IMG/VR virus record: IMGVR_UViG_3300034101_006325
Location: 136,304-200,303 of that record
Strand: one strand, 5' to 3'
Source of the DNA: a virus
Taxonomy: Duplodnaviria; Caudoviricetes
Length of the DNA stretch: 64,000 bases
Positions 1 through 64,000 of the stretch are shown here, piece by piece. How positions within the stretch are numbered: position 1 is the first letter of the stretch; every line of letters starts with the position of its first letter. Below the pieces are notes generated by a model that saw nothing but the letters and a program-made list of their open reading frames with translations, did not search any database and was not told the origin of the DNA. Both the position numbers and the translations under genes were made by a program.

Positions 1-80
1 GCAGCTAATTTTTGTCTACCGTAGTCTGTCAATACCGCATCTAAAATTATATTATTGGTTGAATTATCTAACCATCCCAT
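1..80 (-). CDS. Partial CDS (5' end; runs off the window), jumbo-phage putative structural protein, N-terminus MGWLDNSTNNIILDAVLTDYGRQKLA
   Basis: Manual reverse translation from ATG at 80, preceded by GAGG. Its N-terminus resembles that of ORF 8350..9417 (DN..x.LDxxLTxxGR). Confidence 0.75.
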   Translation of the reverse strand, partial: MGWLDNSTNNIILDAVLTDYGRQKLA

Positions 81-136
81 TTTTTCCTCGCTATATAGTC
101 TAATATAAACTTAAAAAGTAAAAACGCTATAAAATA

Positions 137-2038
137 TTACGATTCATTTAAAATTAACAAACTATTGTCATTAGCCAAATTTTTCTCATCTTCTATGTTA
201 ATCTTCAATGAAGCTGTTTTTTGGTTTTGGGTATTAATGAATTGAATTTTATAGTGAGATTTACTCTGATTTGTTCCGACTAAATTCATTATTTTTTTAT
301 TTCTATCTATTAATTTGTAATAATCAGGACTAAAATAAATTTTTAGTTGTTTTGATGCTTTACCTGGATTAATTGTGTCTTTATAAAGATCGACTGATAA
401 CTTTAAATTGGGGTACGGTCTAGGGGCACCAGCTCTACTAATCAATTTTTTGGTTAATTTATTTTTAAAAAAATCAAAAGATACTTCAAATTGTGCACTG
501 TAGTTAGAAATTACTCCATGCGTATCAATTACAGCAATAGTATAAATGTATTTTGAAACAGTCAGTGTATCTATGTCAAGCTTAAAATCATCGTCATAGG
601 CGAATGTATGGGGATAGTCATCTAAAGAAACATAATTGGCATATTGATTTGAATTTGCCACATTGCCATCAATAACTTCTCCTGTAGGATATTTGACAAT
701 TGACTTGTCAAAATGTCTTTGATAAATTAATTCAAAAGGTTCATAAATATTTCTTCGTCTGAATACCTGAAATTGCCCTACATCTCTTTGAGCGCTAACA
801 GGATAATTCCAAGTAATCTTCAGCCTTTTCTTTCTATAGTCCCAACTAAAATCAATTTGCGATGGAGGTTCTGGTGGCAAAGTATCTTTTTCTGAAATTA
901 CTTTTACTGCTACGGGATTTGAGGCGATTAAATAACCAACGTACCGTAATTCATTAAAATCTTTTAAATATGCAGGTATCACAATTTGACAAATTGTTCT
1001 TATAACATAATGATAAATTGCGTTGTATTTAACGTTCACGTCGACAATTGAACCAATCTCGAAATTTTCTAGTGGAATTGTTTCAATTTTTATTAAATCT
1101 TGTCCTATCTGCTCATATTTGTCAATCGTATATCCCACCAATTTTTTTGTTGAAATGAGATTGTTAGAATCAATAGGAATATCAAAAATCTGAAAAGGCT
1201 GAATAAATTCTTCTAACTCTGATAGAGGAATTTTATGATTGTTGTAATATTTTTTAAATGCCTCCAGCGTACTTTGAGGAAGTTTAGTTTTTGCAAATAG
1301 ATCTGGAAGGGCTATTGCATTTAATTGTGTGTATAAGCTTTCTGAGTTTGCAAGAAGCTGATCAAAACCTGTTGTATCTTTTAATATTTTTCCTGTTTGG
1401 TCTGCGAATCTATATCCAAAAGTTTTATTTGGACGATCTCCTAATTTTTCAAGCGTCTCAATGGCTTTAGAAATTTTACTCTTTATTTCTTCTTTTTTTG
1501 ACTCTGTTCCACCTGCCAATTTGTAAAAATCTAAATATTTTTTTACATAATTGTCGATTATTCCTGTTTGACTCAAATTATTATTAGAATATAGATCTAT
1601 ATTACCGTCATTGTTGATATCAGCAGAAGCATCTTCTAAAGAATCAGTTGCAGAAAAAATGTAAGAAATATACTTTGATCCAATAAAATTTCCTTCATTT
1701 ACAATCTTTCTTAAATTTTCCTCAATTAATTTTGGAGAAATTCTAAGCTGACTAAACTGGTTATCAAATTCATTTAAATTAAAATCGGGAATTTCCCAAT
1801 TGAGTTTTATAAATCTAGGTACTCTAAGCGTAAAAGAAATATTTTCAGAATCTAATTCATCGACTTTTTTATCTCTATAAAAAGAAGGAATGATCGGTTT
1901 GTCACTTACAGATTCGTCTTCAGTGTAATAATTGTATGCAAAATTTCCAGTAAAATTTTTTACCTGTGGAATTTTAATCGAAGATATTGGATCTGAAGGA
2001 TCGGAAGAAATACTGTTGGCATTGAAGTTTATTGTCAT
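137..2038 (-). CDS. Putative virion structural protein with fibronectin type III-like domain
   Basis: 633 aa. FN3-like pattern PPEPPSQIDFSW...LKITWNYP...FQVFRR...YIYTIAVID..G; in a tightly packed minus-strand block. Confidence 0.55.
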   Translation of the reverse strand: MTINFNANSISSDPSDPISSIKIPQVKNFTGNFAYNYYTEDESVSDKPIIPSFYRDKKVDELDSENISFTLRVPRFIKLNWEIPDFNLNEFDNQFSQLRISPKLIEENLRKIVNEGNFIGSKYISYIFSATDSLEDASADINNDGNIDLYSNNNLSQTGIIDNYVKKYLDFYKLAGGTESKKEEIKSKISKAIETLEKLGDRPNKTFGYRFADQTGKILKDTTGFDQLLANSESLYTQLNAIALPDLFAKTKLPQSTLEAFKKYYNNHKIPLSELEEFIQPFQIFDIPIDSNNLISTKKLVGYTIDKYEQIGQDLIKIETIPLENFEIGSIVDVNVKYNAIYHYVIRTICQIVIPAYLKDFNELRYVGYLIASNPVAVKVISEKDTLPPEPPSQIDFSWDYRKKRLKITWNYPVSAQRDVGQFQVFRRRNIYEPFELIYQRHFDKSIVKYPTGEVIDGNVANSNQYANYVSLDDYPHTFAYDDDFKLDIDTLTVSKYIYTIAVIDTHGVISNYSAQFEVSFDFFKNKLTKKLISRAGAPRPYPNLKLSVDLYKDTINPGKASKQLKIYFSPDYYKLIDRNKKIMNLVGTNQSKSHYKIQFINTQNQKTASLKINIEDEKNLANDNSLLILNES

Positions 2039-2044
2039 AAATTT

Positions 2045-5000
2045 TCAGTATCCTTCAATTGTTACAAAATATTGGTCATAAGTAACTGCTGATACATTAT
2101 TTTGCCTTCTTTTATAAACAACATTTCCATTTGTGTCTAACCTATCAACAAGCTGATTATTGATGGCAAATCTGAGTGTTTCTGAGTCTGTTTGAATTTC
2201 ATCAACAAAAAAATCATCTGGATCAAATAATATATGGAATACTCTATCAAACTTTCTTATCTTTAACGTATTGTTGACTAATTCGCTAGGATTAATAGTT
2301 AAAAATGTGCTATTTGCTATTAATTTTTTGGTAGAGACGTTATTTGTATTCGTTGTTGGCGGATTAAAGAGTTGAGTCAATGTGGGTGGAGTTTGTACAA
2401 ATGAAGGACTTGATGTTGCTGTAGGAATTGAAGAAAAATTATCATAGATATTTTCATTAAAATCTACATCTGACAAGTATTTCAGATATTCTTCTGCAAT
2501 AAAACTATCAATGTGATTATTATTAATTTGATCAATAACGTCGCTCGATAAAAATGAATAATCTTGCAAAATATTTTGTTGATATTCAGGTTCTAATGTT
2601 CCATTTTTGAAAAGCCTAAGACCAACTTTTCCGTTTGAATAATCGACTTGATAAAATGGGAAAGCTTGACGATTTAAATACGGAGGATTGTCTGACATAA
2701 GCACATCTTTTATGTTATGTGGAATTGTATCGTAATTTTTAAGAATTTTTGTAGGGAATCTGTCCATATCAAAAACATAAGAAATAGGCTTGTGTATTAA
2801 TGTGCTTAGAAAGTTATCTATTCTAAACAAATTTATTCTTATTATTGACGATAATTTCTTTGAATTATTCGGATTATATTGTGAGACGTTTGCAGATAGA
2901 TACCTCACCAAATTTTGAGGAATTCCAACCGACATTATCTTTTTGTTAAAAGAAACCTGTTCTGACCATTGTAGACCAGAATTAAACCATCTTTTTACAA
3001 ATAACTTCCAAGATACTAAAGAAGTGTCTTCTACTGGTAGATACCCTTCGAAAGTATTAGATTCTTTAAAGGAAGAAAAATAAAAAGTATCTTTTAAAAC
3101 TGATCTATCTGATCCTAAAGATGCATTTATGGCAGATTTAGAACGTTCATGCAGGTCTAAAAGCTTATTTTGTGTTAAAAGCAACTGCTCTTTTGTTATA
3201 AGATTTCTTTGGACCTGTGGGCCGCCTTCGCTTATTTTTGTTTCAAGGACAGCACCCATTAGATGAAAAATACTATTTTGCGTATTTGAAAGTATTTGTT
3301 TGAATTCATCAATTTGCTTTTTTAAACCTGCAACGTAGATAGCAAATCTATTAATATATTTTCTGTATAAATTGGCATAATTGTAAATTTTATTTTCACT
3401 GTTGACCATTACAGAATCAATTTTTAATCCACGAATTCCAGAAATTTGTTGATATTCTGATGGGGTAATAGTCTGAAGATCTTCGCTAGGAATAAATCCA
3501 AATTTTAATAAATCTTTGAAATTTGATTCTGTATTGGTTAATTTTCCTAATGAATTAAACTTACCAATTGATGCATCATAAATTTTACTTACAACAATAT
3601 AACCGTCAAATGAAACGATATCATATATTGCTTCAACATCTTGACCCACAACGTTTTTATAATCTACTATGTCTTTGTCAATAAATGATTTAACGTATGC
3701 TATTATTCTTTCTGGATTTGCTGCATGAACAATTAAACAACAAAGTTCAAATAAACCCGCCATAAAAGCTGTTCTTTGAATTCCTGAATATTGTGTAATA
3801 TAATCGTCTGAAGTTGTTTCTGGTTCATTTTTAAAAGGCGAATTGTACTTAGTAGTAATAATTCTTTCTGACTTCTTTTTAAATTTAGTAACTGAAAGTA
3901 TACTCAGCATCATTCTTGCTATGTTGTCAAGTATTGGTAAATTCCCTCCGCTAGACTTTAAATAATCTCTAATATCTTTTAATGTATGAAGTTTATTTGT
4001 GTCTAAATCGTCGGATTTAAGATCTGCTCTTTTTGATAAATTTTTATCTACTTCTTCTTTTTTTAATTGTGCTATTGTAGTAGAAAGTCTACTATAAATT
4101 TTCTCTGCAATTAATTCCTGAAATGTAAAAAAAGTCGTCTGATTGTTTAAGGTTATTGAATTAACAACAGACTCTGAAAATTTGGATCCGTTGATTCTTA
4201 AAGCAACATACAAAAAAAGCAGACTTCTAAGCTTTGGATCGCTCATTGATTTTGATATTAAAACTGCGCTGAAGTCTTTAAAGGCACCTACAGGCTGAGA
4301 AGTAATATAGCCTTCTTCATAATTTTCATTTCTTTTAAGAAGGTGAGACGGAGATAAAACTTCATTTTCAATTTTTCTTATCAAAACAATTGGTCTTGAA
4401 AAAGAATTAAAAGGATCATTATCATAACCAGAATTTTGTCCATTCTTAAATTTACTTAAATTTAAAACTTTTTCGCCAAGTGATCTATAGGGTCTTGGGT
4501 ATTGATCAAATGACATTTTCCCTGCAATCATTGACAACATTTTATAATTATTTCCCAGCCTTGACTGTAGTTTGCTGATCCTAGATGTGTCAAAACTAAA
4601 ATTCGAATATCTTAATGAACTTTCAATGTAATAATAAAAACCGGGTGAAAGTATTGCAAGTCTATCGGATGAACTGTTATCGCTAAAAATGTCGTCTCTT
4701 AAAAATTTATCTTCAAATGTTAGAACTTCAGTATTGTCATCCTCGACAACTTGGGACAAACTAATTAAAGAATTTTTATTACCGAGCGGGGTTGAATCAA
4801 TGTCTGTTATATCCTTTCCTGGCTGACCAATGAGATAATCCCATATATCTGAAAAATTTTCTTTATTACTTGGATAACCAAAATTATCAAGAATTCCTTG
4901 ATCCATATTGTTTGAGAATGACAACTCTTGACAGAGTAAATTTGATAATTTTGCTATAGAAGTTTCAATATCTTCTTCGGATGAAAAAACGGGCTCATTA

Positions 5001-5914
5001 AACATGGACCCATTCACAAAAAGATTGTTGGCTTGTGTCAAAAGCAAGTCCATATTATTTTCATCAATAACAAAATCATCACTAAAAATTGGTAGAATTT
5101 GTTTTTGAACAGAATTGAAATTAAATCTTTTTGTATTGCTGAGAAGAGAAGGTGTAATCAAATAAGGATCTTTGTAGTTATTTAAAAAATCAGGATTGTT
5201 AGGTATAAAAACATCGGATGCTTCAGACTGAAAAGAATAAGGCAAACCACCTTTTAATACTTCTTTTAGTTCTAAGCACATCTGTATCCATGTTTTTGTA
5301 GGAGTCCAGTTCAAAATATTTTCTTCACTTGTAAAAAGAACTTCAGCGACTGACATAGGATAGCCAAAGCTATCAGGATTTCCTATTCTAAATTTTTCAA
5401 TGACAGATCCGTCAAGTCGATATGTCGGATTAAATCTTCGTCTAATTTTTTCTAGTTGAGTTAAAAAATCTGTTATGTAATCAGAAAATTGTAGTGAACC
5501 TGTCTTAATAAAGTTTAAATTAGTAGTAACAAATTGATTTGTGCCGCCTGTTTGTCCTAAAGAAGGAACATTAATAGCTTCTAAATATTTGCTAAAATTT
5601 ATGAGCAATGAGTCTTGCTTTGCTTCTAGAATTTCGTAAAATGGACCTTTTAAATTGTTGTTGTCAAATTCAAGAGGTACAAAATTTGCTAGAGAGATTA
5701 TTTCAGGTTTTTTATTTTGAATACCAGTATTGACATAAAAAGGATCTGTTGAATTTTTTACTTTTTCTTCAAAAAAATTCTGCGAGTAATTTTGATTACT
5801 ATCATCGACTGGAAAATTAAAGTCTTTATTTGTTAAAAATGATCCTAACCCTGATTTTGAATTGGCATTTTTATTGCCTGCATGAACATTTCCTATTTTA
5901 GTACTTTTACCCAT
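2045..5914 (-). CDS. Large hypothetical protein, probably structural
   Basis: 1289 aa uninterrupted ORF, no enzymatic motif recognised. Function inferred from context only. Confidence 0.45.
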   Translation of the reverse strand: MGKSTKIGNVHAGNKNANSKSGLGSFLTNKDFNFPVDDSNQNYSQNFFEEKVKNSTDPFYVNTGIQNKKPEIISLANFVPLEFDNNNLKGPFYEILEAKQDSLLINFSKYLEAINVPSLGQTGGTNQFVTTNLNFIKTGSLQFSDYITDFLTQLEKIRRRFNPTYRLDGSVIEKFRIGNPDSFGYPMSVAEVLFTSEENILNWTPTKTWIQMCLELKEVLKGGLPYSFQSEASDVFIPNNPDFLNNYKDPYLITPSLLSNTKRFNFNSVQKQILPIFSDDFVIDENNMDLLLTQANNLFVNGSMFNEPVFSSEEDIETSIAKLSNLLCQELSFSNNMDQGILDNFGYPSNKENFSDIWDYLIGQPGKDITDIDSTPLGNKNSLISLSQVVEDDNTEVLTFEDKFLRDDIFSDNSSSDRLAILSPGFYYYIESSLRYSNFSFDTSRISKLQSRLGNNYKMLSMIAGKMSFDQYPRPYRSLGEKVLNLSKFKNGQNSGYDNDPFNSFSRPIVLIRKIENEVLSPSHLLKRNENYEEGYITSQPVGAFKDFSAVLISKSMSDPKLRSLLFLYVALRINGSKFSESVVNSITLNNQTTFFTFQELIAEKIYSRLSTTIAQLKKEEVDKNLSKRADLKSDDLDTNKLHTLKDIRDYLKSSGGNLPILDNIARMMLSILSVTKFKKKSERIITTKYNSPFKNEPETTSDDYITQYSGIQRTAFMAGLFELCCLIVHAANPERIIAYVKSFIDKDIVDYKNVVGQDVEAIYDIVSFDGYIVVSKIYDASIGKFNSLGKLTNTESNFKDLLKFGFIPSEDLQTITPSEYQQISGIRGLKIDSVMVNSENKIYNYANLYRKYINRFAIYVAGLKKQIDEFKQILSNTQNSIFHLMGAVLETKISEGGPQVQRNLITKEQLLLTQNKLLDLHERSKSAINASLGSDRSVLKDTFYFSSFKESNTFEGYLPVEDTSLVSWKLFVKRWFNSGLQWSEQVSFNKKIMSVGIPQNLVRYLSANVSQYNPNNSKKLSSIIRINLFRIDNFLSTLIHKPISYVFDMDRFPTKILKNYDTIPHNIKDVLMSDNPPYLNRQAFPFYQVDYSNGKVGLRLFKNGTLEPEYQQNILQDYSFLSSDVIDQINNNHIDSFIAEEYLKYLSDVDFNENIYDNFSSIPTATSSPSFVQTPPTLTQLFNPPTTNTNNVSTKKLIANSTFLTINPSELVNNTLKIRKFDRVFHILFDPDDFFVDEIQTDSETLRFAINNQLVDRLDTNGNVVYKRRQNNVSAVTYDQYFVTIEGY

Positions 5915-5932
5915 AATTCACTTCCGTCCGTC

Positions 5933-8353
5933 TTAAACAAGGTAGGCATTAAATTCTTCAGGTGACAAAGTCAAAGCATTGGATCTTTTTGCCGGTAAAA
6001 TATTAAAATCTTTAGTAATTCCTATCACATAGTATACCAAAGTTCCTCTATCTTCTTTTTCTAATTTTAGAATAACATCACGATTATGCAATGTTCCAAC
6101 AAAAGATTTTTTCTTAGCTACTTCTTTTATTAAAATAAAATGATCGTAATCATCTAAAGTACCTGTTAATTGCCAAGAAATTTTTACATGCTCCATGTCT
6201 ATTCTTCTAGCATCAACATTATTAATACCAAAAAAATTATTTAAACCTTGTAGAGTATATTCTTGTAGTATACCAATATTTTGGTCCGAAGATAGACCGA
6301 TAATAGTTCCATGAGTATCTTCTGCGTACATATGACCTGTTTGTAATACATAAGGTTGTCTCCAGATGTAAGGTCTATATGAATAAGTTCTAGGAACTAA
6401 AGTGCTATTGTTGTTGCTATTGTTGTTTCCTAAATTAATTTCAACAGTTTTAATCCTGTCCTTAAATACCGTTTCAATGTCTTTTAAAATTCCATGAACT
6501 TGATAGTTGTAGGAATTCGTAGGGTCAAGATCATCGATTCCTAATGCAGTCCTTGAAGAAAAATCATCTGAAAATTCAGCAGAATTGGTTGCACTGATTT
6601 GATTAAATTCCTCAATTTTTCCATTTTTTAAATTTGTTCTAACTACTTTAAAAAATAAAAATTTTGATAATTCGTCTGTTGAATTTTTAATTTCTTCTGC
6701 AAATAAACTATACAATTGACTATTGGTTAGTTCTCCTAAAATTTTATCTAATTCATTGGTTTCAACGGTTGAATTAATTGTAAATCTAAAAAAATGCTTA
6801 TTGTTTTCAATGCCTCTTAGCTGATTAGAAATATTAATTTTTATAATTTTGTTTTTAGAAAAATTAGCATGTCTATAAACAGTTGATTTTGACTGAACGA
6901 TTCCATGTGAGGTCAAATATTCAAGTGTATACTCGTAAACTTTATCTTCCTGAACTTCAGCATCAAAAATACTTTGTTGATCAGTATTAGGTTGAATAAA
7001 ATCAAAATCAATAAAATTTAATTCAACAGCAGTATTTTTTTGATTGCTGGTGTGAAGCATTCTTTTTTTAATTCTAAATTTAGATGCAAAAGTTGGAATA
7101 TTCCTTACAGTAACTAGGGCAGCATTTCCTATGCTTTTGACTATTAATGCTGATGTGTCTATTGTAAATGCATTGCAGTGTGCTATGCTTTTAAAAAAAG
7201 GACTATTGACATGATAAAGACTATTACCGACATAACATCGGTAAATGTCCACATAATTTTCAGGTTTATAGTCTATACCCGAGTAGACTGTTGCAGGTGA
7301 ATAATTTATATTCTTTTCTAGAAGACCTTTAAATAAGGATGGATCTCCTCTTCCTGACACTGATTTTTTTTGGATAATAACATTGTTAATATCTTCAGAA
7401 TTAAATGCAACCTTTAAATTTTTACCACCTATTTTTAAATTTGGAACTTGGCTGAGCTGTCTAGCATTAGTAATTAAAGTTGGTGCATCAAAAATCTTTC
7501 TAATTGAAAAAACAGGGGTAGGATTATCAATCTGATGAACATCAAATTGCACAGTCAAAGGTTTGTTGCAGTGAGATTTTGGAAGATCAACTGCATATCT
7601 AATAAATTTTTTGTCTGCAAAAATCTTTTTTTTAACTTTTTTGTAATAAAAATTTTCTTTTGAAAGAGAATCCAAAGCATCGTTAAAATAATAGTCACCT
7701 ATTTGTTTAATAGAGTGAATTGCAGAATTTGCAACTATATTCTCACCATTATTTTTAGATGTGTAAATATTGATAATTTCTGCAGGATCAATTTGATAAT
7801 TTGTTAATAAATTTAGTGCATTATTCTTATAATTTTTTTCATTAATTGGTCTATCTACCAGTGGCCCTGTTTTTGTTAAAAAATTACTATCATTGGTGCT
7901 TGTTATCTCTTCAAGAGTCTCTACAGTGTCATACAATCCTTCAATATTTGTTAGAATTGCTCCGTTTTTAATTTGCTCTTTATTGAGAGAAAGATTATAA
8001 CTAAAAGGAAAATTTTTACTAAAAATTTTACTTATTGCCTTCTTTTTTGCTTCCTGAACTTGAAGTTTGCTCTTTTGAAGCAAGTCATTAGCTTTTTTCT
8101 TGCCTGAGTTAAAATAACCAGTTCTGGCATTGTATAAATTGGCGCCAGCATCTTCTTCTTCTATTCCTTCGTTAATATCAGTAAAAACTGATATCTTTAC
8201 ATGATTTAGATCATTTTTGATAATGTCACTCTGAAGGTAACTTACTAAAAAACTAAATCTGTAGAAGGTATTTGTTTGAGAAACAAAAGAAGAAAAATAT
8301 TTTTCAATTCTTAGGACGTCATTTTGAGAAAATTTATTGGTAAAAACTTTCAT
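5933..8353 (-). CDS. Hypothetical protein with Ig/FN3-like beta-sandwich segments, probably structural
   Basis: 806 aa. Segments VKISW...YDHFILIKE, DKVYEYTLEY and NSYNYQVHG resemble FN3 strands; overlaps upstream gene (ATGA). Confidence 0.45.
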   Translation of the reverse strand: MKVFTNKFSQNDVLRIEKYFSSFVSQTNTFYRFSFLVSYLQSDIIKNDLNHVKISVFTDINEGIEEEDAGANLYNARTGYFNSGKKKANDLLQKSKLQVQEAKKKAISKIFSKNFPFSYNLSLNKEQIKNGAILTNIEGLYDTVETLEEITSTNDSNFLTKTGPLVDRPINEKNYKNNALNLLTNYQIDPAEIINIYTSKNNGENIVANSAIHSIKQIGDYYFNDALDSLSKENFYYKKVKKKIFADKKFIRYAVDLPKSHCNKPLTVQFDVHQIDNPTPVFSIRKIFDAPTLITNARQLSQVPNLKIGGKNLKVAFNSEDINNVIIQKKSVSGRGDPSLFKGLLEKNINYSPATVYSGIDYKPENYVDIYRCYVGNSLYHVNSPFFKSIAHCNAFTIDTSALIVKSIGNAALVTVRNIPTFASKFRIKKRMLHTSNQKNTAVELNFIDFDFIQPNTDQQSIFDAEVQEDKVYEYTLEYLTSHGIVQSKSTVYRHANFSKNKIIKINISNQLRGIENNKHFFRFTINSTVETNELDKILGELTNSQLYSLFAEEIKNSTDELSKFLFFKVVRTNLKNGKIEEFNQISATNSAEFSDDFSSRTALGIDDLDPTNSYNYQVHGILKDIETVFKDRIKTVEINLGNNNSNNNSTLVPRTYSYRPYIWRQPYVLQTGHMYAEDTHGTIIGLSSDQNIGILQEYTLQGLNNFFGINNVDARRIDMEHVKISWQLTGTLDDYDHFILIKEVAKKKSFVGTLHNRDVILKLEKEDRGTLVYYVIGITKDFNILPAKRSNALTLSPEEFNAYLV

Positions 8354-9417
8354 TGTTCCTCTTCTTCATCATCATTTCCAAATACAAGAGTAAAAATATT
8401 GACAAAACAGTCAGTTCCTGTATCGTCAGTTATGACTTTTCCTACATAGTATACTTTTTTGTCTGAAACAACAACATTTCTCGAATCATTGGCATAAATC
8501 TTTGCATCTATAACATCGAGTTTTTTTACTTCGCTGTTGTTAATTTCAAAAAATTGAGCAATTATTTCGTTGTCTTTTGAAGTAGGATCAAATATTACTT
8601 TTTTATATGAGTAATTTTTTAATTTTTCCTGCAAAATGTCGTATGTAACTTTAGTTGTTGGCCCCCATGGAGGGTAGTTACCTAAATTGTAATTTTTATT
8701 TCTTAATTCTAAAGAATTGGTTCTATCGATATTGGGGTCATTAATCTTTACAGTTGGTGGTAGATAGAGAAAATTTTCTACATTATTCAATTTATCATCA
8801 CTAAAAAGTGAGTCAATTGTATTGACATTTGTAGGATTTACTTTAGCAATTTCATCTTCTCTAAAATTTATTTCGAATTGTACTTCCTCAACATTTAATG
8901 CAAAATCTTGATCCTCAAAAATAGGATCAGCAGTTCCAAGTATACAAAGACTCTTAAAATTATCGAGTGAAGAAGTTAAGATTCCTTCAAGCAATGAAGC
9001 AAATTTTTGCCCATAAATTAATTCTTCTGTAAAACTGCCTTCAATACCAACGTCAGAAGAAAAGATTTGAGATCTTGCTTTTAATTTGCCATTTACAAAA
9101 GAAGTCCATGCTAAGCTGCTTGTGATGCTTCCAGTAACAGTTGTTGTCTCTAGCGTCGCATGCTGTCTAAAAGGTGAAAGTCTACCAGAATCATCTGCTT
9201 CAAATGTTATCTGATCATATGGCGCGTTAAATGCTTCAAAATACAGCTTGTCTGTAGGATCTAGATGACCATTCGCATCATCTCTTCTATAGACAAGCAT
9301 TCTATCGGAAAAAGTATAGTACTTTACCTCAAAAGTATTTTGAGACATTTGACGACGGCCTTCGTAGGTTAGAATGCCGTCGAGTACTCTAGATTTATTA
9401 TCTATAATTCCGCTCAT
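8350..9417 (-). CDS. Putative structural protein, paralogous N-terminus to ORF at 1..80
   Basis: Start refined to ATG 9417 (MSGIIDNKSRVLDGILTYEGRRQM); the track starts at TTG 9432. Confidence 0.55.
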   Translation of the reverse strand: MSGIIDNKSRVLDGILTYEGRRQMSQNTFEVKYYTFSDRMLVYRRDDANGHLDPTDKLYFEAFNAPYDQITFEADDSGRLSPFRQHATLETTTVTGSITSSLAWTSFVNGKLKARSQIFSSDVGIEGSFTEELIYGQKFASLLEGILTSSLDNFKSLCILGTADPIFEDQDFALNVEEVQFEINFREDEIAKVNPTNVNTIDSLFSDDKLNNVENFLYLPPTVKINDPNIDRTNSLELRNKNYNLGNYPPWGPTTKVTYDILQEKLKNYSYKKVIFDPTSKDNEIIAQFFEINNSEVKKLDVIDAKIYANDSRNVVVSDKKVYYVGKVITDDTGTDCFVNIFTLVFGNDDEEEEQ

Positions 9418-9464
9418 GATCGACCATAACAAATATTACTAATTACATAAAACTAACCCAGTAA

Positions 9465-10859
9465 TTATAGAATCTTTGAAGCAAGGGTCGCCAACTCACT
9501 TCTCTCACCCTTGAGAAGACTCACATGGCCAGCTATGGGGTAGTCTTTAAATTTTTCAATTGCATATGTTAGGCCATTAGTAAACACATCAACGTGTACG
9601 TTATCAATTTGTTCAATATCTCCAGTAAGAACTATTTTAGTACCATCACCAACTCGAGTGATGATTGTCTTTAGTTCGTGCATTGAAAGATTTTGAGCCT
9701 CATCAATGATGATATAAGCATTGGGAATTGAGCGGCCGCGGATGAATGTGATTGCCTCAATTTCGATGAGACCTTTTTCCTGGAGGAGTGAAAGGTAGTA
9801 TTCATCGTTTGACTTTGGTTTTCCGTTGGGGTCAACACCACTTGGAACTTTGCGACGGTGACCTTTCTTGCCACTCATTAGAAAGTTCATATTGTCACGG
9901 ATTGGTGCAATCCATGGCTCCATCTTTTCCTCAAGTGTGCCTGGAAGGAATCCAATGTCTTTGCCTACAGGTTGAACTGGCCGGGTAACAATGAGTTTGT
10001 CGTACTTAGGCTGACCACCCAGTCCTTTTAACTGTTCTAGCGCTGCAGCAATAGCAAGCAATGTTTTTCCTGTACCAGAAGGCCCCGTCAAAGTTAAAAG
10101 TTTAATATTGTCATCAAACAACAAATCATAAGAAAATGATTGTTCCTTATTTCTCGGCTTAAGACCAAATGCAGACTCAATCTTGGTAATTGGAACAAGT
10201 GGTTTTTCAGGATGCAAACATTTTGCAAGTGCTGATTTTATTGTTTTGCCATCTATTCCCGTAGTTTTTATGACAATAATTTGATTTGGGTAAAGTTTTC
10301 TATCGCCAATAAATTCATCAGGTATCCAAACCTGCTCTTCATGATAGAAACTATCGACATATTCTTCGGGTACCTCTAAAACTTCAACACCTCGATAGAA
10401 CTGCTCTTCATTGGCAGTTACTCTCATTTTTAAATAGTCTTCGCACTTAATTCCTAAAGAATCACATTTAATTCTAACATTAATATCTTTGGAGACGAGA
10501 ATACAATTTTCTTTCTCATGTTGTAATTGAAACATGAGCGCAATGATCATATTATCTGTTTTTGATGTTTGAAGTTCTTGTGGAAGTTTATTGGCCCATT
10601 CTGAATTAACTGAAACAATCCTTAGAGATCCTCCTTGAGGAAGACTTACACCATCAGTCAAACTTCCTTTGGAGCGCAAGTCGTCAAGAGACCTTGATAT
10701 TTGACGAGCGCCTTTTCCAACTTCATCCAATCGACTTTTATGACGGTCTAGTTCTTCTAAGACTGCCATAGGAATTATCAAATCATTGTCTTCAAAAGAA
10801 AAAATTGAATTTGAGTCGCTGAGTAAAACGTTTGTATCTAGGACGTATAATTTTTTCAT
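9465..10859 (-). CDS. phoH: PIN-PhoH (PhoH2/YlaK-type) ATPase/ribonuclease
   Basis: PIN motif VLDTNVLL plus acidic residues (EELD, TDN, SKDIN); Walker A GPSGTGKT; RGRS, IIDEAQN, GDIEQID, RSELA. Start refined to MKKLY. Confidence 0.93.
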   Translation of the reverse strand: MKKLYVLDTNVLLSDSNSIFSFEDNDLIIPMAVLEELDRHKSRLDEVGKGARQISRSLDDLRSKGSLTDGVSLPQGGSLRIVSVNSEWANKLPQELQTSKTDNMIIALMFQLQHEKENCILVSKDINVRIKCDSLGIKCEDYLKMRVTANEEQFYRGVEVLEVPEEYVDSFYHEEQVWIPDEFIGDRKLYPNQIIVIKTTGIDGKTIKSALAKCLHPEKPLVPITKIESAFGLKPRNKEQSFSYDLLFDDNIKLLTLTGPSGTGKTLLAIAAALEQLKGLGGQPKYDKLIVTRPVQPVGKDIGFLPGTLEEKMEPWIAPIRDNMNFLMSGKKGHRRKVPSGVDPNGKPKSNDEYYLSLLQEKGLIEIEAITFIRGRSIPNAYIIIDEAQNLSMHELKTIITRVGDGTKIVLTGDIEQIDNVHVDVFTNGLTYAIEKFKDYPIAGHVSLLKGERSELATLASKIL

Positions 10860-10872
10860 GCCTGTAATCATT

Positions 10873-10900
10873 ATATTATGCTTAAACAACAAAGTGTCAA
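10873..10900 (-). promoter_or_regulatory. Sigma70-like promoter for phoH
   Basis: TTGACA-N16-TAATAT on the minus strand just upstream of the refined start. Confidence 0.5.
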
Positions 10901-10927
10901 GTTTGTAATTTGAATTTAACTGATAAG

Positions 10928-11194
10928 ATGAAAAACAAGAAGCTAAAGATCATTCAAACAAACGAGACATGCTATAATCTTCATGAAAGACACAATGTGT
11001 CTTGTCACAAAAAGACTTGTAGTAGCTGGATTAACTATTCAGAATCTAAGAACTGTGCAATAATTGCTTCAAAGTCAGGTCCAAAGACCCTGCAAGAAAT
11101 TGGCAAGATCTATGGCCTGACTCGAATGAGAATCTGTCAAATAGAAAAAAATATCTACGAAAAAATAAAAAATATAATTCAAAATAATTTATGA
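10928..11194 (+). CDS. Stand-alone sigma-70 region 4 (HTH) protein with Cys-rich N-terminus
   Basis: TLQEIGKIYGLTRMRICQIEK matches the RpoD 4.2 consensus TLEEIG..FGVTRERIRQIE; 4 Cys upstream. ATG 10928 preferred over TTG 10910. Confidence 0.8.
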   Translation: MKNKKLKIIQTNETCYNLHERHNVSCHKKTCSSWINYSESKNCAIIASKSGPKTLQEIGKIYGLTRMRICQIEKNIYEKIKNIIQNNL

Positions 11195-11464
11195 TTATTT
11201 TTTTGTCTTTTTCGTTGATGTCTTGGGTGTTTTTTTGTCATCCAGAGTAGGTGTGCTTTCATTTACCAAATTTTTTTCTTGATTTTCAGATGATTTTGCT
11301 TGAAAAGCAAAATTTAATTTTTCTTGAAAATTTTCATCTTTAACTTCAGATTTATTTGGATCATTTAAAGACAACTTACCTTTTTCGTTAAGAACATAGT
11401 CTTTTGTTGGGTCTAAATCATTGGTAGCAATTTCTATCAATCTTGCTTTATTATGATGTCTCAT
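11195..11464 (-). CDS. Hypothetical protein, Lys-rich C-terminus
   Basis: ATG 11464 (MRHHNK) follows GAGAG and avoids overlap with the upstream gene; ends KKTPKTSTKKTKK. Confidence 0.5.
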   Translation of the reverse strand: MRHHNKARLIEIATNDLDPTKDYVLNEKGKLSLNDPNKSEVKDENFQEKLNFAFQAKSSENQEKNLVNESTPTLDDKKTPKTSTKKTKK

Positions 11465-11474
11465 AAAGATGCTC

Positions 11475-11678
11475 TCACTTATTTTCTTGCTTAGATGATT
11501 TTTCAAGTTCAATTGTAAGCTTGACGAGCTCTTTTGATTTTGTCTGAAGAGCTCTCAAACCTTTTCTAGCTCTAACTCCAGCTGCTGAAACGCCTCTTGC
11601 ATTTTTTGCAATATCAACTTCTAAAGCTTCAACTAAAGATTTAAGCTCATTCCACTTTAATAACACGTCATTTTCCAT
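11475..11678 (-). CDS. Histone H1-like nucleoid protein (Hc1 family)
   Basis: ELKSLVEALEVDIAKNARGVSAAGVRARKGLRALQ matches the Hc1 core (D..K...GN.AAG.RARK...L); SD GGAG. Confidence 0.75.
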   Translation of the reverse strand: MENDVLLKWNELKSLVEALEVDIAKNARGVSAAGVRARKGLRALQTKSKELVKLTIELEKSSKQENK

Positions 11679-11706
11679 TTAAGTAACTCCTATAATTGTA
11701 CATAGA

Positions 11707-13350
11707 TTATAAAACATCAAATTCTTTTGGAAACATTCTACTATTATTTTTATAGAATCTTTCCCAATCTGTGTCTAGTATATATGACACAGCATGGTCA
11801 GATTCATTCCTAATGGATCTACCAAGAGATTGTATGACAGACTTAGCAGTCATATATGGATACCAAAACTTATTTTTTTCCATTCTTTTCTTGACAACTA
11901 AATCTCCTAAATAAGGAAAAGGTATCTTGCAGATAATCTGAAATCTACTAAAATCATCGTATAAGTCTACGCCTTCCATCATTGAAGGGCTCAATAGAAC
12001 AGTAGGCTCAATACTTTGTAAGTGTTTTTTCAAAACTTCTTCTCTATTGAGAGAATCATGAATCATTAACCTTTCATTTAGAACATTCTCTTGAATGTAT
12101 TTAGCAACTTTATAATTGGTACAATGAATTATGCCTTTTTCTTTTGAATGTTTTTCTAATAGCATTCTGATAACTTCTGCAATCTTAGGAAGAGAAGCAT
12201 CAATGTTATTTTTAGACATTGATCCTACAGGCAAAAAGTGTATAGGCCTATTTTTAGCAGGAAAAGGCGACGGTATTGAAAGGTAAGCAACATCATCACT
12301 TTTTAGACCGATTGATTGACAAAAAATATCTTTATCAACAATTGTTGCTGACATTAAGAGAACCCTACCCCCTAATTTAAAAAAATAGTCATTTGAATAT
12401 TGAGATATATCAATAGGCTTAAATTCGTATTTTTTCCCTGCTTTTTTATTTTCAAAAGCAGGTATAACAATATTCATAACCCAATTGTCTGGTTTATATG
12501 ATTCTACAAATTGATCTAATTTACTCAGATGTTTTTCGAGCATTTCGTATTGCTTTGAGAAAACTCCGTATCCTTCTACATCTCCACTCAGTTTAACCAA
12601 TGATTTTTCAATATCATTGATGTATTTTTTTGCAGATTTTCTGTAAGAAGTTCTTATCCAATCAAAAATTGCTGATTGAGACTCGGACTTTGGCGGTCGA
12701 CATTTGAGTACATCTTTTGAAAATTTTTCTGAAAATGTTACTTCAATAAATTTTCCTAATTCTGACTCTACATTGTGTGCCTCATCAACAACTAACATGC
12801 CTCTAGGTTCAAGCTTGCCAGAATAAGTTGATTCAGCTAGCAAGTATGGAAAATTTGTTACTGCGAGTGGTGAATCAATAAATTCTTGTTTTTCTATTGA
12901 GTATTTGCACTGTTGTTTACAATGCTTTTGAAATTCTGTTCCATTGAGTTGTTTACCTAGTTTTGTTAGGATTCTTTTTGACTCTGCACATGATTGATCT
13001 GTATAAAAAGAACAAGTATAGTTGTTTGAAGATTTAATAGATTTAACTAGATTTTTATTAGTTTGTTCTCCAAAATCTCTCAAATATTGTTCTTGTAGAA
13101 TTTTTTGTGTAGTTACAATATAAGCACCAGTCAGTGGATCTCCTGCTTCATTTTTTACAGTATTGCCATGCATTTCCATATAACGTGCAATGGTAATACC
13201 AGTGGCAGACTTGCCTACTCCTGTACCAAGTTCAAGAATTACAGTTCTTTTTCCTTTCTCAAAAGCATCTATTGCAAATTCAATTGCTTTTTTTTGTTCA
13301 TTTCTTATTTTAGAAAAAGGAAAGTACTTTAAGTAATCATGAGTAGGCAT
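11707..13350 (-). CDS. DinG/XPD-family ATP-dependent DNA helicase
   Basis: Motifs GTGVGKS, VVDEAH, MSAT, EGVD, QSLGRSIR; four Cys between motifs Ia and II (candidate Fe-S ligands). Confidence 0.9.
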   Translation of the reverse strand: MPTHDYLKYFPFSKIRNEQKKAIEFAIDAFEKGKRTVILELGTGVGKSATGITIARYMEMHGNTVKNEAGDPLTGAYIVTTQKILQEQYLRDFGEQTNKNLVKSIKSSNNYTCSFYTDQSCAESKRILTKLGKQLNGTEFQKHCKQQCKYSIEKQEFIDSPLAVTNFPYLLAESTYSGKLEPRGMLVVDEAHNVESELGKFIEVTFSEKFSKDVLKCRPPKSESQSAIFDWIRTSYRKSAKKYINDIEKSLVKLSGDVEGYGVFSKQYEMLEKHLSKLDQFVESYKPDNWVMNIVIPAFENKKAGKKYEFKPIDISQYSNDYFFKLGGRVLLMSATIVDKDIFCQSIGLKSDDVAYLSIPSPFPAKNRPIHFLPVGSMSKNNIDASLPKIAEVIRMLLEKHSKEKGIIHCTNYKVAKYIQENVLNERLMIHDSLNREEVLKKHLQSIEPTVLLSPSMMEGVDLYDDFSRFQIICKIPFPYLGDLVVKKRMEKNKFWYPYMTAKSVIQSLGRSIRNESDHAVSYILDTDWERFYKNNSRMFPKEFDVL

Positions 13351-13358
13351 ACTAAACT

Positions 13359-13388
13359 GTTATACAACAGTCAACTGATATTTTGCAT
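13359..13388 (-). promoter_or_regulatory. Candidate phage promoter ATGCAA-N18-TATAAC
   Basis: Same spacing and similar -35 as motifs at 58826, 60992 and 61638; directly upstream of the helicase ATG. Confidence 0.5.
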
Positions 13389-13399
13389 TTAGCAAATTA

Positions 13400-13993
13400 T
13401 CAATTTTCACCAATGACTTTGTCAACAATTCCTAGCTTCACAGCTTGTTCCGGAGTCAAAAAACAGTCATGTCCTGCTTTCATCAGGTCGTCAATTTCTT
13501 CTTTTTTCATTGTTGTTTCTGAAAGAAGTGCTGATGTCATGAGTTCCTGAAGTCTTGTAAACTCTTTCATCTCATTCATTGCTTCAAAAACATTGCCAAT
13601 TACTCCACCTGAAATTGGATGTATCATGATCCTTGCAGACTTACCAATCATTCGCTTGCCTTTAACACCAGAAGCTAAAAGAAGAACTCCGGCTGACATG
13701 ACCTTGCCTAAGGCAATAGTGTGAACTGGGCATGGCAAGAATTTGATGGTATCATAGAGCGAAAACATCTCGTCGACTGATCCACCATACGTAGAAATTA
13801 CAAGATGAATTGGCTTGTGATTTTGATTAGCCAATTGAAGCATTTGAACTATTACATTGCAAATAGAAGCTTCATTGACTTCTCCGTGTAGAACGACCAA
13901 CCTGGCATCTGGACCTGATTGAGAAGACGTTGTATAAATAATTTCTTCTAAACTATTAGATTTACCACTTTTAATATTAGTAGGTCTTCCCAT
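13400..13993 (-). CDS. clpP: ATP-dependent Clp protease proteolytic subunit
   Basis: ISTYGGSV, GKVMSAG (Ser), RIMIHP (His), HDCFLTPEQA (Asp), A..LGIVDKV; catalytic triad appears intact. Confidence 0.92.
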   Translation of the reverse strand: MGRPTNIKSGKSNSLEEIIYTTSSQSGPDARLVVLHGEVNEASICNVIVQMLQLANQNHKPIHLVISTYGGSVDEMFSLYDTIKFLPCPVHTIALGKVMSAGVLLLASGVKGKRMIGKSARIMIHPISGGVIGNVFEAMNEMKEFTRLQELMTSALLSETTMKKEEIDDLMKAGHDCFLTPEQAVKLGIVDKVIGEN

Positions 13994-14226
13994 TACTTTG
14001 TTCCTTCATAGACGTGAGTCATATTGATATTAGGGTTCATTTCTTTTAAAATTGATGTTAATTCTTGCATCTTTTCGACATCTTCTAGTTCTAATGCAAG
14101 ATAATACATAATAAGCCATCTTTGTCGTTCAGTTATTCCAAAATTATTTATTTCTAAAATAATTTTCCTTGCTTGATTATTTTCTTCAGCAAGTTTATCT
14201 GACATAGTTTGTCCATATGAATTCAT
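13993..14226 (-). CDS. Hypothetical protein
   Basis: 77 aa, overlap-coupled to neighbours. Confidence 0.55.
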   Translation of the reverse strand: MNSYGQTMSDKLAEENNQARKIILEINNFGITERQRWLIMYYLALELEDVEKMQELTSILKEMNPNINMTHVYEGTK

Positions 14227-14696
14227 GAAATAACTCCTGAAGATCTTGTGAAATTCTCTACTTTACAAATTGATTCTCCTAGAATTCTAATATATTTTCC
14301 GTATATTTCATCATTTTCAGCGTCTGTAGATAGAACAACATAGTTACCCCATTGTTTATTTTCTACTATAAACTGAACTGATTCCCAAGTAGCTAAATCA
14401 GCATTATTGGCTTCAAGTATCGATGAAAAATTTGAATGAAGAGAAGGTTTAATATCTTCTAATTTAATTAAAGAATTCATATTTTCTTTGCCTGTCTGAA
14501 TCTCAGACTTGCATATGTCGACTATTTTATGAATAACTCCACAATTGTTGCATTGTGAATATTTTGTTTCAATAGTTTGATCTTCTTCATTCAAAACAGA
14601 AAAAACTATGAAATGATGCGGTGGTGGATTTTGCCTCTGTTTAAATTGAGGTAAAATACAACGACATTTTATTAAATGTTTTTGACCAATTTTCAT
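14223..14696 (-). CDS. Hypothetical protein, possible Zn-binding
   Basis: 157 aa; CRC, CNNC and a further Cys; coupled overlaps. Confidence 0.55.
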   Translation of the reverse strand: MKIGQKHLIKCRCILPQFKQRQNPPPHHFIVFSVLNEEDQTIETKYSQCNNCGVIHKIVDICKSEIQTGKENMNSLIKLEDIKPSLHSNFSSILEANNADLATWESVQFIVENKQWGNYVVLSTDAENDEIYGKYIRILGESICKVENFTRSSGVIS

Positions 14697-14905
14697 CTTT
14701 TGGTAATGTACTCTATATTTTTCTGGAAGTTACTAATTCCTCTATGGTAACTTTGTTCTATTGAATTGTCTATGACTTCTAAGAGTTTATTTAATTGCTC
14801 TGAATTTAATCCCAAGTTCATTTCAATGACATTATTTTTTGTAACATCCTTGGAATAATTGACAAGATTTAGTACTTCTTTTGAAATTTTATCTAAATGA
14901 TTCAT
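14693..14905 (-). CDS. Hypothetical protein
   Basis: 70 aa; ATGA overlap with the next gene. Confidence 0.55.
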   Translation of the reverse strand: MNHLDKISKEVLNLVNYSKDVTKNNVIEMNLGLNSEQLNKLLEVIDNSIEQSYHRGISNFQKNIEYITKR

Positions 14906-14945
14906 GTTGTAAAGATAAATTTAATTACTAAAAAATGTGTGTAAA

Positions 14946-16091
14946 CTAACAAATAATTCCTCCGATGTCTGAAAGTACATTGAGATATTTCTTTGAATAA
15001 AAATTACCAGAATGAACGCTGGCTAGAGGATAAATTTCATTTTCAAATTCGGCAATACCATAGTTTAAAGCTGATTTAAAGCTTCTAATTGCATTATCTA
15101 ATTGATAATATTCTTTTGATTTTTCTTTTGAGTTTGGTATTTTAATTGAAATTTGATTTTGACCTAGTCTTTGAATTCTTTTTCTTATAGTCTCTTCGAT
15201 TAAGTTATTTTCTGATTCTATAATTTTTTGCTGTAAATTTTTGATATGATTGTCAACAAAAATTGATCGATTATTTATCAATATTCCTTCTTTTGATAGA
15301 CTGATTTTTTCGATTCTTTTTAAGTTTTCTATTGATATGTTGCTTATTAAATTTCCTTTTTGGGTATTGATGACATCAGAATTGCAACAAACAGCTATGT
15401 CATTAAGCAGATTAATTCCTTCTAAATCAAATTTAACTGCTATTGGAATAATTTTTAGAGTTTTTCTATCAAAATTAACTTTTAAAGTATGAATAACTTC
15501 ATCAGAAAAACCTCTGGCAAAAATTACATAGTATTCTTCTGTCTTTGCAGTCAATTCAAGAAAATGATGAATTTCAGAAACTGATTCTACAAAACCGTCT
15601 ATCAAAGAAACTTTGACATCAAAAAATAAATTTTCTTTGATTAAAAATAACGAAGTTATTCCTTCGAAAAAGAAACCATTAGTAACTTCAATATAAGAAG
15701 TATTTGAATTAGAAGTATCTAAAGTTATCTTGGAATGTATTGAAGATAATTTAATTGATTCTAAAATCAAATTTTTAAGTTTGGCGTCGCCAATTTTAAC
15801 GATATGATCAATATCATTTTTTTTAAAAAGTCTAGATCTATAATTTTGTGTATTGATATTTTTTATATTTTCAAAAAAAAATTTTGAAGAATAAGGAGAA
15901 GTTCTTTCAGAACAGATCAAATGCTCTGATAAAATATCAAAAATAACTTTTTGTGGAATTGTTAGAGAATTTCTAAGACTTTTTAAGTTTTGTAAATTAA
16001 TTCTATCATCTTTAAAAGAAGATTCTATTACTAGATTTTCAATAATCTTCTTTTCTTTATTGATAAATTCTTGTTTGTATAGATTTTCCAC
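14946..16091 (-). CDS. Degenerate GroEL/Cpn60-like protein (apical domain recognisable, ATP-binding motifs absent)
   Basis: IFARGFSDEVIHTLKVN...LLNDIAVCCNSDVINTQKG...LKRIEKISL aligns with GroEL IIAEDVEGEALATLVVN...MLQDIATLTGGTVISEEIG...LGQAKRVVI; no GDGTTT motif; 381 aa; GTG start. Confidence 0.7.
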   Translation of the reverse strand: MENLYKQEFINKEKKIIENLVIESSFKDDRINLQNLKSLRNSLTIPQKVIFDILSEHLICSERTSPYSSKFFFENIKNINTQNYRSRLFKKNDIDHIVKIGDAKLKNLILESIKLSSIHSKITLDTSNSNTSYIEVTNGFFFEGITSLFLIKENLFFDVKVSLIDGFVESVSEIHHFLELTAKTEEYYVIFARGFSDEVIHTLKVNFDRKTLKIIPIAVKFDLEGINLLNDIAVCCNSDVINTQKGNLISNISIENLKRIEKISLSKEGILINNRSIFVDNHIKNLQQKIIESENNLIEETIRKRIQRLGQNQISIKIPNSKEKSKEYYQLDNAIRSFKSALNYGIAEFENEIYPLASVHSGNFYSKKYLNVLSDIGGIIC

Positions 16092-16126
16092 AAATCTATA
16101 TTTTAACTATTGATATAATATGTACA

Positions 16127-16690
16127 CTATTTTAATATAACAAAAGTGTAAATAACTTTAAACATTACTGTAATTATTCCACCTCCAACTGCTGCTAAAA
16201 ACCATTTAGCTAAACCTACAGTTGAAGTTTTAAACTTATCTAAGTTTTCTATAGAATTTTGTATATCATTAATCTTTAAATTAAATTTATCACCATTATT
16301 TTCATTTTGTTCAAATAATTTTTCTTTTTGTTCTTTCCACGATGACAGTTCAACAACTTGCTTTTCAACTTCTGAAATTGAAGCATTTTGATCAACTTTA
16401 TTTATAGTGATTCTGGCAAAAAGTCCATCGTCTGGGTCGTAGATTGCATCATGAATTTTATCAACTTTATTGGCAATAATATTTTGATTATTTTCAATAC
16501 TGTCAATTTTATACAACAATTTATCAAAGCCGCCATTTAAAGCTGCACTTCTTTCAAGTTTTTGTTGTATATTTTGAAGAAGACGTTGTGAGATGATAGG
16601 ATCTTCTTCACTGTCATCATGAATAAATTTTTGAGCCTGACGAACAGTTTTTTTGTTCATTTTCTTCTCTTTTAAATATAAGTTGAACAT
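16127..16690 (-). CDS. Coiled-coil protein with C-terminal transmembrane segment (XhlA/holin-like topology)
   Basis: Heptad-rich body; hydrophobic tail WFLAAVGGGIITVMFKVIYTFVILK. Confidence 0.45.
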   Translation of the reverse strand: MFNLYLKEKKMNKKTVRQAQKFIHDDSEEDPIISQRLLQNIQQKLERSAALNGGFDKLLYKIDSIENNQNIIANKVDKIHDAIYDPDDGLFARITINKVDQNASISEVEKQVVELSSWKEQKEKLFEQNENNGDKFNLKINDIQNSIENLDKFKTSTVGLAKWFLAAVGGGIITVMFKVIYTFVILK

Positions 16691-16775
16691 TAAAATTTCT
16701 TAGATATTTTATAAATTTTTATTAAATAAAATTTACTAAATATACTAAATTTAAATAATAAGAGTAAGAGATAGT

Positions 16776-18692
16776 ATGACTAATCTAAATTTTAAAGAAA
16801 ATATTTTTGGTGTTAAGAGTAAGCTGGATCCAGAGGCTCATGTAATTGTTGTCGCAGATTTATTTGTAGAAGATTATGTGGGAGGAGCGGAATTAACCAC
16901 TGAAGCCTTAATCAATACTTCTACATTAAAAATTCAAAAAGTTAGAAGCAGAGATGTCAACATAGAAATGCTTCGTGAAGGAGTTTCCAAGTTTTGGGTA
17001 TTTGGAAATTTTGCGGGTCTTAACCCTCAATTATTACCAACAATTATTGGTAATCTTAAATATACAGTTCTTGAATACGATTACAAGTATTGCAAATATC
17101 GATCCCCAGAAAAACATTTGTCAGTTACAAAATCTTCATGTGACTGTCATGAACAAATGAATGGCAAGTTGGTTTCAGCATTTTATTATGGTGCCACTTG
17201 CTTATGGTGGATGTCGGAAGCTCAAAAAGAAAAGTATCACAGCATTTTTCCTTTCCTGGCGGAAAAATCAAACATAGTTTTGTCCAGCGTTTTTTCTAGA
17301 GAAACACTCGGAAGAATTAAGTTTCTTAGAGAAAAGTTTAAAAATGAAGAAAAGAAAGGGTGGATTGTCCTAGGATCTGATTCATGGATCAAAGGCGCAG
17401 ATGCTGCAAAGAATTGGTGCGAAGAAAACAATAAAGATTATGAGGTTGTGTGGGGATTATCTTATGAAGAACTTTTGGCAAAATTGTCAGTATCAGAAGG
17501 ATTTGTTTATCTACCCCTTGGAAAAGATACATGCCCCCGCATGGTTATAGAAGCAAAGTTGTTAGGATGCAATCTTCATCTTAATGAAAATGTCCAGCAT
17601 AAAGACGAAGAGTGGTTTAATACTGACAATCTAGACGAGATAGAAGAATATCTTTATGCTGCGCCAGATTTATTTTGGAATGCAATAAGGACAATAATAA
17701 GTTATAAGCCAAAGATAAGTGGTTACACGACAGTTTATAATGCAGAATCGCAAGGTTATCCTTTTGTTGAGACTGTTAAGTCTATGTTAGGATTTTGTGA
17801 TGAAGTATGCGTTTTGGACGGAGGGTCAACAGACAACACGTACAGCATTCTTCAAGAATTAGCAAAAAATGACGACAGAATAAAATTGTCTGTACATAGA
17901 ATTAACTTTGAATCACCCGACTATGCTAGAGAATCAGACGGGATGCAAAAAGCAAGAGCAAGAGATCTTTGTACGGGAGAATTTTGTTGGCAAATGGATT
18001 GTGATGAAGTAGTACACGAAGAAGATTATGAAAAAATCATAGACCTTTGCAAAAAATTTCCAAATGGTATAGATCTAGTCTGTCTTCCTGTGGTTGAATA
18101 TTGGGGAGGACCTAACAAAGTAAGAGCTGATATTATGCCATGGAAGTGGCGTTTAAGTAGAAATAAGAAGAACATTACACATGGTGTCCCAAGAGATGCT
18201 TCTTTGTTAGGTGAAAATAATTTAATATCAAGCGATGGCTGTGACATTGTGGACAGAGAAACAAATGAAAGAATTCAAAGCATTAATTTTTACAATGCTC
18301 AGATTGACACGATACGAAGAATGGCTGTTTCAGGTAACGCCGAGGCATTGAGCAAATATGAGACTTGGTACAATGCAGTCTCAGAAAATATACCTACAGT
18401 ATATCATTACAGCTGGTATGACATGGAAAGAAAAATTAGACTTTATAAAAATTATTGGTCTAAATTTTGGATAAATCTCGTTGGTAAGCAATACGAAGAC
18501 ACCGCAGAAAACAATATGATGTTTGATGTTCCTTGGCATCAAGTAACAGACGAGATGATTAAGGAAAGAGCGAAGGAATTTTCTGACAAATTAGGCGGCT
18601 GGATTTGGCATAGAAAATGGGACGGAGCTACAATCACACATTCTGTGAATATAAAAAGATCTCAGCCAAAGATCATGTTGGAGAAAAAATGA
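16776..18692 (+). CDS. Bifunctional glycosyltransferase (N-terminal GT4-like/GT-B, C-terminal GT2/GT-A)
   Basis: DTCPRMVIEAKLLG (GT4 E-x7-E-like); ISGYTTVYN, VLDGGSTDNT, QMDCDE (GT2). Confidence 0.8.
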   Translation: MTNLNFKENIFGVKSKLDPEAHVIVVADLFVEDYVGGAELTTEALINTSTLKIQKVRSRDVNIEMLREGVSKFWVFGNFAGLNPQLLPTIIGNLKYTVLEYDYKYCKYRSPEKHLSVTKSSCDCHEQMNGKLVSAFYYGATCLWWMSEAQKEKYHSIFPFLAEKSNIVLSSVFSRETLGRIKFLREKFKNEEKKGWIVLGSDSWIKGADAAKNWCEENNKDYEVVWGLSYEELLAKLSVSEGFVYLPLGKDTCPRMVIEAKLLGCNLHLNENVQHKDEEWFNTDNLDEIEEYLYAAPDLFWNAIRTIISYKPKISGYTTVYNAESQGYPFVETVKSMLGFCDEVCVLDGGSTDNTYSILQELAKNDDRIKLSVHRINFESPDYARESDGMQKARARDLCTGEFCWQMDCDEVVHEEDYEKIIDLCKKFPNGIDLVCLPVVEYWGGPNKVRADIMPWKWRLSRNKKNITHGVPRDASLLGENNLISSDGCDIVDRETNERIQSINFYNAQIDTIRRMAVSGNAEALSKYETWYNAVSENIPTVYHYSWYDMERKIRLYKNYWSKFWINLVGKQYEDTAENNMMFDVPWHQVTDEMIKERAKEFSDKLGGWIWHRKWDGATITHSVNIKRSQPKIMLEKK

Positions 18693-19045
18693 AAAATATC
18701 CATGAGTCAATCAGTAATCTTTTGACTGTTAAATTAAATTCATACAAAGAAAAATCCCTTAATAAAGAAATTTGCATAAAAATATATCAGGATATATTTG
18801 ATTGTTTTGTCAATTTATTTCAAGAATCAAATATCAAAATTTCAAATGAATCAATGAATTTATTATCACAAATGTATTATGACGCTGTCAAGATTAATTC
18901 AACGCAGGATCTAGATCCAGGAATCTTTGATAAAAGAGCATCAATAAAAAATATTGAAACCAAAGAATTGGCTCTTTTAGCAACTATGTTAAATGGTACT
19001 GTTTTTTCTGAACCTATAATTTATGAGATAAAGAGGCGATCTTGA
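18689..19045 (+). CDS. Hypothetical protein
   Basis: Start refined to ATG 18689 (ATGA overlap with upstream stop). Confidence 0.6.
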   Translation: MKNIHESISNLLTVKLNSYKEKSLNKEICIKIYQDIFDCFVNLFQESNIKISNESMNLLSQMYYDAVKINSTQDLDPGIFDKRASIKNIETKELALLATMLNGTVFSEPIIYEIKRRS

Positions 19046-19890
19046 TAATTGTCACAAATGACTACGGATGTGGCACATCTTCATCTATAATAGACTACAA
19101 TTTACAAAATTATTGCATAGTATCAGAAGAAAATTGGGAACATGTTTTTGATTTAGATGATGATGTTCTTTTGGTAGGTCATGATTTTCTTTTCTACATG
19201 TGGGATACACAAGAAAAAGTAGAAAGATGGAAGAAATTTCAACATGCTAAAATTTTATGGTGTTTTGAAAGAGTAGATGCCATATTTGCCGAATGGCTGG
19301 CAAAAAGTCATTTTAGCATAAAAATGGCATCACAATTTGTTGATTCCATCTATGCTTGCGATGAAGATGATTGCAACAAATATGGATTTAAATGGTTGCC
19401 TCAGTGGGCATCAAATAAATTTTATGAAAAAAGAGGCATTAATCCTACAAAAGGAAACACCATACTCTTTAGCGGCCAAGCAGGAAAAATTGAATACAAA
19501 CCAAGAACTGCTCTTCTGCAACAAATTTTTCATGACAAAGATATTAAAGATTTGTTTTATATTAGCAACATAACAAGAGAACTGACATGGGATCAATACA
19601 TTGACAACTTTCTTAGTTATAAAATAATACTAAACCCCGTGGGAACTCTTAAGGCATTAAACACAAGAGCTTATGAAGCTCTTTATTCAGGAAGAATTCT
19701 TCTTCAACACACGGCAGGCGAATATAAAAGACACGAAGAAATGTTGTCAGAAACTCCTCATGTATTATTTTTTAAAAATTACGACGAATTAAAACAAAAA
19801 ATAAAACAAATAGATTTGTGTAAAATAAATGCCGATTTAGCATTTAAAGACAATAATCTTGTTGAACGTCTTCAAAGAATAAAAATTTAA
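19042..19890 (+). CDS. Glycosyltransferase, CgeB/YkvP-like (GT-B)
   Basis: LFSG...YKPR...YKIILNP...NTRAYEALYSG matches the N.R.FE..A.G motif; TTG start overlapping upstream stop. Confidence 0.7.
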   Translation: MIIVTNDYGCGTSSSIIDYNLQNYCIVSEENWEHVFDLDDDVLLVGHDFLFYMWDTQEKVERWKKFQHAKILWCFERVDAIFAEWLAKSHFSIKMASQFVDSIYACDEDDCNKYGFKWLPQWASNKFYEKRGINPTKGNTILFSGQAGKIEYKPRTALLQQIFHDKDIKDLFYISNITRELTWDQYIDNFLSYKIILNPVGTLKALNTRAYEALYSGRILLQHTAGEYKRHEEMLSETPHVLFFKNYDELKQKIKQIDLCKINADLAFKDNNLVERLQRIKI

Positions 19891-19904
19891 TTATATAAAA
19901 ATTC

Positions 19905-20519
19905 ATGACAAATCAATGGCAAAATTATTTAAACAGTAATTGCAAAATTATTGCAACAATATCGACAAAAAATAATGCAAATTCAATTTATGAATGCATA
20001 AAAAAAACACTGCCGCATTTTGAGGCAGTGTTTGTTATAGACAATGGATCTTCTGACGATACTCAAAAAGAAATTTACAAATTTATAAGAAGAGAAAGAA
20101 GTAAAAATTTATTTATTTTTGATTATTCTCATAATAAACATTGGCAAACACTACCAGAAAGTGAAATACTTGACTTGTCAAGAATGAAAGCAAATGAGTT
20201 TATTGCTACATCTATGATTAATGTACCTCACTTGTGGGCATCTTTAAGACCTAACATTATGCTTGGCCCAAATACAAGAGAATTAATTTTAGAAAATTGT
20301 TTTAATTGGACAAAGCCCGAATTAAATCATAATTTTTATAGAACATCAAATGGCAATTGGTCAGTGTCAATTACTTTTAAACAAGGAAAGCTGATGGTGG
20401 GACCAGATTCTGCCAATCCGGCTGAACCTTGCTTTTATTTAAAAAATGAAGAAAATATATTGAAAACAAAATTTGATGAAAGTCAACATTCGTCTATTAT
20501 AATTGGAGAAGAAGTATGA
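19905..20519 (+). CDS. GT2-like protein (short, possibly degenerate)
   Basis: N-terminal GT2 pattern ISTKN..IYECI...FVIDNGSSDDT; no clear DxD. Confidence 0.55.
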   Translation: MTNQWQNYLNSNCKIIATISTKNNANSIYECIKKTLPHFEAVFVIDNGSSDDTQKEIYKFIRRERSKNLFIFDYSHNKHWQTLPESEILDLSRMKANEFIATSMINVPHLWASLRPNIMLGPNTRELILENCFNWTKPELNHNFYRTSNGNWSVSITFKQGKLMVGPDSANPAEPCFYLKNEENILKTKFDESQHSSIIIGEEV

Positions 20520-21421
20520 GAATAATGGTAACTGGGGGCAGAGGTTTTATTGGCAGCCATTTTGTGGAATTAGCTCTTCAAAATAATCATACAATTATTG
20601 ATGTTGATTTAATGACATATTGTTCAAATAGTTCTCTTCCGTGGGATAATCATGAAAATTACAAACATCTTAAACAAGACATTGTTGATATTAAGCATCT
20701 TCCCTTTTGTGATGTAGTTGTAAACTTTGCTGCAGAAACTCATGTTGATAATTCAATTACTTACTCTCTAGACTTTGCAAGAACTAATTTTAATGGAGTT
20801 CATAATCTTCTTAACCTCATTAGAGGAAAAGTTTATGAAAGGCCATATTTCGTCCAAATTAGCACGGATGAAGTTTATGGCGACATAAAAGAAGGAGAAT
20901 TTAATGAGTCAAGTCCTTTAAAACCCTCCAATCCATATAGCGCAACCAAAGCAGCTGCGGAACATTTAGTGACCAGTTACTCAAGAACATATGGCATCGA
21001 TTATCTCATTACAAGAAGTTCAAACAATTACGGACCTCGCCAGTATGAAGAAAAGCTGATATCTAAAACAATTAGCTGTTTAAAAGAAAATAGAAAAATT
21101 CCTCTTCATGGAGATGGGTCTTACCTTAGAGACTGGATTTATGTTAAGGATAATGCAAAAGCTATTCTTGAATTAGTTGAATCAAATATAAAAAATGAAA
21201 CTTTTAATATTTCTGGCGATCTTCACCTGAGTAACAAAGAAGTCGTAATGCAAGTATGCAATTGGCTTGGTATTTCTAACTGGGAAGATCGTGTTGTTTA
21301 CACTGAGAATAGGCTCGGGCAAGATTTAAGATATTCAATAACAAGTAATAAATTAAAAGAATTTGGAATTAGAATTCCTAAAAAAGAAAAATTGCACAAT
21401 TTTTTAGAGGATATTAAGTGA
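20516..21421 (+). CDS. rfbB: dTDP-glucose 4,6-dehydratase
   Basis: VTGGRGFIG, NFAAETHVDNS, QISTDEVYG, PYSATKA, SSNNYGPRQYEEKLI, RDWIYV. Confidence 0.92.
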   Translation: MRIMVTGGRGFIGSHFVELALQNNHTIIDVDLMTYCSNSSLPWDNHENYKHLKQDIVDIKHLPFCDVVVNFAAETHVDNSITYSLDFARTNFNGVHNLLNLIRGKVYERPYFVQISTDEVYGDIKEGEFNESSPLKPSNPYSATKAAAEHLVTSYSRTYGIDYLITRSSNNYGPRQYEEKLISKTISCLKENRKIPLHGDGSYLRDWIYVKDNAKAILELVESNIKNETFNISGDLHLSNKEVVMQVCNWLGISNWEDRVVYTENRLGQDLRYSITSNKLKEFGIRIPKKEKLHNFLEDIK

Positions 21422-22317
21422 GAAATTATTGCACTTTAGGAGATCACAGATACCTTCCACAGTTAATATGTCTGATCGATTCAATTATTGAAAATTTTAA
21501 TCATGAATATAAAATTCATGTATTGTGTCTTGATGATAAAGTTTTTAATTGCTTAGATAAGAAATACAAAAATATAAATCTGTATCCAATCAATAAGATT
21601 GAAGAAGATTTTAGCATTAAGGCTTTGAGATATCTTCCCGCAGGCCAAGAAGCAATTTCAAATGCTATGTCTTCCAATAAAGACCCGCAATTTGTTCAAT
21701 TTTGCTGGGCTTTAGCTCCATGCTTTACCGATTGGGTTATGCAACGAATAAAACAGTCTTGCACGTATGTCGATGCAGATCTTTTTTTCTTCAATGACAC
21801 AAGTCAATTTTTTAATGAATTAGGAAAAAAATCAATAGGATTGGTTAGACATAGAATCGATTACATCTATACTAGTGGAGAATTTAATGTAGGAATTGTG
21901 CATTTTGAGCATGATGGTCCCGGCAGATCTGCACTAAAATTTTGGTGTGATGCAATGAAAAATCCTAGAAATCAATACTCTCTAGGCTATGGAACTTGCG
22001 GTGATCAAAAATATCTCGAAGCAATTAATTCCATTTATAGAGATGATGTTTCTATTGTTGATAAAAATTTTGGTCATCTCGCACCTTGGAATATAACATT
22101 TCATAAGTACGAAAATGATAAAATTATATGGAACAACACGCAGCAGGACTTGGTGTACTTCCATTTTGCTCACTTTGTAGTTGAAGAAAATGGTTACAGA
22201 GGATCATATAAAAATGAATGGATATGGGGTGATCCTGTTAATCATGATTCTTATGTTAAAAAACTTTATGATCTTTATTATAAAAAAATGATTGAATCCA
22301 TCAAGGAGACTTTATGA
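21418..22317 (+). CDS. GT-A fold glycosyltransferase (GT8-like)
   Basis: YVDADLFFF (DxD), FNVG, DQKYL, HFAH; GTG start with overlap. Confidence 0.7.
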   Translation: MRNYCTLGDHRYLPQLICLIDSIIENFNHEYKIHVLCLDDKVFNCLDKKYKNINLYPINKIEEDFSIKALRYLPAGQEAISNAMSSNKDPQFVQFCWALAPCFTDWVMQRIKQSCTYVDADLFFFNDTSQFFNELGKKSIGLVRHRIDYIYTSGEFNVGIVHFEHDGPGRSALKFWCDAMKNPRNQYSLGYGTCGDQKYLEAINSIYRDDVSIVDKNFGHLAPWNITFHKYENDKIIWNNTQQDLVYFHFAHFVVEENGYRGSYKNEWIWGDPVNHDSYVKKLYDLYYKKMIESIKETL

Positions 22318-23195
22318 AAATTTCTGCAGCAATGATTGTTTTAAACGGTGACCATGTGTTGCAACAATCTTTAGCAAGTATTTATAATTTTGTTGATGAG
22401 ATTGTAATTGCAGAAGGTCCTGTTAAATTTTGGCAGTCTAAAGGGATCACAAAATCTACAGACAACACATTGGAAATAATAAAAAGCTTTCATGACCCTT
22501 CCAGAAAAATCAAATTAATTTCTTCTCAATATGAAGAAAAGAACGAGCAATTCACGGCAGCATTAAATTTATTGTCAAGTAATCCAAATTATCTTCTACA
22601 AGTCGATGCAGATGAGGTATGGACCGAAGAATCTTTAAAAAATCTTAAAAATTTATTACAAGATAGGCAACCAGTATCTGTAGGCATCCATTCAAATACT
22701 TTTGTTGGAGGATTTGACAGAGTCATCTCAGGCTTTGAAGAAAATACAGATAATTTTTTAAGAGTTTTTAAATGGGAAGATGAATGCAAATTTATAACAC
22801 ATCGACCGCCAACTATTAGATACAAAGATGGCAATCAAACAAGAGGTAAAAATCACATAGATTCAGACGAAGCAAGAGATTATTACAATATCTCAATGTG
22901 TCATTATTCTTATGTGTGGCCTTCTCAAGTCAAATCAAAAATAGAATATTACAAAGCTAAAGTCTCTATGCAAAATTGCATACCTGATTTTTATGAAAAT
23001 TACTGGCTCCCGTGGACTAAATCAACAACAATTGAAGAAAAATGGGAAATTGAAAAAAGAATAATGGGAATGCATGAATTTAGACCTGAAGTTAGAGGAC
23101 CAGCATTTACTAAAGAATTTAAAGGTACGCATCCAATACAAATTACCAACAATAAATTAAATTTATTAAATAGAATTAAGAAAGAAATAGAATAA
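22314..23195 (+). CDS. GT2-family glycosyltransferase
   Basis: ISAAMIVLN, VDEIVIAEG, STDNT, QVDADEVW, MCHYSYV. Confidence 0.75.
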   Translation: MKISAAMIVLNGDHVLQQSLASIYNFVDEIVIAEGPVKFWQSKGITKSTDNTLEIIKSFHDPSRKIKLISSQYEEKNEQFTAALNLLSSNPNYLLQVDADEVWTEESLKNLKNLLQDRQPVSVGIHSNTFVGGFDRVISGFEENTDNFLRVFKWEDECKFITHRPPTIRYKDGNQTRGKNHIDSDEARDYYNISMCHYSYVWPSQVKSKIEYYKAKVSMQNCIPDFYENYWLPWTKSTTIEEKWEIEKRIMGMHEFRPEVRGPAFTKEFKGTHPIQITNNKLNLLNRIKKEIE

Positions 23196-23936
23196 ATGGT
23201 TGCTTCATCTTATGCTATAGGAACAAATCCGTGGAATAGAGATGATATGATAAGTCATCTTAAAGAATTTTTAAATATTTATAAAAACAAACCAATAGAT
23301 GACAACAGTGGGGGACAAAAAGCTGCTCAACTTTTTTATTCATGGTATGTTGTAAAAAAAATTAAACCAAAAATTATTATTGAAAGCGGAGTATTTAAGG
23401 GACAAGGAACATGGGCATTTGAACAAGCTTCACCCGAATCTGAACTAATATGTTTAGATCCGTATTTGGAAAAATGGGGCGGTTATAGATCAAAAAAACC
23501 GCAATATCTTCAAAAAGATTTTAAAGAAATTAATTGGGACCACATTGAAGATAAATCTAATGTTTTGTGTTTTTTTGATGATCATCAAAATGCATTTAAT
23601 AGAATAGTTCAAATGAAACTTTTTGGTTTTAAAGTTGCAATGTTTGAAGATAACTACCCAGAAGGGCATGGAGACTGTTTATCTTTAAAGAAAATATTTG
23701 AAAATTCAGAGGCCTATCAAATATTGCCAGAATTAACATGCAAAGATTATCTTGAAAAAGTTGTAAAATGCTATCATGAACTTCCGCCTATTTGTTCTCT
23801 AGCAAAAACAAGATGGAATACTGAATGGAACGATTATCGTTCTAACAAACCCTTGCTTGAAGAATTAAATGATGAATTAGTTATTTTTCAAGATGAAATG
23901 GATCAGTATACTTGGATAAATTATGTTGAGTTATAA
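23196..23936 (+). CDS. Class I SAM-dependent methyltransferase-like protein
   Basis: IIIESGVFKGQGTW, ICLDP, FFDDH; found in a glycan cluster. Confidence 0.5.
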   Translation: MVASSYAIGTNPWNRDDMISHLKEFLNIYKNKPIDDNSGGQKAAQLFYSWYVVKKIKPKIIIESGVFKGQGTWAFEQASPESELICLDPYLEKWGGYRSKKPQYLQKDFKEINWDHIEDKSNVLCFFDDHQNAFNRIVQMKLFGFKVAMFEDNYPEGHGDCLSLKKIFENSEAYQILPELTCKDYLEKVVKCYHELPPICSLAKTRWNTEWNDYRSNKPLLEELNDELVIFQDEMDQYTWINYVEL

Positions 23937-23953
23937 TGTAAAGAGTTATTGCT

Positions 23954-24556
23954 ATGAGTTGGCAAGAGTCTGATAAAATTGTAGATCAAATGATCAGAGG
24001 ATCCAATGGATCTCTGTGGGGATTTAAATTAGAACAATCAAGTCATTTTCCTATTCTAGAAAAATTATTAAAAATCTCAGGACAAAAAGATCTACTTGTT
24101 GACATTGGATGTGGAGCAGGAGATGTTTCACGTTCTTGGAATGGAGATTATCTTGGAGTTGATTTAGACTGGGTTATAAAAAGAGTATCAAGAATTTGCA
24201 ATCCTAGTAAAACTTTTTTAAGTCTAGACATTACGTCTAAAGATACTTTTTATGATATTCCTAAATCTAATTGTTTGCTAATGAATGCATTTCTTGACGT
24301 TCAAGAAAATCCTTTAGAAGTTCTTGAAAAATTTTGTAGACAAGTTGATACAAACTGGATAATTGTTCATAGGCAAAGAATAAGGAATATTGAAAAAACA
24401 AAAATTGAATATGTTCCTGGCTACGGCGGTTCTTTAATACCTTCTTCTGTTATTTCTTTTAAAGAAATAAATGATATTAAACAAAAATATTCTAAAGAAT
24501 TTTTAATTGGATTGTGGGAAAATGATTGGTATTCATTTGCAATGAGAATCAAATAA
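23954..24556 (+). CDS. Class I SAM-dependent methyltransferase
   Basis: LVDIGCGAG, YLGVDL; stop overlaps the aminotransferase start (TAATG). Confidence 0.75.
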   Translation: MSWQESDKIVDQMIRGSNGSLWGFKLEQSSHFPILEKLLKISGQKDLLVDIGCGAGDVSRSWNGDYLGVDLDWVIKRVSRICNPSKTFLSLDITSKDTFYDIPKSNCLLMNAFLDVQENPLEVLEKFCRQVDTNWIIVHRQRIRNIEKTKIEYVPGYGGSLIPSSVISFKEINDIKQKYSKEFLIGLWENDWYSFAMRIK

Positions 24557-25617
24557 TGAAATTTGTAGATCTACAATTTGAAAATAAAAATGCAAAACTA
24601 TCATCAAAAAATAGTTTTAAACTTATTGAAAAAACTGGAAAGTATCTTCTTGGAGAATATTTAGAAAATTTTGAAAATCAATTTGCTAAGGATCAAGATA
24701 AAAAATATTGCATAGGCGTAAAAAATGCGACGGATGCGCTTGCAATATCATTTAAAGCTCTTGGATCAGAAAATAGAACCGTTATTATTCCTCAATTTGG
24801 TGCATATCCTACTGTGATGGCAGCGATTCAAGCTAATTCAAAAAATATAATAGCTGCTCCCGTAGATGAAACTTTATGTCTTAATCTCGAGGATGTTAAA
24901 ATACCAGATAATAGCATAATCGTTCCTGTCAATCTATTTGGAAATGAATCAAATTTAACTTACTTAAGAAAAAGAGCAGATGAAACAAATAGTCATATTG
25001 TAGAAGACTGTGCTCAATCAACAGGAATTCCTAATAATAATCTAAGTGATGTCTCTATTCATAGTTTTTATCCTACTAAACCGCTTGGTTGTCAAGGAGA
25101 TGGCGGGGCAATTCTCACGAATGATGAAAGAATTGCTAAATTCTGTAAACAAGCAAGATTTTATGGTCTTAATGATGGAATAATTGATTCCTGGGGTTTT
25201 AATAGTAGAATGGACGAGTGGCAATCCTGCTTTTTAACATCAAAACTATCATACTATAGAAATTTAAATGACACTAGAAAAGAAAATGCAAATTTATACA
25301 ATCAAATTCTAAATAAGAGCATTAGATACACAGAAAATTGCGTTTATCATCAGTATGTAAGTCTTTGGAAGGATAGAAAGTATATTCAAAAAAAATTATC
25401 AGAAAAAGGCATTCCTACGATGATTCATTACCCTAAAATGTTAATTGATATGCCATACCTTCGGGACAAAGTTAAATTTGTCAATGAGTGTCCAAGAGTT
25501 TCTGATTATATTCTGTCAATTCCAGTGGGGCCACATCTTACAAATCAAAATATTAAAAAAATAAAAAAAGAAATCAATAGCTTAAAGAGTAATTTAATTG
25601 ATTTTAAAGAAATTTAA
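24556..25617 (+). CDS. DegT/DnrJ/EryC1/StrS PLP-dependent sugar aminotransferase (FdtB-like)
   Basis: NATDAL, PVNLFG, VEDCAQS, SFYPTKPLGCQGDGGA (PLP Lys), NSRMDEWQ, VYHQY; start refined to MKFVDL. Confidence 0.9.
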   Translation: MKFVDLQFENKNAKLSSKNSFKLIEKTGKYLLGEYLENFENQFAKDQDKKYCIGVKNATDALAISFKALGSENRTVIIPQFGAYPTVMAAIQANSKNIIAAPVDETLCLNLEDVKIPDNSIIVPVNLFGNESNLTYLRKRADETNSHIVEDCAQSTGIPNNNLSDVSIHSFYPTKPLGCQGDGGAILTNDERIAKFCKQARFYGLNDGIIDSWGFNSRMDEWQSCFLTSKLSYYRNLNDTRKENANLYNQILNKSIRYTENCVYHQYVSLWKDRKYIQKKLSEKGIPTMIHYPKMLIDMPYLRDKVKFVNECPRVSDYILSIPVGPHLTNQNIKKIKKEINSLKSNLIDFKEI

Positions 25618-25656
25618 AATTTCTTTTTGACACTACGCTAAAAAGACTATCATAAA

Positions 25657-26622
25657 ATGAAAAAAGCATTTATCACAGGAATTACAGGACAAGACGGATC
25701 ATACTTGACAGAATTACTCCTTCAAAAAGGATATTCTGTAATTGGAATAAAAAGAAGAACTTCTGTATTAAATACTTCCAATATAGATCATCTATATGAA
25801 AATCCTAATCTTAAACTTTTTTATGGAAACATGAATGATGTTGGATCAATGTACCGATTGCTTTCAGAACATCAGCCCGATGAAGTTTACAATTTAGCAG
25901 CTCAATCACATGTAAGAACATCGTTCGATGTGCCAGAAGAAACAGTTGATGCAGTTGCAATGGGAACAATGAGATTATTAGAAGCTTGTAGGAATATTGT
26001 TCCAAAAGTCAAGTTTTATCAAGCTTCTTCTTCTGAAATGTTTGGAGATAATACTGAAGAATTAAAAAATGAAGACACGAGAATGTCTCCCGCATCACCT
26101 TACGCTGCCGCAAAACTTTTTTCACATAATTTAGTTAGAAATTACAGATTAGGTTATGGAATGCACGCATCGTCAGGAATTCTTTTTAATCATGAATCAC
26201 CACGGAGAGGTGAAACTTTTGTTACAAGAAAAATTACGAGAGCTGTTGCTAGAATAAAGCTTGGAAAACAAAATATTTTAAAACTTGGAAACATGGATTC
26301 ATATAGAGACTGGGGATTCGCTGGAGATTATGTCGAAGCTATGTGGCTTATGTTACAACAAGATACTCCTGATGATTATGTTATTGCTACGGGTGAAACA
26401 CGTACAGTCAGAGAATTTGTTGAAAAAACATTTGAATTGGCAGGTTTAGATTATAAAAAATATATTCAGATTGATCCTAGACTTTATCGACCCCACGAAG
26501 TACCTCATCTTCTAGGCGATGCTTCAAAAGCTAAAAAAATATTAGGATGGAAACCAAAACATACTTTTGATGATTTGATAAAATTAATGTATGAGTCAGA
26601 TCTAAAAAATGAACTTATTTAA
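25657..26622 (+). CDS. gmd: GDP-mannose 4,6-dehydratase
   Basis: AFITGITGQDGSYL, YNLAAQSHV, QASSSEMFG, SPYAAAK, LFNHESPRRG, RDWG. Confidence 0.95.
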   Translation: MKKAFITGITGQDGSYLTELLLQKGYSVIGIKRRTSVLNTSNIDHLYENPNLKLFYGNMNDVGSMYRLLSEHQPDEVYNLAAQSHVRTSFDVPEETVDAVAMGTMRLLEACRNIVPKVKFYQASSSEMFGDNTEELKNEDTRMSPASPYAAAKLFSHNLVRNYRLGYGMHASSGILFNHESPRRGETFVTRKITRAVARIKLGKQNILKLGNMDSYRDWGFAGDYVEAMWLMLQQDTPDDYVIATGETRTVREFVEKTFELAGLDYKKYIQIDPRLYRPHEVPHLLGDASKAKKILGWKPKHTFDDLIKLMYESDLKNELI

Positions 26623-26647
26623 TGAATAAATTTAAATACAGTAAACT

Positions 26648-27019
26648 ATGTTAAATTTTGATGATTATACACGTGCAATCGACGATAGAGGGAAATTATT
26701 TGCATTTAATAAATTGCAACAGTTTGATATAAAAAGAGTCTATTTAATAGAACCAGAAAAAAATATCTGGCGCGGAAAACACTTTCATAAAGAATGCACA
26801 CAAATAGTTCTAGTATTCAATGGAGAATTATTTTGCAAAGTCATTAATGAAAATACAAAAGAAGTGAATGAATTTGTGATGCCCGCAGGGACATCTTTTT
26901 GTCAGACTCCTGGTCTAGCTTTTTGTTTTAAAGCAAACTTAGAAGATACCAAAATCTTAGTTCTCTCTAATAGAGAATTTGATAAAAATGATTACTATGA
27001 GGTATCACTAGGTGTCTAG
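26648..27019 (+). CDS. fdtA: FdtA/QdtA-type cupin, dTDP-4-keto-6-deoxyhexose 3,4-ketoisomerase
   Basis: DDRGKL, IKRVYLI, RGKHFHK, LVLSNREFD.YY. Confidence 0.75.
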   Translation: MLNFDDYTRAIDDRGKLFAFNKLQQFDIKRVYLIEPEKNIWRGKHFHKECTQIVLVFNGELFCKVINENTKEVNEFVMPAGTSFCQTPGLAFCFKANLEDTKILVLSNREFDKNDYYEVSLGV

Positions 27020-27650
27020 CATCATAACAAACTCTTGGAATTCTTTTTCAGAAGAATATTCTAAAAATTATTTGAATGATGCTGATTCAGTACTTCCCAA
27101 GACTCTTTCAAATTTTATATTTAAAGAATTTAATACACCTAATTTAATCGATATAGGTTGCGGGAACGCTAGATTCTACAATTATTTGCTAAATGAAAAA
27201 AGAGATTTTAGCTATGAAGGTTTTGATATATCAGCCCCACTCATAAATGCAGCTAAAATTAAATATGAAAAAAATAAAAATTTTTATTGCAAACTAGTTG
27301 ATTCTAGTCTGTCTGATCTAAGACAAATAAATAAAAAATTTGATATAGCTGTATGCACACATCTTGTAGAACTTTGTGAATCGCCAGAAAATCTTTTTTA
27401 TACAATGACAAATTTGTCAGATACAGTCGCTGTAATATGGTATGAGTATCCAAGATTTGAATATACGCAGTTAGAAATTAGAAACTACGTAAGTCATGAC
27501 ATGCAAGAAAAAAAGATAATTACTCCTTATCTTAGAAATAGATATTCAAAATATTATTTGAAATTTTTAATGGATCGTTTCAGCCTTAAATCAATTCATA
27601 AAATTTCCATATCTGAAAAAGATGTTTTAGAAATTTATAAAAAAATATGA
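27012..27650 (+). CDS. Class I SAM-dependent methyltransferase
   Basis: LIDIGCGNA, YEGFDIS, FDIAVCTHLVE; GTG start overlapping fdtA. Confidence 0.8.
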   Translation: MSSIITNSWNSFSEEYSKNYLNDADSVLPKTLSNFIFKEFNTPNLIDIGCGNARFYNYLLNEKRDFSYEGFDISAPLINAAKIKYEKNKNFYCKLVDSSLSDLRQINKKFDIAVCTHLVELCESPENLFYTMTNLSDTVAVIWYEYPRFEYTQLEIRNYVSHDMQEKKIITPYLRNRYSKYYLKFLMDRFSLKSIHKISISEKDVLEIYKKI

Positions 27651-28225
27651 GAAAAGAAACGTTACAGATTATAAAAAATCTGAATAAAAATTTTAAAGGT
27701 GAATATGTTTATGATATGGGTGGCGGCTACAATCCCGTAACTTCTGACATTGTTGGAAATAAAAAAATAAAAGTAGTCGACTATTTTTCAGGGCCAAAAG
27801 TAGACATTATTGACGATCTAACAAAATTAAATTCGATAGAATCGAACTCTGTTGATAATATTTTTTGCTCTGATGCACTAGAACATGTAATTGAACCCTG
27901 GAATGCAATCAAACAATTTCATAGAGTTTTAAAAAATGATGGCATATTGTTTGTTACTGTTCCTTTTATTTGGCATTTTCATGGTCATGAAATTCAAAAA
28001 GAAAATTGGAAAAGTAGGGTTGATTTTTGGCGATTTACACCACAAGCACTAGAGTCTTTGTGTTTTAAGTATTTTGAAAAAATTGATTGCAATTGGGACT
28101 TGGAACCGCCTCTTGGTCCCCAAGAATTACCAATATGGCGTTGCGGCGTATATTACATGGGCAAAAAACTTTCAAGTATAAGAAAAGAAGATTATACACT
28201 AGAAATAACTAGAGACAATTGGTAA
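27647..28225 (+). CDS. Methyltransferase type 11-like
   Basis: YDMGGG, SVDNIFCSDALEHV, RVLKNDG, VPF.W..H, DFWRFT. Confidence 0.8.
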   Translation: MRKETLQIIKNLNKNFKGEYVYDMGGGYNPVTSDIVGNKKIKVVDYFSGPKVDIIDDLTKLNSIESNSVDNIFCSDALEHVIEPWNAIKQFHRVLKNDGILFVTVPFIWHFHGHEIQKENWKSRVDFWRFTPQALESLCFKYFEKIDCNWDLEPPLGPQELPIWRCGVYYMGKKLSSIRKEDYTLEITRDNW

Positions 28226-29295
28226 ACATGGCTTGTATTATTAAAATACCTGACGAAAACTCAAAAGGTGTCGTTACATTCACCACACAAGAAAGAGACA
28301 AATTAATTTTTAATGATAAAGCAATTTTTGAAAAAATTGTTACTTTAAAAAAAGATTATATAGTTGGTCTTCATCACAATTGGCATGATTACAACTTTAG
28401 ATATCATCCTTTGTTTGATTTTAGTATGGCTGGGGAGGGAGATCTTGGCAATTCGGAAGTTCCTCTTATAACTTTAGATGCATGCAATTTCATTCCAGAA
28501 GAATTTCATTCATCGACAGGAGAAAAATTTTGGGATGTAGTCTATGTTACACGTGCTGTCTATTTTAAAAGAGTCGATCTTTTCTTCAAGGCTATAAAGA
28601 AAATTTATGACACAGGTAAAAAAATAAAAGTATTACTTGTTTGTTGCATCCCTCCAGAAGATGCAACTCCTAAAAATGTTATTGAAGACTATCTTTCAAC
28701 TTTTAACGAAGAAGAAAGAAAATATTTTACTTTTCTACCATTAACACATGATTATCCTTTTTGTCTAGATCCGGCATCAATAGGATTTTTTTATAGATCC
28801 TCAAAGATATTTGCCCACTTTGCTAATGATGAAAGAAGATGCAGAGTAGTAGCAAATGCCGCTGCAACATGCATGCCAATAGTTTGTATGTCTGACCCTG
28901 CTTCAATTATTCCAGAACATTTAAAAAAGCCACCATACTGTTATATTGTTAAAAGTGATGATGATTTTTCAAATAAAATTATTCAATCACTTAATGAATA
29001 TGATGAAAATAAAAATTTATTTGAATTATCAAAACATTTTAGTGTAAAACATACAAAACAAGAACTTAAACAACAATTAGAAAAATTTTTAAAAATTTCA
29101 AAAGATAAAATGTTAGATTCTTCTTTTAATTTTTTTAATCTTGACATTAGACTTGGAAGACATCACAGCATCAGCTACGGACCAAATAAAGTCAATATGT
29201 CTTTAGATGAATTTTCTAAAATATTGCTTGATAAACAAAATTTAAGTTTAATATGGGATTCTTCTTGTAAAGATTTTGAAAAGAAAATTTCATGA
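28219..29295 (+). CDS. Glycosyltransferase, GT4-like
   Basis: WDVVYVTR...KRVDLF, YRSSKIF, RVVANAAATCMPIV; start may be 28228. Confidence 0.6.
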   Translation: MVNMACIIKIPDENSKGVVTFTTQERDKLIFNDKAIFEKIVTLKKDYIVGLHHNWHDYNFRYHPLFDFSMAGEGDLGNSEVPLITLDACNFIPEEFHSSTGEKFWDVVYVTRAVYFKRVDLFFKAIKKIYDTGKKIKVLLVCCIPPEDATPKNVIEDYLSTFNEEERKYFTFLPLTHDYPFCLDPASIGFFYRSSKIFAHFANDERRCRVVANAAATCMPIVCMSDPASIIPEHLKKPPYCYIVKSDDDFSNKIIQSLNEYDENKNLFELSKHFSVKHTKQELKQQLEKFLKISKDKMLDSSFNFFNLDIRLGRHHSISYGPNKVNMSLDEFSKILLDKQNLSLIWDSSCKDFEKKIS

Positions 29296-29363
29296 ATCAA
29301 AATCATTTTGATCCAAATTAAAATGGGACAATTGTTTGTTAATTCCTATAAGTAAGAAATTAT

Positions 29364-30059
29364 ATGCATAATATTCATTTAAATTCAATTAATGAAAAAG
29401 GTTATGCATTAATTCCTAATTTTTTAGGAAGCAATGAAGTCAAAAATTTAAAAAATAGCTTATTCAAAATATACAGCAACTATAGATTAGGTGATCAGAT
29501 AGAAATACCCGGAATGTCTACGCCTAAGCAATATAGTACTGGAAAATCCATGAGAATTTATCCTCCTGCATATTGTAATTTTTCTGAAATTGAAAATTTT
29601 AAGAAAGATTGGCTCACACAACTTACTGATGCTTTTTTTGAAGGAGCAAATAATAAAGGACTTCAAGTATTTTCTTCATATGAAACATTGTCTTACAGAG
29701 AAGTCAACGAATTACCTAGAAATTCTCACATGCACGTAGATCCATATCATTCTCTTAAATTTTTTAGTTATTTGACTGATACAACCAAAGAGAATGGCGC
29801 ACTTCAATTAATTCCGGGTACAAGCTGGATTGGCAAAAAAATAAGAAAAGAAAACAGCATTAATGAACTATTGACCAGCGATTTATATACCTTTAAAAAA
29901 AGCAATTATTATAATTCTGATCTTGAAAAAGAAACTACTTTTATCGAAGGTAAAGCTGGCGATCTAATAATTCTAGATACAGATACTGTGCATTGTGGGG
30001 GTATTCTTGTAAAGCCAGGGCTAGAAAGACTTACAATAATCTATCACAATAGGAAATAG
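29364..30059 (+). CDS. Phytanoyl-CoA dioxygenase-like 2OG-Fe(II) oxygenase
   Basis: EKGYALIPNFL, HVD, YLTDTTKENGALQLIPGT, AGDLIILDTDTVHCG, distal Arg. Confidence 0.85.
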   Translation: MHNIHLNSINEKGYALIPNFLGSNEVKNLKNSLFKIYSNYRLGDQIEIPGMSTPKQYSTGKSMRIYPPAYCNFSEIENFKKDWLTQLTDAFFEGANNKGLQVFSSYETLSYREVNELPRNSHMHVDPYHSLKFFSYLTDTTKENGALQLIPGTSWIGKKIRKENSINELLTSDLYTFKKSNYYNSDLEKETTFIEGKAGDLIILDTDTVHCGGILVKPGLERLTIIYHNRK

Positions 30060-30060
30060 T

Positions 30061-30660
30061 ATGAAAACTTGTGCCATTGTAGGAAATTCTTCTTGTTTAT
30101 TGGATAAAAGTTATGGAAGTTTTATCGATAGTCATGATGAAGTTATAAGATTTAACATGGCACGAACAAGAGGATTTAAAAAATATGTTGGAACAAAAAC
30201 GACAATAAGATTTTGTAATCAACACATTGTTATGTCCAATTTTTCAGACGATTATTTAAAAGAACAGCTTAAAGTCTTTCCAGAATGGGACAATAAAGAA
30301 ATTCTAACGTGGGAAAAACAAAAATTATTTTTTAAATATAGCAAAGAGCTTAAAGGAACAGAGCTTGAATCTCAGTTGTTTTCTAAAAACAATGAGATTT
30401 ACTACATAAGTGATTTAGAAATAATAAAATTAAAAAGAAAATTAAATGTAGAACCTACAATGGGGTTAGTGGGATTAGATTATGCTTTGACATTTTTTAG
30501 TACAATAAATTGCTTTGGTTTTGATTTTTATAAAAATCAAAACAGATCTTTTCATTATTTTGAAAAAACAATACCTTATAAATCTTGCCATGATCATAAA
30601 GAAGAAAAGAAATTCTTCAAAGATGCTGAAGAATCAGGAAAGATAAAAATTTATAGATGA
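30061..30660 (+). CDS. GT29-family sialyltransferase-like protein
   Basis: Sialylmotif L (CAIVGNSSCLLDKSYGSFIDSHDEVIRFNMA...VGTKTT), S-like (PTMG...INCFGFDF), III (HYFE), VS-like (HDHKEE). Confidence 0.85.
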   Translation: MKTCAIVGNSSCLLDKSYGSFIDSHDEVIRFNMARTRGFKKYVGTKTTIRFCNQHIVMSNFSDDYLKEQLKVFPEWDNKEILTWEKQKLFFKYSKELKGTELESQLFSKNNEIYYISDLEIIKLKRKLNVEPTMGLVGLDYALTFFSTINCFGFDFYKNQNRSFHYFEKTIPYKSCHDHKEEKKFFKDAEESGKIKIYR

Positions 30661-31283
30661 AAATATTGATTCCTGCACGAATGGGATCCAAAGGATTCCC
30701 TAAAAAAAATAGAATTTTATTTGATTATACTGCTAGAATTATTCCTAAAGATTTCATTAAAAATACAGTAGTTTCGACAGATGACCCTGAAATTGTCAAA
30801 ATGGCTGAATCTTATAATTTCTTAGTTCATCATCGATCAGAAGAATTATCAAGAGATGAAACTTCTACAAAAGAAGTAGTTGAATCTTTTTTAAAACAAG
30901 AAATTATTGATGATAATTCAAAGTTAACAGCGCTTTTATATTTGACTTATCCGCAAAGAAAATGGGATGATGTTGTCAGAGCAAAAGAATTGATTGATAG
31001 CTCTAAATCAAAATCTTTGCTATGTGCATTTGACATCGAGGCACATCCATTTTTAATGGCATTTGAAATGCCAGGTCATAGAGGAAAACAATTATATAAA
31101 CACAATTTATATAGAAGACAGGATTATCCTAAATGTTTTGAAATATCACATTTTGTATGTATGTTTTATGACGATGAAGTAAAAAATTTAAATAATAATC
31201 TCTATAATGAAGACACATATTTTATGAAATGTAATAAAAAGGTAGATGTTGATCTACTAGAACATTTTTTAAAAATACAATGA
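30657..31283 (+). CDS. neuA: CMP-nonulosonate (acylneuraminate) cytidylyltransferase
   Basis: IPARMGSKGFPKKN, VSTDD, R.EELSRDETS, LTYPQR, RRQD, DVD. Confidence 0.88.
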   Translation: MKILIPARMGSKGFPKKNRILFDYTARIIPKDFIKNTVVSTDDPEIVKMAESYNFLVHHRSEELSRDETSTKEVVESFLKQEIIDDNSKLTALLYLTYPQRKWDDVVRAKELIDSSKSKSLLCAFDIEAHPFLMAFEMPGHRGKQLYKHNLYRRQDYPKCFEISHFVCMFYDDEVKNLNNNLYNEDTYFMKCNKKVDVDLLEHFLKIQ

Positions 31284-32098
31284 AAAAAATTAAAATTATT
31301 GCAGAAATTGGAATAAATCACAACGGCAGTGTTGAGTTGGCAAAAAAGATCATTGCAGTGTCTGCAGCAGCAGGCTGTGATTATGTTAAATTTCAAAAAA
31401 GAAACCCAGATGTATGTGTACCAGAAGATCAAAAATTAAAAGTTAGGTCTACTCCGTGGGGAGAAATGACGTACATTGACTATAAGAAAAAAATTGAATT
31501 TGAAAAAGAACAATATGATGAAATTGACAAATTTTGCAAACAATTAGGCATTAAATGGTTTGCGTCTGCGTGGGATTTATCTTCTCTTGATTTTTTAAAA
31601 AGATATTCAGATGTTGTAAAGATTCCATCAGCACTTATTACAAATGAAGAACTTTTATTGAATGCAAGAAAAAAATTTGATTTTCTTTTAATATCAACTG
31701 GCATGAGTACTGAGTCTGAGGTAGAAAATGCAGTTAAAATTTCAAATCCCGATGTAATTTTTCATACTAACTCAAGTTATCCTAGCAAAGTTGAAGATTT
31801 AAATTTAAACTACATAAAACATCTAAAAAATAAGTTTAATAGAACGGTGGGTTATAGTGGACATGAATTTGGACTTGTTACAACATTTGCAACTGTACCT
31901 TTGGGTGTCGAATGGATAGAAAGACATGTCACTTTAGATAGAGAAATGTGGGGATCTGATCAAAAATCATCTGTAGAACCATCGGGTATTTACAAGCTTG
32001 TCAAAGGAATACGGGATATAGAAAAATCATTAGGAAGTATTGGGCCAAGAGTAATTTGTAAAGAAGAATTAGAAAAGAAAAAATCACTTAGAGGTTGA
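31280..32098 (+). CDS. neuB: Nonulosonic acid synthase (NeuB/NANS family), short form without C-terminal antifreeze-like domain
   Basis: IAEIGINHNG, VKFQKR, FASAWD, KIPSA, ISTGMS, GYSGHE, IERHVTLD, GSDQ; 272 aa. Confidence 0.92.
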   Translation: MKKIKIIAEIGINHNGSVELAKKIIAVSAAAGCDYVKFQKRNPDVCVPEDQKLKVRSTPWGEMTYIDYKKKIEFEKEQYDEIDKFCKQLGIKWFASAWDLSSLDFLKRYSDVVKIPSALITNEELLLNARKKFDFLLISTGMSTESEVENAVKISNPDVIFHTNSSYPSKVEDLNLNYIKHLKNKFNRTVGYSGHEFGLVTTFATVPLGVEWIERHVTLDREMWGSDQKSSVEPSGIYKLVKGIRDIEKSLGSIGPRVICKEELEKKKSLRG

Positions 32099-32406
32099 AT
32101 GTGTTAATTTACGTAGATATTGATGAAACAATCTGCAATACGCCTGACGATAGAAACTATTTAAAGTCTACACCCATAAAAAAAAATATAAAAATTATAA
32201 ATTCTCTTCATGAAAAAGGCCATCAAATTGTTTATTGGACTGCAAGAGGAACAGTCACAGGAATTGATTGGTCAAATGAAACTATTAGACAGTTAGACGA
32301 ATGGGGTGTCAAAAGAACAAAAGTTCTTTTTGGAAAGCCAGCATATGATTTATTCATATGCGACAAAGCGATTAATTCAAATGTTTTTTTTAATTTAACT
32401 CAATAA
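32095..32406 (+). CDS. HAD-superfamily phosphatase (capsule-biosynthesis type)
   Basis: YVDIDETIC (DxDxT), WTARG, GKPAYD..ICDKA; TTG start overlapping neuB stop. Confidence 0.8.
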   Translation: MNVLIYVDIDETICNTPDDRNYLKSTPIKKNIKIINSLHEKGHQIVYWTARGTVTGIDWSNETIRQLDEWGVKRTKVLFGKPAYDLFICDKAINSNVFFNLTQ

Positions 32407-32419
32407 GGCATATTAATTT

Positions 32420-32926
32420 ATGATCAAACTTTTACCGATGATGCAATTGGAAGAGCTAAATCTTCTCGAAAAATATCTTGATAAAGAAAAAGTGATTTGC
32501 GAATACGGCTCAGGCGGTTCTACAAATTGGCTTTCAGAAAGAACCAAATTTGTATATTCAATAGAACACAACAAAGAGTGGTATGATAAAACAAAAAGTA
32601 GTTTGTCAAATAGAGAAAATGTAGAAATTTTTTATGTCCCAAGTTTTAATTGGGACCCAAGCACCGAAGGAAATATTGATAGTTTTGAAAACTACATTAA
32701 TATGCCAGGAACTTTAAATATAGATTTTTCTTTCTTTTTAGTGGATGGCAGAGCTAGAGTTGACTGTTGCAGGTTTATATCAAAAAAATTTCCAACAGCT
32801 ATTATTGCTTTTCATGACTATACCAATAGAGCAAATGATGTTGAGCACAATTATTCAAGAGTCTTAGAACATTTAACTTTAATTGAAACCTGTAAAACTC
32901 TTGCAATTTTTAAAAAGAAAGTCTAA
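32420..32926 (+). CDS. Class I SAM-dependent methyltransferase-like protein
   Basis: ICEYGSGGST, SIEHNKEW, LVDGRAR, FHDY. Confidence 0.7.
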   Translation: MIKLLPMMQLEELNLLEKYLDKEKVICEYGSGGSTNWLSERTKFVYSIEHNKEWYDKTKSSLSNRENVEIFYVPSFNWDPSTEGNIDSFENYINMPGTLNIDFSFFLVDGRARVDCCRFISKKFPTAIIAFHDYTNRANDVEHNYSRVLEHLTLIETCKTLAIFKKKV

Positions 32927-32946
32927 ATAAAATAAAAATTATTCTA

Positions 32947-32976
32947 ATGAACTAAGAGACACAACCATCTTATATT
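32947..32976 (+). promoter_or_regulatory. Candidate promoter ATGAAC-N18-TATATT
   Basis: Intergenic, 18-bp spacing as in the putative phage class, weaker -35 match. Confidence 0.3.
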
Positions 32977-32983
32977 TGAGTCA

Positions 32984-33799
32984 ATGGAATCAAATCTGTC
33001 ATTAGAAACTTTACCTACAGGAAAACCTCATGTTTCATTTTCTGAGGTAAAGTTATGGAAAGAATGTTCTTTTAGACATCATCTTGTTCATGTCAAAAAA
33101 ATTGATTTATCTAAGCCCTCGCCCGTTTTAGATTTTGGCACAGCTGTTCATGCTTCTTGTGAAAAATATCTTTTGACAAGAGAGATGGACTACCAAGTAG
33201 CTTTTAAACATTTGGACGATGCCTGGAAAAAACATGAAGGAATTGTAGAATTCAATGCTTTGTCATTGGAAAAAGCAAAGCAAGAAGCTACACAAATTCT
33301 TTTAGAAGTGCCTGCTTTTCTCGACAAAGAATTTCCAGGATGGGAAGTCGTTGATGCTGAACATCAGCTTTATGAAGCAGTTGAAGGCCATCCTCACGCT
33401 TTCAAAGGATTCATCGACGGAGTTATAAAAGCCAAAGGGAAAAGAGGTGAGACAATCTATTGGATTCTGGATTGGAAGACAACGATTAGAGGCTGGCTTA
33501 GAGAAAAAAGATCTGATGAAATGGTTAAGTCACAATTGGCACTCTATAAAAACTACTGGTGTCAAAAAAATCCTGAAATTCAATTTAAAGATGTCAGATG
33601 CGGTTTCGTCCTTTTAAAAAAATCTGCAAAACCAGGAGAACATTGTGAACTTTTTTCTGTTTCACTTGGAGAAGTTCCTATTAAAAGGTCTTTAAAGGTC
33701 GTTAGCAATATGCTTACTTCTGTAAAGAGAGGTATTGCTTTGAAAAATAGAGACTCTTGTACTTATTGTGAATACAAAAATACCAATCATTGCACATAA
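32984..33799 (+). CDS. PD-(D/E)XK nuclease, Cas4/RecB-like with Fe-S Cys
   Basis: KGFIDG, LDWKT, QLALY; one N-terminal Cys (KEC) plus C-terminal CTYCEYKNTNHC. Confidence 0.85.
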   Translation: MESNLSLETLPTGKPHVSFSEVKLWKECSFRHHLVHVKKIDLSKPSPVLDFGTAVHASCEKYLLTREMDYQVAFKHLDDAWKKHEGIVEFNALSLEKAKQEATQILLEVPAFLDKEFPGWEVVDAEHQLYEAVEGHPHAFKGFIDGVIKAKGKRGETIYWILDWKTTIRGWLREKRSDEMVKSQLALYKNYWCQKNPEIQFKDVRCGFVLLKKSAKPGEHCELFSVSLGEVPIKRSLKVVSNMLTSVKRGIALKNRDSCTYCEYKNTNHCT

Positions 33800-33825
33800 T
33801 TTATTTTTGATAGCATTAATTTTTA

Positions 33826-33855
33826 TTACAACTTTTAAAAAGTTGGTAATATAAC
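33826..33855 (+). promoter_or_regulatory. Candidate promoter TTACAA-N18-TATAAC with near-palindromic spacer
   Basis: ATTACAACTTTTAAAAAGTTGGTAAT is an imperfect inverted repeat; lies upstream of the GT4 pair. Confidence 0.4.
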
Positions 33856-33859
33856 GTGG

Positions 33860-35107
33860 ATGAAGAAAAAAACGATTTTAATGCTATCAGATCATCCTTT
33901 GTCTACTTCAGGCGTAGGCACACAGGCAAGATGGTTAATAACAGGTTTAATCAACACTGGTAAATATAGTTTTAGATGTTTTGGTGGTGCTGTTAGACAC
34001 GATAACTACGATCTTAACGTAGTAAGTCCTGATTTTGTCATTAAACCGACAAATGGTTTTGGTGATAGAAATCTTTTAAGAAAAACTCTAGCACAATTAA
34101 AACCCGACGCTCTTCTTCTCTTTACGGATCCAAGATTTTTTATTTGGACTTGGGAAATGGAGGATGAGATTCACCAAGTCTGTCCTATTGCTTATTGGCA
34201 CTTATGGGATAATGGACCTTGGCCGGAATTTAATAGGGCACTATACGCGTCCAATGATTTGATCAATTGCATTAATTATCCGACCTATGAGATGGTCAAA
34301 GAACGTTTTCCAGATAGGACAAATTATATTCCACATGCTGTCCCAAAGGATCTTTACTATCCTTTACCTGACGAAGAGGTAAAAAACTTTAAAAGAAATC
34401 TTTTAGGCAAAGATAAAGAAGATCATTTTGTTGTGGGATATGTTAGTAGAAATGCCCGTCGAAAAATGCCAAGTGACATTATTGTTTCTTGGAAAATGTT
34501 TATTGATGAGCTAAAGAAAAAGCATGGGCACACAAAAGCCAGTCTTGTCATGCATACAGAGCCTTTAGATCCGGAAGGACCTAACTTACATCATGTATTA
34601 GATTCATTGGACGCGAAAGATCATGTTGTTTTTTCTAATAAACGTGTAAATTTTCAAGAAATGAATGTGATATACAACATATTCGATACAATCGTTAATA
34701 GAAGCTCTAATGAAGGTTTTGGACTTCCTACACTAGAAACAATGATGTGTGGCAAACCAATTATTGCAATAAAGACAGGCGGTTTAACGAGACAAGTCGA
34801 AGATCCTGATACGGGTTTTCAACACGGCATAGCGTTGGAACCTGAAATAAAGTCTTTGGTGGGAAACCAAATGGTTCCTTACATTTATGAAGATTTCATA
34901 AGCCACAAAACTTTGGCAGATGCATTTATGAAAATGTACGAAATGGGTCCTGAAAAAAGAAAAGAACTTGGACAAAAAGCAATGCAGCATGCGCACAAAA
35001 ATTACAATATTGACAATATGATAAAAGATTGGGATTCTTCTTTGACCAAATTAATTGACAATTGGCAAGAAGGCAAAAACAAGAGATGGACGCACGAGGA
35101 GATTTGA
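33860..35107 (+). CDS. GT4-family glycosyltransferase
   Basis: SDHP...SGVGTQ, YIPHAV, SRNARRK, NEGFGLPTLETMMCGKPII. Confidence 0.88.
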   Translation: MKKKTILMLSDHPLSTSGVGTQARWLITGLINTGKYSFRCFGGAVRHDNYDLNVVSPDFVIKPTNGFGDRNLLRKTLAQLKPDALLLFTDPRFFIWTWEMEDEIHQVCPIAYWHLWDNGPWPEFNRALYASNDLINCINYPTYEMVKERFPDRTNYIPHAVPKDLYYPLPDEEVKNFKRNLLGKDKEDHFVVGYVSRNARRKMPSDIIVSWKMFIDELKKKHGHTKASLVMHTEPLDPEGPNLHHVLDSLDAKDHVVFSNKRVNFQEMNVIYNIFDTIVNRSSNEGFGLPTLETMMCGKPIIAIKTGGLTRQVEDPDTGFQHGIALEPEIKSLVGNQMVPYIYEDFISHKTLADAFMKMYEMGPEKRKELGQKAMQHAHKNYNIDNMIKDWDSSLTKLIDNWQEGKNKRWTHEEI

Positions 35108-35108
35108 A

Positions 35109-36281
35109 ATGAAAAAAGCAATTCTTAGAGGACCTTCTCTCACACAATCCGGTTATGGCGTTCATTGTAGACAAGTTGCATCTTGGCTCTTGTCAAAAAA
35201 AGATTGGGATGTCAAATTCCAAGCTCTGCCATGGGGAGATACCCCGTGGTTATTAAATGAAAAATCAAATGATGGTTTGATTGATAGAATTATGAAGAAT
35301 ACTGTGGACCTATCTGACAGTAATTCTAATTATGACATCTCCTTTCAATTACAGCTTCCTAATGAATGGGATCACAAACTTGCAAAATACAATGTTGGAA
35401 TGACTGCAGGAATTGAAACTGATATTTGCAATCCTGTGTGGATAGACTGCTGTAATAAAATGGATTTAGTCATAGTTCCTTCAAAGCACGCAGAAAATTC
35501 ATTAAAAAATTCAGGAAAAATTAACACACCAATTCAAATAGTACCAGAATCGTTTTGCAATGAAATTTTAGACGAAACAAGCACAGATCTTTTGAAAAAT
35601 TTCCCTACATTTAGCACAAATACTAATTTTCTGGTATTTGGACAGATTACAGGGGACAATCCCATGAATGATAGAAAGAATATTTTCTTCACTATTAAAT
35701 GGTTTTGTGAAGTCTTCAAAGATGATCCTGATGTAGGTCTTGTAATAAAGACAAATATCGGTAGAAATACTCAGATTGATAAAAAGAAAACGTTAGAATT
35801 GATGTCAATCATTGTAAAAGAATGCAGAAAAAGTCAATTTCCTAAAATTCATATTATTCATGGTGACATGACAGACAAAGAAGTTGCTGCGTTATACAAG
35901 CATCCTCAGATTAATGGATTTATTTCCCTAACAAGAGGAGAGGGATATGGCCTACCCCTGTTGGAAGCAGCAGCTAGCGGGCTACCAGTTATTGCCACAG
36001 GTTGGTCGGGACATATGGACTTTTTATCCCGAGGAAAGTTTATTGAAATAGACCACGATGTGAAAAAAATACATGCATCAAGAGCAGACAATAAACTATT
36101 CATGCCTGAAGCAAAATGGGCTGAAGCAAATGAAGATGACTTCAAGAAAAAAATCGTAAAATTTAAAAATTCTCAAGCAAAACCCAAAGAATGGGCAAAA
36201 GAATTAGAATTAATCATTAAAGAAAATTATAGTCAGGAATCAATTTTTAAATACTATGACAAAGTAGTTGAAAATATATGA
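35109..36281 (+). CDS. GT4-family glycosyltransferase
   Basis: SGYGVHCR, IVPSKH, RKNI, RGEGYGLPLLEAAASGLPVIATGWSGH; start refined to MKKAIL. Confidence 0.88.
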   Translation: MKKAILRGPSLTQSGYGVHCRQVASWLLSKKDWDVKFQALPWGDTPWLLNEKSNDGLIDRIMKNTVDLSDSNSNYDISFQLQLPNEWDHKLAKYNVGMTAGIETDICNPVWIDCCNKMDLVIVPSKHAENSLKNSGKINTPIQIVPESFCNEILDETSTDLLKNFPTFSTNTNFLVFGQITGDNPMNDRKNIFFTIKWFCEVFKDDPDVGLVIKTNIGRNTQIDKKKTLELMSIIVKECRKSQFPKIHIIHGDMTDKEVAALYKHPQINGFISLTRGEGYGLPLLEAAASGLPVIATGWSGHMDFLSRGKFIEIDHDVKKIHASRADNKLFMPEAKWAEANEDDFKKKIVKFKNSQAKPKEWAKELELIIKENYSQESIFKYYDKVVENI

Positions 36282-36580
36282 TTTTAATTTTATTGACTGC
36301 CTTACTAATTTCTGTGAGTTCTCTTCTTTTTATAAGTGTCAAAAAAAATCTGGAATACATGGAGTTAATTGATGGGCTAGAAGAAAATTTAAAAGATTCA
36401 ATAGAATTATTAAACGAATACTATGTCAAAATAGACAAAAAATCAAAATTAGAACTTTTTTTGGATGAGCCAGTCACAAGAGAGCTGGTTGAAGACATTA
36501 GGGGTTCAAAAAAAGCCGTTAAAAATGCGGCTGAAAAACTTTCTATTTACTTAGAAGAAACAGATGAAAATGACCAATGA
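36278..36580 (+). CDS. Membrane-anchored coiled-coil hypothetical protein
   Basis: N-terminal hydrophobic stretch MILILLTALLISVSSLLFISV. Confidence 0.55.
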   Translation: MILILLTALLISVSSLLFISVKKNLEYMELIDGLEENLKDSIELLNEYYVKIDKKSKLELFLDEPVTRELVEDIRGSKKAVKNAAEKLSIYLEETDENDQ

Positions 36581-37307
36581 AATTAAGGCAGCAATAAAAA
36601 AGAGATCTGAAAAAAAGCAAGATCCTCTAAAGATGTATTTTAACTCCGACACCCATAATGCAATTGTTAAATTTCAAGAAGAAAAAAGCAAATTAGAAAA
36701 AGATAAAATTTATGTGCAAGAAATTTTACCTTCATTTGAAAAACTTGTTGAAAACTTAATCAACATTCATAAATTTACAGGCCTCTATGATACATACGAA
36801 GACTTAAAAAATGATTGTGTTAATTTTTTATTTGAGACAATAACTAAATTTGATGCGTCTAGAGGCACAAATGCTTTTTCATATTTTAATGTTGTTGCAA
36901 AAAATTGGCTGATCATAAAAACAAAACAAAAGAATCAAAAAACAAAAAAGAATGTAAGTCTTGATGATGAAAATTCTTTAAGCAATCATGAAAAAGAAAT
37001 GATTGATGATTATTATTCTGTTCCTTCTCAAGACTATCTTCTGGAAACATTTGGATCTTCTGACGAAATTTTAAAAATTCTTTATGAGATAAGAGGAATT
37101 ATAAAAACAGAGAATGAGTTATTGTGCATTAATTCGATCATAACAATTTTTGAAAATATCGATGACATTGACTTGCTCAATAAAAATGCTATACTCCTCT
37201 ACATGAGAGAACTTTCAGGTTTTAGTCCAAAACAATTAACAACTGCAATGCAGTCTGTCAAAAAATATTATAAAAGAATAAAACATGAAAACTTAGAAAG
37301 AGACTAA
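36564..37307 (+). CDS. Divergent sigma factor-like protein (candidate late sigma, gp55-like)
   Basis: YEDLKNDCVNFLFETITKFDASRGTNAFSYFNVVAKN resembles sigma region 2 (EDL...KFD..RG..FS.Y); directly precedes the baseplate genes. Confidence 0.6.
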   Translation: MKMTNEIKAAIKKRSEKKQDPLKMYFNSDTHNAIVKFQEEKSKLEKDKIYVQEILPSFEKLVENLINIHKFTGLYDTYEDLKNDCVNFLFETITKFDASRGTNAFSYFNVVAKNWLIIKTKQKNQKTKKNVSLDDENSLSNHEKEMIDDYYSVPSQDYLLETFGSSDEILKILYEIRGIIKTENELLCINSIITIFENIDDIDLLNKNAILLYMRELSGFSPKQLTTAMQSVKKYYKRIKHENLERD

Positions 37308-37308
37308 G

Positions 37309-37674
37309 ATGAAACTTGAAGAAGGAATGATAGGGATTACAGAGATTAATCTCGAAGAAAAAGTCAGAGACTTTTCAAGTCTTCTGGATCAGATAGACGG
37401 TCTTTCCGATAAAAAGAAAAAATTGTGGAAAGAAATATATGAAAATGCTGTGTACGATCGTCAAAATGCATACACGCTTTTCGTTAAATTAGTAAAAATT
37501 GTTGAAGAAAAAAGCACAGAACATGCTATACACGGAAAATCTTTGTCATCTTACATTGAAAAGATGAGCAAAGCTAATGATCAGCTGATTAGACTATCTG
37601 AATTAATAACAAAAGCTGATAAGTCTAATGATGAAATAGATGCAGAAGACATGTTTAAAAAAATTAATGGATGA
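37309..37674 (+). CDS. Hypothetical helical protein
   Basis: 121 aa, tightly packed in the operon. Confidence 0.55.
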   Translation: MKLEEGMIGITEINLEEKVRDFSSLLDQIDGLSDKKKKLWKEIYENAVYDRQNAYTLFVKLVKIVEEKSTEHAIHGKSLSSYIEKMSKANDQLIRLSELITKADKSNDEIDAEDMFKKING

Positions 37675-37680
37675 AATTAT

Positions 37681-39174
37681 ATGCCAACAATGTCAAAAGA
37701 TACATTTTCACCATTACTTCCTGTAAATATTTCTCACGATCAATACGGAGATCTTGACTTAAAGCTAACAAACCATATTTCAGTACCACAACCAACATTT
37801 TTTAAAGTTGTAGTATTAGAAGTAATTTCTGATCCTATTGTTTGTCAAGATGTTAAAAGATTAGACACATGGAAAAATATTCTTGGAGTTTCTAATTCTG
37901 TTTACGAAAAAATACTTCCAAGAAATACAATTATTGGTCAAAAAATTTTATCAGGAAAATCTCCGCTTGAGAGACCCATGTACATTTTTCCATTTTTTTC
38001 ATCGCACTTGTCATTGCCATGTAAGCCTGGTGAAGTAGTTTGGGCCATGTATGAAGATCCCAATGCAAAAATTAAAGATATTGCTTATTGGCTTAGTAGA
38101 GTAGCAGAACCTCATCATGTAGATGATGTTAATCATACACATAGTCCTAGGCAATTGGACTCTTCATATTTTACTGGATTTAGAGAGAAAGTTGCAGGAA
38201 CTGATACGATAGCCTACGAACTACAAAATTATCAAATGGCACAAACAATACAAGGCTCAAGAGCGCCATACGACGAAAAAACAAAATTTATTTCAGTGCC
38301 AGGAATTGATAGAGATGATATAATTTTTGAATCTTTAATAACAAAAATGGATGCATCACAGAGCTGCATTTTTGAATCAGTTCCAAGATTTAAAAAAAGA
38401 CCAGGAGATGTAGCACTCGAAGGAAGCAATAACACTTTGGTCGTTCTTGGGACCAATAGAACAGATGTTGCTGCACTTTACCCACCTGGCCAACCTTCTC
38501 AGCAGTTTGATAAAGACAAATTTTCTGGTTGTATTGATATTGTTGCGGGCCGAGGAATGACGACTTCAACAGGTGGCACTCCTGTATCAACTACTAATAT
38601 ACTAAGAGGAGACCCGATAAAGCAAGAAATTAATAAGTCTCTTAGAGAAGAAGAATTTACTCCAATGGAGGGAGATCCTGATTATGATTTAGACAGAAGT
38701 AGAATCCTCATTTCACAAAAAAATGTTGTCGATGCTGTCTTTTCAACTGATCCACATCTTTCTCTTCCTTCAGTTAATATGTCAGAAGGTAGTTCAAGAG
38801 CTTCTATTGCAATTAAATCTGATAAAATTAGATTAATAGCAAGGTCAGATATTTCTATTATCGTTACTGACTATGAAGAAGTAACAGAAAGTGATAATTC
38901 TTCTGGTTATCTTAAGAGCAAATTTTCTTACGAAGAATGGGCTTCAATTACAATAAAAAGGGACGGAAATATAATTTTTTCTCCCGGTAAAAAAGGATAT
39001 ATCAAACTAGGCGGAGATGATGCAAACAAGGCCCTTCTTTGCACAGATTTGCCTGCTACAGCGGATAATGGCAATGTAAGTTATTCTGAAGGAATTATAT
39101 CAACAGGAGCGGATAAAATAGGGACTGGTGCGCCAACTAATGGTACTTTTGCAACTAAGATTTTGGTCAAATAA
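37681..39174 (+). CDS. Baseplate central spike/hub (gp5/VgrG-like)
   Basis: OB-fold-like PCKPGEVVW, PGDVALEGSNN, SDKIRLIAR, IKLG; lies upstream of gp25 and gp6. Confidence 0.6.
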   Translation: MPTMSKDTFSPLLPVNISHDQYGDLDLKLTNHISVPQPTFFKVVVLEVISDPIVCQDVKRLDTWKNILGVSNSVYEKILPRNTIIGQKILSGKSPLERPMYIFPFFSSHLSLPCKPGEVVWAMYEDPNAKIKDIAYWLSRVAEPHHVDDVNHTHSPRQLDSSYFTGFREKVAGTDTIAYELQNYQMAQTIQGSRAPYDEKTKFISVPGIDRDDIIFESLITKMDASQSCIFESVPRFKKRPGDVALEGSNNTLVVLGTNRTDVAALYPPGQPSQQFDKDKFSGCIDIVAGRGMTTSTGGTPVSTTNILRGDPIKQEINKSLREEEFTPMEGDPDYDLDRSRILISQKNVVDAVFSTDPHLSLPSVNMSEGSSRASIAIKSDKIRLIARSDISIIVTDYEEVTESDNSSGYLKSKFSYEEWASITIKRDGNIIFSPGKKGYIKLGGDDANKALLCTDLPATADNGNVSYSEGIISTGADKIGTGAPTNGTFATKILVK

Positions 39175-39179
39175 AAATT

Positions 39180-40733
39180 ATGACAAAAACTATGCAAGAC
39201 TACGGAATCTTGGATGCCAATGAAGAGTTGGTAGAAAGAGCCACACAAATTTTTTTTGATCATAGAAGACACATTCTTTTGACAGGCAAATCCAAGCACA
39301 AATTTTTAAATTTTGCAGGAGTCAAAGATGAAGAAATGGCCAAAATTGAGATTGAAGATAAGGACAAATACCAGACTTATCATGCTAATTGGATTGAAGG
39401 AATCTTAAAAATATCATTAAGACATTTGAACCTTGATTCCAATTTTTCAAGAAAAACTTACGATCCTGCTGCTTTAGCACCTGACGTAGGAAAACCTGTT
39501 CCGCCTTTAGACTATGATTCGTCTGTAAAATTTTTTATAATTCCTGAAAGCATGTCTGCAAAAGCTGTTCTTTTGTGTTTAGGATTTGACATATCACAAG
39601 TTCAGCAAAAACAACCAGAAATTGAAGCAAAAATAAAGCCGCATCCAGAACCCGCGTATCCACAGCCAGATCCACCCAGCCCTGAAAATCCAGATTTTCA
39701 GTATACAGACGAAGTAACAGGTCTAAAAGGAAGACAAAAACAAATTCTAGATGGAATAAAAAAATCTTTTAATGACTTTGTACAAAAAATTTCAGATGAC
39801 AAAGAATTAGCAAAATTATCAACATTAGGACCGGTTTATTTTTATCAATCAGCAGGACAGCTACTAATTGATAATTTGCCACCACCCGGTGATCCTAATC
39901 TTGCTTCTACTGCTTACGCAAATTACGGTGCGCTAATTTCAACAATCGTTAAACCTTTTGTTGCTTCGGCGCTTGGCGTAATCGGTGGATCTTCGGAGTC
40001 AGGTGTAGTTGGTGGATTAGGAGCAAAAGAACCTGATCAAGTAAAAACCCCTGTCACACAAAATTTTTCGAAAGATTCAATAGTCATTGCTATAGGAATG
40101 GAAGAGAATACATCTCCACCTTTTAGAAGAAAACTATTTAACATTTGTAAAGAATTAAAGATCAATGCTGACGCCTTGGCCGTCATAATAGCAAATGAAT
40201 CTGCTGCTTCATTTTCTCCTAGTGTAAGAAGCGGTGAAAACATAAAACCCAAGCCAGGCGGAGGAAAATATACTTGGGGAGAAACTAACAGTCTTTACAA
40301 AGACAATGAAGGACCAGCTGTAGGTTTAATTCAATTTACAAGCATAGCAATAAAAGAATTAAATCAAAAATTTCCAACTTCATTTGATCCTCCACTGACA
40401 AAAGAAGTTCTTGGGAAAATGACAGCTGTCGAACAATTAGACGTTGTCAAACTTTATATTAAAAATTGTATCGGTACATTTAAGGATCCCCTTACTGATC
40501 CTGCTGACGTTTATATTGCAATATTTTTACCACAAACATTAAAAAATAAAAATAAGCCTGTGCTTGCAACAAAAGGTGATGAAACAAAAGCATGGGAGAA
40601 CAATAAGGGATTTAGAACAGGCGACGAAATTCTTAGACAAACTTTTGTAGATTTTATGGAGAAAAAACTATCATCCGCAAGACTTCGTGGAAGAATTTAT
40701 TGTGATGTACAAAAAACTTTTAAAAGTAGGTAA
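39180..40733 (+). CDS. Baseplate-associated protein with C-terminal lytic transglycosylase (lysozyme-like) domain
   Basis: LAVIIANES (catalytic Glu), AVGLIQF, MTAVEQLDVV..Y, DVYIAIF.P; N-terminal about 300 aa unknown, Pro-rich linker. Confidence 0.75.
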   Translation: MTKTMQDYGILDANEELVERATQIFFDHRRHILLTGKSKHKFLNFAGVKDEEMAKIEIEDKDKYQTYHANWIEGILKISLRHLNLDSNFSRKTYDPAALAPDVGKPVPPLDYDSSVKFFIIPESMSAKAVLLCLGFDISQVQQKQPEIEAKIKPHPEPAYPQPDPPSPENPDFQYTDEVTGLKGRQKQILDGIKKSFNDFVQKISDDKELAKLSTLGPVYFYQSAGQLLIDNLPPPGDPNLASTAYANYGALISTIVKPFVASALGVIGGSSESGVVGGLGAKEPDQVKTPVTQNFSKDSIVIAIGMEENTSPPFRRKLFNICKELKINADALAVIIANESAASFSPSVRSGENIKPKPGGGKYTWGETNSLYKDNEGPAVGLIQFTSIAIKELNQKFPTSFDPPLTKEVLGKMTAVEQLDVVKLYIKNCIGTFKDPLTDPADVYIAIFLPQTLKNKNKPVLATKGDETKAWENNKGFRTGDEILRQTFVDFMEKKLSSARLRGRIYCDVQKTFKSR

Positions 40734-40766
40734 TAAATTACATCAAAACTTTAATTAGAATTGAAG

Positions 40767-41237
40767 ATGTCAAATTATAAATTCAAAAGCGTTGGAACGA
40801 CCGCACAAAAAAGGTTCGAAGAAACAGTAGATGTTTCAGTGGTTCCGATTGGAATTAGAACACCGCTTCAGCTGGATGATTCAGGTGAAGGGCTTCTTTC
40901 AATGAATTATAATAATGCCGAACAAATTGCAGATAATTTAAGAAATTTATTAATGACAAACTGGGGTGAAAGACTGGGCCTTTATGATTTTGGCGCCAAT
41001 CTCAGACCTCTCACGACAGAATACTCAAGTCAAGATGCATTTGATGAAGAAGCAATTGCTAGAATAAGAAATGCAGTTTCAAAATGGATGCCTTATATAG
41101 AATTAAATAATTTTGAATCAAGCTTTGAAAGATATGAAAATAGGAGCACAGCAATAATTTATATAAAAGTTACTTACAATATTCCGAGCTTAAATGCTTA
41201 TGATCAGAAAATTCAAGTCAATTTATATGTAATATGA
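40767..41237 (+). CDS. Baseplate wedge protein, gp25/GPW-like
   Basis: QIADNLRNLLMTNWGER..YDFGANL, I.NAVSKWMPYI; start refined to ATG 40767. Confidence 0.88.
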   Translation: MSNYKFKSVGTTAQKRFEETVDVSVVPIGIRTPLQLDDSGEGLLSMNYNNAEQIADNLRNLLMTNWGERLGLYDFGANLRPLTTEYSSQDAFDEEAIARIRNAVSKWMPYIELNNFESSFERYENRSTAIIYIKVTYNIPSLNAYDQKIQVNLYVI

Positions 41238-41246
41238 AGTAAAGCC

Positions 41247-43103
41247 ATGGCCGTAGACAATAAAAAAAATACAACAGATGTTAGACAAAGAAGATACCTC
41301 GGAAGAGACTTCGATTCCTTTCGATCTACTCTACTCGATTATGCACGTCAATATTATCCAAATAAAATTCAAGATTTTTCAGAGTCATCTGTTGGCGGTC
41401 TTTTTTTGGACATGGCATCATATGTGGGCGACAATTTATCATTTTATTTAGACCATCTATACGGAGAACTAAATTACGAAACTGCTGTAGAGACGTCAAG
41501 CATAGAAAATGCTCTTAATTTAGCAAATATACCAATCAATGGAACAGCAGCTGCCACTGTCAATGTCTCGGTTTATATAGAAATACCAGTTTTAAATGAT
41601 GGAGATGTAAGTCCAAATGTGAATCTTCTTCCAATTATTAAAGCAGGAACTAAATTCCTATCAAATGCAGGAATTGAATTTACACTTATAGAAGATATAG
41701 AATTTGCTTATGACGAATTAAAAAATGGAAATTATATTCTTCATCCCAAAGCAGTAAAAATTGTTAGTAAGACTAACAACCTAGGACAACCCACATCTTA
41801 TATCCTAGTTCATAAAGGAATTTGCACATCTGCATCTGAGCGTACAGACACATTTAAAATTGGCAACTTTATTCCTTTTAGAAGGCTCACATTGACACAA
41901 TCAAATGTAACTGAAATTGTAAAAATTTATGATGATTTTGGAAATGATTATTATGAAGTAAGTGCATTGACTAACGATGTCGTCTACAAAAATGTTTTAA
42001 ATAAATCATATGATTCATCTTTAGTAAAAGATGGTTTAAAAGTGATACCTGCACCATATAGATTTATAAAAAGAACACGTCTTGAAGATAGAAAAACCAT
42101 TCTAACATTTGGAGGAGGAAATGCCAATACTCTCGAAGATGATATCATCCCAGACCCTTCGGAATTTGCTATTTCATTTCCATATTCCAAAACTTTTTCA
42201 AGAGTGTCAGTCAATCCTGAGAAATTATTAACAACAAATACATTAGGAGTTGCTGCTGCAGATACCACCGTTACAGTAATTTATAGACACGGAGGCGGTC
42301 TATTCCATAATGTGGGCCCTGGTTCAATAACAAGCGTTTCTAATTTGATTATAGAATTCCCAAAAAATCCTGTTAATTATGATGTCAATAGAATTAGAAA
42401 TACAATCGAAGTATTAAATGATGAATTCGCATCTGGCGGTGAAGATGCTTTAACAATTGACGAACTGGCTGCATTAATTCCTACTGTAAAAGGCTCGCAA
42501 GAAAGAATTGTAACTAAAGAGGATCTCTTGGCGAGAGTTTATACAATGCCGTCAAATTTAGGCAGGGTATTTCGTGCAGCAATTGTGAACAGTCCTACAA
42601 ATCCATTAGCAACTCAGCTTTACATTGCTTCAAGAGATTCTAACGGATTTTTAATTCCATCGACCGATACATTAAAATCAAATATTAAAAAATATCTCAA
42701 TTCTTATAGAATGATATCGGATTCAATAGAAATTCTTGATTCTCAAGTTGTCAATCTTCAATTAAAATTTTCTGTTGTAGTAGATCCTTCTCTCAATAAA
42801 TCAACAGTCCTAACAGAAGTCTTAAGAAAGTTACAAAATAAATTTTCCTTAAGTAAAATGTATATTGACCAGCCAATCATAATATCAGAAGTTGTAAATT
42901 TAATATTTACAGTTCAAGGAATTATCGCTGTAGACGACGTTATGTTTACTAATATTAGTAATATAACAAATAATAGAGTGTATAGCGACGTAATTCATGA
43001 TGTAAAAGCTTATACAAAAAGACAATTTGTTTTTCCACCAACGGGCGGAATTTTTGAAATAAGATACCCAGATGTTGATATTATTGCAAAGGTTGTGACA
43101 TAA
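41247..43103 (+). CDS. Baseplate wedge protein, gp6/baseplate J-like
   Basis: RDFDSFR..L, DMASYVGD.LSFYLD, FGGG, GGEDA, RIVTKEDL. Confidence 0.85.
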   Translation: MAVDNKKNTTDVRQRRYLGRDFDSFRSTLLDYARQYYPNKIQDFSESSVGGLFLDMASYVGDNLSFYLDHLYGELNYETAVETSSIENALNLANIPINGTAAATVNVSVYIEIPVLNDGDVSPNVNLLPIIKAGTKFLSNAGIEFTLIEDIEFAYDELKNGNYILHPKAVKIVSKTNNLGQPTSYILVHKGICTSASERTDTFKIGNFIPFRRLTLTQSNVTEIVKIYDDFGNDYYEVSALTNDVVYKNVLNKSYDSSLVKDGLKVIPAPYRFIKRTRLEDRKTILTFGGGNANTLEDDIIPDPSEFAISFPYSKTFSRVSVNPEKLLTTNTLGVAAADTTVTVIYRHGGGLFHNVGPGSITSVSNLIIEFPKNPVNYDVNRIRNTIEVLNDEFASGGEDALTIDELAALIPTVKGSQERIVTKEDLLARVYTMPSNLGRVFRAAIVNSPTNPLATQLYIASRDSNGFLIPSTDTLKSNIKKYLNSYRMISDSIEILDSQVVNLQLKFSVVVDPSLNKSTVLTEVLRKLQNKFSLSKMYIDQPIIISEVVNLIFTVQGIIAVDDVMFTNISNITNNRVYSDVIHDVKAYTKRQFVFPPTGGIFEIRYPDVDIIAKVVT

Positions 43104-44611
43104 TGTATAAATCAATTAAGTCAGACAAAGACACTTACATTACAAATAAATATGTCGCTGGCGTTCAATCAGTAAGCGGCAACGTTGGCATTGCCGGTTC
43201 GTTGGATCTATTTAAACTTTATGGCATAACAAACATTACTAGCGGTTCAACAAAACTTCCTCAGACAGAATTAAGTCGTTTATTAATTCATTTTGATATT
43301 GATCAAATTAAAGATTTAATTTCTTCGGGTAAAATAGACATAACAGACTCAAGTTTTAAATGTTATCTTTCACTAAAAGATGTTTACGGAGGTCAACCTA
43401 CTCCTAGTAATTTTACATTAGAAGTTTATCCTTTGTCTGCGTCTTTTATAGAAGGTTTTGGCAAAGATTCATCATATTACTCTGACAAAGATTCATCAAA
43501 TTTTTTATCTTCATCCTACGGAGTGCCATGGAACGGAGAAGGATGTTCTGTTCCATGTTTTTCAACAGGATCCGGAGATTATATAACTTCTTCACTTACA
43601 ATTGCTACTTCATCAGCAAGTCAATATTTCAAAACGGGTGAAGAAGATCTGTTGGTAGATGTAACAAAAATAATATCTGCAACAGTAATAAATGATTTGC
43701 CCGATCAAGGTTTTAGAATATCATTTAGTCAACAGCAGGAGAATGATACTAATACATACTTTGTCAAAAGATTTGGAAGTCGTCAATGTTATGATGAAAC
43801 CAAACAACCAGAATTAATAGTAAAATTTGATGATTCAATAGAAGATGATTCATCAAATTTTTTCATTGAAAAACAGGCAAATATATTTTTATACAGCTAC
43901 AATGATTATCTGCCAGACAATTTGTTGTCTGGCAGTACCTCTTTAACAGGTAGCAATTGTTTAAAATTAGAACTTCAAACAGAAGTTTCAGGCATCGGAA
44001 AATATTCCCTAGAATTTTCAGAATCGCAATACTTGAGAGGTCAAAATTATCTAACGGGTGTTTATCAATCTTACGTGTCTGCCTCGCTTTTTGATGTAAA
44101 TTTAAAACAAGTCTTTGACTTAACTGGCTCAATAATTTTTACTCCCATATGGAAATCACTTGATGGAACAATTGCATTTGCGACAGGCAGTAAAATTACA
44201 GCCAATTCTCCGCAAAGAACTTCAACTAGATTTTCAAAAAAGAACTTTAACGTATCAACAATTTTATTAAATGATGAATTTAAATTAAATCAGCTGATAA
44301 ATGTAAGAGTCAACATATTCGAAGGAGACGATCCATCTGTAATTGCAAAAAGATTGCCTATAACAAATCTTAGTAAAATTGTTAAAAATGCATATTATGC
44401 TGTAAGAGACATTGCTAGCAATGTTTACGTAATTCCTTTTGACAATGTAGATAATTCAACTAAAATTTCAAGTGATTATGAAGGCATGTATTTTAACTTC
44501 GATACATCGCCCCTAGTCAAAGGAAAAAACTATGTATTTGACATCATGTTAATGTTAGATAATGTTGAGAAAAAATATTTAGATTCATCAAATCATTTTA
44601 GAATAACATAA
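43103..44611 (+). CDS. Putative baseplate/tail structural protein
   Basis: 502 aa; KDTYIT...SRLLIHFD N-terminus; Ser/Gly-rich; in the baseplate operon. Confidence 0.55.
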   Translation: MYKSIKSDKDTYITNKYVAGVQSVSGNVGIAGSLDLFKLYGITNITSGSTKLPQTELSRLLIHFDIDQIKDLISSGKIDITDSSFKCYLSLKDVYGGQPTPSNFTLEVYPLSASFIEGFGKDSSYYSDKDSSNFLSSSYGVPWNGEGCSVPCFSTGSGDYITSSLTIATSSASQYFKTGEEDLLVDVTKIISATVINDLPDQGFRISFSQQQENDTNTYFVKRFGSRQCYDETKQPELIVKFDDSIEDDSSNFFIEKQANIFLYSYNDYLPDNLLSGSTSLTGSNCLKLELQTEVSGIGKYSLEFSESQYLRGQNYLTGVYQSYVSASLFDVNLKQVFDLTGSIIFTPIWKSLDGTIAFATGSKITANSPQRTSTRFSKKNFNVSTILLNDEFKLNQLINVRVNIFEGDDPSVIAKRLPITNLSKIVKNAYYAVRDIASNVYVIPFDNVDNSTKISSDYEGMYFNFDTSPLVKGKNYVFDIMLMLDNVEKKYLDSSNHFRIT

Positions 44612-44621
44612 AGTTAAAGTC

Positions 44622-47600
44622 ATGACAGTCAATTACAACTCCCCTTACATTCCTTCATTTTTAAAGTCTGCTTTGCAGGACTCAAAGCCGGTATTTTTGA
44701 CTTTTAGTGACATTATAGACACAAATGTTACAAGTACTTCTTCTTTCAAATATGAGCCAATAAATTTTCCATTAAAAAATACACAACAACTCAATATAGA
44801 CTGGGAAAATTTTGAAAATCACACATTTTTCTCTTCAGCAGAAGTAAAAGTTAACGTTGCTTTTGATCAGATAATTAATGGTTTTCCTTTTGACGGAACA
44901 AAAGCAGAAGTAGAAAGATTTTTTGAAAAAATAACGGGATTTGAAAATTGGCTATTTAATCAATTTCCTAAATTCAGTGGCTATTTACATTTTTCTGGTA
45001 CCCAGGTCAACGAGGATCCTTCAAATGGATTCGATCCGCTTTTAGGCACGTGGATAAAAACTGCTGATTCATCTGGGTGGCTTTATCCCGACTTGTCTAC
45101 AAAGAAAACTGCAAATTCGCATTTAAACATAGATGTAAAAAAATCATTCACCATAGAAGCACAAGTCTTCATACCTGATCAGATCAATGATCGTCAAGTT
45201 ATTCTTCAAAAATCTTCCAGCGATAAAACACAATCGTATACTTTTCACTTGGAACCTTCTACTTCTAACGTTGTAGACGCATTTTTTACAATAAACTCCG
45301 GGAGTACAAATAACTTTGTCAGTGCATCTCTAAAAAAAGGCAAATTTAATCATGTGTGCATGACACTTAATAAAGAAACTGGAAAAAATCTCATGCAATT
45401 TTTTGTTGATGAAGAACTAATAACTACATCGAACAAAGATAAATTTTTTGGGACAATGGATGACAAATCTGAACTTTACATAGGGTCAGGATCATCATTC
45501 TACAAAGAGTCAACATTATTCTATCCTCAGCAAACATTTAGCGGTTCAATTGATGAATTAAGAATTTTTCAGTCAACAAGAACAATTGCACAGCAGAAAA
45601 TTTATGCAACAAAAGGCCTTTATGCCTCTAATGAACTAAAACTATATTATAGATTTAACGAACCAAACTCGCTATTTTCTAACACGCTTGCTGATGAAAT
45701 AAACTCTATAGTTTTAGACAGCTCAGGAAATGCATTACATGCAAATATTTCAAATTACGATCTAAGTCTTAGAAAATCAACGGACGAAGATCCGCTTAAT
45801 CCTGTAAAAAACGAGAGAAAAGAATTTAAAATAACACTTTTCCCGGGCAATCAAGATGTCATAGATTTAAATACAAGATTGTTGCAATCTGCAAGTCTTT
45901 ATGATCAGGAAAATCCAAATCTTATAACTAAACTAATTCCTAGACATTATTTGAGAGCAGGTGCGCTTTCAGAAGGCTACCCAGAAAGAAAAATTATAGG
46001 TTTTACAGGAGATCCTTACCAAGGAGAAGGATTGCCGGGGACATCAAAGCTAGGATCAACACAAATAATGTTAACATTTTTGTATATATGGTCAAAATTT
46101 TTTGACGAAATCAAATTATTTGTTGATTCATTTAAAACACTTAGAACAGTTGATTATGATAAGATCGATACAGTCCCAGATAATTTTTTAAATGATTTTA
46201 TCAGATCATACGGCGTTTACCTTCCTCCATTTTTCAATGGTTCAAATATAAAGCAATACGTCGATGCAGAAGATATTACTGAGGTAGGCATCAGCAATTA
46301 TTCATTAAAAGAAGTTCAAACTCAAATTCTTAGAAGAATTTTGGTAAATATTCCCGATATCTTGAGATCAAAAGGCACTCAGCACAGCATAAGAGCTTTT
46401 CTTCGTTCTGTCGGGATAGATCCTGACAATAGTGTTAGGATCAGAGAATTTGGTGGGCCAAGCGTAAGAAATATTTCTTCAAATAGAGAAACAAGAACAG
46501 ATGTAATTGCATCAGCTAACTGTGTGACTTCTTCGCTTGTACTCTCAAATTATTTAACTGCATCAAGGATAGAACCTGGTTATCCTGAAATATCTGGTAT
46601 TTTTGTTGATGGTGTATCCAACAATCCTAACGATGGACTTCTTACATCTGGCTCATGGACATTTGAGGGCCTCTACAAATTTGGACCAAATAATTTAAAG
46701 AAAATAGACAAAGATCAATCTTTATTTAGACTTGAAACAACAGGATCTGCTGCAACTTCAAAAAATGGTGTAATTGTTAACGTAGTTGCTCCCATTAATT
46801 CTGGCTCAGTCTATGCATACATTAGGCCCGGCATGTCTACAAATTCGCCTATGTTGACCTTGTCGGTGCCTGCAAATATTTTTAATGGTGATTCTTGGAA
46901 TATTTCTGTCGGTTGTGACAGAAATGATTCAATTGACAGCTTTGTTTCTTCTTCATACTTTTTAAGAGCAGCAAATCAAAATGCAGGAGAAATAAATGAC
47001 ATTTACACAACATCTTCGTTTTTTTATGAAAAATATAGTTCAGAAAACAATGCTCTACAATCGCTAGATAGTTCTTATAATGCATCTGGCTCTTTCATAA
47101 AGATCGGCGGAAATCAATCACCACCAGCAAGTTCAATGGGCTACGTATTTTTAAATGATACTCTTACAGCTCCAATTGTTGCAAGATCATATCAATATGT
47201 TGGTCAAGTTAGCAATTTGAAGTTTTGGTCAAAAGGTATAAAAGAAAATGAATGGAGAGAACACGTAAGAAATCACAAGTCTGTAGGAGTAGAAAATGCT
47301 CTCCTGAATTACAATTACGTGTCAAATTTGAGCGGATCCTTCGAAAAATTAAGAATTCATACAATTTTAAAACAAGAAAATTTATATGCAGACAATTCCG
47401 GAGAAATTGTATTCTTAGATTATAGCCAGAACAACTTTCATCTAACAGGGTCAGGATTTGATTCAGAGCAGCGTGTATTAATTGGAGACATAATTCCTTA
47501 TAGCTACTTAAGCCCTTATTTTGATGAATATTCTACGTCGGAAAAAGTAAGAATTAGAAGCTTTACAAATGAAGAAAATTTAATAGATGCTCCTTGGGCA

Positions 47601-48080
47601 ACCATAGCACCGCTTTACGAATTGTCGCCTGAAGATGTCTCAAATGACGATCCTCGTCTTTCAATAGAATTTTCTTTAATAGACTCTCTCAACAAAGACA
47701 TTATTACAATGTTTTCAGATTTAGATCAAATAGGAAACATTATCGGCAGCCCAGAGCTTATGTTCTCACCTGATTATCCAGGTCTTGAAAAATTAAGAGA
47801 CGTATATTTTAACAGAATATCAGATAAGCTAAATTTTAGAGGATTTTTTGAATTTTACAAATGGTTTGACTTGTCAATTAGCACCTTTATTGAGCAACTT
47901 GTTCCAAGAAAAACTCATTTTAGAGGAACAAATTTTGTCGTAGAATCTCACATGCTCGAAAGAAGCAAAAAAGAATATCATCACGTCGATGGTTACTTAG
48001 GCGATTCAATCAGAGGATATATTGCTGACAAAGACCTAATACAATTACAATTAATTTCTGGCGAAATTAATAAGTACTGA
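44622..48080 (+). CDS. LamG/concanavalin-like domain baseplate protein (gp7/P2 I-like motif)
   Basis: FTIEAQV, FNHVCMT, FVDEE, FSGSIDELRIF (LamG); ILRSKGTQHSIRAFL. Confidence 0.7.
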   Translation: MTVNYNSPYIPSFLKSALQDSKPVFLTFSDIIDTNVTSTSSFKYEPINFPLKNTQQLNIDWENFENHTFFSSAEVKVNVAFDQIINGFPFDGTKAEVERFFEKITGFENWLFNQFPKFSGYLHFSGTQVNEDPSNGFDPLLGTWIKTADSSGWLYPDLSTKKTANSHLNIDVKKSFTIEAQVFIPDQINDRQVILQKSSSDKTQSYTFHLEPSTSNVVDAFFTINSGSTNNFVSASLKKGKFNHVCMTLNKETGKNLMQFFVDEELITTSNKDKFFGTMDDKSELYIGSGSSFYKESTLFYPQQTFSGSIDELRIFQSTRTIAQQKIYATKGLYASNELKLYYRFNEPNSLFSNTLADEINSIVLDSSGNALHANISNYDLSLRKSTDEDPLNPVKNERKEFKITLFPGNQDVIDLNTRLLQSASLYDQENPNLITKLIPRHYLRAGALSEGYPERKIIGFTGDPYQGEGLPGTSKLGSTQIMLTFLYIWSKFFDEIKLFVDSFKTLRTVDYDKIDTVPDNFLNDFIRSYGVYLPPFFNGSNIKQYVDAEDITEVGISNYSLKEVQTQILRRILVNIPDILRSKGTQHSIRAFLRSVGIDPDNSVRIREFGGPSVRNISSNRETRTDVIASANCVTSSLVLSNYLTASRIEPGYPEISGIFVDGVSNNPNDGLLTSGSWTFEGLYKFGPNNLKKIDKDQSLFRLETTGSAATSKNGVIVNVVAPINSGSVYAYIRPGMSTNSPMLTLSVPANIFNGDSWNISVGCDRNDSIDSFVSSSYFLRAANQNAGEINDIYTTSSFFYEKYSSENNALQSLDSSYNASGSFIKIGGNQSPPASSMGYVFLNDTLTAPIVARSYQYVGQVSNLKFWSKGIKENEWREHVRNHKSVGVENALLNYNYVSNLSGSFEKLRIHTILKQENLYADNSGEIVFLDYSQNNFHLTGSGFDSEQRVLIGDIIPYSYLSPYFDEYSTSEKVRIRSFTNEENLIDAPWATIAPLYELSPEDVSNDDPRLSIEFSLIDSLNKDIITMFSDLDQIGNIIGSPELMFSPDYPGLEKLRDVYFNRISDKLNFRGFFEFYKWFDLSISTFIEQLVPRKTHFRGTNFVVESHMLERSKKEYHHVDGYLGDSIRGYIADKDLIQLQLISGEINKY

Positions 48081-48089
48081 AACAAACTT

Positions 48090-49010
48090 ATGGCCAATTT
48101 TCAGAGAAATTATTATTCAACTGATCAGCAAATCGACGCCTTAAAACTAAAATGGTTCGATGAAGGGCCAGTAGTCAGACTTTTAGAACAAACACCTGTT
48201 AATTCTCAAGGAATTAATACAAAAAAATTCGATCCTTTTAGACAAGGAACAGAGATTAGACAAGAAAAACACAGTTTTGGAAGTGCTGCAAAAATTACAC
48301 CAGGTACACCTGGTCATTTAATAAGTCCTGTATGTTTTGGTGTCAATAATTTAGATATTATTTCAGAAGATGAATACTACGATGTAGATAATTTTAATCC
48401 TGTAGACTTTATAAGAGCACAAGAGAAAGAGACAGATCTTTCAAAAATTTTTACATTTCCTATTGTCACTGCTGATTCTAATCAGCTTGAAAATTATCTT
48501 TTAAACGGAATAATAGAACCTTTTTCAATTAGACCTGTTGCATCATTTTATTCAATAGAACACCCATTCGAATCAAGAACAATTCGTGGAAATTTATTGG
48601 ATGGTAATATCGATCGTTGGTATAGATCAAGCGATCAAATTGTTACAATTGATGATTATCTTGATCTTGTCAATGACGAGTGGTATTATGACTCTTTTAA
48701 ATTTTACGAAGAAATATATGCAAATAATAAAATTCCTATCGCATATAAATTAAATCTTGATGACAATGATTACGTAAACAGTAATTTCAATAAATTTTCT
48801 GCTTTTAATGATTCAAAAATTTATCTACAATCAGCAGGAATAACTGTAGAAACTCATGGACAAGATATGATAAATGTGTTTTCAATAATGACTGGTTCTG
48901 CGTACAACTATGTTCCGCCTGGAAAAAAATGTTTTTCGACAGGATTTGATTTTGACAACGAAGGTATAAGCGGTCTAGATTCTCTAGCATTTGGAGGTTT
49001 AACCTATTAA
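48090..49010 (+). CDS. Putative structural protein
   Basis: 306 aa in the baseplate operon; no motif recognised. Confidence 0.45.
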   Translation: MANFQRNYYSTDQQIDALKLKWFDEGPVVRLLEQTPVNSQGINTKKFDPFRQGTEIRQEKHSFGSAAKITPGTPGHLISPVCFGVNNLDIISEDEYYDVDNFNPVDFIRAQEKETDLSKIFTFPIVTADSNQLENYLLNGIIEPFSIRPVASFYSIEHPFESRTIRGNLLDGNIDRWYRSSDQIVTIDDYLDLVNDEWYYDSFKFYEEIYANNKIPIAYKLNLDDNDYVNSNFNKFSAFNDSKIYLQSAGITVETHGQDMINVFSIMTGSAYNYVPPGKKCFSTGFDFDNEGISGLDSLAFGGLTY

Positions 49011-49011
49011 T

Positions 49012-51990
49012 ATGTCATCTCCAAAATTATTAAGACAGCAGCCAGAAAAACTTCTAAAAAATTATGTAGTTTCTATTGAAAAGTTACACGAAGAGCCAAA
49101 AACTTTTTCAGATAATTCTTTTATTGAAAATGATTTTGTAATTCCAGGTGATTCAACTTTAATGAATAGATATGCAGATTCTTTGCCTATTGGATTTAAC
49201 ATAAAAATTAATGGAATTACTTACAATAAATTCTCAATTGCAGGATCTGGCTGGCTGCTCTTAAAGGATCCTGCAGGTGGAACAACGGGAGCTAATTTTT
49301 GGCATGACGTTCTCAATTCTGGTGGTTTTAGAAGTATTTCTTCTAACAACGAAATAAAAAATTTATTTTCTTATAACCACATACTAATAGCACCTTGGTT
49401 TGATCAGCAAAGGCAAATTGTAAAAGATATTTCAACTTTACAGTCATCGATATTCTCAGGAATAATTACACCGACTATTGCTGAAAGAATTGCACAAGGA
49501 AAAGATGAATATTCTTGGCCATTTGACTCTCTTGATAGAGGCGTTCGTTATAAAAACTTTTATGATAATATCAAGGGAAAATGCTTGGTAGTTAGATGGA
49601 CAAATGCTGATCAAGCATACGATCATAGACTTAAATTTGAAGTTAAATTATATGAGAATGGCAGAATAGAATTCCTTTACTGGCCCTTAAAAAAATATGT
49701 AGAAACGCCAGTTACCGCCACAGGTTTGACATCCACAGCAGGAATATTTTGGTCTGGCCCTACTGGGCCTTGGTCTAGCGGAGCGAATAGTTTTAGAGAT
49801 ATTTCACCTTTATTCTCATATAATTCTTTATCAAGAAATCTATCTGAATTAGGTGGAGCACCTTACGATTCAACTTATACAGAGTCAGGAAAAAATTATT
49901 CGTGGAAGATGAGCATAGATAATTGGCCAAAAAATGGTGCAATTGTGACATTTACGCCCCCTGTAAATTTAAGAAAATTCTTGCCCAGAAAAATTTTAGC
50001 GTCTAGCGCAAAATCCTTTTTAAGAGAACCGGGCTTATTTGATGATAGAAAAGCAATAGATTTTTATCATGAAACAGTTAAAAATGTACATTATCCCTCC
50101 AATTTACCCGCAAGACTTGCAGGAGATACTGGCACTACAAATATTTTAATTAACCAACAGTTTTTTACGAGTGGAAGTTTAAAAGCAGTCGGTTCTATAA
50201 GTTCAACAAATATAAATGATCTTTATGATCAGATTGAAAGGGATCCTCTACAGCAAATTACGAACAGACCATTTAACGAATCAGAAAAAATCTATGATGA
50301 TTCAACGGAATTTTATACAACGGGATCATCATTTGAGCTGTTTGGGCCTGATTTTACAAGTCCTCTAAAATCTAAAAGGCAATTTAACATTAAACTACCT
50401 GTAACAAAGCAAGTAACAATGCCCCCGTTAGAATCATCAATTTATTATTATGATTCTAACGAAAAAGCATGGAGGCAACCTGCACCAGACGACATAAGAC
50501 AACCAGAAAGTACATCAGTTTTACACGAAAGACTAACTGATCCAACTTACTTTGGTCCCGATAGTCGTTATTATTATTACAAGATTACAGAAACTGCTAG
50601 AGGATTTGATGCGGTTGGAAGAAAAGTTGTGTCAGGTTCAAAGTTATTAGATCTAGACCCATCTTTGCCTGCAGATTACGGATTAACACCCGACCAAAAA
50701 ACTTTTCAAACTGACCCACTAATAGGACTGCTTGTTAATGATCTTGAAAATTCTTTAAACGATGTCAATATATTATTTAACAGCGCCTTAGAAAAAAAGT
50801 ATTCGAAGAGTCTTACAGACAATCCGGACTATTATCCAAAAGAAGGGCAAGGAATTAATTTTACAACAGACATACCCTTTTTAATTGAAAAAATAGTTGT
50901 AGAGTTTCCATTCTATGCTGAAAATGAATGGTTTAAAGATGTAACTACTTGCAACAAAGCTTTTGGCGATTCAGCTCCTATAAATGGAATTCCATCGGGC
51001 GCAATAGACTTTGGTGGGCCTGGCTTAACTTTTAGTTTGCTGTGTTCAAGAAGAGCCCCAGGTGTGTCATATACTGATATTATTGCGTCAGGAACTGTGA
51101 CTCATACGCTAGATGATCAAGCCAGTGTTCGAGTTTATAAAGAACCTGGCATGAACTATTGCAGCATACGTCCTGTTGGATTTAGATCCTTTTCTAATCC
51201 TTCTACAGTAATTAGCGGAACTTTTGATGGTTCTACATTTAAATTTGACGGAAAAGTTAAACTTGAATTGACTCCCTCCGCTGCAGGAGGACTTACATTT
51301 GCCAGAGAAGATAGACACCTCCAGAATAGCTCTCCATCGCACATAACAAGTAATCGTGCTAAAGTAAAAAGTCTTTTGACACAAAAAAAATTACAAGTCA
51401 AAGGTGAGGGTCCAATAGTTCCGTGGAATGAATCTATTTTATATTCACCAGCACCGCTTGTAGGTTATGCATATAGAAAACCTTACGTGTTTATACAACA
51501 AATAAGTCCTTTATCAAGAGGAACAACAGGACTAGAATTTAATGGAAATAGTCCTATTGGCGGAACAATAGCATATGTGAATACTGAAGAAACAATTGAT
51601 AATCCCTTGTATATAACCGATAATTCAAATGATCTCCCTGCAGATGTAACAACACTAATAAATTCAAATGAAAAATTTGATGCAGTGTGTGTATATTCTA
51701 CAGTTGATTCTCGCCCTGCACCATATTTGATTATGCCAGGTGATAAAATAACATTGGCGATATCAAAAACAAGACCAGTCATATATAAATCATTGAAAAC
51801 AGCTGCATCTGTTGGATCTTCTGTAGTTGTACCACCTGGCATCACTGTTTACCCTGAATACGATGTTGCAAATCATTATCAGACTTATTTGCTGTCAGGT
51901 AGTCATGACACTGTCATGCTAAATTCAGGAACAATAGATATTACTTTCTTTGGCAGTTACCTTCAAGAAGGCAGAGAATATCACACATGA
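49012..51990 (+). CDS. Putative structural protein with nidogen-like N-terminal domain
   Basis: YNKFSIAGSGWL...IAPWFD...VVRW...FEVKLYENGRIEFLY pattern; 992 aa. Confidence 0.5.
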   Translation: MSSPKLLRQQPEKLLKNYVVSIEKLHEEPKTFSDNSFIENDFVIPGDSTLMNRYADSLPIGFNIKINGITYNKFSIAGSGWLLLKDPAGGTTGANFWHDVLNSGGFRSISSNNEIKNLFSYNHILIAPWFDQQRQIVKDISTLQSSIFSGIITPTIAERIAQGKDEYSWPFDSLDRGVRYKNFYDNIKGKCLVVRWTNADQAYDHRLKFEVKLYENGRIEFLYWPLKKYVETPVTATGLTSTAGIFWSGPTGPWSSGANSFRDISPLFSYNSLSRNLSELGGAPYDSTYTESGKNYSWKMSIDNWPKNGAIVTFTPPVNLRKFLPRKILASSAKSFLREPGLFDDRKAIDFYHETVKNVHYPSNLPARLAGDTGTTNILINQQFFTSGSLKAVGSISSTNINDLYDQIERDPLQQITNRPFNESEKIYDDSTEFYTTGSSFELFGPDFTSPLKSKRQFNIKLPVTKQVTMPPLESSIYYYDSNEKAWRQPAPDDIRQPESTSVLHERLTDPTYFGPDSRYYYYKITETARGFDAVGRKVVSGSKLLDLDPSLPADYGLTPDQKTFQTDPLIGLLVNDLENSLNDVNILFNSALEKKYSKSLTDNPDYYPKEGQGINFTTDIPFLIEKIVVEFPFYAENEWFKDVTTCNKAFGDSAPINGIPSGAIDFGGPGLTFSLLCSRRAPGVSYTDIIASGTVTHTLDDQASVRVYKEPGMNYCSIRPVGFRSFSNPSTVISGTFDGSTFKFDGKVKLELTPSAAGGLTFAREDRHLQNSSPSHITSNRAKVKSLLTQKKLQVKGEGPIVPWNESILYSPAPLVGYAYRKPYVFIQQISPLSRGTTGLEFNGNSPIGGTIAYVNTEETIDNPLYITDNSNDLPADVTTLINSNEKFDAVCVYSTVDSRPAPYLIMPGDKITLAISKTRPVIYKSLKTAASVGSSVVVPPGITVYPEYDVANHYQTYLLSGSHDTVMLNSGTIDITFFGSYLQEGREYHT

Positions 51991-53294
51991 CGCACAAATA
52001 TAATTCTGAAAATGTATTTGAAGTAATTGGAGATTACCCCGTTGTCGATCAATTTGATGTTCTTTATTCAAATTTGCTTTCGGGATCTATCTTTGACTCA
52101 TATGTCACGGGTGCCTTATTTTATAAAACAAATATTTTTGAAGGACTAACACCTACAATATTTGGAGAAAGAGGTGAGGCATTTAGTAGGCTTGGAGTCT
52201 CTAGTGACAAACTTCCTTTCCCGTCAGGATCTTCTAGCACAAGTTATTCATTGCAACCGTGGAGAGAAAGAGCAGGAATTATTAGAAACATTAGAATCTT
52301 TTCTAATGACGAAAGATTCTATGATTCAATGCAGCCACTTTTTTCAGAGCTGTATGGGAAAATTGACGGAGACATATCAGAATATTCAAATCAAACTGCT
52401 CTAATTGCGCTAGGCAATCCTTATTCGCCTACTTTTAATTACACAAATTCAACATTTAGAGGAAGCTTTCCATTTGAACCTAAATACTCAGGAATAGAAA
52501 GAACAAAAAGGCAAATTTCATACAACGCCAATATTGATAGTTCGGGTAATCCACTGGATGATGAGACGATCTGTAAAAAAGTCGTAGTTTATGAACAAAA
52601 TGTAAGAGAATTTTTATGGACCAATGGATTTAGCGGACAAGTATTAAATGAAATTGACGCATCCAAAATTTTATTTGGTTTTGGTGATAGAATTGAAAGG
52701 TACAAAGAAATAGTCAACGTGCCACCAGCGCCGCCTTACGTCGCGCATTATGGAGAAAAATATCTTCCTGATTTTAGAGCATATCACGACCCAGGAATTT
52801 TGAGTTACTGTGTATCTCCTATAATTAGAGGCTGGAAGTATGGTCTTATTGATGGTAACCCACACTACACATCTGCAGTTTATAGAAGAGACAGATACGG
52901 TCAAGTTAGAGACATGCTTGAGCAAAGGCAAATAGCATTTACAGTAAAAGATCCTGGTAATTCCATATATTTTTATCCTGACAACTTTACGTCAGATGAA
53001 CCACCAGCTGTCCAAAAAGGAACAAGCGAAGGATCATTAGAAGATCTTACTGGCGATCATGCCGTTTTTATCAAGTTTATTAAACAAAAAGTAATTAATA
53101 ATAAACTAGTTAACATTGCGGTAAGTCCAGATCTGACGTGGTCTTCAAATTTAAGCACATATGCAACATCTTCTTTACCTTATTATGACGCAGTTCCAAA
53201 GAATAGACCACTTGGTACAGTCATTACAAATATACAAAATGTAACTTTGACATTACAACCTGACGCTTTCGGCAACATAACAATTACGAGCTAA
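51987..53294 (+). CDS. Putative structural protein
   Basis: 435 aa, last gene of the plus-strand block; ATGA overlap. Confidence 0.45.
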   Translation: MTHKYNSENVFEVIGDYPVVDQFDVLYSNLLSGSIFDSYVTGALFYKTNIFEGLTPTIFGERGEAFSRLGVSSDKLPFPSGSSSTSYSLQPWRERAGIIRNIRIFSNDERFYDSMQPLFSELYGKIDGDISEYSNQTALIALGNPYSPTFNYTNSTFRGSFPFEPKYSGIERTKRQISYNANIDSSGNPLDDETICKKVVVYEQNVREFLWTNGFSGQVLNEIDASKILFGFGDRIERYKEIVNVPPAPPYVAHYGEKYLPDFRAYHDPGILSYCVSPIIRGWKYGLIDGNPHYTSAVYRRDRYGQVRDMLEQRQIAFTVKDPGNSIYFYPDNFTSDEPPAVQKGTSEGSLEDLTGDHAVFIKFIKQKVINNKLVNIAVSPDLTWSSNLSTYATSSLPYYDAVPKNRPLGTVITNIQNVTLTLQPDAFGNITITS

Positions 53295-53773
53295 TTGATG
53301 TATTGATTGTTAAAGAGCGTATCTCTTAAAAAATCTTCGTCAGAATAGTCGTCTCTTTCAGCGAAAAGTTCATCAAGATCAAACTTGTGTTTTGATTTTT
53401 CGTTCAAAAGAGTTGTCCTATAATCTTTAAGAGTTCTTGTTTTAAATTCAATATCACCACTTAAAATCCAGCCGTCTTGAATCCCTACTACAAATTTATT
53501 CTTTTCAATTGATGACATATTTTTGCAAAGTCTAACGAAGTTGGTTTTGAAAAGCAAATCATTATTTTCATAAATAAGTTCATATCCTCTCCACTCAACT
53601 TCCATAAATTCACCTTTTTTTAAATGAATTGTATTTCCAAGAGATGCATCTAAGCTTTTTTGTTCTCTTAACGACGAGTCGAACAACCAAACATATATCG
53701 ACTCTGTTGAATTAAAAATATTAAAAGACTTGCCAGAAGAACCTTTGGGTATGCTAATTCTAACTTTTTTCAT
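53291..53773 (-). CDS. Hypothetical protein
   Basis: 160 aa, convergent with the structural block. Confidence 0.55.
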   Translation of the reverse strand: MKKVRISIPKGSSGKSFNIFNSTESIYVWLFDSSLREQKSLDASLGNTIHLKKGEFMEVEWRGYELIYENNDLLFKTNFVRLCKNMSSIEKNKFVVGIQDGWILSGDIEFKTRTLKDYRTTLLNEKSKHKFDLDELFAERDDYSDEDFLRDTLFNNQYIN

Positions 53774-53777
53774 TTTA

Positions 53778-54161
53778 TCACAGCAATCTTAAATTTTTAG
53801 TAACCTGGTTAATAACTTCAGAATTGTCTGGTCCAAGCGCAATACAAGTCAAAGCTCCCAAAATGTCATCATTGTTATTTAGATTTCTAACTGGATATAC
53901 TCCAATTCCTTCGAACTCGGCTTTTAGAATTAGTTCTTTTAAATCTTCTTCAGAGTCAACGCCCATAATAGACTTTTCAAAAGTGCCATTCAACCAGAGA
54001 GCCTCTTCGTTGGATAGTTTGACATTAATAACGTCATTTCTTTCAGATTCATTATTGTCCAGTAAAAATCCCATTGAAGCTGTAGCAACCTGAGCAGCAA
54101 GTTCACTTTTACGAAGCTTCAAGTCTTTTCTAACCACTATAACCTGTTTAACTTCTTTCAT
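53778..54161 (-). CDS. Pth2-family peptidyl-tRNA hydrolase-like protein with degenerate active site
   Basis: KQVIVVRKDL, AAQ, conserved Trp, VDSEEDL, TCIALGP; KGK becomes KSE, AQxxHA becomes AQVATA, DAGxT becomes NLNNN. Confidence 0.8.
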   Translation of the reverse strand: MKEVKQVIVVRKDLKLRKSELAAQVATASMGFLLDNNESERNDVINVKLSNEEALWLNGTFEKSIMGVDSEEDLKELILKAEFEGIGVYPVRNLNNNDDILGALTCIALGPDNSEVINQVTKNLRLL

Positions 54162-54195
54162 GGGACACCTTCCTATTAATTTACATGAATTAAAT

Positions 54196-54642
54196 TCATA
54201 TAATTTCTTCTAACTTTATTCTTTTTCTTTCTTCCATGAGAATTTTACCAAGCCAATTTTCACCAACTCCTTTGCAGACACCCCAGAAATGATCGTTCCA
54301 CTTATTATTAAGTATTAATTCGTCGTCATTCGTTGACAGAAGCATGGGTCGTAAAAAAGGATTTTCAAACTTTTCTCTTATTAAGATCTTCATCACATCA
54401 ATCTTAATTTGTTCCCAATTTTCTCGAACAAGAATTGTCTGTCCCAATTTTTTTGCTTCACCCGGTGTTTTTGCATTTCTAATTACTTTTCTAATTTTTT
54501 CATCAGTAGTTTTTGAAGCTTGGTATGCATGTTCAACTGTCGAATACAAAAATCCCTCGAACCTTATGGTCGAGGGATAAAAATTAGAAAGAAAATCGTA
54601 ACCTGACTCTTTTGTGAATCTATCAATTATCTTTTTTTCCAC
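54196..54642 (-). CDS. NADAR (YbiA-like) family protein
   Basis: FLSNFY, TVEHAYQASK, AKKLG, KF.N..L...LL.T, DHFWG, GENWLGKILM. Confidence 0.9.
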   Translation of the reverse strand: MEKKIIDRFTKESGYDFLSNFYPSTIRFEGFLYSTVEHAYQASKTTDEKIRKVIRNAKTPGEAKKLGQTILVRENWEQIKIDVMKILIREKFENPFLRPMLLSTNDDELILNNKWNDHFWGVCKGVGENWLGKILMEERKRIKLEEII

Positions 54643-55210
54643 AATTTATTTTAGGCAAAATTTTGTATTTACCTTCGTAATATAGTGATTTTAACAGATT
54701 TGTATAACTCTCCACGTTAGAGTCGTAATAGTTGCAATTTTTAAGGCTAATAGCAGCTATTGCAGGATGCCCTGCGTCAAATGCATTAAGTGCGCTACTG
54801 CATTTGTTAATAATTCTCCAATAAGATGATCCACTCTCTTCAAGAGACTTAAAAGATCGATAAGGCCAGCCTCTCCTGAGATGATAGTAATATTCTTGAT
54901 TCATCTTAAATGGCCCCTGATTTCCCAAGTTATTATTCCAGACTTTTTTACCTCGACTATTTTCTAATGAAATTTGCGCCCAAGACATTGAAAGCCTGTT
55001 GGCATTAGGAATTTTTTTATATTCTGCTATATGTGAATTACACAAAGTTTCCATAATTTTTTCTTGAGTAACAGGAGTTAAAACTTTGTCAACTCTATAG
55101 ATCTGATCAAGACCGTATGGATCAAATCTTTCTGTTGTAACAAAAGAAGAAAAATTATCAAACAGTATAAATGAAAATGCTGTATAAAATAACTTTACTG
55201 TAGAAATCAT
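54623..55210 (-). CDS. Glucosaminidase/GH73-like lysozyme-fold hydrolase with hydrophobic N-terminus
   Basis: WAQISLEN.RG...WNNNLGN, YRSFKSLEES...Y, LK..NYY...Y. Confidence 0.6.
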   Translation of the reverse strand: MISTVKLFYTAFSFILFDNFSSFVTTERFDPYGLDQIYRVDKVLTPVTQEKIMETLCNSHIAEYKKIPNANRLSMSWAQISLENSRGKKVWNNNLGNQGPFKMNQEYYYHLRRGWPYRSFKSLEESGSSYWRIINKCSSALNAFDAGHPAIAAISLKNCNYYDSNVESYTNLLKSLYYEGKYKILPKINCGKKDN

Positions 55211-55221
55211 AATTGAGTCTT

Positions 55222-55261
55222 AAAAATAAAAAAATCGGCCGGTGCAGAGGCACCGGCCGAT
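55222..55261 (-). terminator. Rho-independent terminator of the lipoprotein gene
   Basis: Perfect 12-bp stem ATCGGCCGGTGC/GCACCGGCCGAT (55234-55261), 4-nt loop, followed by a T-tract on the minus strand. Confidence 0.9.
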
Positions 55262-55272
55262 GAAAAGAAAAA

Positions 55273-55503
55273 TCACTTAGCTGATGAAGCAGGAACAGCA
55301 GATGAAACAGGTGCAGCAGGAGCTTCAACTGATGCCGTCGCCGATGCTGTTACCACTGCTGTTGGTGCTGCCGATGCTGAAGGTGCTGCCTCAACATCTG
55401 CAACAACTGCCGTTGCAGATTCTGCAGCGCCGGCGCCCTTGTCAGAATTTACGCAACCAATCATCGACAAAACTAACATTGTAACAAACAATACATTCTT
55501 CAT
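55273..55503 (-). CDS. Small Ala/Ser/Pro-rich lipoprotein
   Basis: Basic N-terminus, hydrophobic core, lipobox-like MIG-C17; SD GGAG; low-complexity mature part. Confidence 0.75.
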   Translation of the reverse strand: MKNVLFVTMLVLSMIGCVNSDKGAGAAESATAVVADVEAAPSASAAPTAVVTASATASVEAPAAPVSSAVPASSAK

Positions 55504-55549
55504 AACAAATTATCTCCGTAATATTCCTGTAAAGCAGGTGTCGATAATT

Positions 55550-55578
55550 ATAATACAAAGTATCTAAGTGTATTACAA
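55550..55578 (-). promoter_or_regulatory. Sigma70-like promoter of the lipoprotein gene
   Basis: TTGTAA-N17-TATTAT. Confidence 0.5.
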
Positions 55579-55670
55579 AAATTCTATTTACTAAAAGTAG
55601 AAAATAGAGTTAATTTGATTATATTTAGTCAAAGTAATGTTCTAGTAAAAATAGAACTAACTTTATACAC

Positions 55671-56969
55671 ATGGCAACAATAGACAAAAAAATTCTTAAT
55701 GATAGACAAAGAGCTAGAAAAGTCTATGGTTCAATAAGAAGAGTGCCGGACATAGTTACATATGCATTATCAGATGCGGAAAGTGAAGCTGCAGTGCTTA
55801 AATTAGACTGGAAAGAATCTGTTAGAGTAGCTTCTACAACAAACATCTCACTGGCCCCAGGATCAGTGACAGCAATTGATGGTGTTACGCTTGCTGTGGA
55901 TGATCGAATTCTTTTAAAGGATCAAACTGCTGCTTCAGAGAATGGAATTTATATTTATGCGGGATCTTCGCCCGATACATGGACAAGAACAACTGATGCC
56001 GTCCCAGGCACAACTCTTACTTGTGGCGCAACAACTTATGTTGAAGATGGCACTGTTAATGAAGGATCAAAATGGATCCTTTCGACAAAGAATCCTATTT
56101 CTGCAGGCACCAATAAAGTTTGGGAGCTTTTCAATTACTGGTTGACTTCGAACGGACAAATGAAAACAGCATTGCCTGTTTCAATTGGTGCAGACTATCC
56201 TGAGAATATTGGCGAAGACGTATTCTTTTACGTGAGTGGTTCAAAAATGTCGGGCGGTCCGTCTTTGTTGGAAACCAATCTTTCTGTTTTTGGCGGCGAT
56301 GTTTTAATAAGTGGGTCTCTCGATCTCGTCAGAGGCGAAGGATTATTTGGAAACTTTTTGGAAATTAGCGGGTCGATCGCAGTCACAACAGGATCAATAT
56401 ATGCTCAAGATGCTGATACAGGTGACTACACCTTTTTTGTTAGTTCAAGTTCAGGAAACACTGGCATCAAAGGCAATCTTGAGGTCACAGGTTCAATTAC
56501 AGCAAATACTGGCCTTTCGGGATCACTTACAAAACTATCGGATGGAACATCGTATCTAATCGCAGGCACTAATATTACGATAACATCATCATCCAATGGA
56601 CCGGTCACAATTTCTGCTACAGGTGGCGGGGGTGGAGGTGGTTCTCCTGCAGGTGGAAGCGAAGAAATTCAATTCAATACAGGCGGATCGTTCGCTGCTT
56701 CTTCCAACTTAAAGTTTAGTCCATCAAATGTTCTTAAAGTGACTGGGTCAGTCAGCGTAATGGGTCCTGTTTTACCGAGCTTAGACAGCACTTATGACTT
56801 AGGATCTTCTGCACTAAGATGGGCAAATGTCTATACAGGAGATTTGCATCTTAAAAATGATCGAGGCGACTGGACGTTGATAGAAGAAAGCGATTACATC
56901 ACAATTAGAAATAACAAGACACATCAGGTCTTTAAACTTCTAGTAGAACCACTCACGAATAATGATTGA
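55671..56969 (+). CDS. Tail-fibre/decoration-like protein
   Basis: LDWKESVRVA...IDGVTL..DDRILLKDQT.ASENGIY domain; Gly/Ser-rich shaft; C-terminal YDLGSS..RWANVYTGDLHL..DWTLIEE seen in phage fibres. Confidence 0.75.
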   Translation: MATIDKKILNDRQRARKVYGSIRRVPDIVTYALSDAESEAAVLKLDWKESVRVASTTNISLAPGSVTAIDGVTLAVDDRILLKDQTAASENGIYIYAGSSPDTWTRTTDAVPGTTLTCGATTYVEDGTVNEGSKWILSTKNPISAGTNKVWELFNYWLTSNGQMKTALPVSIGADYPENIGEDVFFYVSGSKMSGGPSLLETNLSVFGGDVLISGSLDLVRGEGLFGNFLEISGSIAVTTGSIYAQDADTGDYTFFVSSSSGNTGIKGNLEVTGSITANTGLSGSLTKLSDGTSYLIAGTNITITSSSNGPVTISATGGGGGGGSPAGGSEEIQFNTGGSFAASSNLKFSPSNVLKVTGSVSVMGPVLPSLDSTYDLGSSALRWANVYTGDLHLKNDRGDWTLIEESDYITIRNNKTHQVFKLLVEPLTNND

Positions 56970-57007
56970 ATTATTCGGTAATAATTGCAACATCTAATTA
57001 TTAAAGA

Positions 57008-57451
57008 TTATTCTAAAGTTGTTTCTTCGTCAACAGAAGACCAAGAATAGTCGTCTTCTAGACGATAAGATCCGACGTATTTATGGGGACAATTCTCTCC
57101 CCACTCTTGAGGAGAGATTAAAGAAAAATACGTGTCATTTTGACCTCTATCATAGAGATAGTATGTGTGTCCTGGCCTTTTGATGAATTGACAGCTTGCT
57201 CGGTGTAAGTCAAAATTTTTTTGTGATTCCATTATAATTTTTCTGGCTTCTTTCTGAAGATTTTTGATTTGATCGACTATGACTGTCAATTTTGCTTTTT
57301 CTACAAGAGATAGAAATTTTTCTGCTTCTTTATAGACTTCTAGTTGATTTACTGGCTCAAATTTGGCAGAAATTCTGCTAATAGGATAAGAAGAATCCTT
57401 ATTGCTCAAAACAATTGATGAATTATCTTTTTGATTAAATTTTTGAGACAT
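57008..57451 (-). CDS. DUF2452-like protein
   Basis: KLTVIVDQI..LQKEARKI, CQF...PGHTYYLY, SLISPQEWG, GSYRLE.DYSW. Confidence 0.75.
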   Translation of the reverse strand: MSQKFNQKDNSSIVLSNKDSSYPISRISAKFEPVNQLEVYKEAEKFLSLVEKAKLTVIVDQIKNLQKEARKIIMESQKNFDLHRASCQFIKRPGHTYYLYDRGQNDTYFSLISPQEWGENCPHKYVGSYRLEDDYSWSSVDEETTLE

Positions 57452-58805
57452 TGTTAACTTCCAGAGATTTTAGATAATTCTGACCGACAGCAATAATCTT
57501 TTGATCAACGTCTCGAAAGTCTCGCACTCTCAAAAATACAGGGAATCTAACCTTTCCATCCTTTGTCAGGCCATCCTTCGTCATAGGATCAGGTTGACCT
57601 TCAACCTCTACAATTTTACCAATCCATGAATTTGGATCAATTCCAATTTCTGTCTTTAATTTGTCGGTATAACCTCCGCCGACCCGAGTGACAATGCCAT
57701 TTGACATTACAACTTCAAATCCTCCCCACAAACCTTCTCGCTTTGAGCCTCGATTTCCCAAATAATGACCAACGATCATTCCTTCATACGTCGCGACGGG
57801 CTTCATTTTAACGACAGCATCTGATCTTTTAAAAGAATAATTTGCATTTAAATTCTTGATCATGATGCCTTCATAACCTTTGCTCATGCAATTTGAGTAA
57901 AATTGCAGTAGTTCTTTCTCATTGGCGACAGTCTCACCAAAAACATTTATAATTTTTTTGCAATTCGTCTTTTCGATCAGCTCCGCAGCAAGAGCAATTC
58001 TGTCCAACAAAGAAAGAGAACATTGTTGATCACGCCAATCGTCGAAAGCCATTGCGTCAAATACATGATAAAACATGTTGTCATCATTTTTGTTTGTCTT
58101 GTAAGACATTACGACCGAAGCAGATTCATTCCAGTCTGATCCCATTACCTCGCCGTCGAGAACAAAATTGTCCCAATCACTTTTTTCAATTGCATTTTTA
58201 ATTTGAGGAAGTGTTTCAATCACCGATCCACTCCGGGTAAACATGGTAACGTTTCCATCATTTTTTACGATGATGCATCGAAGTCCATCCAACTTGGGCT
58301 CTACTCTTACGGGATAATCAATAACTTCATCAATGACAATACCTGTAGTGACATCATGATGTGTCTTTAGACTTTCTGCAAGCTGTACAGAAAATCCAAC
58401 TATTGTATTTGGCCAAGTCTTATTAATGGTTGCTTCTTGGACACCGCACCTCAAATTTTTAAGAATAATTCTTTGACACCATTTTTGCTGAAGCTGTGTA
58501 AGCTTTGAAAATTGAGAAACAACTGAATCTTTTGCAGTATTTCCTGTAATTTTTCTTGTCGAAAGAGTGTTAATAATAAAATCTAAAAAATCTTCAACAG
58601 CATCATTGTCAGACATGCCAATTGAATCTGCAATAGCAATTGGCATTTTAAATTTATTGATGTAAAAATTGCTGTAAGGATCTCCTACAGCAATAAACAC
58701 CTTCTTCAACAATTCATTTTTACTATTTTCTTCAAGAACCTGTTCTTTAAAGAGTCTAGAATTATTTGATTCAAGAAATTCCAAAATTTCAATTACAGAA
58801 GTCAT
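57435..58805 (-). CDS. lig: ATP-dependent DNA ligase
   Basis: EPKLDGLR (adenylated Lys), LDGEV, YHVFD, EGIMIK, VKMK, FPVF.R.R; N-terminal DNA-binding domain. Confidence 0.95.
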   Translation of the reverse strand: MTSVIEILEFLESNNSRLFKEQVLEENSKNELLKKVFIAVGDPYSNFYINKFKMPIAIADSIGMSDNDAVEDFLDFIINTLSTRKITGNTAKDSVVSQFSKLTQLQQKWCQRIILKNLRCGVQEATINKTWPNTIVGFSVQLAESLKTHHDVTTGIVIDEVIDYPVRVEPKLDGLRCIIVKNDGNVTMFTRSGSVIETLPQIKNAIEKSDWDNFVLDGEVMGSDWNESASVVMSYKTNKNDDNMFYHVFDAMAFDDWRDQQCSLSLLDRIALAAELIEKTNCKKIINVFGETVANEKELLQFYSNCMSKGYEGIMIKNLNANYSFKRSDAVVKMKPVATYEGMIVGHYLGNRGSKREGLWGGFEVVMSNGIVTRVGGGYTDKLKTEIGIDPNSWIGKIVEVEGQPDPMTKDGLTKDGKVRFPVFLRVRDFRDVDQKIIAVGQNYLKSLEVNNVSKI

Positions 58806-58813
58806 TTAACCTC

Positions 58814-58865
58814 TTTGACATGTCAAATATAACATGACACAGCTTGACATTGCACGTCAAGCTGT
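58814..58865 (-). promoter_or_regulatory. Promoter GTGCAA-N18-TATATT flanked by two TTGAC/GTCAA inverted repeats
   Basis: 14-bp palindrome TTTGACATGTCAAA (58814-58827); 10-bp inverted repeat ACAGCTTGAC-N7-GTCAAGCTGT (58839-58865). Confidence 0.6.
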
Positions 58866-58868
58866 TGA

Positions 58869-59264
58869 TTAGAAGTTTCCTTTTTTATTTTTTGATTTTG
58901 AGTAATATTTCACAGGTAAAACGTTAGATTCAACTTCTTCTTTTTCCTGATGATCTACTTGTGGAGAAAGTTGCTCATGTCCTGCAAATGAGTCAACTTG
59001 AATTTTTTCACCAGAATCTTTAACTAATTGTGGTGGGTCCAAAACAACGACACCTTCTTGTGGAGAAGAATAATTTTCACCAATAGACTTTTTAAATAAG
59101 TCTTCGTCGGGAGGAGCAACTCCCATATTGCTACACATAGAAAGAAGCGTGTTGTAGGAAACAATTCCTGAATTTTTCAGGAAGTCTTTTAGACTTGTTC
59201 TTCTTTTTTTTAGAAGATCCATTAATTTAATAGGGGGTAGTCCTCTAACAGTATAGTTTGACAT
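58869..59264 (-). CDS. Hypothetical protein
   Basis: 131 aa ORF in the minus-strand block. Confidence 0.55.
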   Translation of the reverse strand: MSNYTVRGLPPIKLMDLLKKRRTSLKDFLKNSGIVSYNTLLSMCSNMGVAPPDEDLFKKSIGENYSSPQEGVVVLDPPQLVKDSGEKIQVDSFAGHEQLSPQVDHQEKEEVESNVLPVKYYSKSKNKKGNF

Positions 59265-59284
59265 ATTGATCTCTACAGTAAGTA

Positions 59285-59575
59285 TTAGTCACATTTGTCT
59301 TGAAGACTATGCAAAATGTCTGCAATTGCACTCTGGAATTCAGGCGATCGTGCGACGTTTTTAATTCTTTCGTCTGAAAGACCCAAGCTCCACCTTTCAT
59401 CAAATTCTTCGGCAAATTTATTCATCACACGCAGGACATAATTCCTTGCAGAGGAATGATTCATGGTAAAACCTAGCTGTGTCATAATGTCGGCAATTTC
59501 ACGATAATTTACACCTTCGTCTTCGACGACTGTAGCATATCCTTTTGAAAATTGTGTGCCTTTTTTTACAACCAT
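59285..59575 (-). CDS. HTH DNA-binding protein, sigma region-4/ECF-like
   Basis: EGVNYREIADIMTQLGFTMNHSSARNYVLRVMNKF; ATG 59575 with SD GAGAGGA. Confidence 0.6.
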   Translation of the reverse strand: MVVKKGTQFSKGYATVVEDEGVNYREIADIMTQLGFTMNHSSARNYVLRVMNKFAEEFDERWSLGLSDERIKNVARSPEFQSAIADILHSLQDKCD

Positions 59576-59576
59576 T

Positions 59577-59807
59577 TTAGTCCTCTCTATCGTAAATTCT
59601 AAATGTTTTGGCAAAACGATTCTGCTGAATACCCAACAATCTTTTATTCAAATCACCATGAATGTCTTGCTCTGGGTCTTTTCTAATTCTGTCCATTTTT
59701 AGAAAGATATTATTCAAAGACGCTGTAATATTTCTTAGAATATTAATTTGATAAATTAAGCATAATAAAATTAAAAAATTAACTAAAGTCGACACTAGAC
59801 TCAACAT
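59577..59807 (-). CDS. Small membrane-anchored protein
   Basis: N-terminal hydrophobic helix; TAATG overlap with the sigma gene stop. Confidence 0.6.
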   Translation of the reverse strand: MLSLVSTLVNFLILLCLIYQINILRNITASLNNIFLKMDRIRKDPEQDIHGDLNKRLLGIQQNRFAKTFRIYDRED

Positions 59808-60604
59808 TACCTCAAACCTTTACCTGAAATTATATCAAGTTTTTCTGTGTCTGTGACTGTATACAAAGTATCTTCAATATCTTCTGTTAGACCAAATCGA
59901 AGTCTTAAAATTGCTGCTTCTTTAGCTGACAAATTTGAAAGAACATTTTTTACAACATTCATTAATTCTTTCTTTGCAAGAACTTCAAATGGATTTAAAT
60001 TTTCGTTAAGATCTTCTAATTTATCTTCAAGTGTTGAGTCTTCTGAATCAGAAAGAATTGGCTGATTAAGCGAAATTACATTTCTACCCGAATGAATTGT
60101 TGCCTTTACAACAGACTCAGAAACCTCAATCATAGAAGAAAGTTCTTCTGACGTAGGTTCAGAACCCATTTCATCCTTGTAATTGTTCATTGCTTCGATC
60201 ATTTTCCTTTGAGCCGAAGCAGCATGAGCAGGCAATCGAATAATCTTTTTTCGCTTTAAGACATATTGACTAATTGCCTGCTTAATCCACCAAGTCGCAT
60301 ATGTTGAAAAACGAAAACCTTTCTTCCAGTCAAATCTTTCGATTGCCTTGAGCAATCCTAGATTTCCTTCCTGAATAAGATCTTCTAGCGGAATGTTGTG
60401 GCTCTTCTGTTTTTTTGCAACATAAACAACCAGCCTAAGGTTGGACTCAGCCAATTTTTTGCGAGCACTAATAGACTCCTTGCCACCTTTTTCATATTTT
60501 TGAAAAAGATCAACAAGCTGCTCGTGTGTCAATTGTGGGTAGGATTGAAGAGAATTAAGATAGTTCGTAATTGAACTATTCGTATTTGTTATTTTTTCAA
60601 ACAT
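59807..60604 (-). CDS. RpoD-like sigma-70 factor lacking region 4.2
   Basis: Region 1.2 (NYLNSL..YPQLT), 2 (SNLRLVV..AKK, DLIQEGNLGLLKAIERFDWKKGFRFSTYATWWIKQAI), 3 (IRLP, SLNQPI), 4.1 (LSAKEAAILRLRFGL), then ends without the HTH; start refined to ATG 60604. Confidence 0.92.
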   Translation of the reverse strand: MFEKITNTNSSITNYLNSLQSYPQLTHEQLVDLFQKYEKGGKESISARKKLAESNLRLVVYVAKKQKSHNIPLEDLIQEGNLGLLKAIERFDWKKGFRFSTYATWWIKQAISQYVLKRKKIIRLPAHAASAQRKMIEAMNNYKDEMGSEPTSEELSSMIEVSESVVKATIHSGRNVISLNQPILSDSEDSTLEDKLEDLNENLNPFEVLAKKELMNVVKNVLSNLSAKEAAILRLRFGLTEDIEDTLYTVTDTEKLDIISGKGLR

Positions 60605-60608
60605 TAGA

Positions 60609-60968
60609 TTAGTTGAGGATTCTTGATTCAACATCATCGGTGCCTTGTGTTTCAAATGAACTGTCATAGACCTCACCACCTCTAGCAACAAAATCTCTCA
60701 TATATGCTTCATGCTTTTCAGCCCTTGTTTGCCTAATTTGCTTCTCTCGCTGAAGATAAGCGAGCTCAACTTCCCAAAGCATAGGGTCCAGCTTTGCATC
60801 AGAAACTCTAACCTTTTCGTTCTCGAGCCTCACCATTCTCTCAGAAAGAAGCTCATCTGAATAATATCCAATGTCGTCCATGCAAACGACCTCGGGTGCT
60901 GGAAATGTCTTGGACCCACGAAATGTTGATTCGGTGCTCTGCTGATTGTTCTTATTCTTCTTTGACAT
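60609..60968 (-). CDS. Hypothetical coiled-coil protein
   Basis: 119 aa; SD AAAGG. Confidence 0.55.
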   Translation of the reverse strand: MSKKNKNNQQSTESTFRGSKTFPAPEVVCMDDIGYYSDELLSERMVRLENEKVRVSDAKLDPMLWEVELAYLQREKQIRQTRAEKHEAYMRDFVARGGEVYDSSFETQGTDDVESRILN

Positions 60969-60991
60969 TTTTACCTTTTCTTGGTTTGTTT

Positions 60992-61021
60992 AAAATAATA
61001 GACACACAGTAAACTTTGTAC
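60992..61021 (-). promoter_or_regulatory. Candidate phage promoter GTACAA-N18-TATTTT
   Basis: Shares -35, spacing and the spacer TGTGTC with the ligase promoter; upstream of the operon containing the truncated sigma. Confidence 0.5.
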
Positions 61022-61033
61022 ATAGGGGAAAAA

Positions 61034-61390
61034 TTACATGAGAATTGTTCCCCACTCATTCGGGCCGATTGTATAGATTACTTTTCTAACTCCCGCTGTT
61101 TTCATTCTTCTTTGACACCTTTCACAGGGTCTAGCCATGGCCCATTCTCTAGTTGCTTTGCTTACTCTTGCAACCCAAACATGAGAATCAAGTGTTAATT
61201 TTCTCACAACTCTAGCCTCTGCATGAGCCTCTGGAGTGACATCAGTCGCAGCAATATTTCTTGCTGAAACAATTACACCATCATTTCTCATGCCCACTGC
61301 GCCTAAGTGAAAGCTTCTATTGTCGTGACGACTACACCCTTCTGATGCAACTGTTGCCGCAAGAGTTAACATTCGCTTGTCAATCGACAG
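61034..61390 (-). CDS. Cytidine/deoxycytidylate deaminase-family protein
   Basis: FHLGAVG, HAE, PCERC zinc motifs. First ATG is at 61372; CTG 61390 has the well-spaced SD GAGGAG. Confidence 0.8.
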   Translation of the reverse strand: MSIDKRMLTLAATVASEGCSRHDNRSFHLGAVGMRNDGVIVSARNIAATDVTPEAHAEARVVRKLTLDSHVWVARVSKATREWAMARPCERCQRRMKTAGVRKVIYTIGPNEWGTILM

Positions 61391-61393
61391 AGT

Positions 61394-61624
61394 CTATCTC
61401 CTCTTTTTTTGTTCCTGCTCAAGTGTCTTGAGCGATTGCTTTTTACACCACTCTTCACCAGATGATTGCGATGTGATCGCAGGACCCCACTTAGAAGTGG
61501 TAATCAATGCTGTTCCTTCATACACTTCAAGAAGTGCACCAGCATCATCAATTCTAAGATAAATTGTCCAAGATCCGCTGATATAACTGTGGTAACCTTC
61601 GCTAATTTCTTCCCAATTGCTCAT
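61394..61624 (-). CDS. Hypothetical protein
   Basis: 76 aa; SD GAG; upstream promoter motif. Confidence 0.55.
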   Translation of the reverse strand: MSNWEEISEGYHSYISGSWTIYLRIDDAGALLEVYEGTALITTSKWGPAITSQSSGEEWCKKQSLKTLEQEQKKRR

Positions 61625-61637
61625 GGCTAACTCTTAT

Positions 61638-61667
61638 ACTTTATACTATGACAAAGTTACTTTGCAC
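61638..61667 (-). promoter_or_regulatory. Candidate phage promoter GTGCAA-N18-TAAAGT
   Basis: Same class as 58826 and 60992; spacer holds the inverted repeat CAAAGT-T-ACTTTG. Confidence 0.5.
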
Positions 61668-61710
61668 AATTTAAATTTTGAAAAATCATTTATGATTTAT
61701 ATTTAAATTT

Positions 61711-62436
61711 ATGAGAACGTTCAACGTCATCAACAAATCTACCAACGTTTCCGAAGCAGATTTGAACCTGATGGTTGAAGCCTGTAGAATACAGTTGAAT
61801 CAACATGCAGCCCCACTCCTGGAAAGGATGCCGTGGGAGATAAAGGTAGGTGGTAATGATGGATTCCCCGTTGTTCTTATTGACTCTCCAGATGTTGCTG
61901 GTGCTCTTGGATACCATACGCAAGATCCTGACGGAAGAGTTTGGTGTAGAGTTTTTACGGACCCGCTATTGAAGCACGGCGGAACGGTGTTAAAAGGAAC
62001 TCATGCCGTTTCTACCGTGTTATCCCATGAAATACTTGAAACCTTCTATAACCCGTACATCAACCTGTGGTCAAACAGAGGAGATCACACGTTCGTTGCA
62101 TTAGAACTCTGTGATCCTGTGCAAGGAGATTCATACGATGTTGATGTCAATGGTACACCAGTCACAGTTTCAAACTTTGTTCTTGAGGCATGGTTTGATA
62201 GAGAGATGGGTAAGGCAGGTAGATTTGACTACATGAACATATTGAAAAAACCGTTGGACATGTCAAAAGGTGGCTATACCATTATTTTTAACAGTCAAAC
62301 GGGAGAAGTTAAATCCGTCTTCGCAAGCAAAGAAGGAGAAGATTTACATAATATTCTCAAACCAGGTCACTCTGCGTCGAGATCTTCAAGAAATAAGTCT
62401 GACTGTGCTATCAAGAAAGATCTTCCAACTTATTAG
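61711..62436 (+). CDS. Putative zinc metallopeptidase-like protein (HExxE)
   Basis: ALGYH, STVLSHEILETFYNP, ELCDPV, VSNFV..AWF. Confidence 0.5.
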   Translation: MRTFNVINKSTNVSEADLNLMVEACRIQLNQHAAPLLERMPWEIKVGGNDGFPVVLIDSPDVAGALGYHTQDPDGRVWCRVFTDPLLKHGGTVLKGTHAVSTVLSHEILETFYNPYINLWSNRGDHTFVALELCDPVQGDSYDVDVNGTPVTVSNFVLEAWFDREMGKAGRFDYMNILKKPLDMSKGGYTIIFNSQTGEVKSVFASKEGEDLHNILKPGHSASRSSRNKSDCAIKKDLPTY

Positions 62437-62627
62437 TCACTTTTTGATGAGTAGTTATCTGCAGCCCATCCTCCGCCTTTAAGAACAAAACCGCTGCCCC
62501 CAGAAATCAATCTTTTTAAAGATCTTTCTGAGCCGCACTTCGGACAATCACTGAGAGGATTTTCTTTGATGGACTGCTCGATTTCAAATTTCTTTTCACA
62601 ATTCTTGCAAAAATAATCGTATGTCAT
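62433..62627 (-). CDS. FmdB-family zinc-ribbon regulatory protein
   Basis: YDYFCKNC...DCPKCG...KRLIS..GFVLKGGGW..D.Y. Confidence 0.9.
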   Translation of the reverse strand: MTYDYFCKNCEKKFEIEQSIKENPLSDCPKCGSERSLKRLISGGSGFVLKGGGWAADNYSSKSD

Positions 62628-63412
62628 ACTGATCCTTCTCTACTCGGTAATGAAAATTTTGTGGGAAAAATAACAGAAAGACTGTAGACTGGTGGTACAC
62701 CAGGCTGTCTGACATTTGACAATGTGCCTCCTGATGATGCAAGATGACAAACACTAGGATCAGTTAAAACTTCTGAAAATTTTCGAGGAACTCCGTCTAT
62801 CCAGCATTCTTGAGAAACAAGCTGACAAATTTGGGAGTAATCAGAATGTTTCATGTCATGAGCACATGCATTCGGCTGAATAACAGATACGGCAACCCCA
62901 TTTAAATTATTTTGCTTCGATGCAGCTGGATGTCCTTTTATTCCTTTGTAATTTGTTCCAATAAAATGCCACCCATAATTGCAAGATTTTTTAGGGTTCA
63001 TGTCCAGCTTTTTATCAAGAATCCAGTGTTTTCCAGGAGAGGCGACCAAACCACTAATCGTGGATCCAATTTTTTTATCTACCTGTTTACTATGCTTTAT
63101 CATGGAATCAACTGTCGAGGAAATCGTCATTGGACAAGGCTCGACGCGATGTACAGCATTTATAAACATCAAGTCTGCTACGTGAGCCGTCAAAAGTGAT
63201 GCATTGAAAATATCAGCAAGTTTTTGCTGTAATTCTGCTGATACGTTCACTCTAATACCGTCGATCTTCAACGCATCCTGCATGACATTAAATCGAATTG
63301 TTTTTCCTGATGCAGAATATTCAAGAGGAACCCATTGCGCATCAAAATTACCTGCCACGACCTGCTCATAAATATATTTTTCTCTATCAGAAATTTTTTC
63401 AGGAAATGTCAT
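62624..63412 (-). CDS. Conserved uncharacterised protein (YGWH / HxDYSQ motifs), possible cell-wall enzyme
   Basis: GKHW, NYGWH, IQP, H..HSDYSQ..LV; start refined to ATG 63412 to avoid overlap with the HNH gene. Confidence 0.5.
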   Translation of the reverse strand: MTFPEKISDREKYIYEQVVAGNFDAQWVPLEYSASGKTIRFNVMQDALKIDGIRVNVSAELQQKLADIFNASLLTAHVADLMFINAVHRVEPCPMTISSTVDSMIKHSKQVDKKIGSTISGLVASPGKHWILDKKLDMNPKKSCNYGWHFIGTNYKGIKGHPAASKQNNLNGVAVSVIQPNACAHDMKHSDYSQICQLVSQECWIDGVPRKFSEVLTDPSVCHLASSGGTLSNVRQPGVPPVYSLSVIFPTKFSLPSREGSV

Positions 63413-63475
63413 GAATCTAACTATAAAGTTTAGATTATAAGTTTTGAACTGTACAATTTTATATTTATCTTTTAT

Positions 63476-63868
63476 ATGATTCTGAACCAAATAAAACATT
63501 TCTCGAGAGTCGCACACTCTTTAGTACGAGAAAGTTCAAAATCAAAAAAAAGATCCACACATTGGAACTATATTAGAGATCAATTTATTGAAGTAAATCC
63601 TTATTGTGAAGCGTGTGGCGCCTCAGAAAAACTCCAGGTTCATCACATAATCCCGTTCTCTAATCGACCTGACCTTGAATTGGTGGATTCAAATTTAATT
63701 GTGCTTTGTATGAGTATTAATGAGTGCCATTTTCTACTTGGTCACGGTGGATCTTTTAAGACTTACAACCCAAATGTCGCGCAAGACGCAAGGAACTTCA
63801 GAAATCAAGACGACTCACACATTAGACAGTTAATTGTTGAAAATGCAATGAAGAATCGGCTAGACTAG
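63476..63868 (+). CDS. HNH endonuclease
   Basis: CEACG, LQVHHIIP, NLIVLC, CHFLLGH. Confidence 0.88.
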   Translation: MILNQIKHFSRVAHSLVRESSKSKKRSTHWNYIRDQFIEVNPYCEACGASEKLQVHHIIPFSNRPDLELVDSNLIVLCMSINECHFLLGHGGSFKTYNPNVAQDARNFRNQDDSHIRQLIVENAMKNRLD

Positions 63869-63999
63869 TCTGAAGATGTTTCCTCGCCTTCTTCGGGCTT
63901 CTTGGGAATCATTCCTAGATATTCAAGAGCATCAGCGGGACGTCCGGGATCACCCTCAGCACCGGGAGATCTGCCAGGCGATTTGTACCAGTAGCTCTG
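63865..63999 (-). CDS. Partial CDS (3' end), hypothetical
   Basis: Open frame ...QSYWYKSPGRSPGAEGDPGRPADALEYLGMIPKKPEEGEETSSD* entering from the window edge; its stop overlaps the HNH stop (CTAG). Confidence 0.6.
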   Translation of the reverse strand, partial: QSYWYKSPGRSPGAEGDPGRPADALEYLGMIPKKPEEGEETSSD

Positions 64000-64000
64000 T

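Follow-up and report, generated by a model that had tools for sequence, protein, structure and literature searches.

The 64,000-nucleotide stretch analysed here (the window), which is part of a 200,303-bp virus record, carries a minus-strand gene cassette built around a truncated RpoD-like sigma factor (Table 1). Across 80 IMG/VR loci, the cassette runs in the order 119-aa protein, sigma, an interval of ~200-230 nt, a helix-turn-helix protein (HTH96 in the window), a 131-aa-type protein and, usually, ligase; neither the 119-aa nor the 131-aa protein matched a Pfam or PHROG family. The interval between sigma and HTH96 is itself a gene, with an equivalent ORF of 65-90 aa in nearly all close loci, which in the window encodes a small membrane protein with an N-terminal transmembrane helix and the C-terminal motif L[NT].RL..[LI]Q..[RK][FY]. 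Its ATG shares bases with the stop codon of the sigma (TAATG), and its own stop abuts the HTH96 gene, whose true start is probably the ATG at 59575. The membrane ORF is absent from four loci of distant relatives (sigma 37-46% identical), and the protein is an accessory of one sub-lineage; from its position and the overlapping frames, it would have an accessory regulatory role, possibly as a tether or an anti-sigma. Further from the cassette, the window holds a lone plus-strand gene amid minus-strand genes, P0122, which encodes a stand-alone sigma region-4.2 protein, and a gp55-like late sigma gene.

Table 1. Features of the sigma cassette and of the related genes and promoter-like sites in the window
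Feature	Position	Strand	Remarks
Promoter-like site before the cassette	60990..61023	-	TGTACAA, 16-18 bp, TAnnnT-like -10
119-aa conserved protein	60609..60968	-	first cassette gene; in 74/80 loci
Truncated RpoD-like sigma factor, 265 aa	59807..60604	-	TAA stop 59807-59809
Small membrane protein, 76 aa	59577..59807	-	between sigma and HTH96
HTH96, helix-turn-helix protein, 96 aa	59285..59575	-	downstream of sigma
131-aa conserved protein	58869..59264	-	cassette end; in 78/80 loci
Promoter-like site before the DNA ligase gene	58826..58855	-	GTGCAA-N18-TATATT
P0122, Cys4 + sigma region-4.2 protein, 88 aa	10928..11194	+	PF04545 34.3 bits
Promoter-like site before P0122	10883..10911	+	TAAACAA-N16-TAATTT
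gp55-like late sigma gene	36564-37307		phrog_234 'late sigma transcription factor'

The sigma factor consists of regions 1.2, 2, 3 and 4.1 followed by a 26-aa conserved tail, without the region-4.2 recognition helix, and its minus-strand translation (59807-60604) ends ...LRLRFGLTEDIEDTLYTVTDTEKLDIISGKGLR*. Pfam recovers region 2 (Sigma70_r2, PF04542; 74.5 bits, cut-off 24) and region 3 (Sigma70_r3, PF04539; 36 bits, cut-off 25.3), and by homology the protein is a member of the sigma-70 family; yet the region 4.2 that marks the family is missing, as Sigma70_r4 (PF04545) scores only 13.1 bits, below its cut-off of 24.1, and is covered at model positions 1-18 of 50. In PHROG, the match is to columns 477-697 of the RpoD-like family phrog_351 and not to a gp55-like family, and the protein is without gp55 homology. 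A phmmer search of all PDB chains aligned residues 16-250 to E. coli RpoD 344-576 (E ~1e-46 to 1e-47; 33-40% identity to solved RpoD chains), with the alignments to solved RpoD ending at about position 576-580 of 613, within the first helix of the 4.2 helix-turn-helix. As both the Pfam and the phmmer alignments stop there, the turn and the recognition helix (..VTRERIRQIE..) would begin at the very end of the sigma. In an AlphaFold2 model (pLDDT 80), the two helices of region 4.1 are followed by a short helix, 252-259, that sits where the helix-turn-helix would have its first helix. Set against the group 1/2 sigmas RpoD, RpoS and SigA, the phage protein is homologous over regions 1.2-4.1 and keeps the residues for core binding, melting and -12 reading; it differs in lacking the non-conserved region, region 1.1 and the N-terminal extension, as it starts at region 1.2 (aligning from E. 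coli 344), and in having the segment equivalent to E. coli ~581-613, with the recognition helix and the C-terminal tail, replaced by a family-specific ending of the form ..I..G.GL.

The first-pass annotation had claimed that this sigma ends before its -35 recognition helix, that the other frames hold no region 4.2 and that the end looks evolved rather than broken. The first point is confirmed by Pfam, the PDB alignment and the translation. The second is borne out by a PF04545 search through all six frames of the 200,303-bp record, which returned two matches, the partial one in the sigma itself and a gene 49 kb away, and therefore leaves no downstream region 4.2 hidden in another frame. The third holds as well, given that the stop overlaps the following ATG and that the end is kept in hundreds of independent assemblies. 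A survey of homologues for the same truncation, named beforehand as a check, gave a uniform picture: the best 120 of 8000 matches from a word-indexed protein search (57-97% identity, 247-288 aa) all lack the r4 Pfam domain, and their C-termini align without gaps over the tail RFGL.ED[IV]..x.Y.[VI][TS]..E...I..G.GL[T], after which comes the stop. In an alignment of 97 sequences, L225, K228, E229, A231, I232, L235, R236, F237 and G238 of region 4.1 are invariant and the tail residues D242 and G261 are at least 90% conserved. In all, more than 120 protein clusters and 133 IMG/VR loci have the truncation, the loci on contigs of up to 369 kb, and an exhaustive HMMER search over 1.84 billion cluster representatives showed at least 41 of the best 150 (50%-identity clusters) to be short-tailed, down to ~37-38% identity, with full-length bacterial RpoD appearing only from E ~1e-59. 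The same end point and patterned tail throughout the family indicate that this end is old and under selection. Two cultured-phage candidates were set aside: the sigma of Vibrio phage VAP7 is short in the match table and actually has 415 aa, and rpoD of Microcystis phage MaAM05 is full length.

What remains of the protein has the marks of a functional factor. The core-binding stretch of region 2.2, DLIQEGNLGL, is invariant, as are the melting and -12-reading residues of regions 2.3/2.4, FSTYATWWI.QAI, in the 97 sequences. Judged by these residues, the 265-aa protein appears to be active as a sigma with the host polymerase. In its sequence it keeps the parts for binding the core (region 2.2, with 4.1 for the beta flap), for melting and for reading a TAnnnT -10 element, and what it has lost is only the -35-reading helix. 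We recognized no RNA polymerase beta subunit or T7-type polymerase in the record and three near-complete relatives, and the whole record contains a single sigma region-2 gene. With the late function represented by a separate gp55-like gene, the RpoD-like protein is probably a pre-late sigma; because there is a separate gp55-like sigma and no phage polymerase, a split system would drive the pre-late (early/middle) genes.

We identified two candidates for the missing DNA-reading function, of which the first, HTH96, is tied to the sigma by gene order. A protein of this type (90-110 aa) is the next conserved gene 3′ of the sigma in 80 of 80 IMG/VR loci, and its orthologue lies directly 3′ of the sigma in all four distant relatives, one a 96%-complete genome with a sigma 37% identical and the other three contigs. 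In three of these four, its gene directly adjoins the sigma stop or overlaps it, and the intervening membrane ORF is missing. The helix-turn-helix gene that had been noted beside the sigma is thus a real and conserved feature, present in 84 of the 84 loci examined, and as this pairing survives deep divergence, beyond ordinary synteny, HTH96 becomes the prime candidate for a partner. Its core, NYREIA..M...G..MNHSSARNY.LR.M.KF, is nearly invariant, and its AlphaFold2 model has four helices (pLDDT 81). Foldseek found no relative of this fold in the PDB at E <= 0.001, a wide VIA search gave generic helical matches only (best Z 5.3), and hhalign returned no match between HTH96 and the P0122 family. 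The remaining similarities are weak DUF6471 Pfam matches in 21 of 46 members, a sub-threshold match to region 4 of SigR (E = 0.3) and, likewise sub-threshold, Atlas features scoring 0.82-0.86 against viral r4 clusters.

The second candidate, P0122, carries four conserved Cys and, after them, the sequence ..GP.TLQEIGKIYGLTRMRICQIEK.IY.KI. It covers PF04545 positions 20-49, where the sigma covers 1-18, and phrog_351 columns 693-726, where the sigma covers 477-697; on these profile alignments, P0122 takes up the profile at the very point where the sigma ends, and the genome carries the domain missing from the sigma as a gene of its own. The recognition helix of P0122, LTRMRICQIEK, shows no variation among 27 orthologues and differs from sigma 4.2 by E585M and R588C (E. 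coli numbering). An attempt to map these changes onto the changes in the promoter hexamer was dropped, as the hexamer could be aligned in two ways and these led to conflicting assignments. There are 223 P0122 relatives in IMG/VR, and 88 of the 100 nearest Atlas clusters are viral Sigma70_r4 proteins of 82-91 aa. Like other phage stand-alone region-4 proteins, P0122 is small and essentially a 4.2 helix-turn-helix; unlike them, it adds a four-Cys N-terminal module, and its near-complete genomes hold a sigma without precisely that part. Sigma and P0122 occur together in every record at least 84% complete that has either (G001, G002, G006, G011, G012 and G013, with G012 84% and the other five at least 90% complete), while fragments of 25-63% completeness sometimes lack one or the other, and the two genes are never adjacent. 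The stand-alone 4.2 protein that had been reported from the sequence is accordingly real and conserved, and it accompanies the truncated sigma in all near-complete relatives; since all these genomes form one lineage, the co-occurrence is compatible with a functional link and does not prove one.

The promoter-like sites associated with these genes combine a TAnnnT -10 element with a strictly placed upstream hexamer. TGTACAA-N16-TAnnnT precedes the orthologous first cassette gene in 26 loci, ligase orthologues are preceded by the same promoter class as the window's ligase gene (GTGCAA-N18-TATATT in the window), where the GTGCAA hexamer sits in a hairpin loop, and P0122 orthologues have T[GAT][TA]ACAA-N16-TAnnnT at the same place. 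Over 78 related loci, TGTACAA-N16-TAnnnT was observed 34 times against 1.4 expected and TGTGCAA-N18-TAnnnT 18 times against 2.0, with all sites on the gene strand and located before the first cassette gene, a deaminase gene, the ligase gene and small ORFs. In G002 (complete, 369 kb), GTG[AC]AA-N18-TAnnnT has 60 sites against 3.0 expected, with a sharp spacing peak at 18 bp (6 sites at 17 bp and 11 at 19 bp); these lie mostly on the sigma strand, point the same way as the genes and reach their highest density in a small-gene array that immediately precedes the cassette. Among the 60 sites, positions -14/-13 are G in 72-73% and -15 is T in 45%, often giving TGG, and the start codon follows 7 nt after the -10 element in ~44, such that the transcripts would be leaderless. 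With the reversed pattern as control, GTGMAA-N18-TAnnnT is also enriched in G006 (36 vs 5), G011 (33 vs 2), G012 (51 vs 3) and G001 (18 vs 4), and not in the distant G013 (4 vs 7), whose promoters by eye read TTGTAAA-N16-TATAAT. A further pattern, TTGACn-N16/17-TAnnnT, occurs 25 times against ~6 in G002 and was rejected as a promoter class, as its sites are mostly far from gene starts.

The 18-bp RTRCAA-like class that the first-pass annotation had proposed is therefore abundant in five related genomes (60 vs 3 and 18-51 vs 2-5), and it does not stand for the window's own incomplete genome, where the GTGMAA/RTRCAA-N18 class shows no enrichment (7 vs 6.4) and AT-rich words swamped the promoter signal in k-mer enrichment and neighbour counting. 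That record is 61% complete by CheckV, with the contig reaching only 3.4 kb upstream of the cassette; the class is visible only in the related loci and complete genomes. The hexamer of the family has the general form nTGnAA, strictly spaced and different from TTGACA, in phages of 30-56% GC, and it varies between relatives (TTGTAA, GTGAAA, GTGCAA). With so many promoters bearing a strictly spaced hexamer, something must read the upstream element, and the candidates are the host sigma or a phage helix-turn-helix protein that acts together with the truncated factor. A look-alike is the middle-type promoter with a -35 TGAAACG described in the CBB jumbo-phage paper.

We posit, with a probability of about one half, that the cassette and P0122 encode a working phage sigma of the RpoD lineage that is split into parts acting on the host RNA polymerase. 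A separately encoded helix-turn-helix subunit would read GTGMAA or TGTACAA at 16-18 bp from the -10 element. This reader could be HTH96, which is always encoded with the sigma and presumably co-transcribed with it, or the Cys4 and region-4.2 protein P0122; the chances that there is any such trans-acting -35 reader are about even, and HTH96 is the likelier of the two to fill the role. In favor of such a division are the selected truncation, which removes only the DNA-reading helix, the obligatory helix-turn-helix neighbor, the free 4.2 module that complements the sigma profile, the combination of a single RpoD-like sigma gene with the lack of a phage polymerase, and promoters that do have an upstream element, of which the cassette and P0122 themselves carry variants. 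Several observations pull the other way. HTH96 has no detectable profile or fold relation to region 4, P0122 never adjoins the sigma and could co-occur with it simply as part of the core genome of the lineage, and P0122 would duplicate a helix already present in the sigma tail. On the promoter side, the hexamer varies between relatives, whereas both candidate recognition helices are invariant, the class is not enriched in the window's own genome, and the G-rich -14/-13 positions could make -35 reading dispensable. Further, the promoter-dense small-gene arrays resemble early regions that the host sigma could read, and phage early promoters elsewhere deviate from the host consensus. A complex prediction with four chains, each with its own alignment (sigma 186-265, HTH96, P0122 and the membrane-protein tail), scored 0.18 against a mark of 0.32, in a four-chain design that falls outside the calibration of the tool; this score argues for binding as little as against it.

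The alternative that survives best is a stand-alone, -35-independent sigma, which with the host core would read the -10 region alone (TAnnnT plus the G-rich -14/-13), while HTH96 and P0122 would act as phage regulators of an ordinary kind, with the hexamer either their operator or an element read by the host sigma. Sigma-70 without region 4.2 is reported, by Kumar et al. in 1993, to initiate at extended -10 promoters, and the composition of the G002 sites at -15 to -13, the fully conserved domain 2 and the failure of HTH96 to resemble region 4 anywhere in our searches are all consistent with such an activity here. Against it, the PDB alignment places Ser at the position of E. coli E458, the Glu in region 3.0 by which the TG of extended -10 promoters is read, although His455 is kept. 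Moreover, the hexamer is conserved and spaced as strictly as the -10 element, and the strict pairing of sigma and HTH96 over deep divergence would be left to explain. On balance, we consider a sigma that dispenses with the -35 element somewhat unlikely.

An elaboration of the split-sigma proposal, which we regard as improbable, has three parts: a core module of sigma domains 2 and 3 and region 4.1 that would dock alternately with HTH96 (ECF-like) and P0122 (RpoD-like) to serve the TGTACAA-N16 and GTGMAA-N18 sub-classes, with the membrane protein as a tethered gate. Its parts might come with the virion and fire the non-host-type leaderless early promoters at once.

Still less can be said for a decoy that shuts off the host by binding its core without forming productive promoter complexes and thereby sequestering the polymerase. 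The loss of the -35 reader would fit such a role, and core binding could still proceed through regions 2.2 and 4.1, which are conserved. However, the melting and -10-reading residues, for which a decoy has no use, do not vary across the family, region 3 is retained, and a phage without its own polymerase needs the host enzyme for dozens of non-canonical promoters. The dominant-negative sequesterer that had been raised from the sequence is hence disfavored by the invariance of both its core-binding and its DNA-melting residues, and we hold it very unlikely. The chance that the sigma gene has its real 3′ end elsewhere, whether through misassembly, decay to a pseudogene or interruption by an intron or intein, is negligible, since the identical end and conserved tail in hundreds of independent assemblies refute an assembly artefact, Rfam found no intron or other RNA family in 57000-62000 (E <= 1; two chance-level matches), there is no nearby region 4.2 in any frame, and the downstream ORFs are themselves conserved genes.

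Sigma factors are single polypeptides, in which domain 2 reads the -10 and domain 4 the -35 element, and to our knowledge, the only natural split sigma systems are T4 gp55/gp33 and SigO-RsoA. The T4 late system combines the sigma-2-like gp55 with gp33, a flap-binding, sigma-4-like protein that does not bind DNA, and the gp45 clamp. It shares with the arrangement proposed here the division of sigma functions among phage polypeptides on the host core; in our case, however, the large part is RpoD-like (phrog_351) and keeps domains 2, 3 and half of 4, the candidate partners carry helix-turn-helix motifs, and the phage has a gp55-like gene as well. In the T4 AsiA/MotA system, the full-length sigma-70 of the host is remodeled and the MotA box lies at -30. 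There, as proposed here, a separate phage DNA-binding protein replaces the -35 reading of the sigma, but the present phage sigma is already without its -35 reader and the upstream element is at the canonical 16-18 bp. SigO and RsoA are two cellular proteins of ECF type that jointly supply the promoter-recognition domains, with the region-2 function detached. Compared by description only, the phage-borne system is their mirror image, with 4.2 as the detached part. SigO-RsoA of Bacillus subtilis has been named a two-subunit sigma factor (PMC10028694, PMC7826278). Sigma appropriation by AsiA/MotA is treated in PMC2988021. The architecture found here is matched by none of these three, our literature searches found no published description of the truncated-sigma family, and tblastn with P0122 and HTH96 against 50,697 phage records gave no match.

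The truncated sigma represents a very large uncultured family, in phages of 300-370 kb and with at least 40 clusters at 50% identity. If its parts co-assemble, these phages would offer a natural experiment in modular promoter recognition, an orthogonal set of sigmas and promoters for synthetic biology and a testable answer on how jumbo phages without their own polymerase reprogram the host polymerase; should the sigma suffice by itself, no natural family of -35-independent RpoD-type sigmas would precede it. In their source annotation, the homologues appear only as 'RNA polymerase primary sigma factor'.

The match of a gp55-like protein to PHROG 234 points to two predicted sigma systems in this phage, one gp55-like and the other built on the truncated RpoD-like sigma factor, which is without the region-4.2 recognition helix. 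The gp55-like gene heads the baseplate operon. One relative, G005, encodes both the truncated sigma and a second sigma with a complete region 4.

In the complete genome of the relative G002 (L120-L138), arrays of small genes display one GTGMAA-N18-(t)GG-TAGAnT promoter per gene and are most crowded between 62 and 88 kb (minus strand), and such arrays with individual promoters are also found in the relatives G006, G011, G012 and G001. Because the ATG start lies 7 nt past the -10 element in ~44/60 promoter sites, the pre-late mRNAs of these phages seem to be mostly leaderless. Across our phage's own whole record, TTGACA-N16-TAnnnT is found 10 times vs 2.1 expected, and several of these sites precede genes (e.g., near 50.6 kb, 104.6 kb, 105.4 kb and 161.9 kb), which suggests from the sequence that host-type promoters may also be used by this AT-rich phage.

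In the sigma cassette, the genes for a family of small membrane proteins overlap the 3′ end of the sigma gene, and the proteins all carry the conserved motif L[NT].RL..[LI]Q..[RK][FY]S at the C-terminus. They occupy the position of an anti-sigma factor, but none of the known anti-sigma families matches. No family match was found for the 119-aa and 131-aa flanking proteins, and the N-terminus of the latter resembles a further small helix-turn-helix. Upstream of the ligase gene, an 8-bp hairpin (AGCTTGAC...GTCAAGCT) holds the ligase-promoter hexamer GTGCAA in its loop, and a second palindrome, TTGACATGTCAA, is placed after the -10 of this promoter-like site. The arrangement may constitute a terminator/promoter overlap or an operator.

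Features of the window and of the relative G005, with strand and supporting observation
Feature	Position	Strand	Observation
Basic protein (~67-90 aa in family)	11475-11678	-	beside gene of P0122
gp55-like protein, 247 aa	36564-37307	+	PHROG 234 'late sigma transcription factor', E = 2e-5
Hairpin/palindrome region preceding ligase gene	58830-58870	-	sequence
Cassette flanking gene, 131 aa	58869-59264	-	conserved in 78/80 loci
Small single-pass membrane protein	59577-59807	-	orthologues in ~40 loci
Cassette flanking gene, 119 aa	60609-60968	-	conserved in 74/80 loci
GTACAA-N18-TATATG site	63451		ahead of HNH endonuclease gene
HNH endonuclease gene	63476-63868	+	phrog_144, E = 5e-14
Second sigma, 229 aa	L088:1483-2172 (G005)	-	region 4 complete

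The gene for P0122, a stand-alone Cys4 and sigma region-4.2 protein, is adjoined in four genomes that differ widely in GC content by that of a small, conserved basic protein (orthologues in L083-L085) with the motif ..AKNARG.[SA]AAGVRARKGLR.L.., which resembles histone-like or nucleoid-associated proteins.
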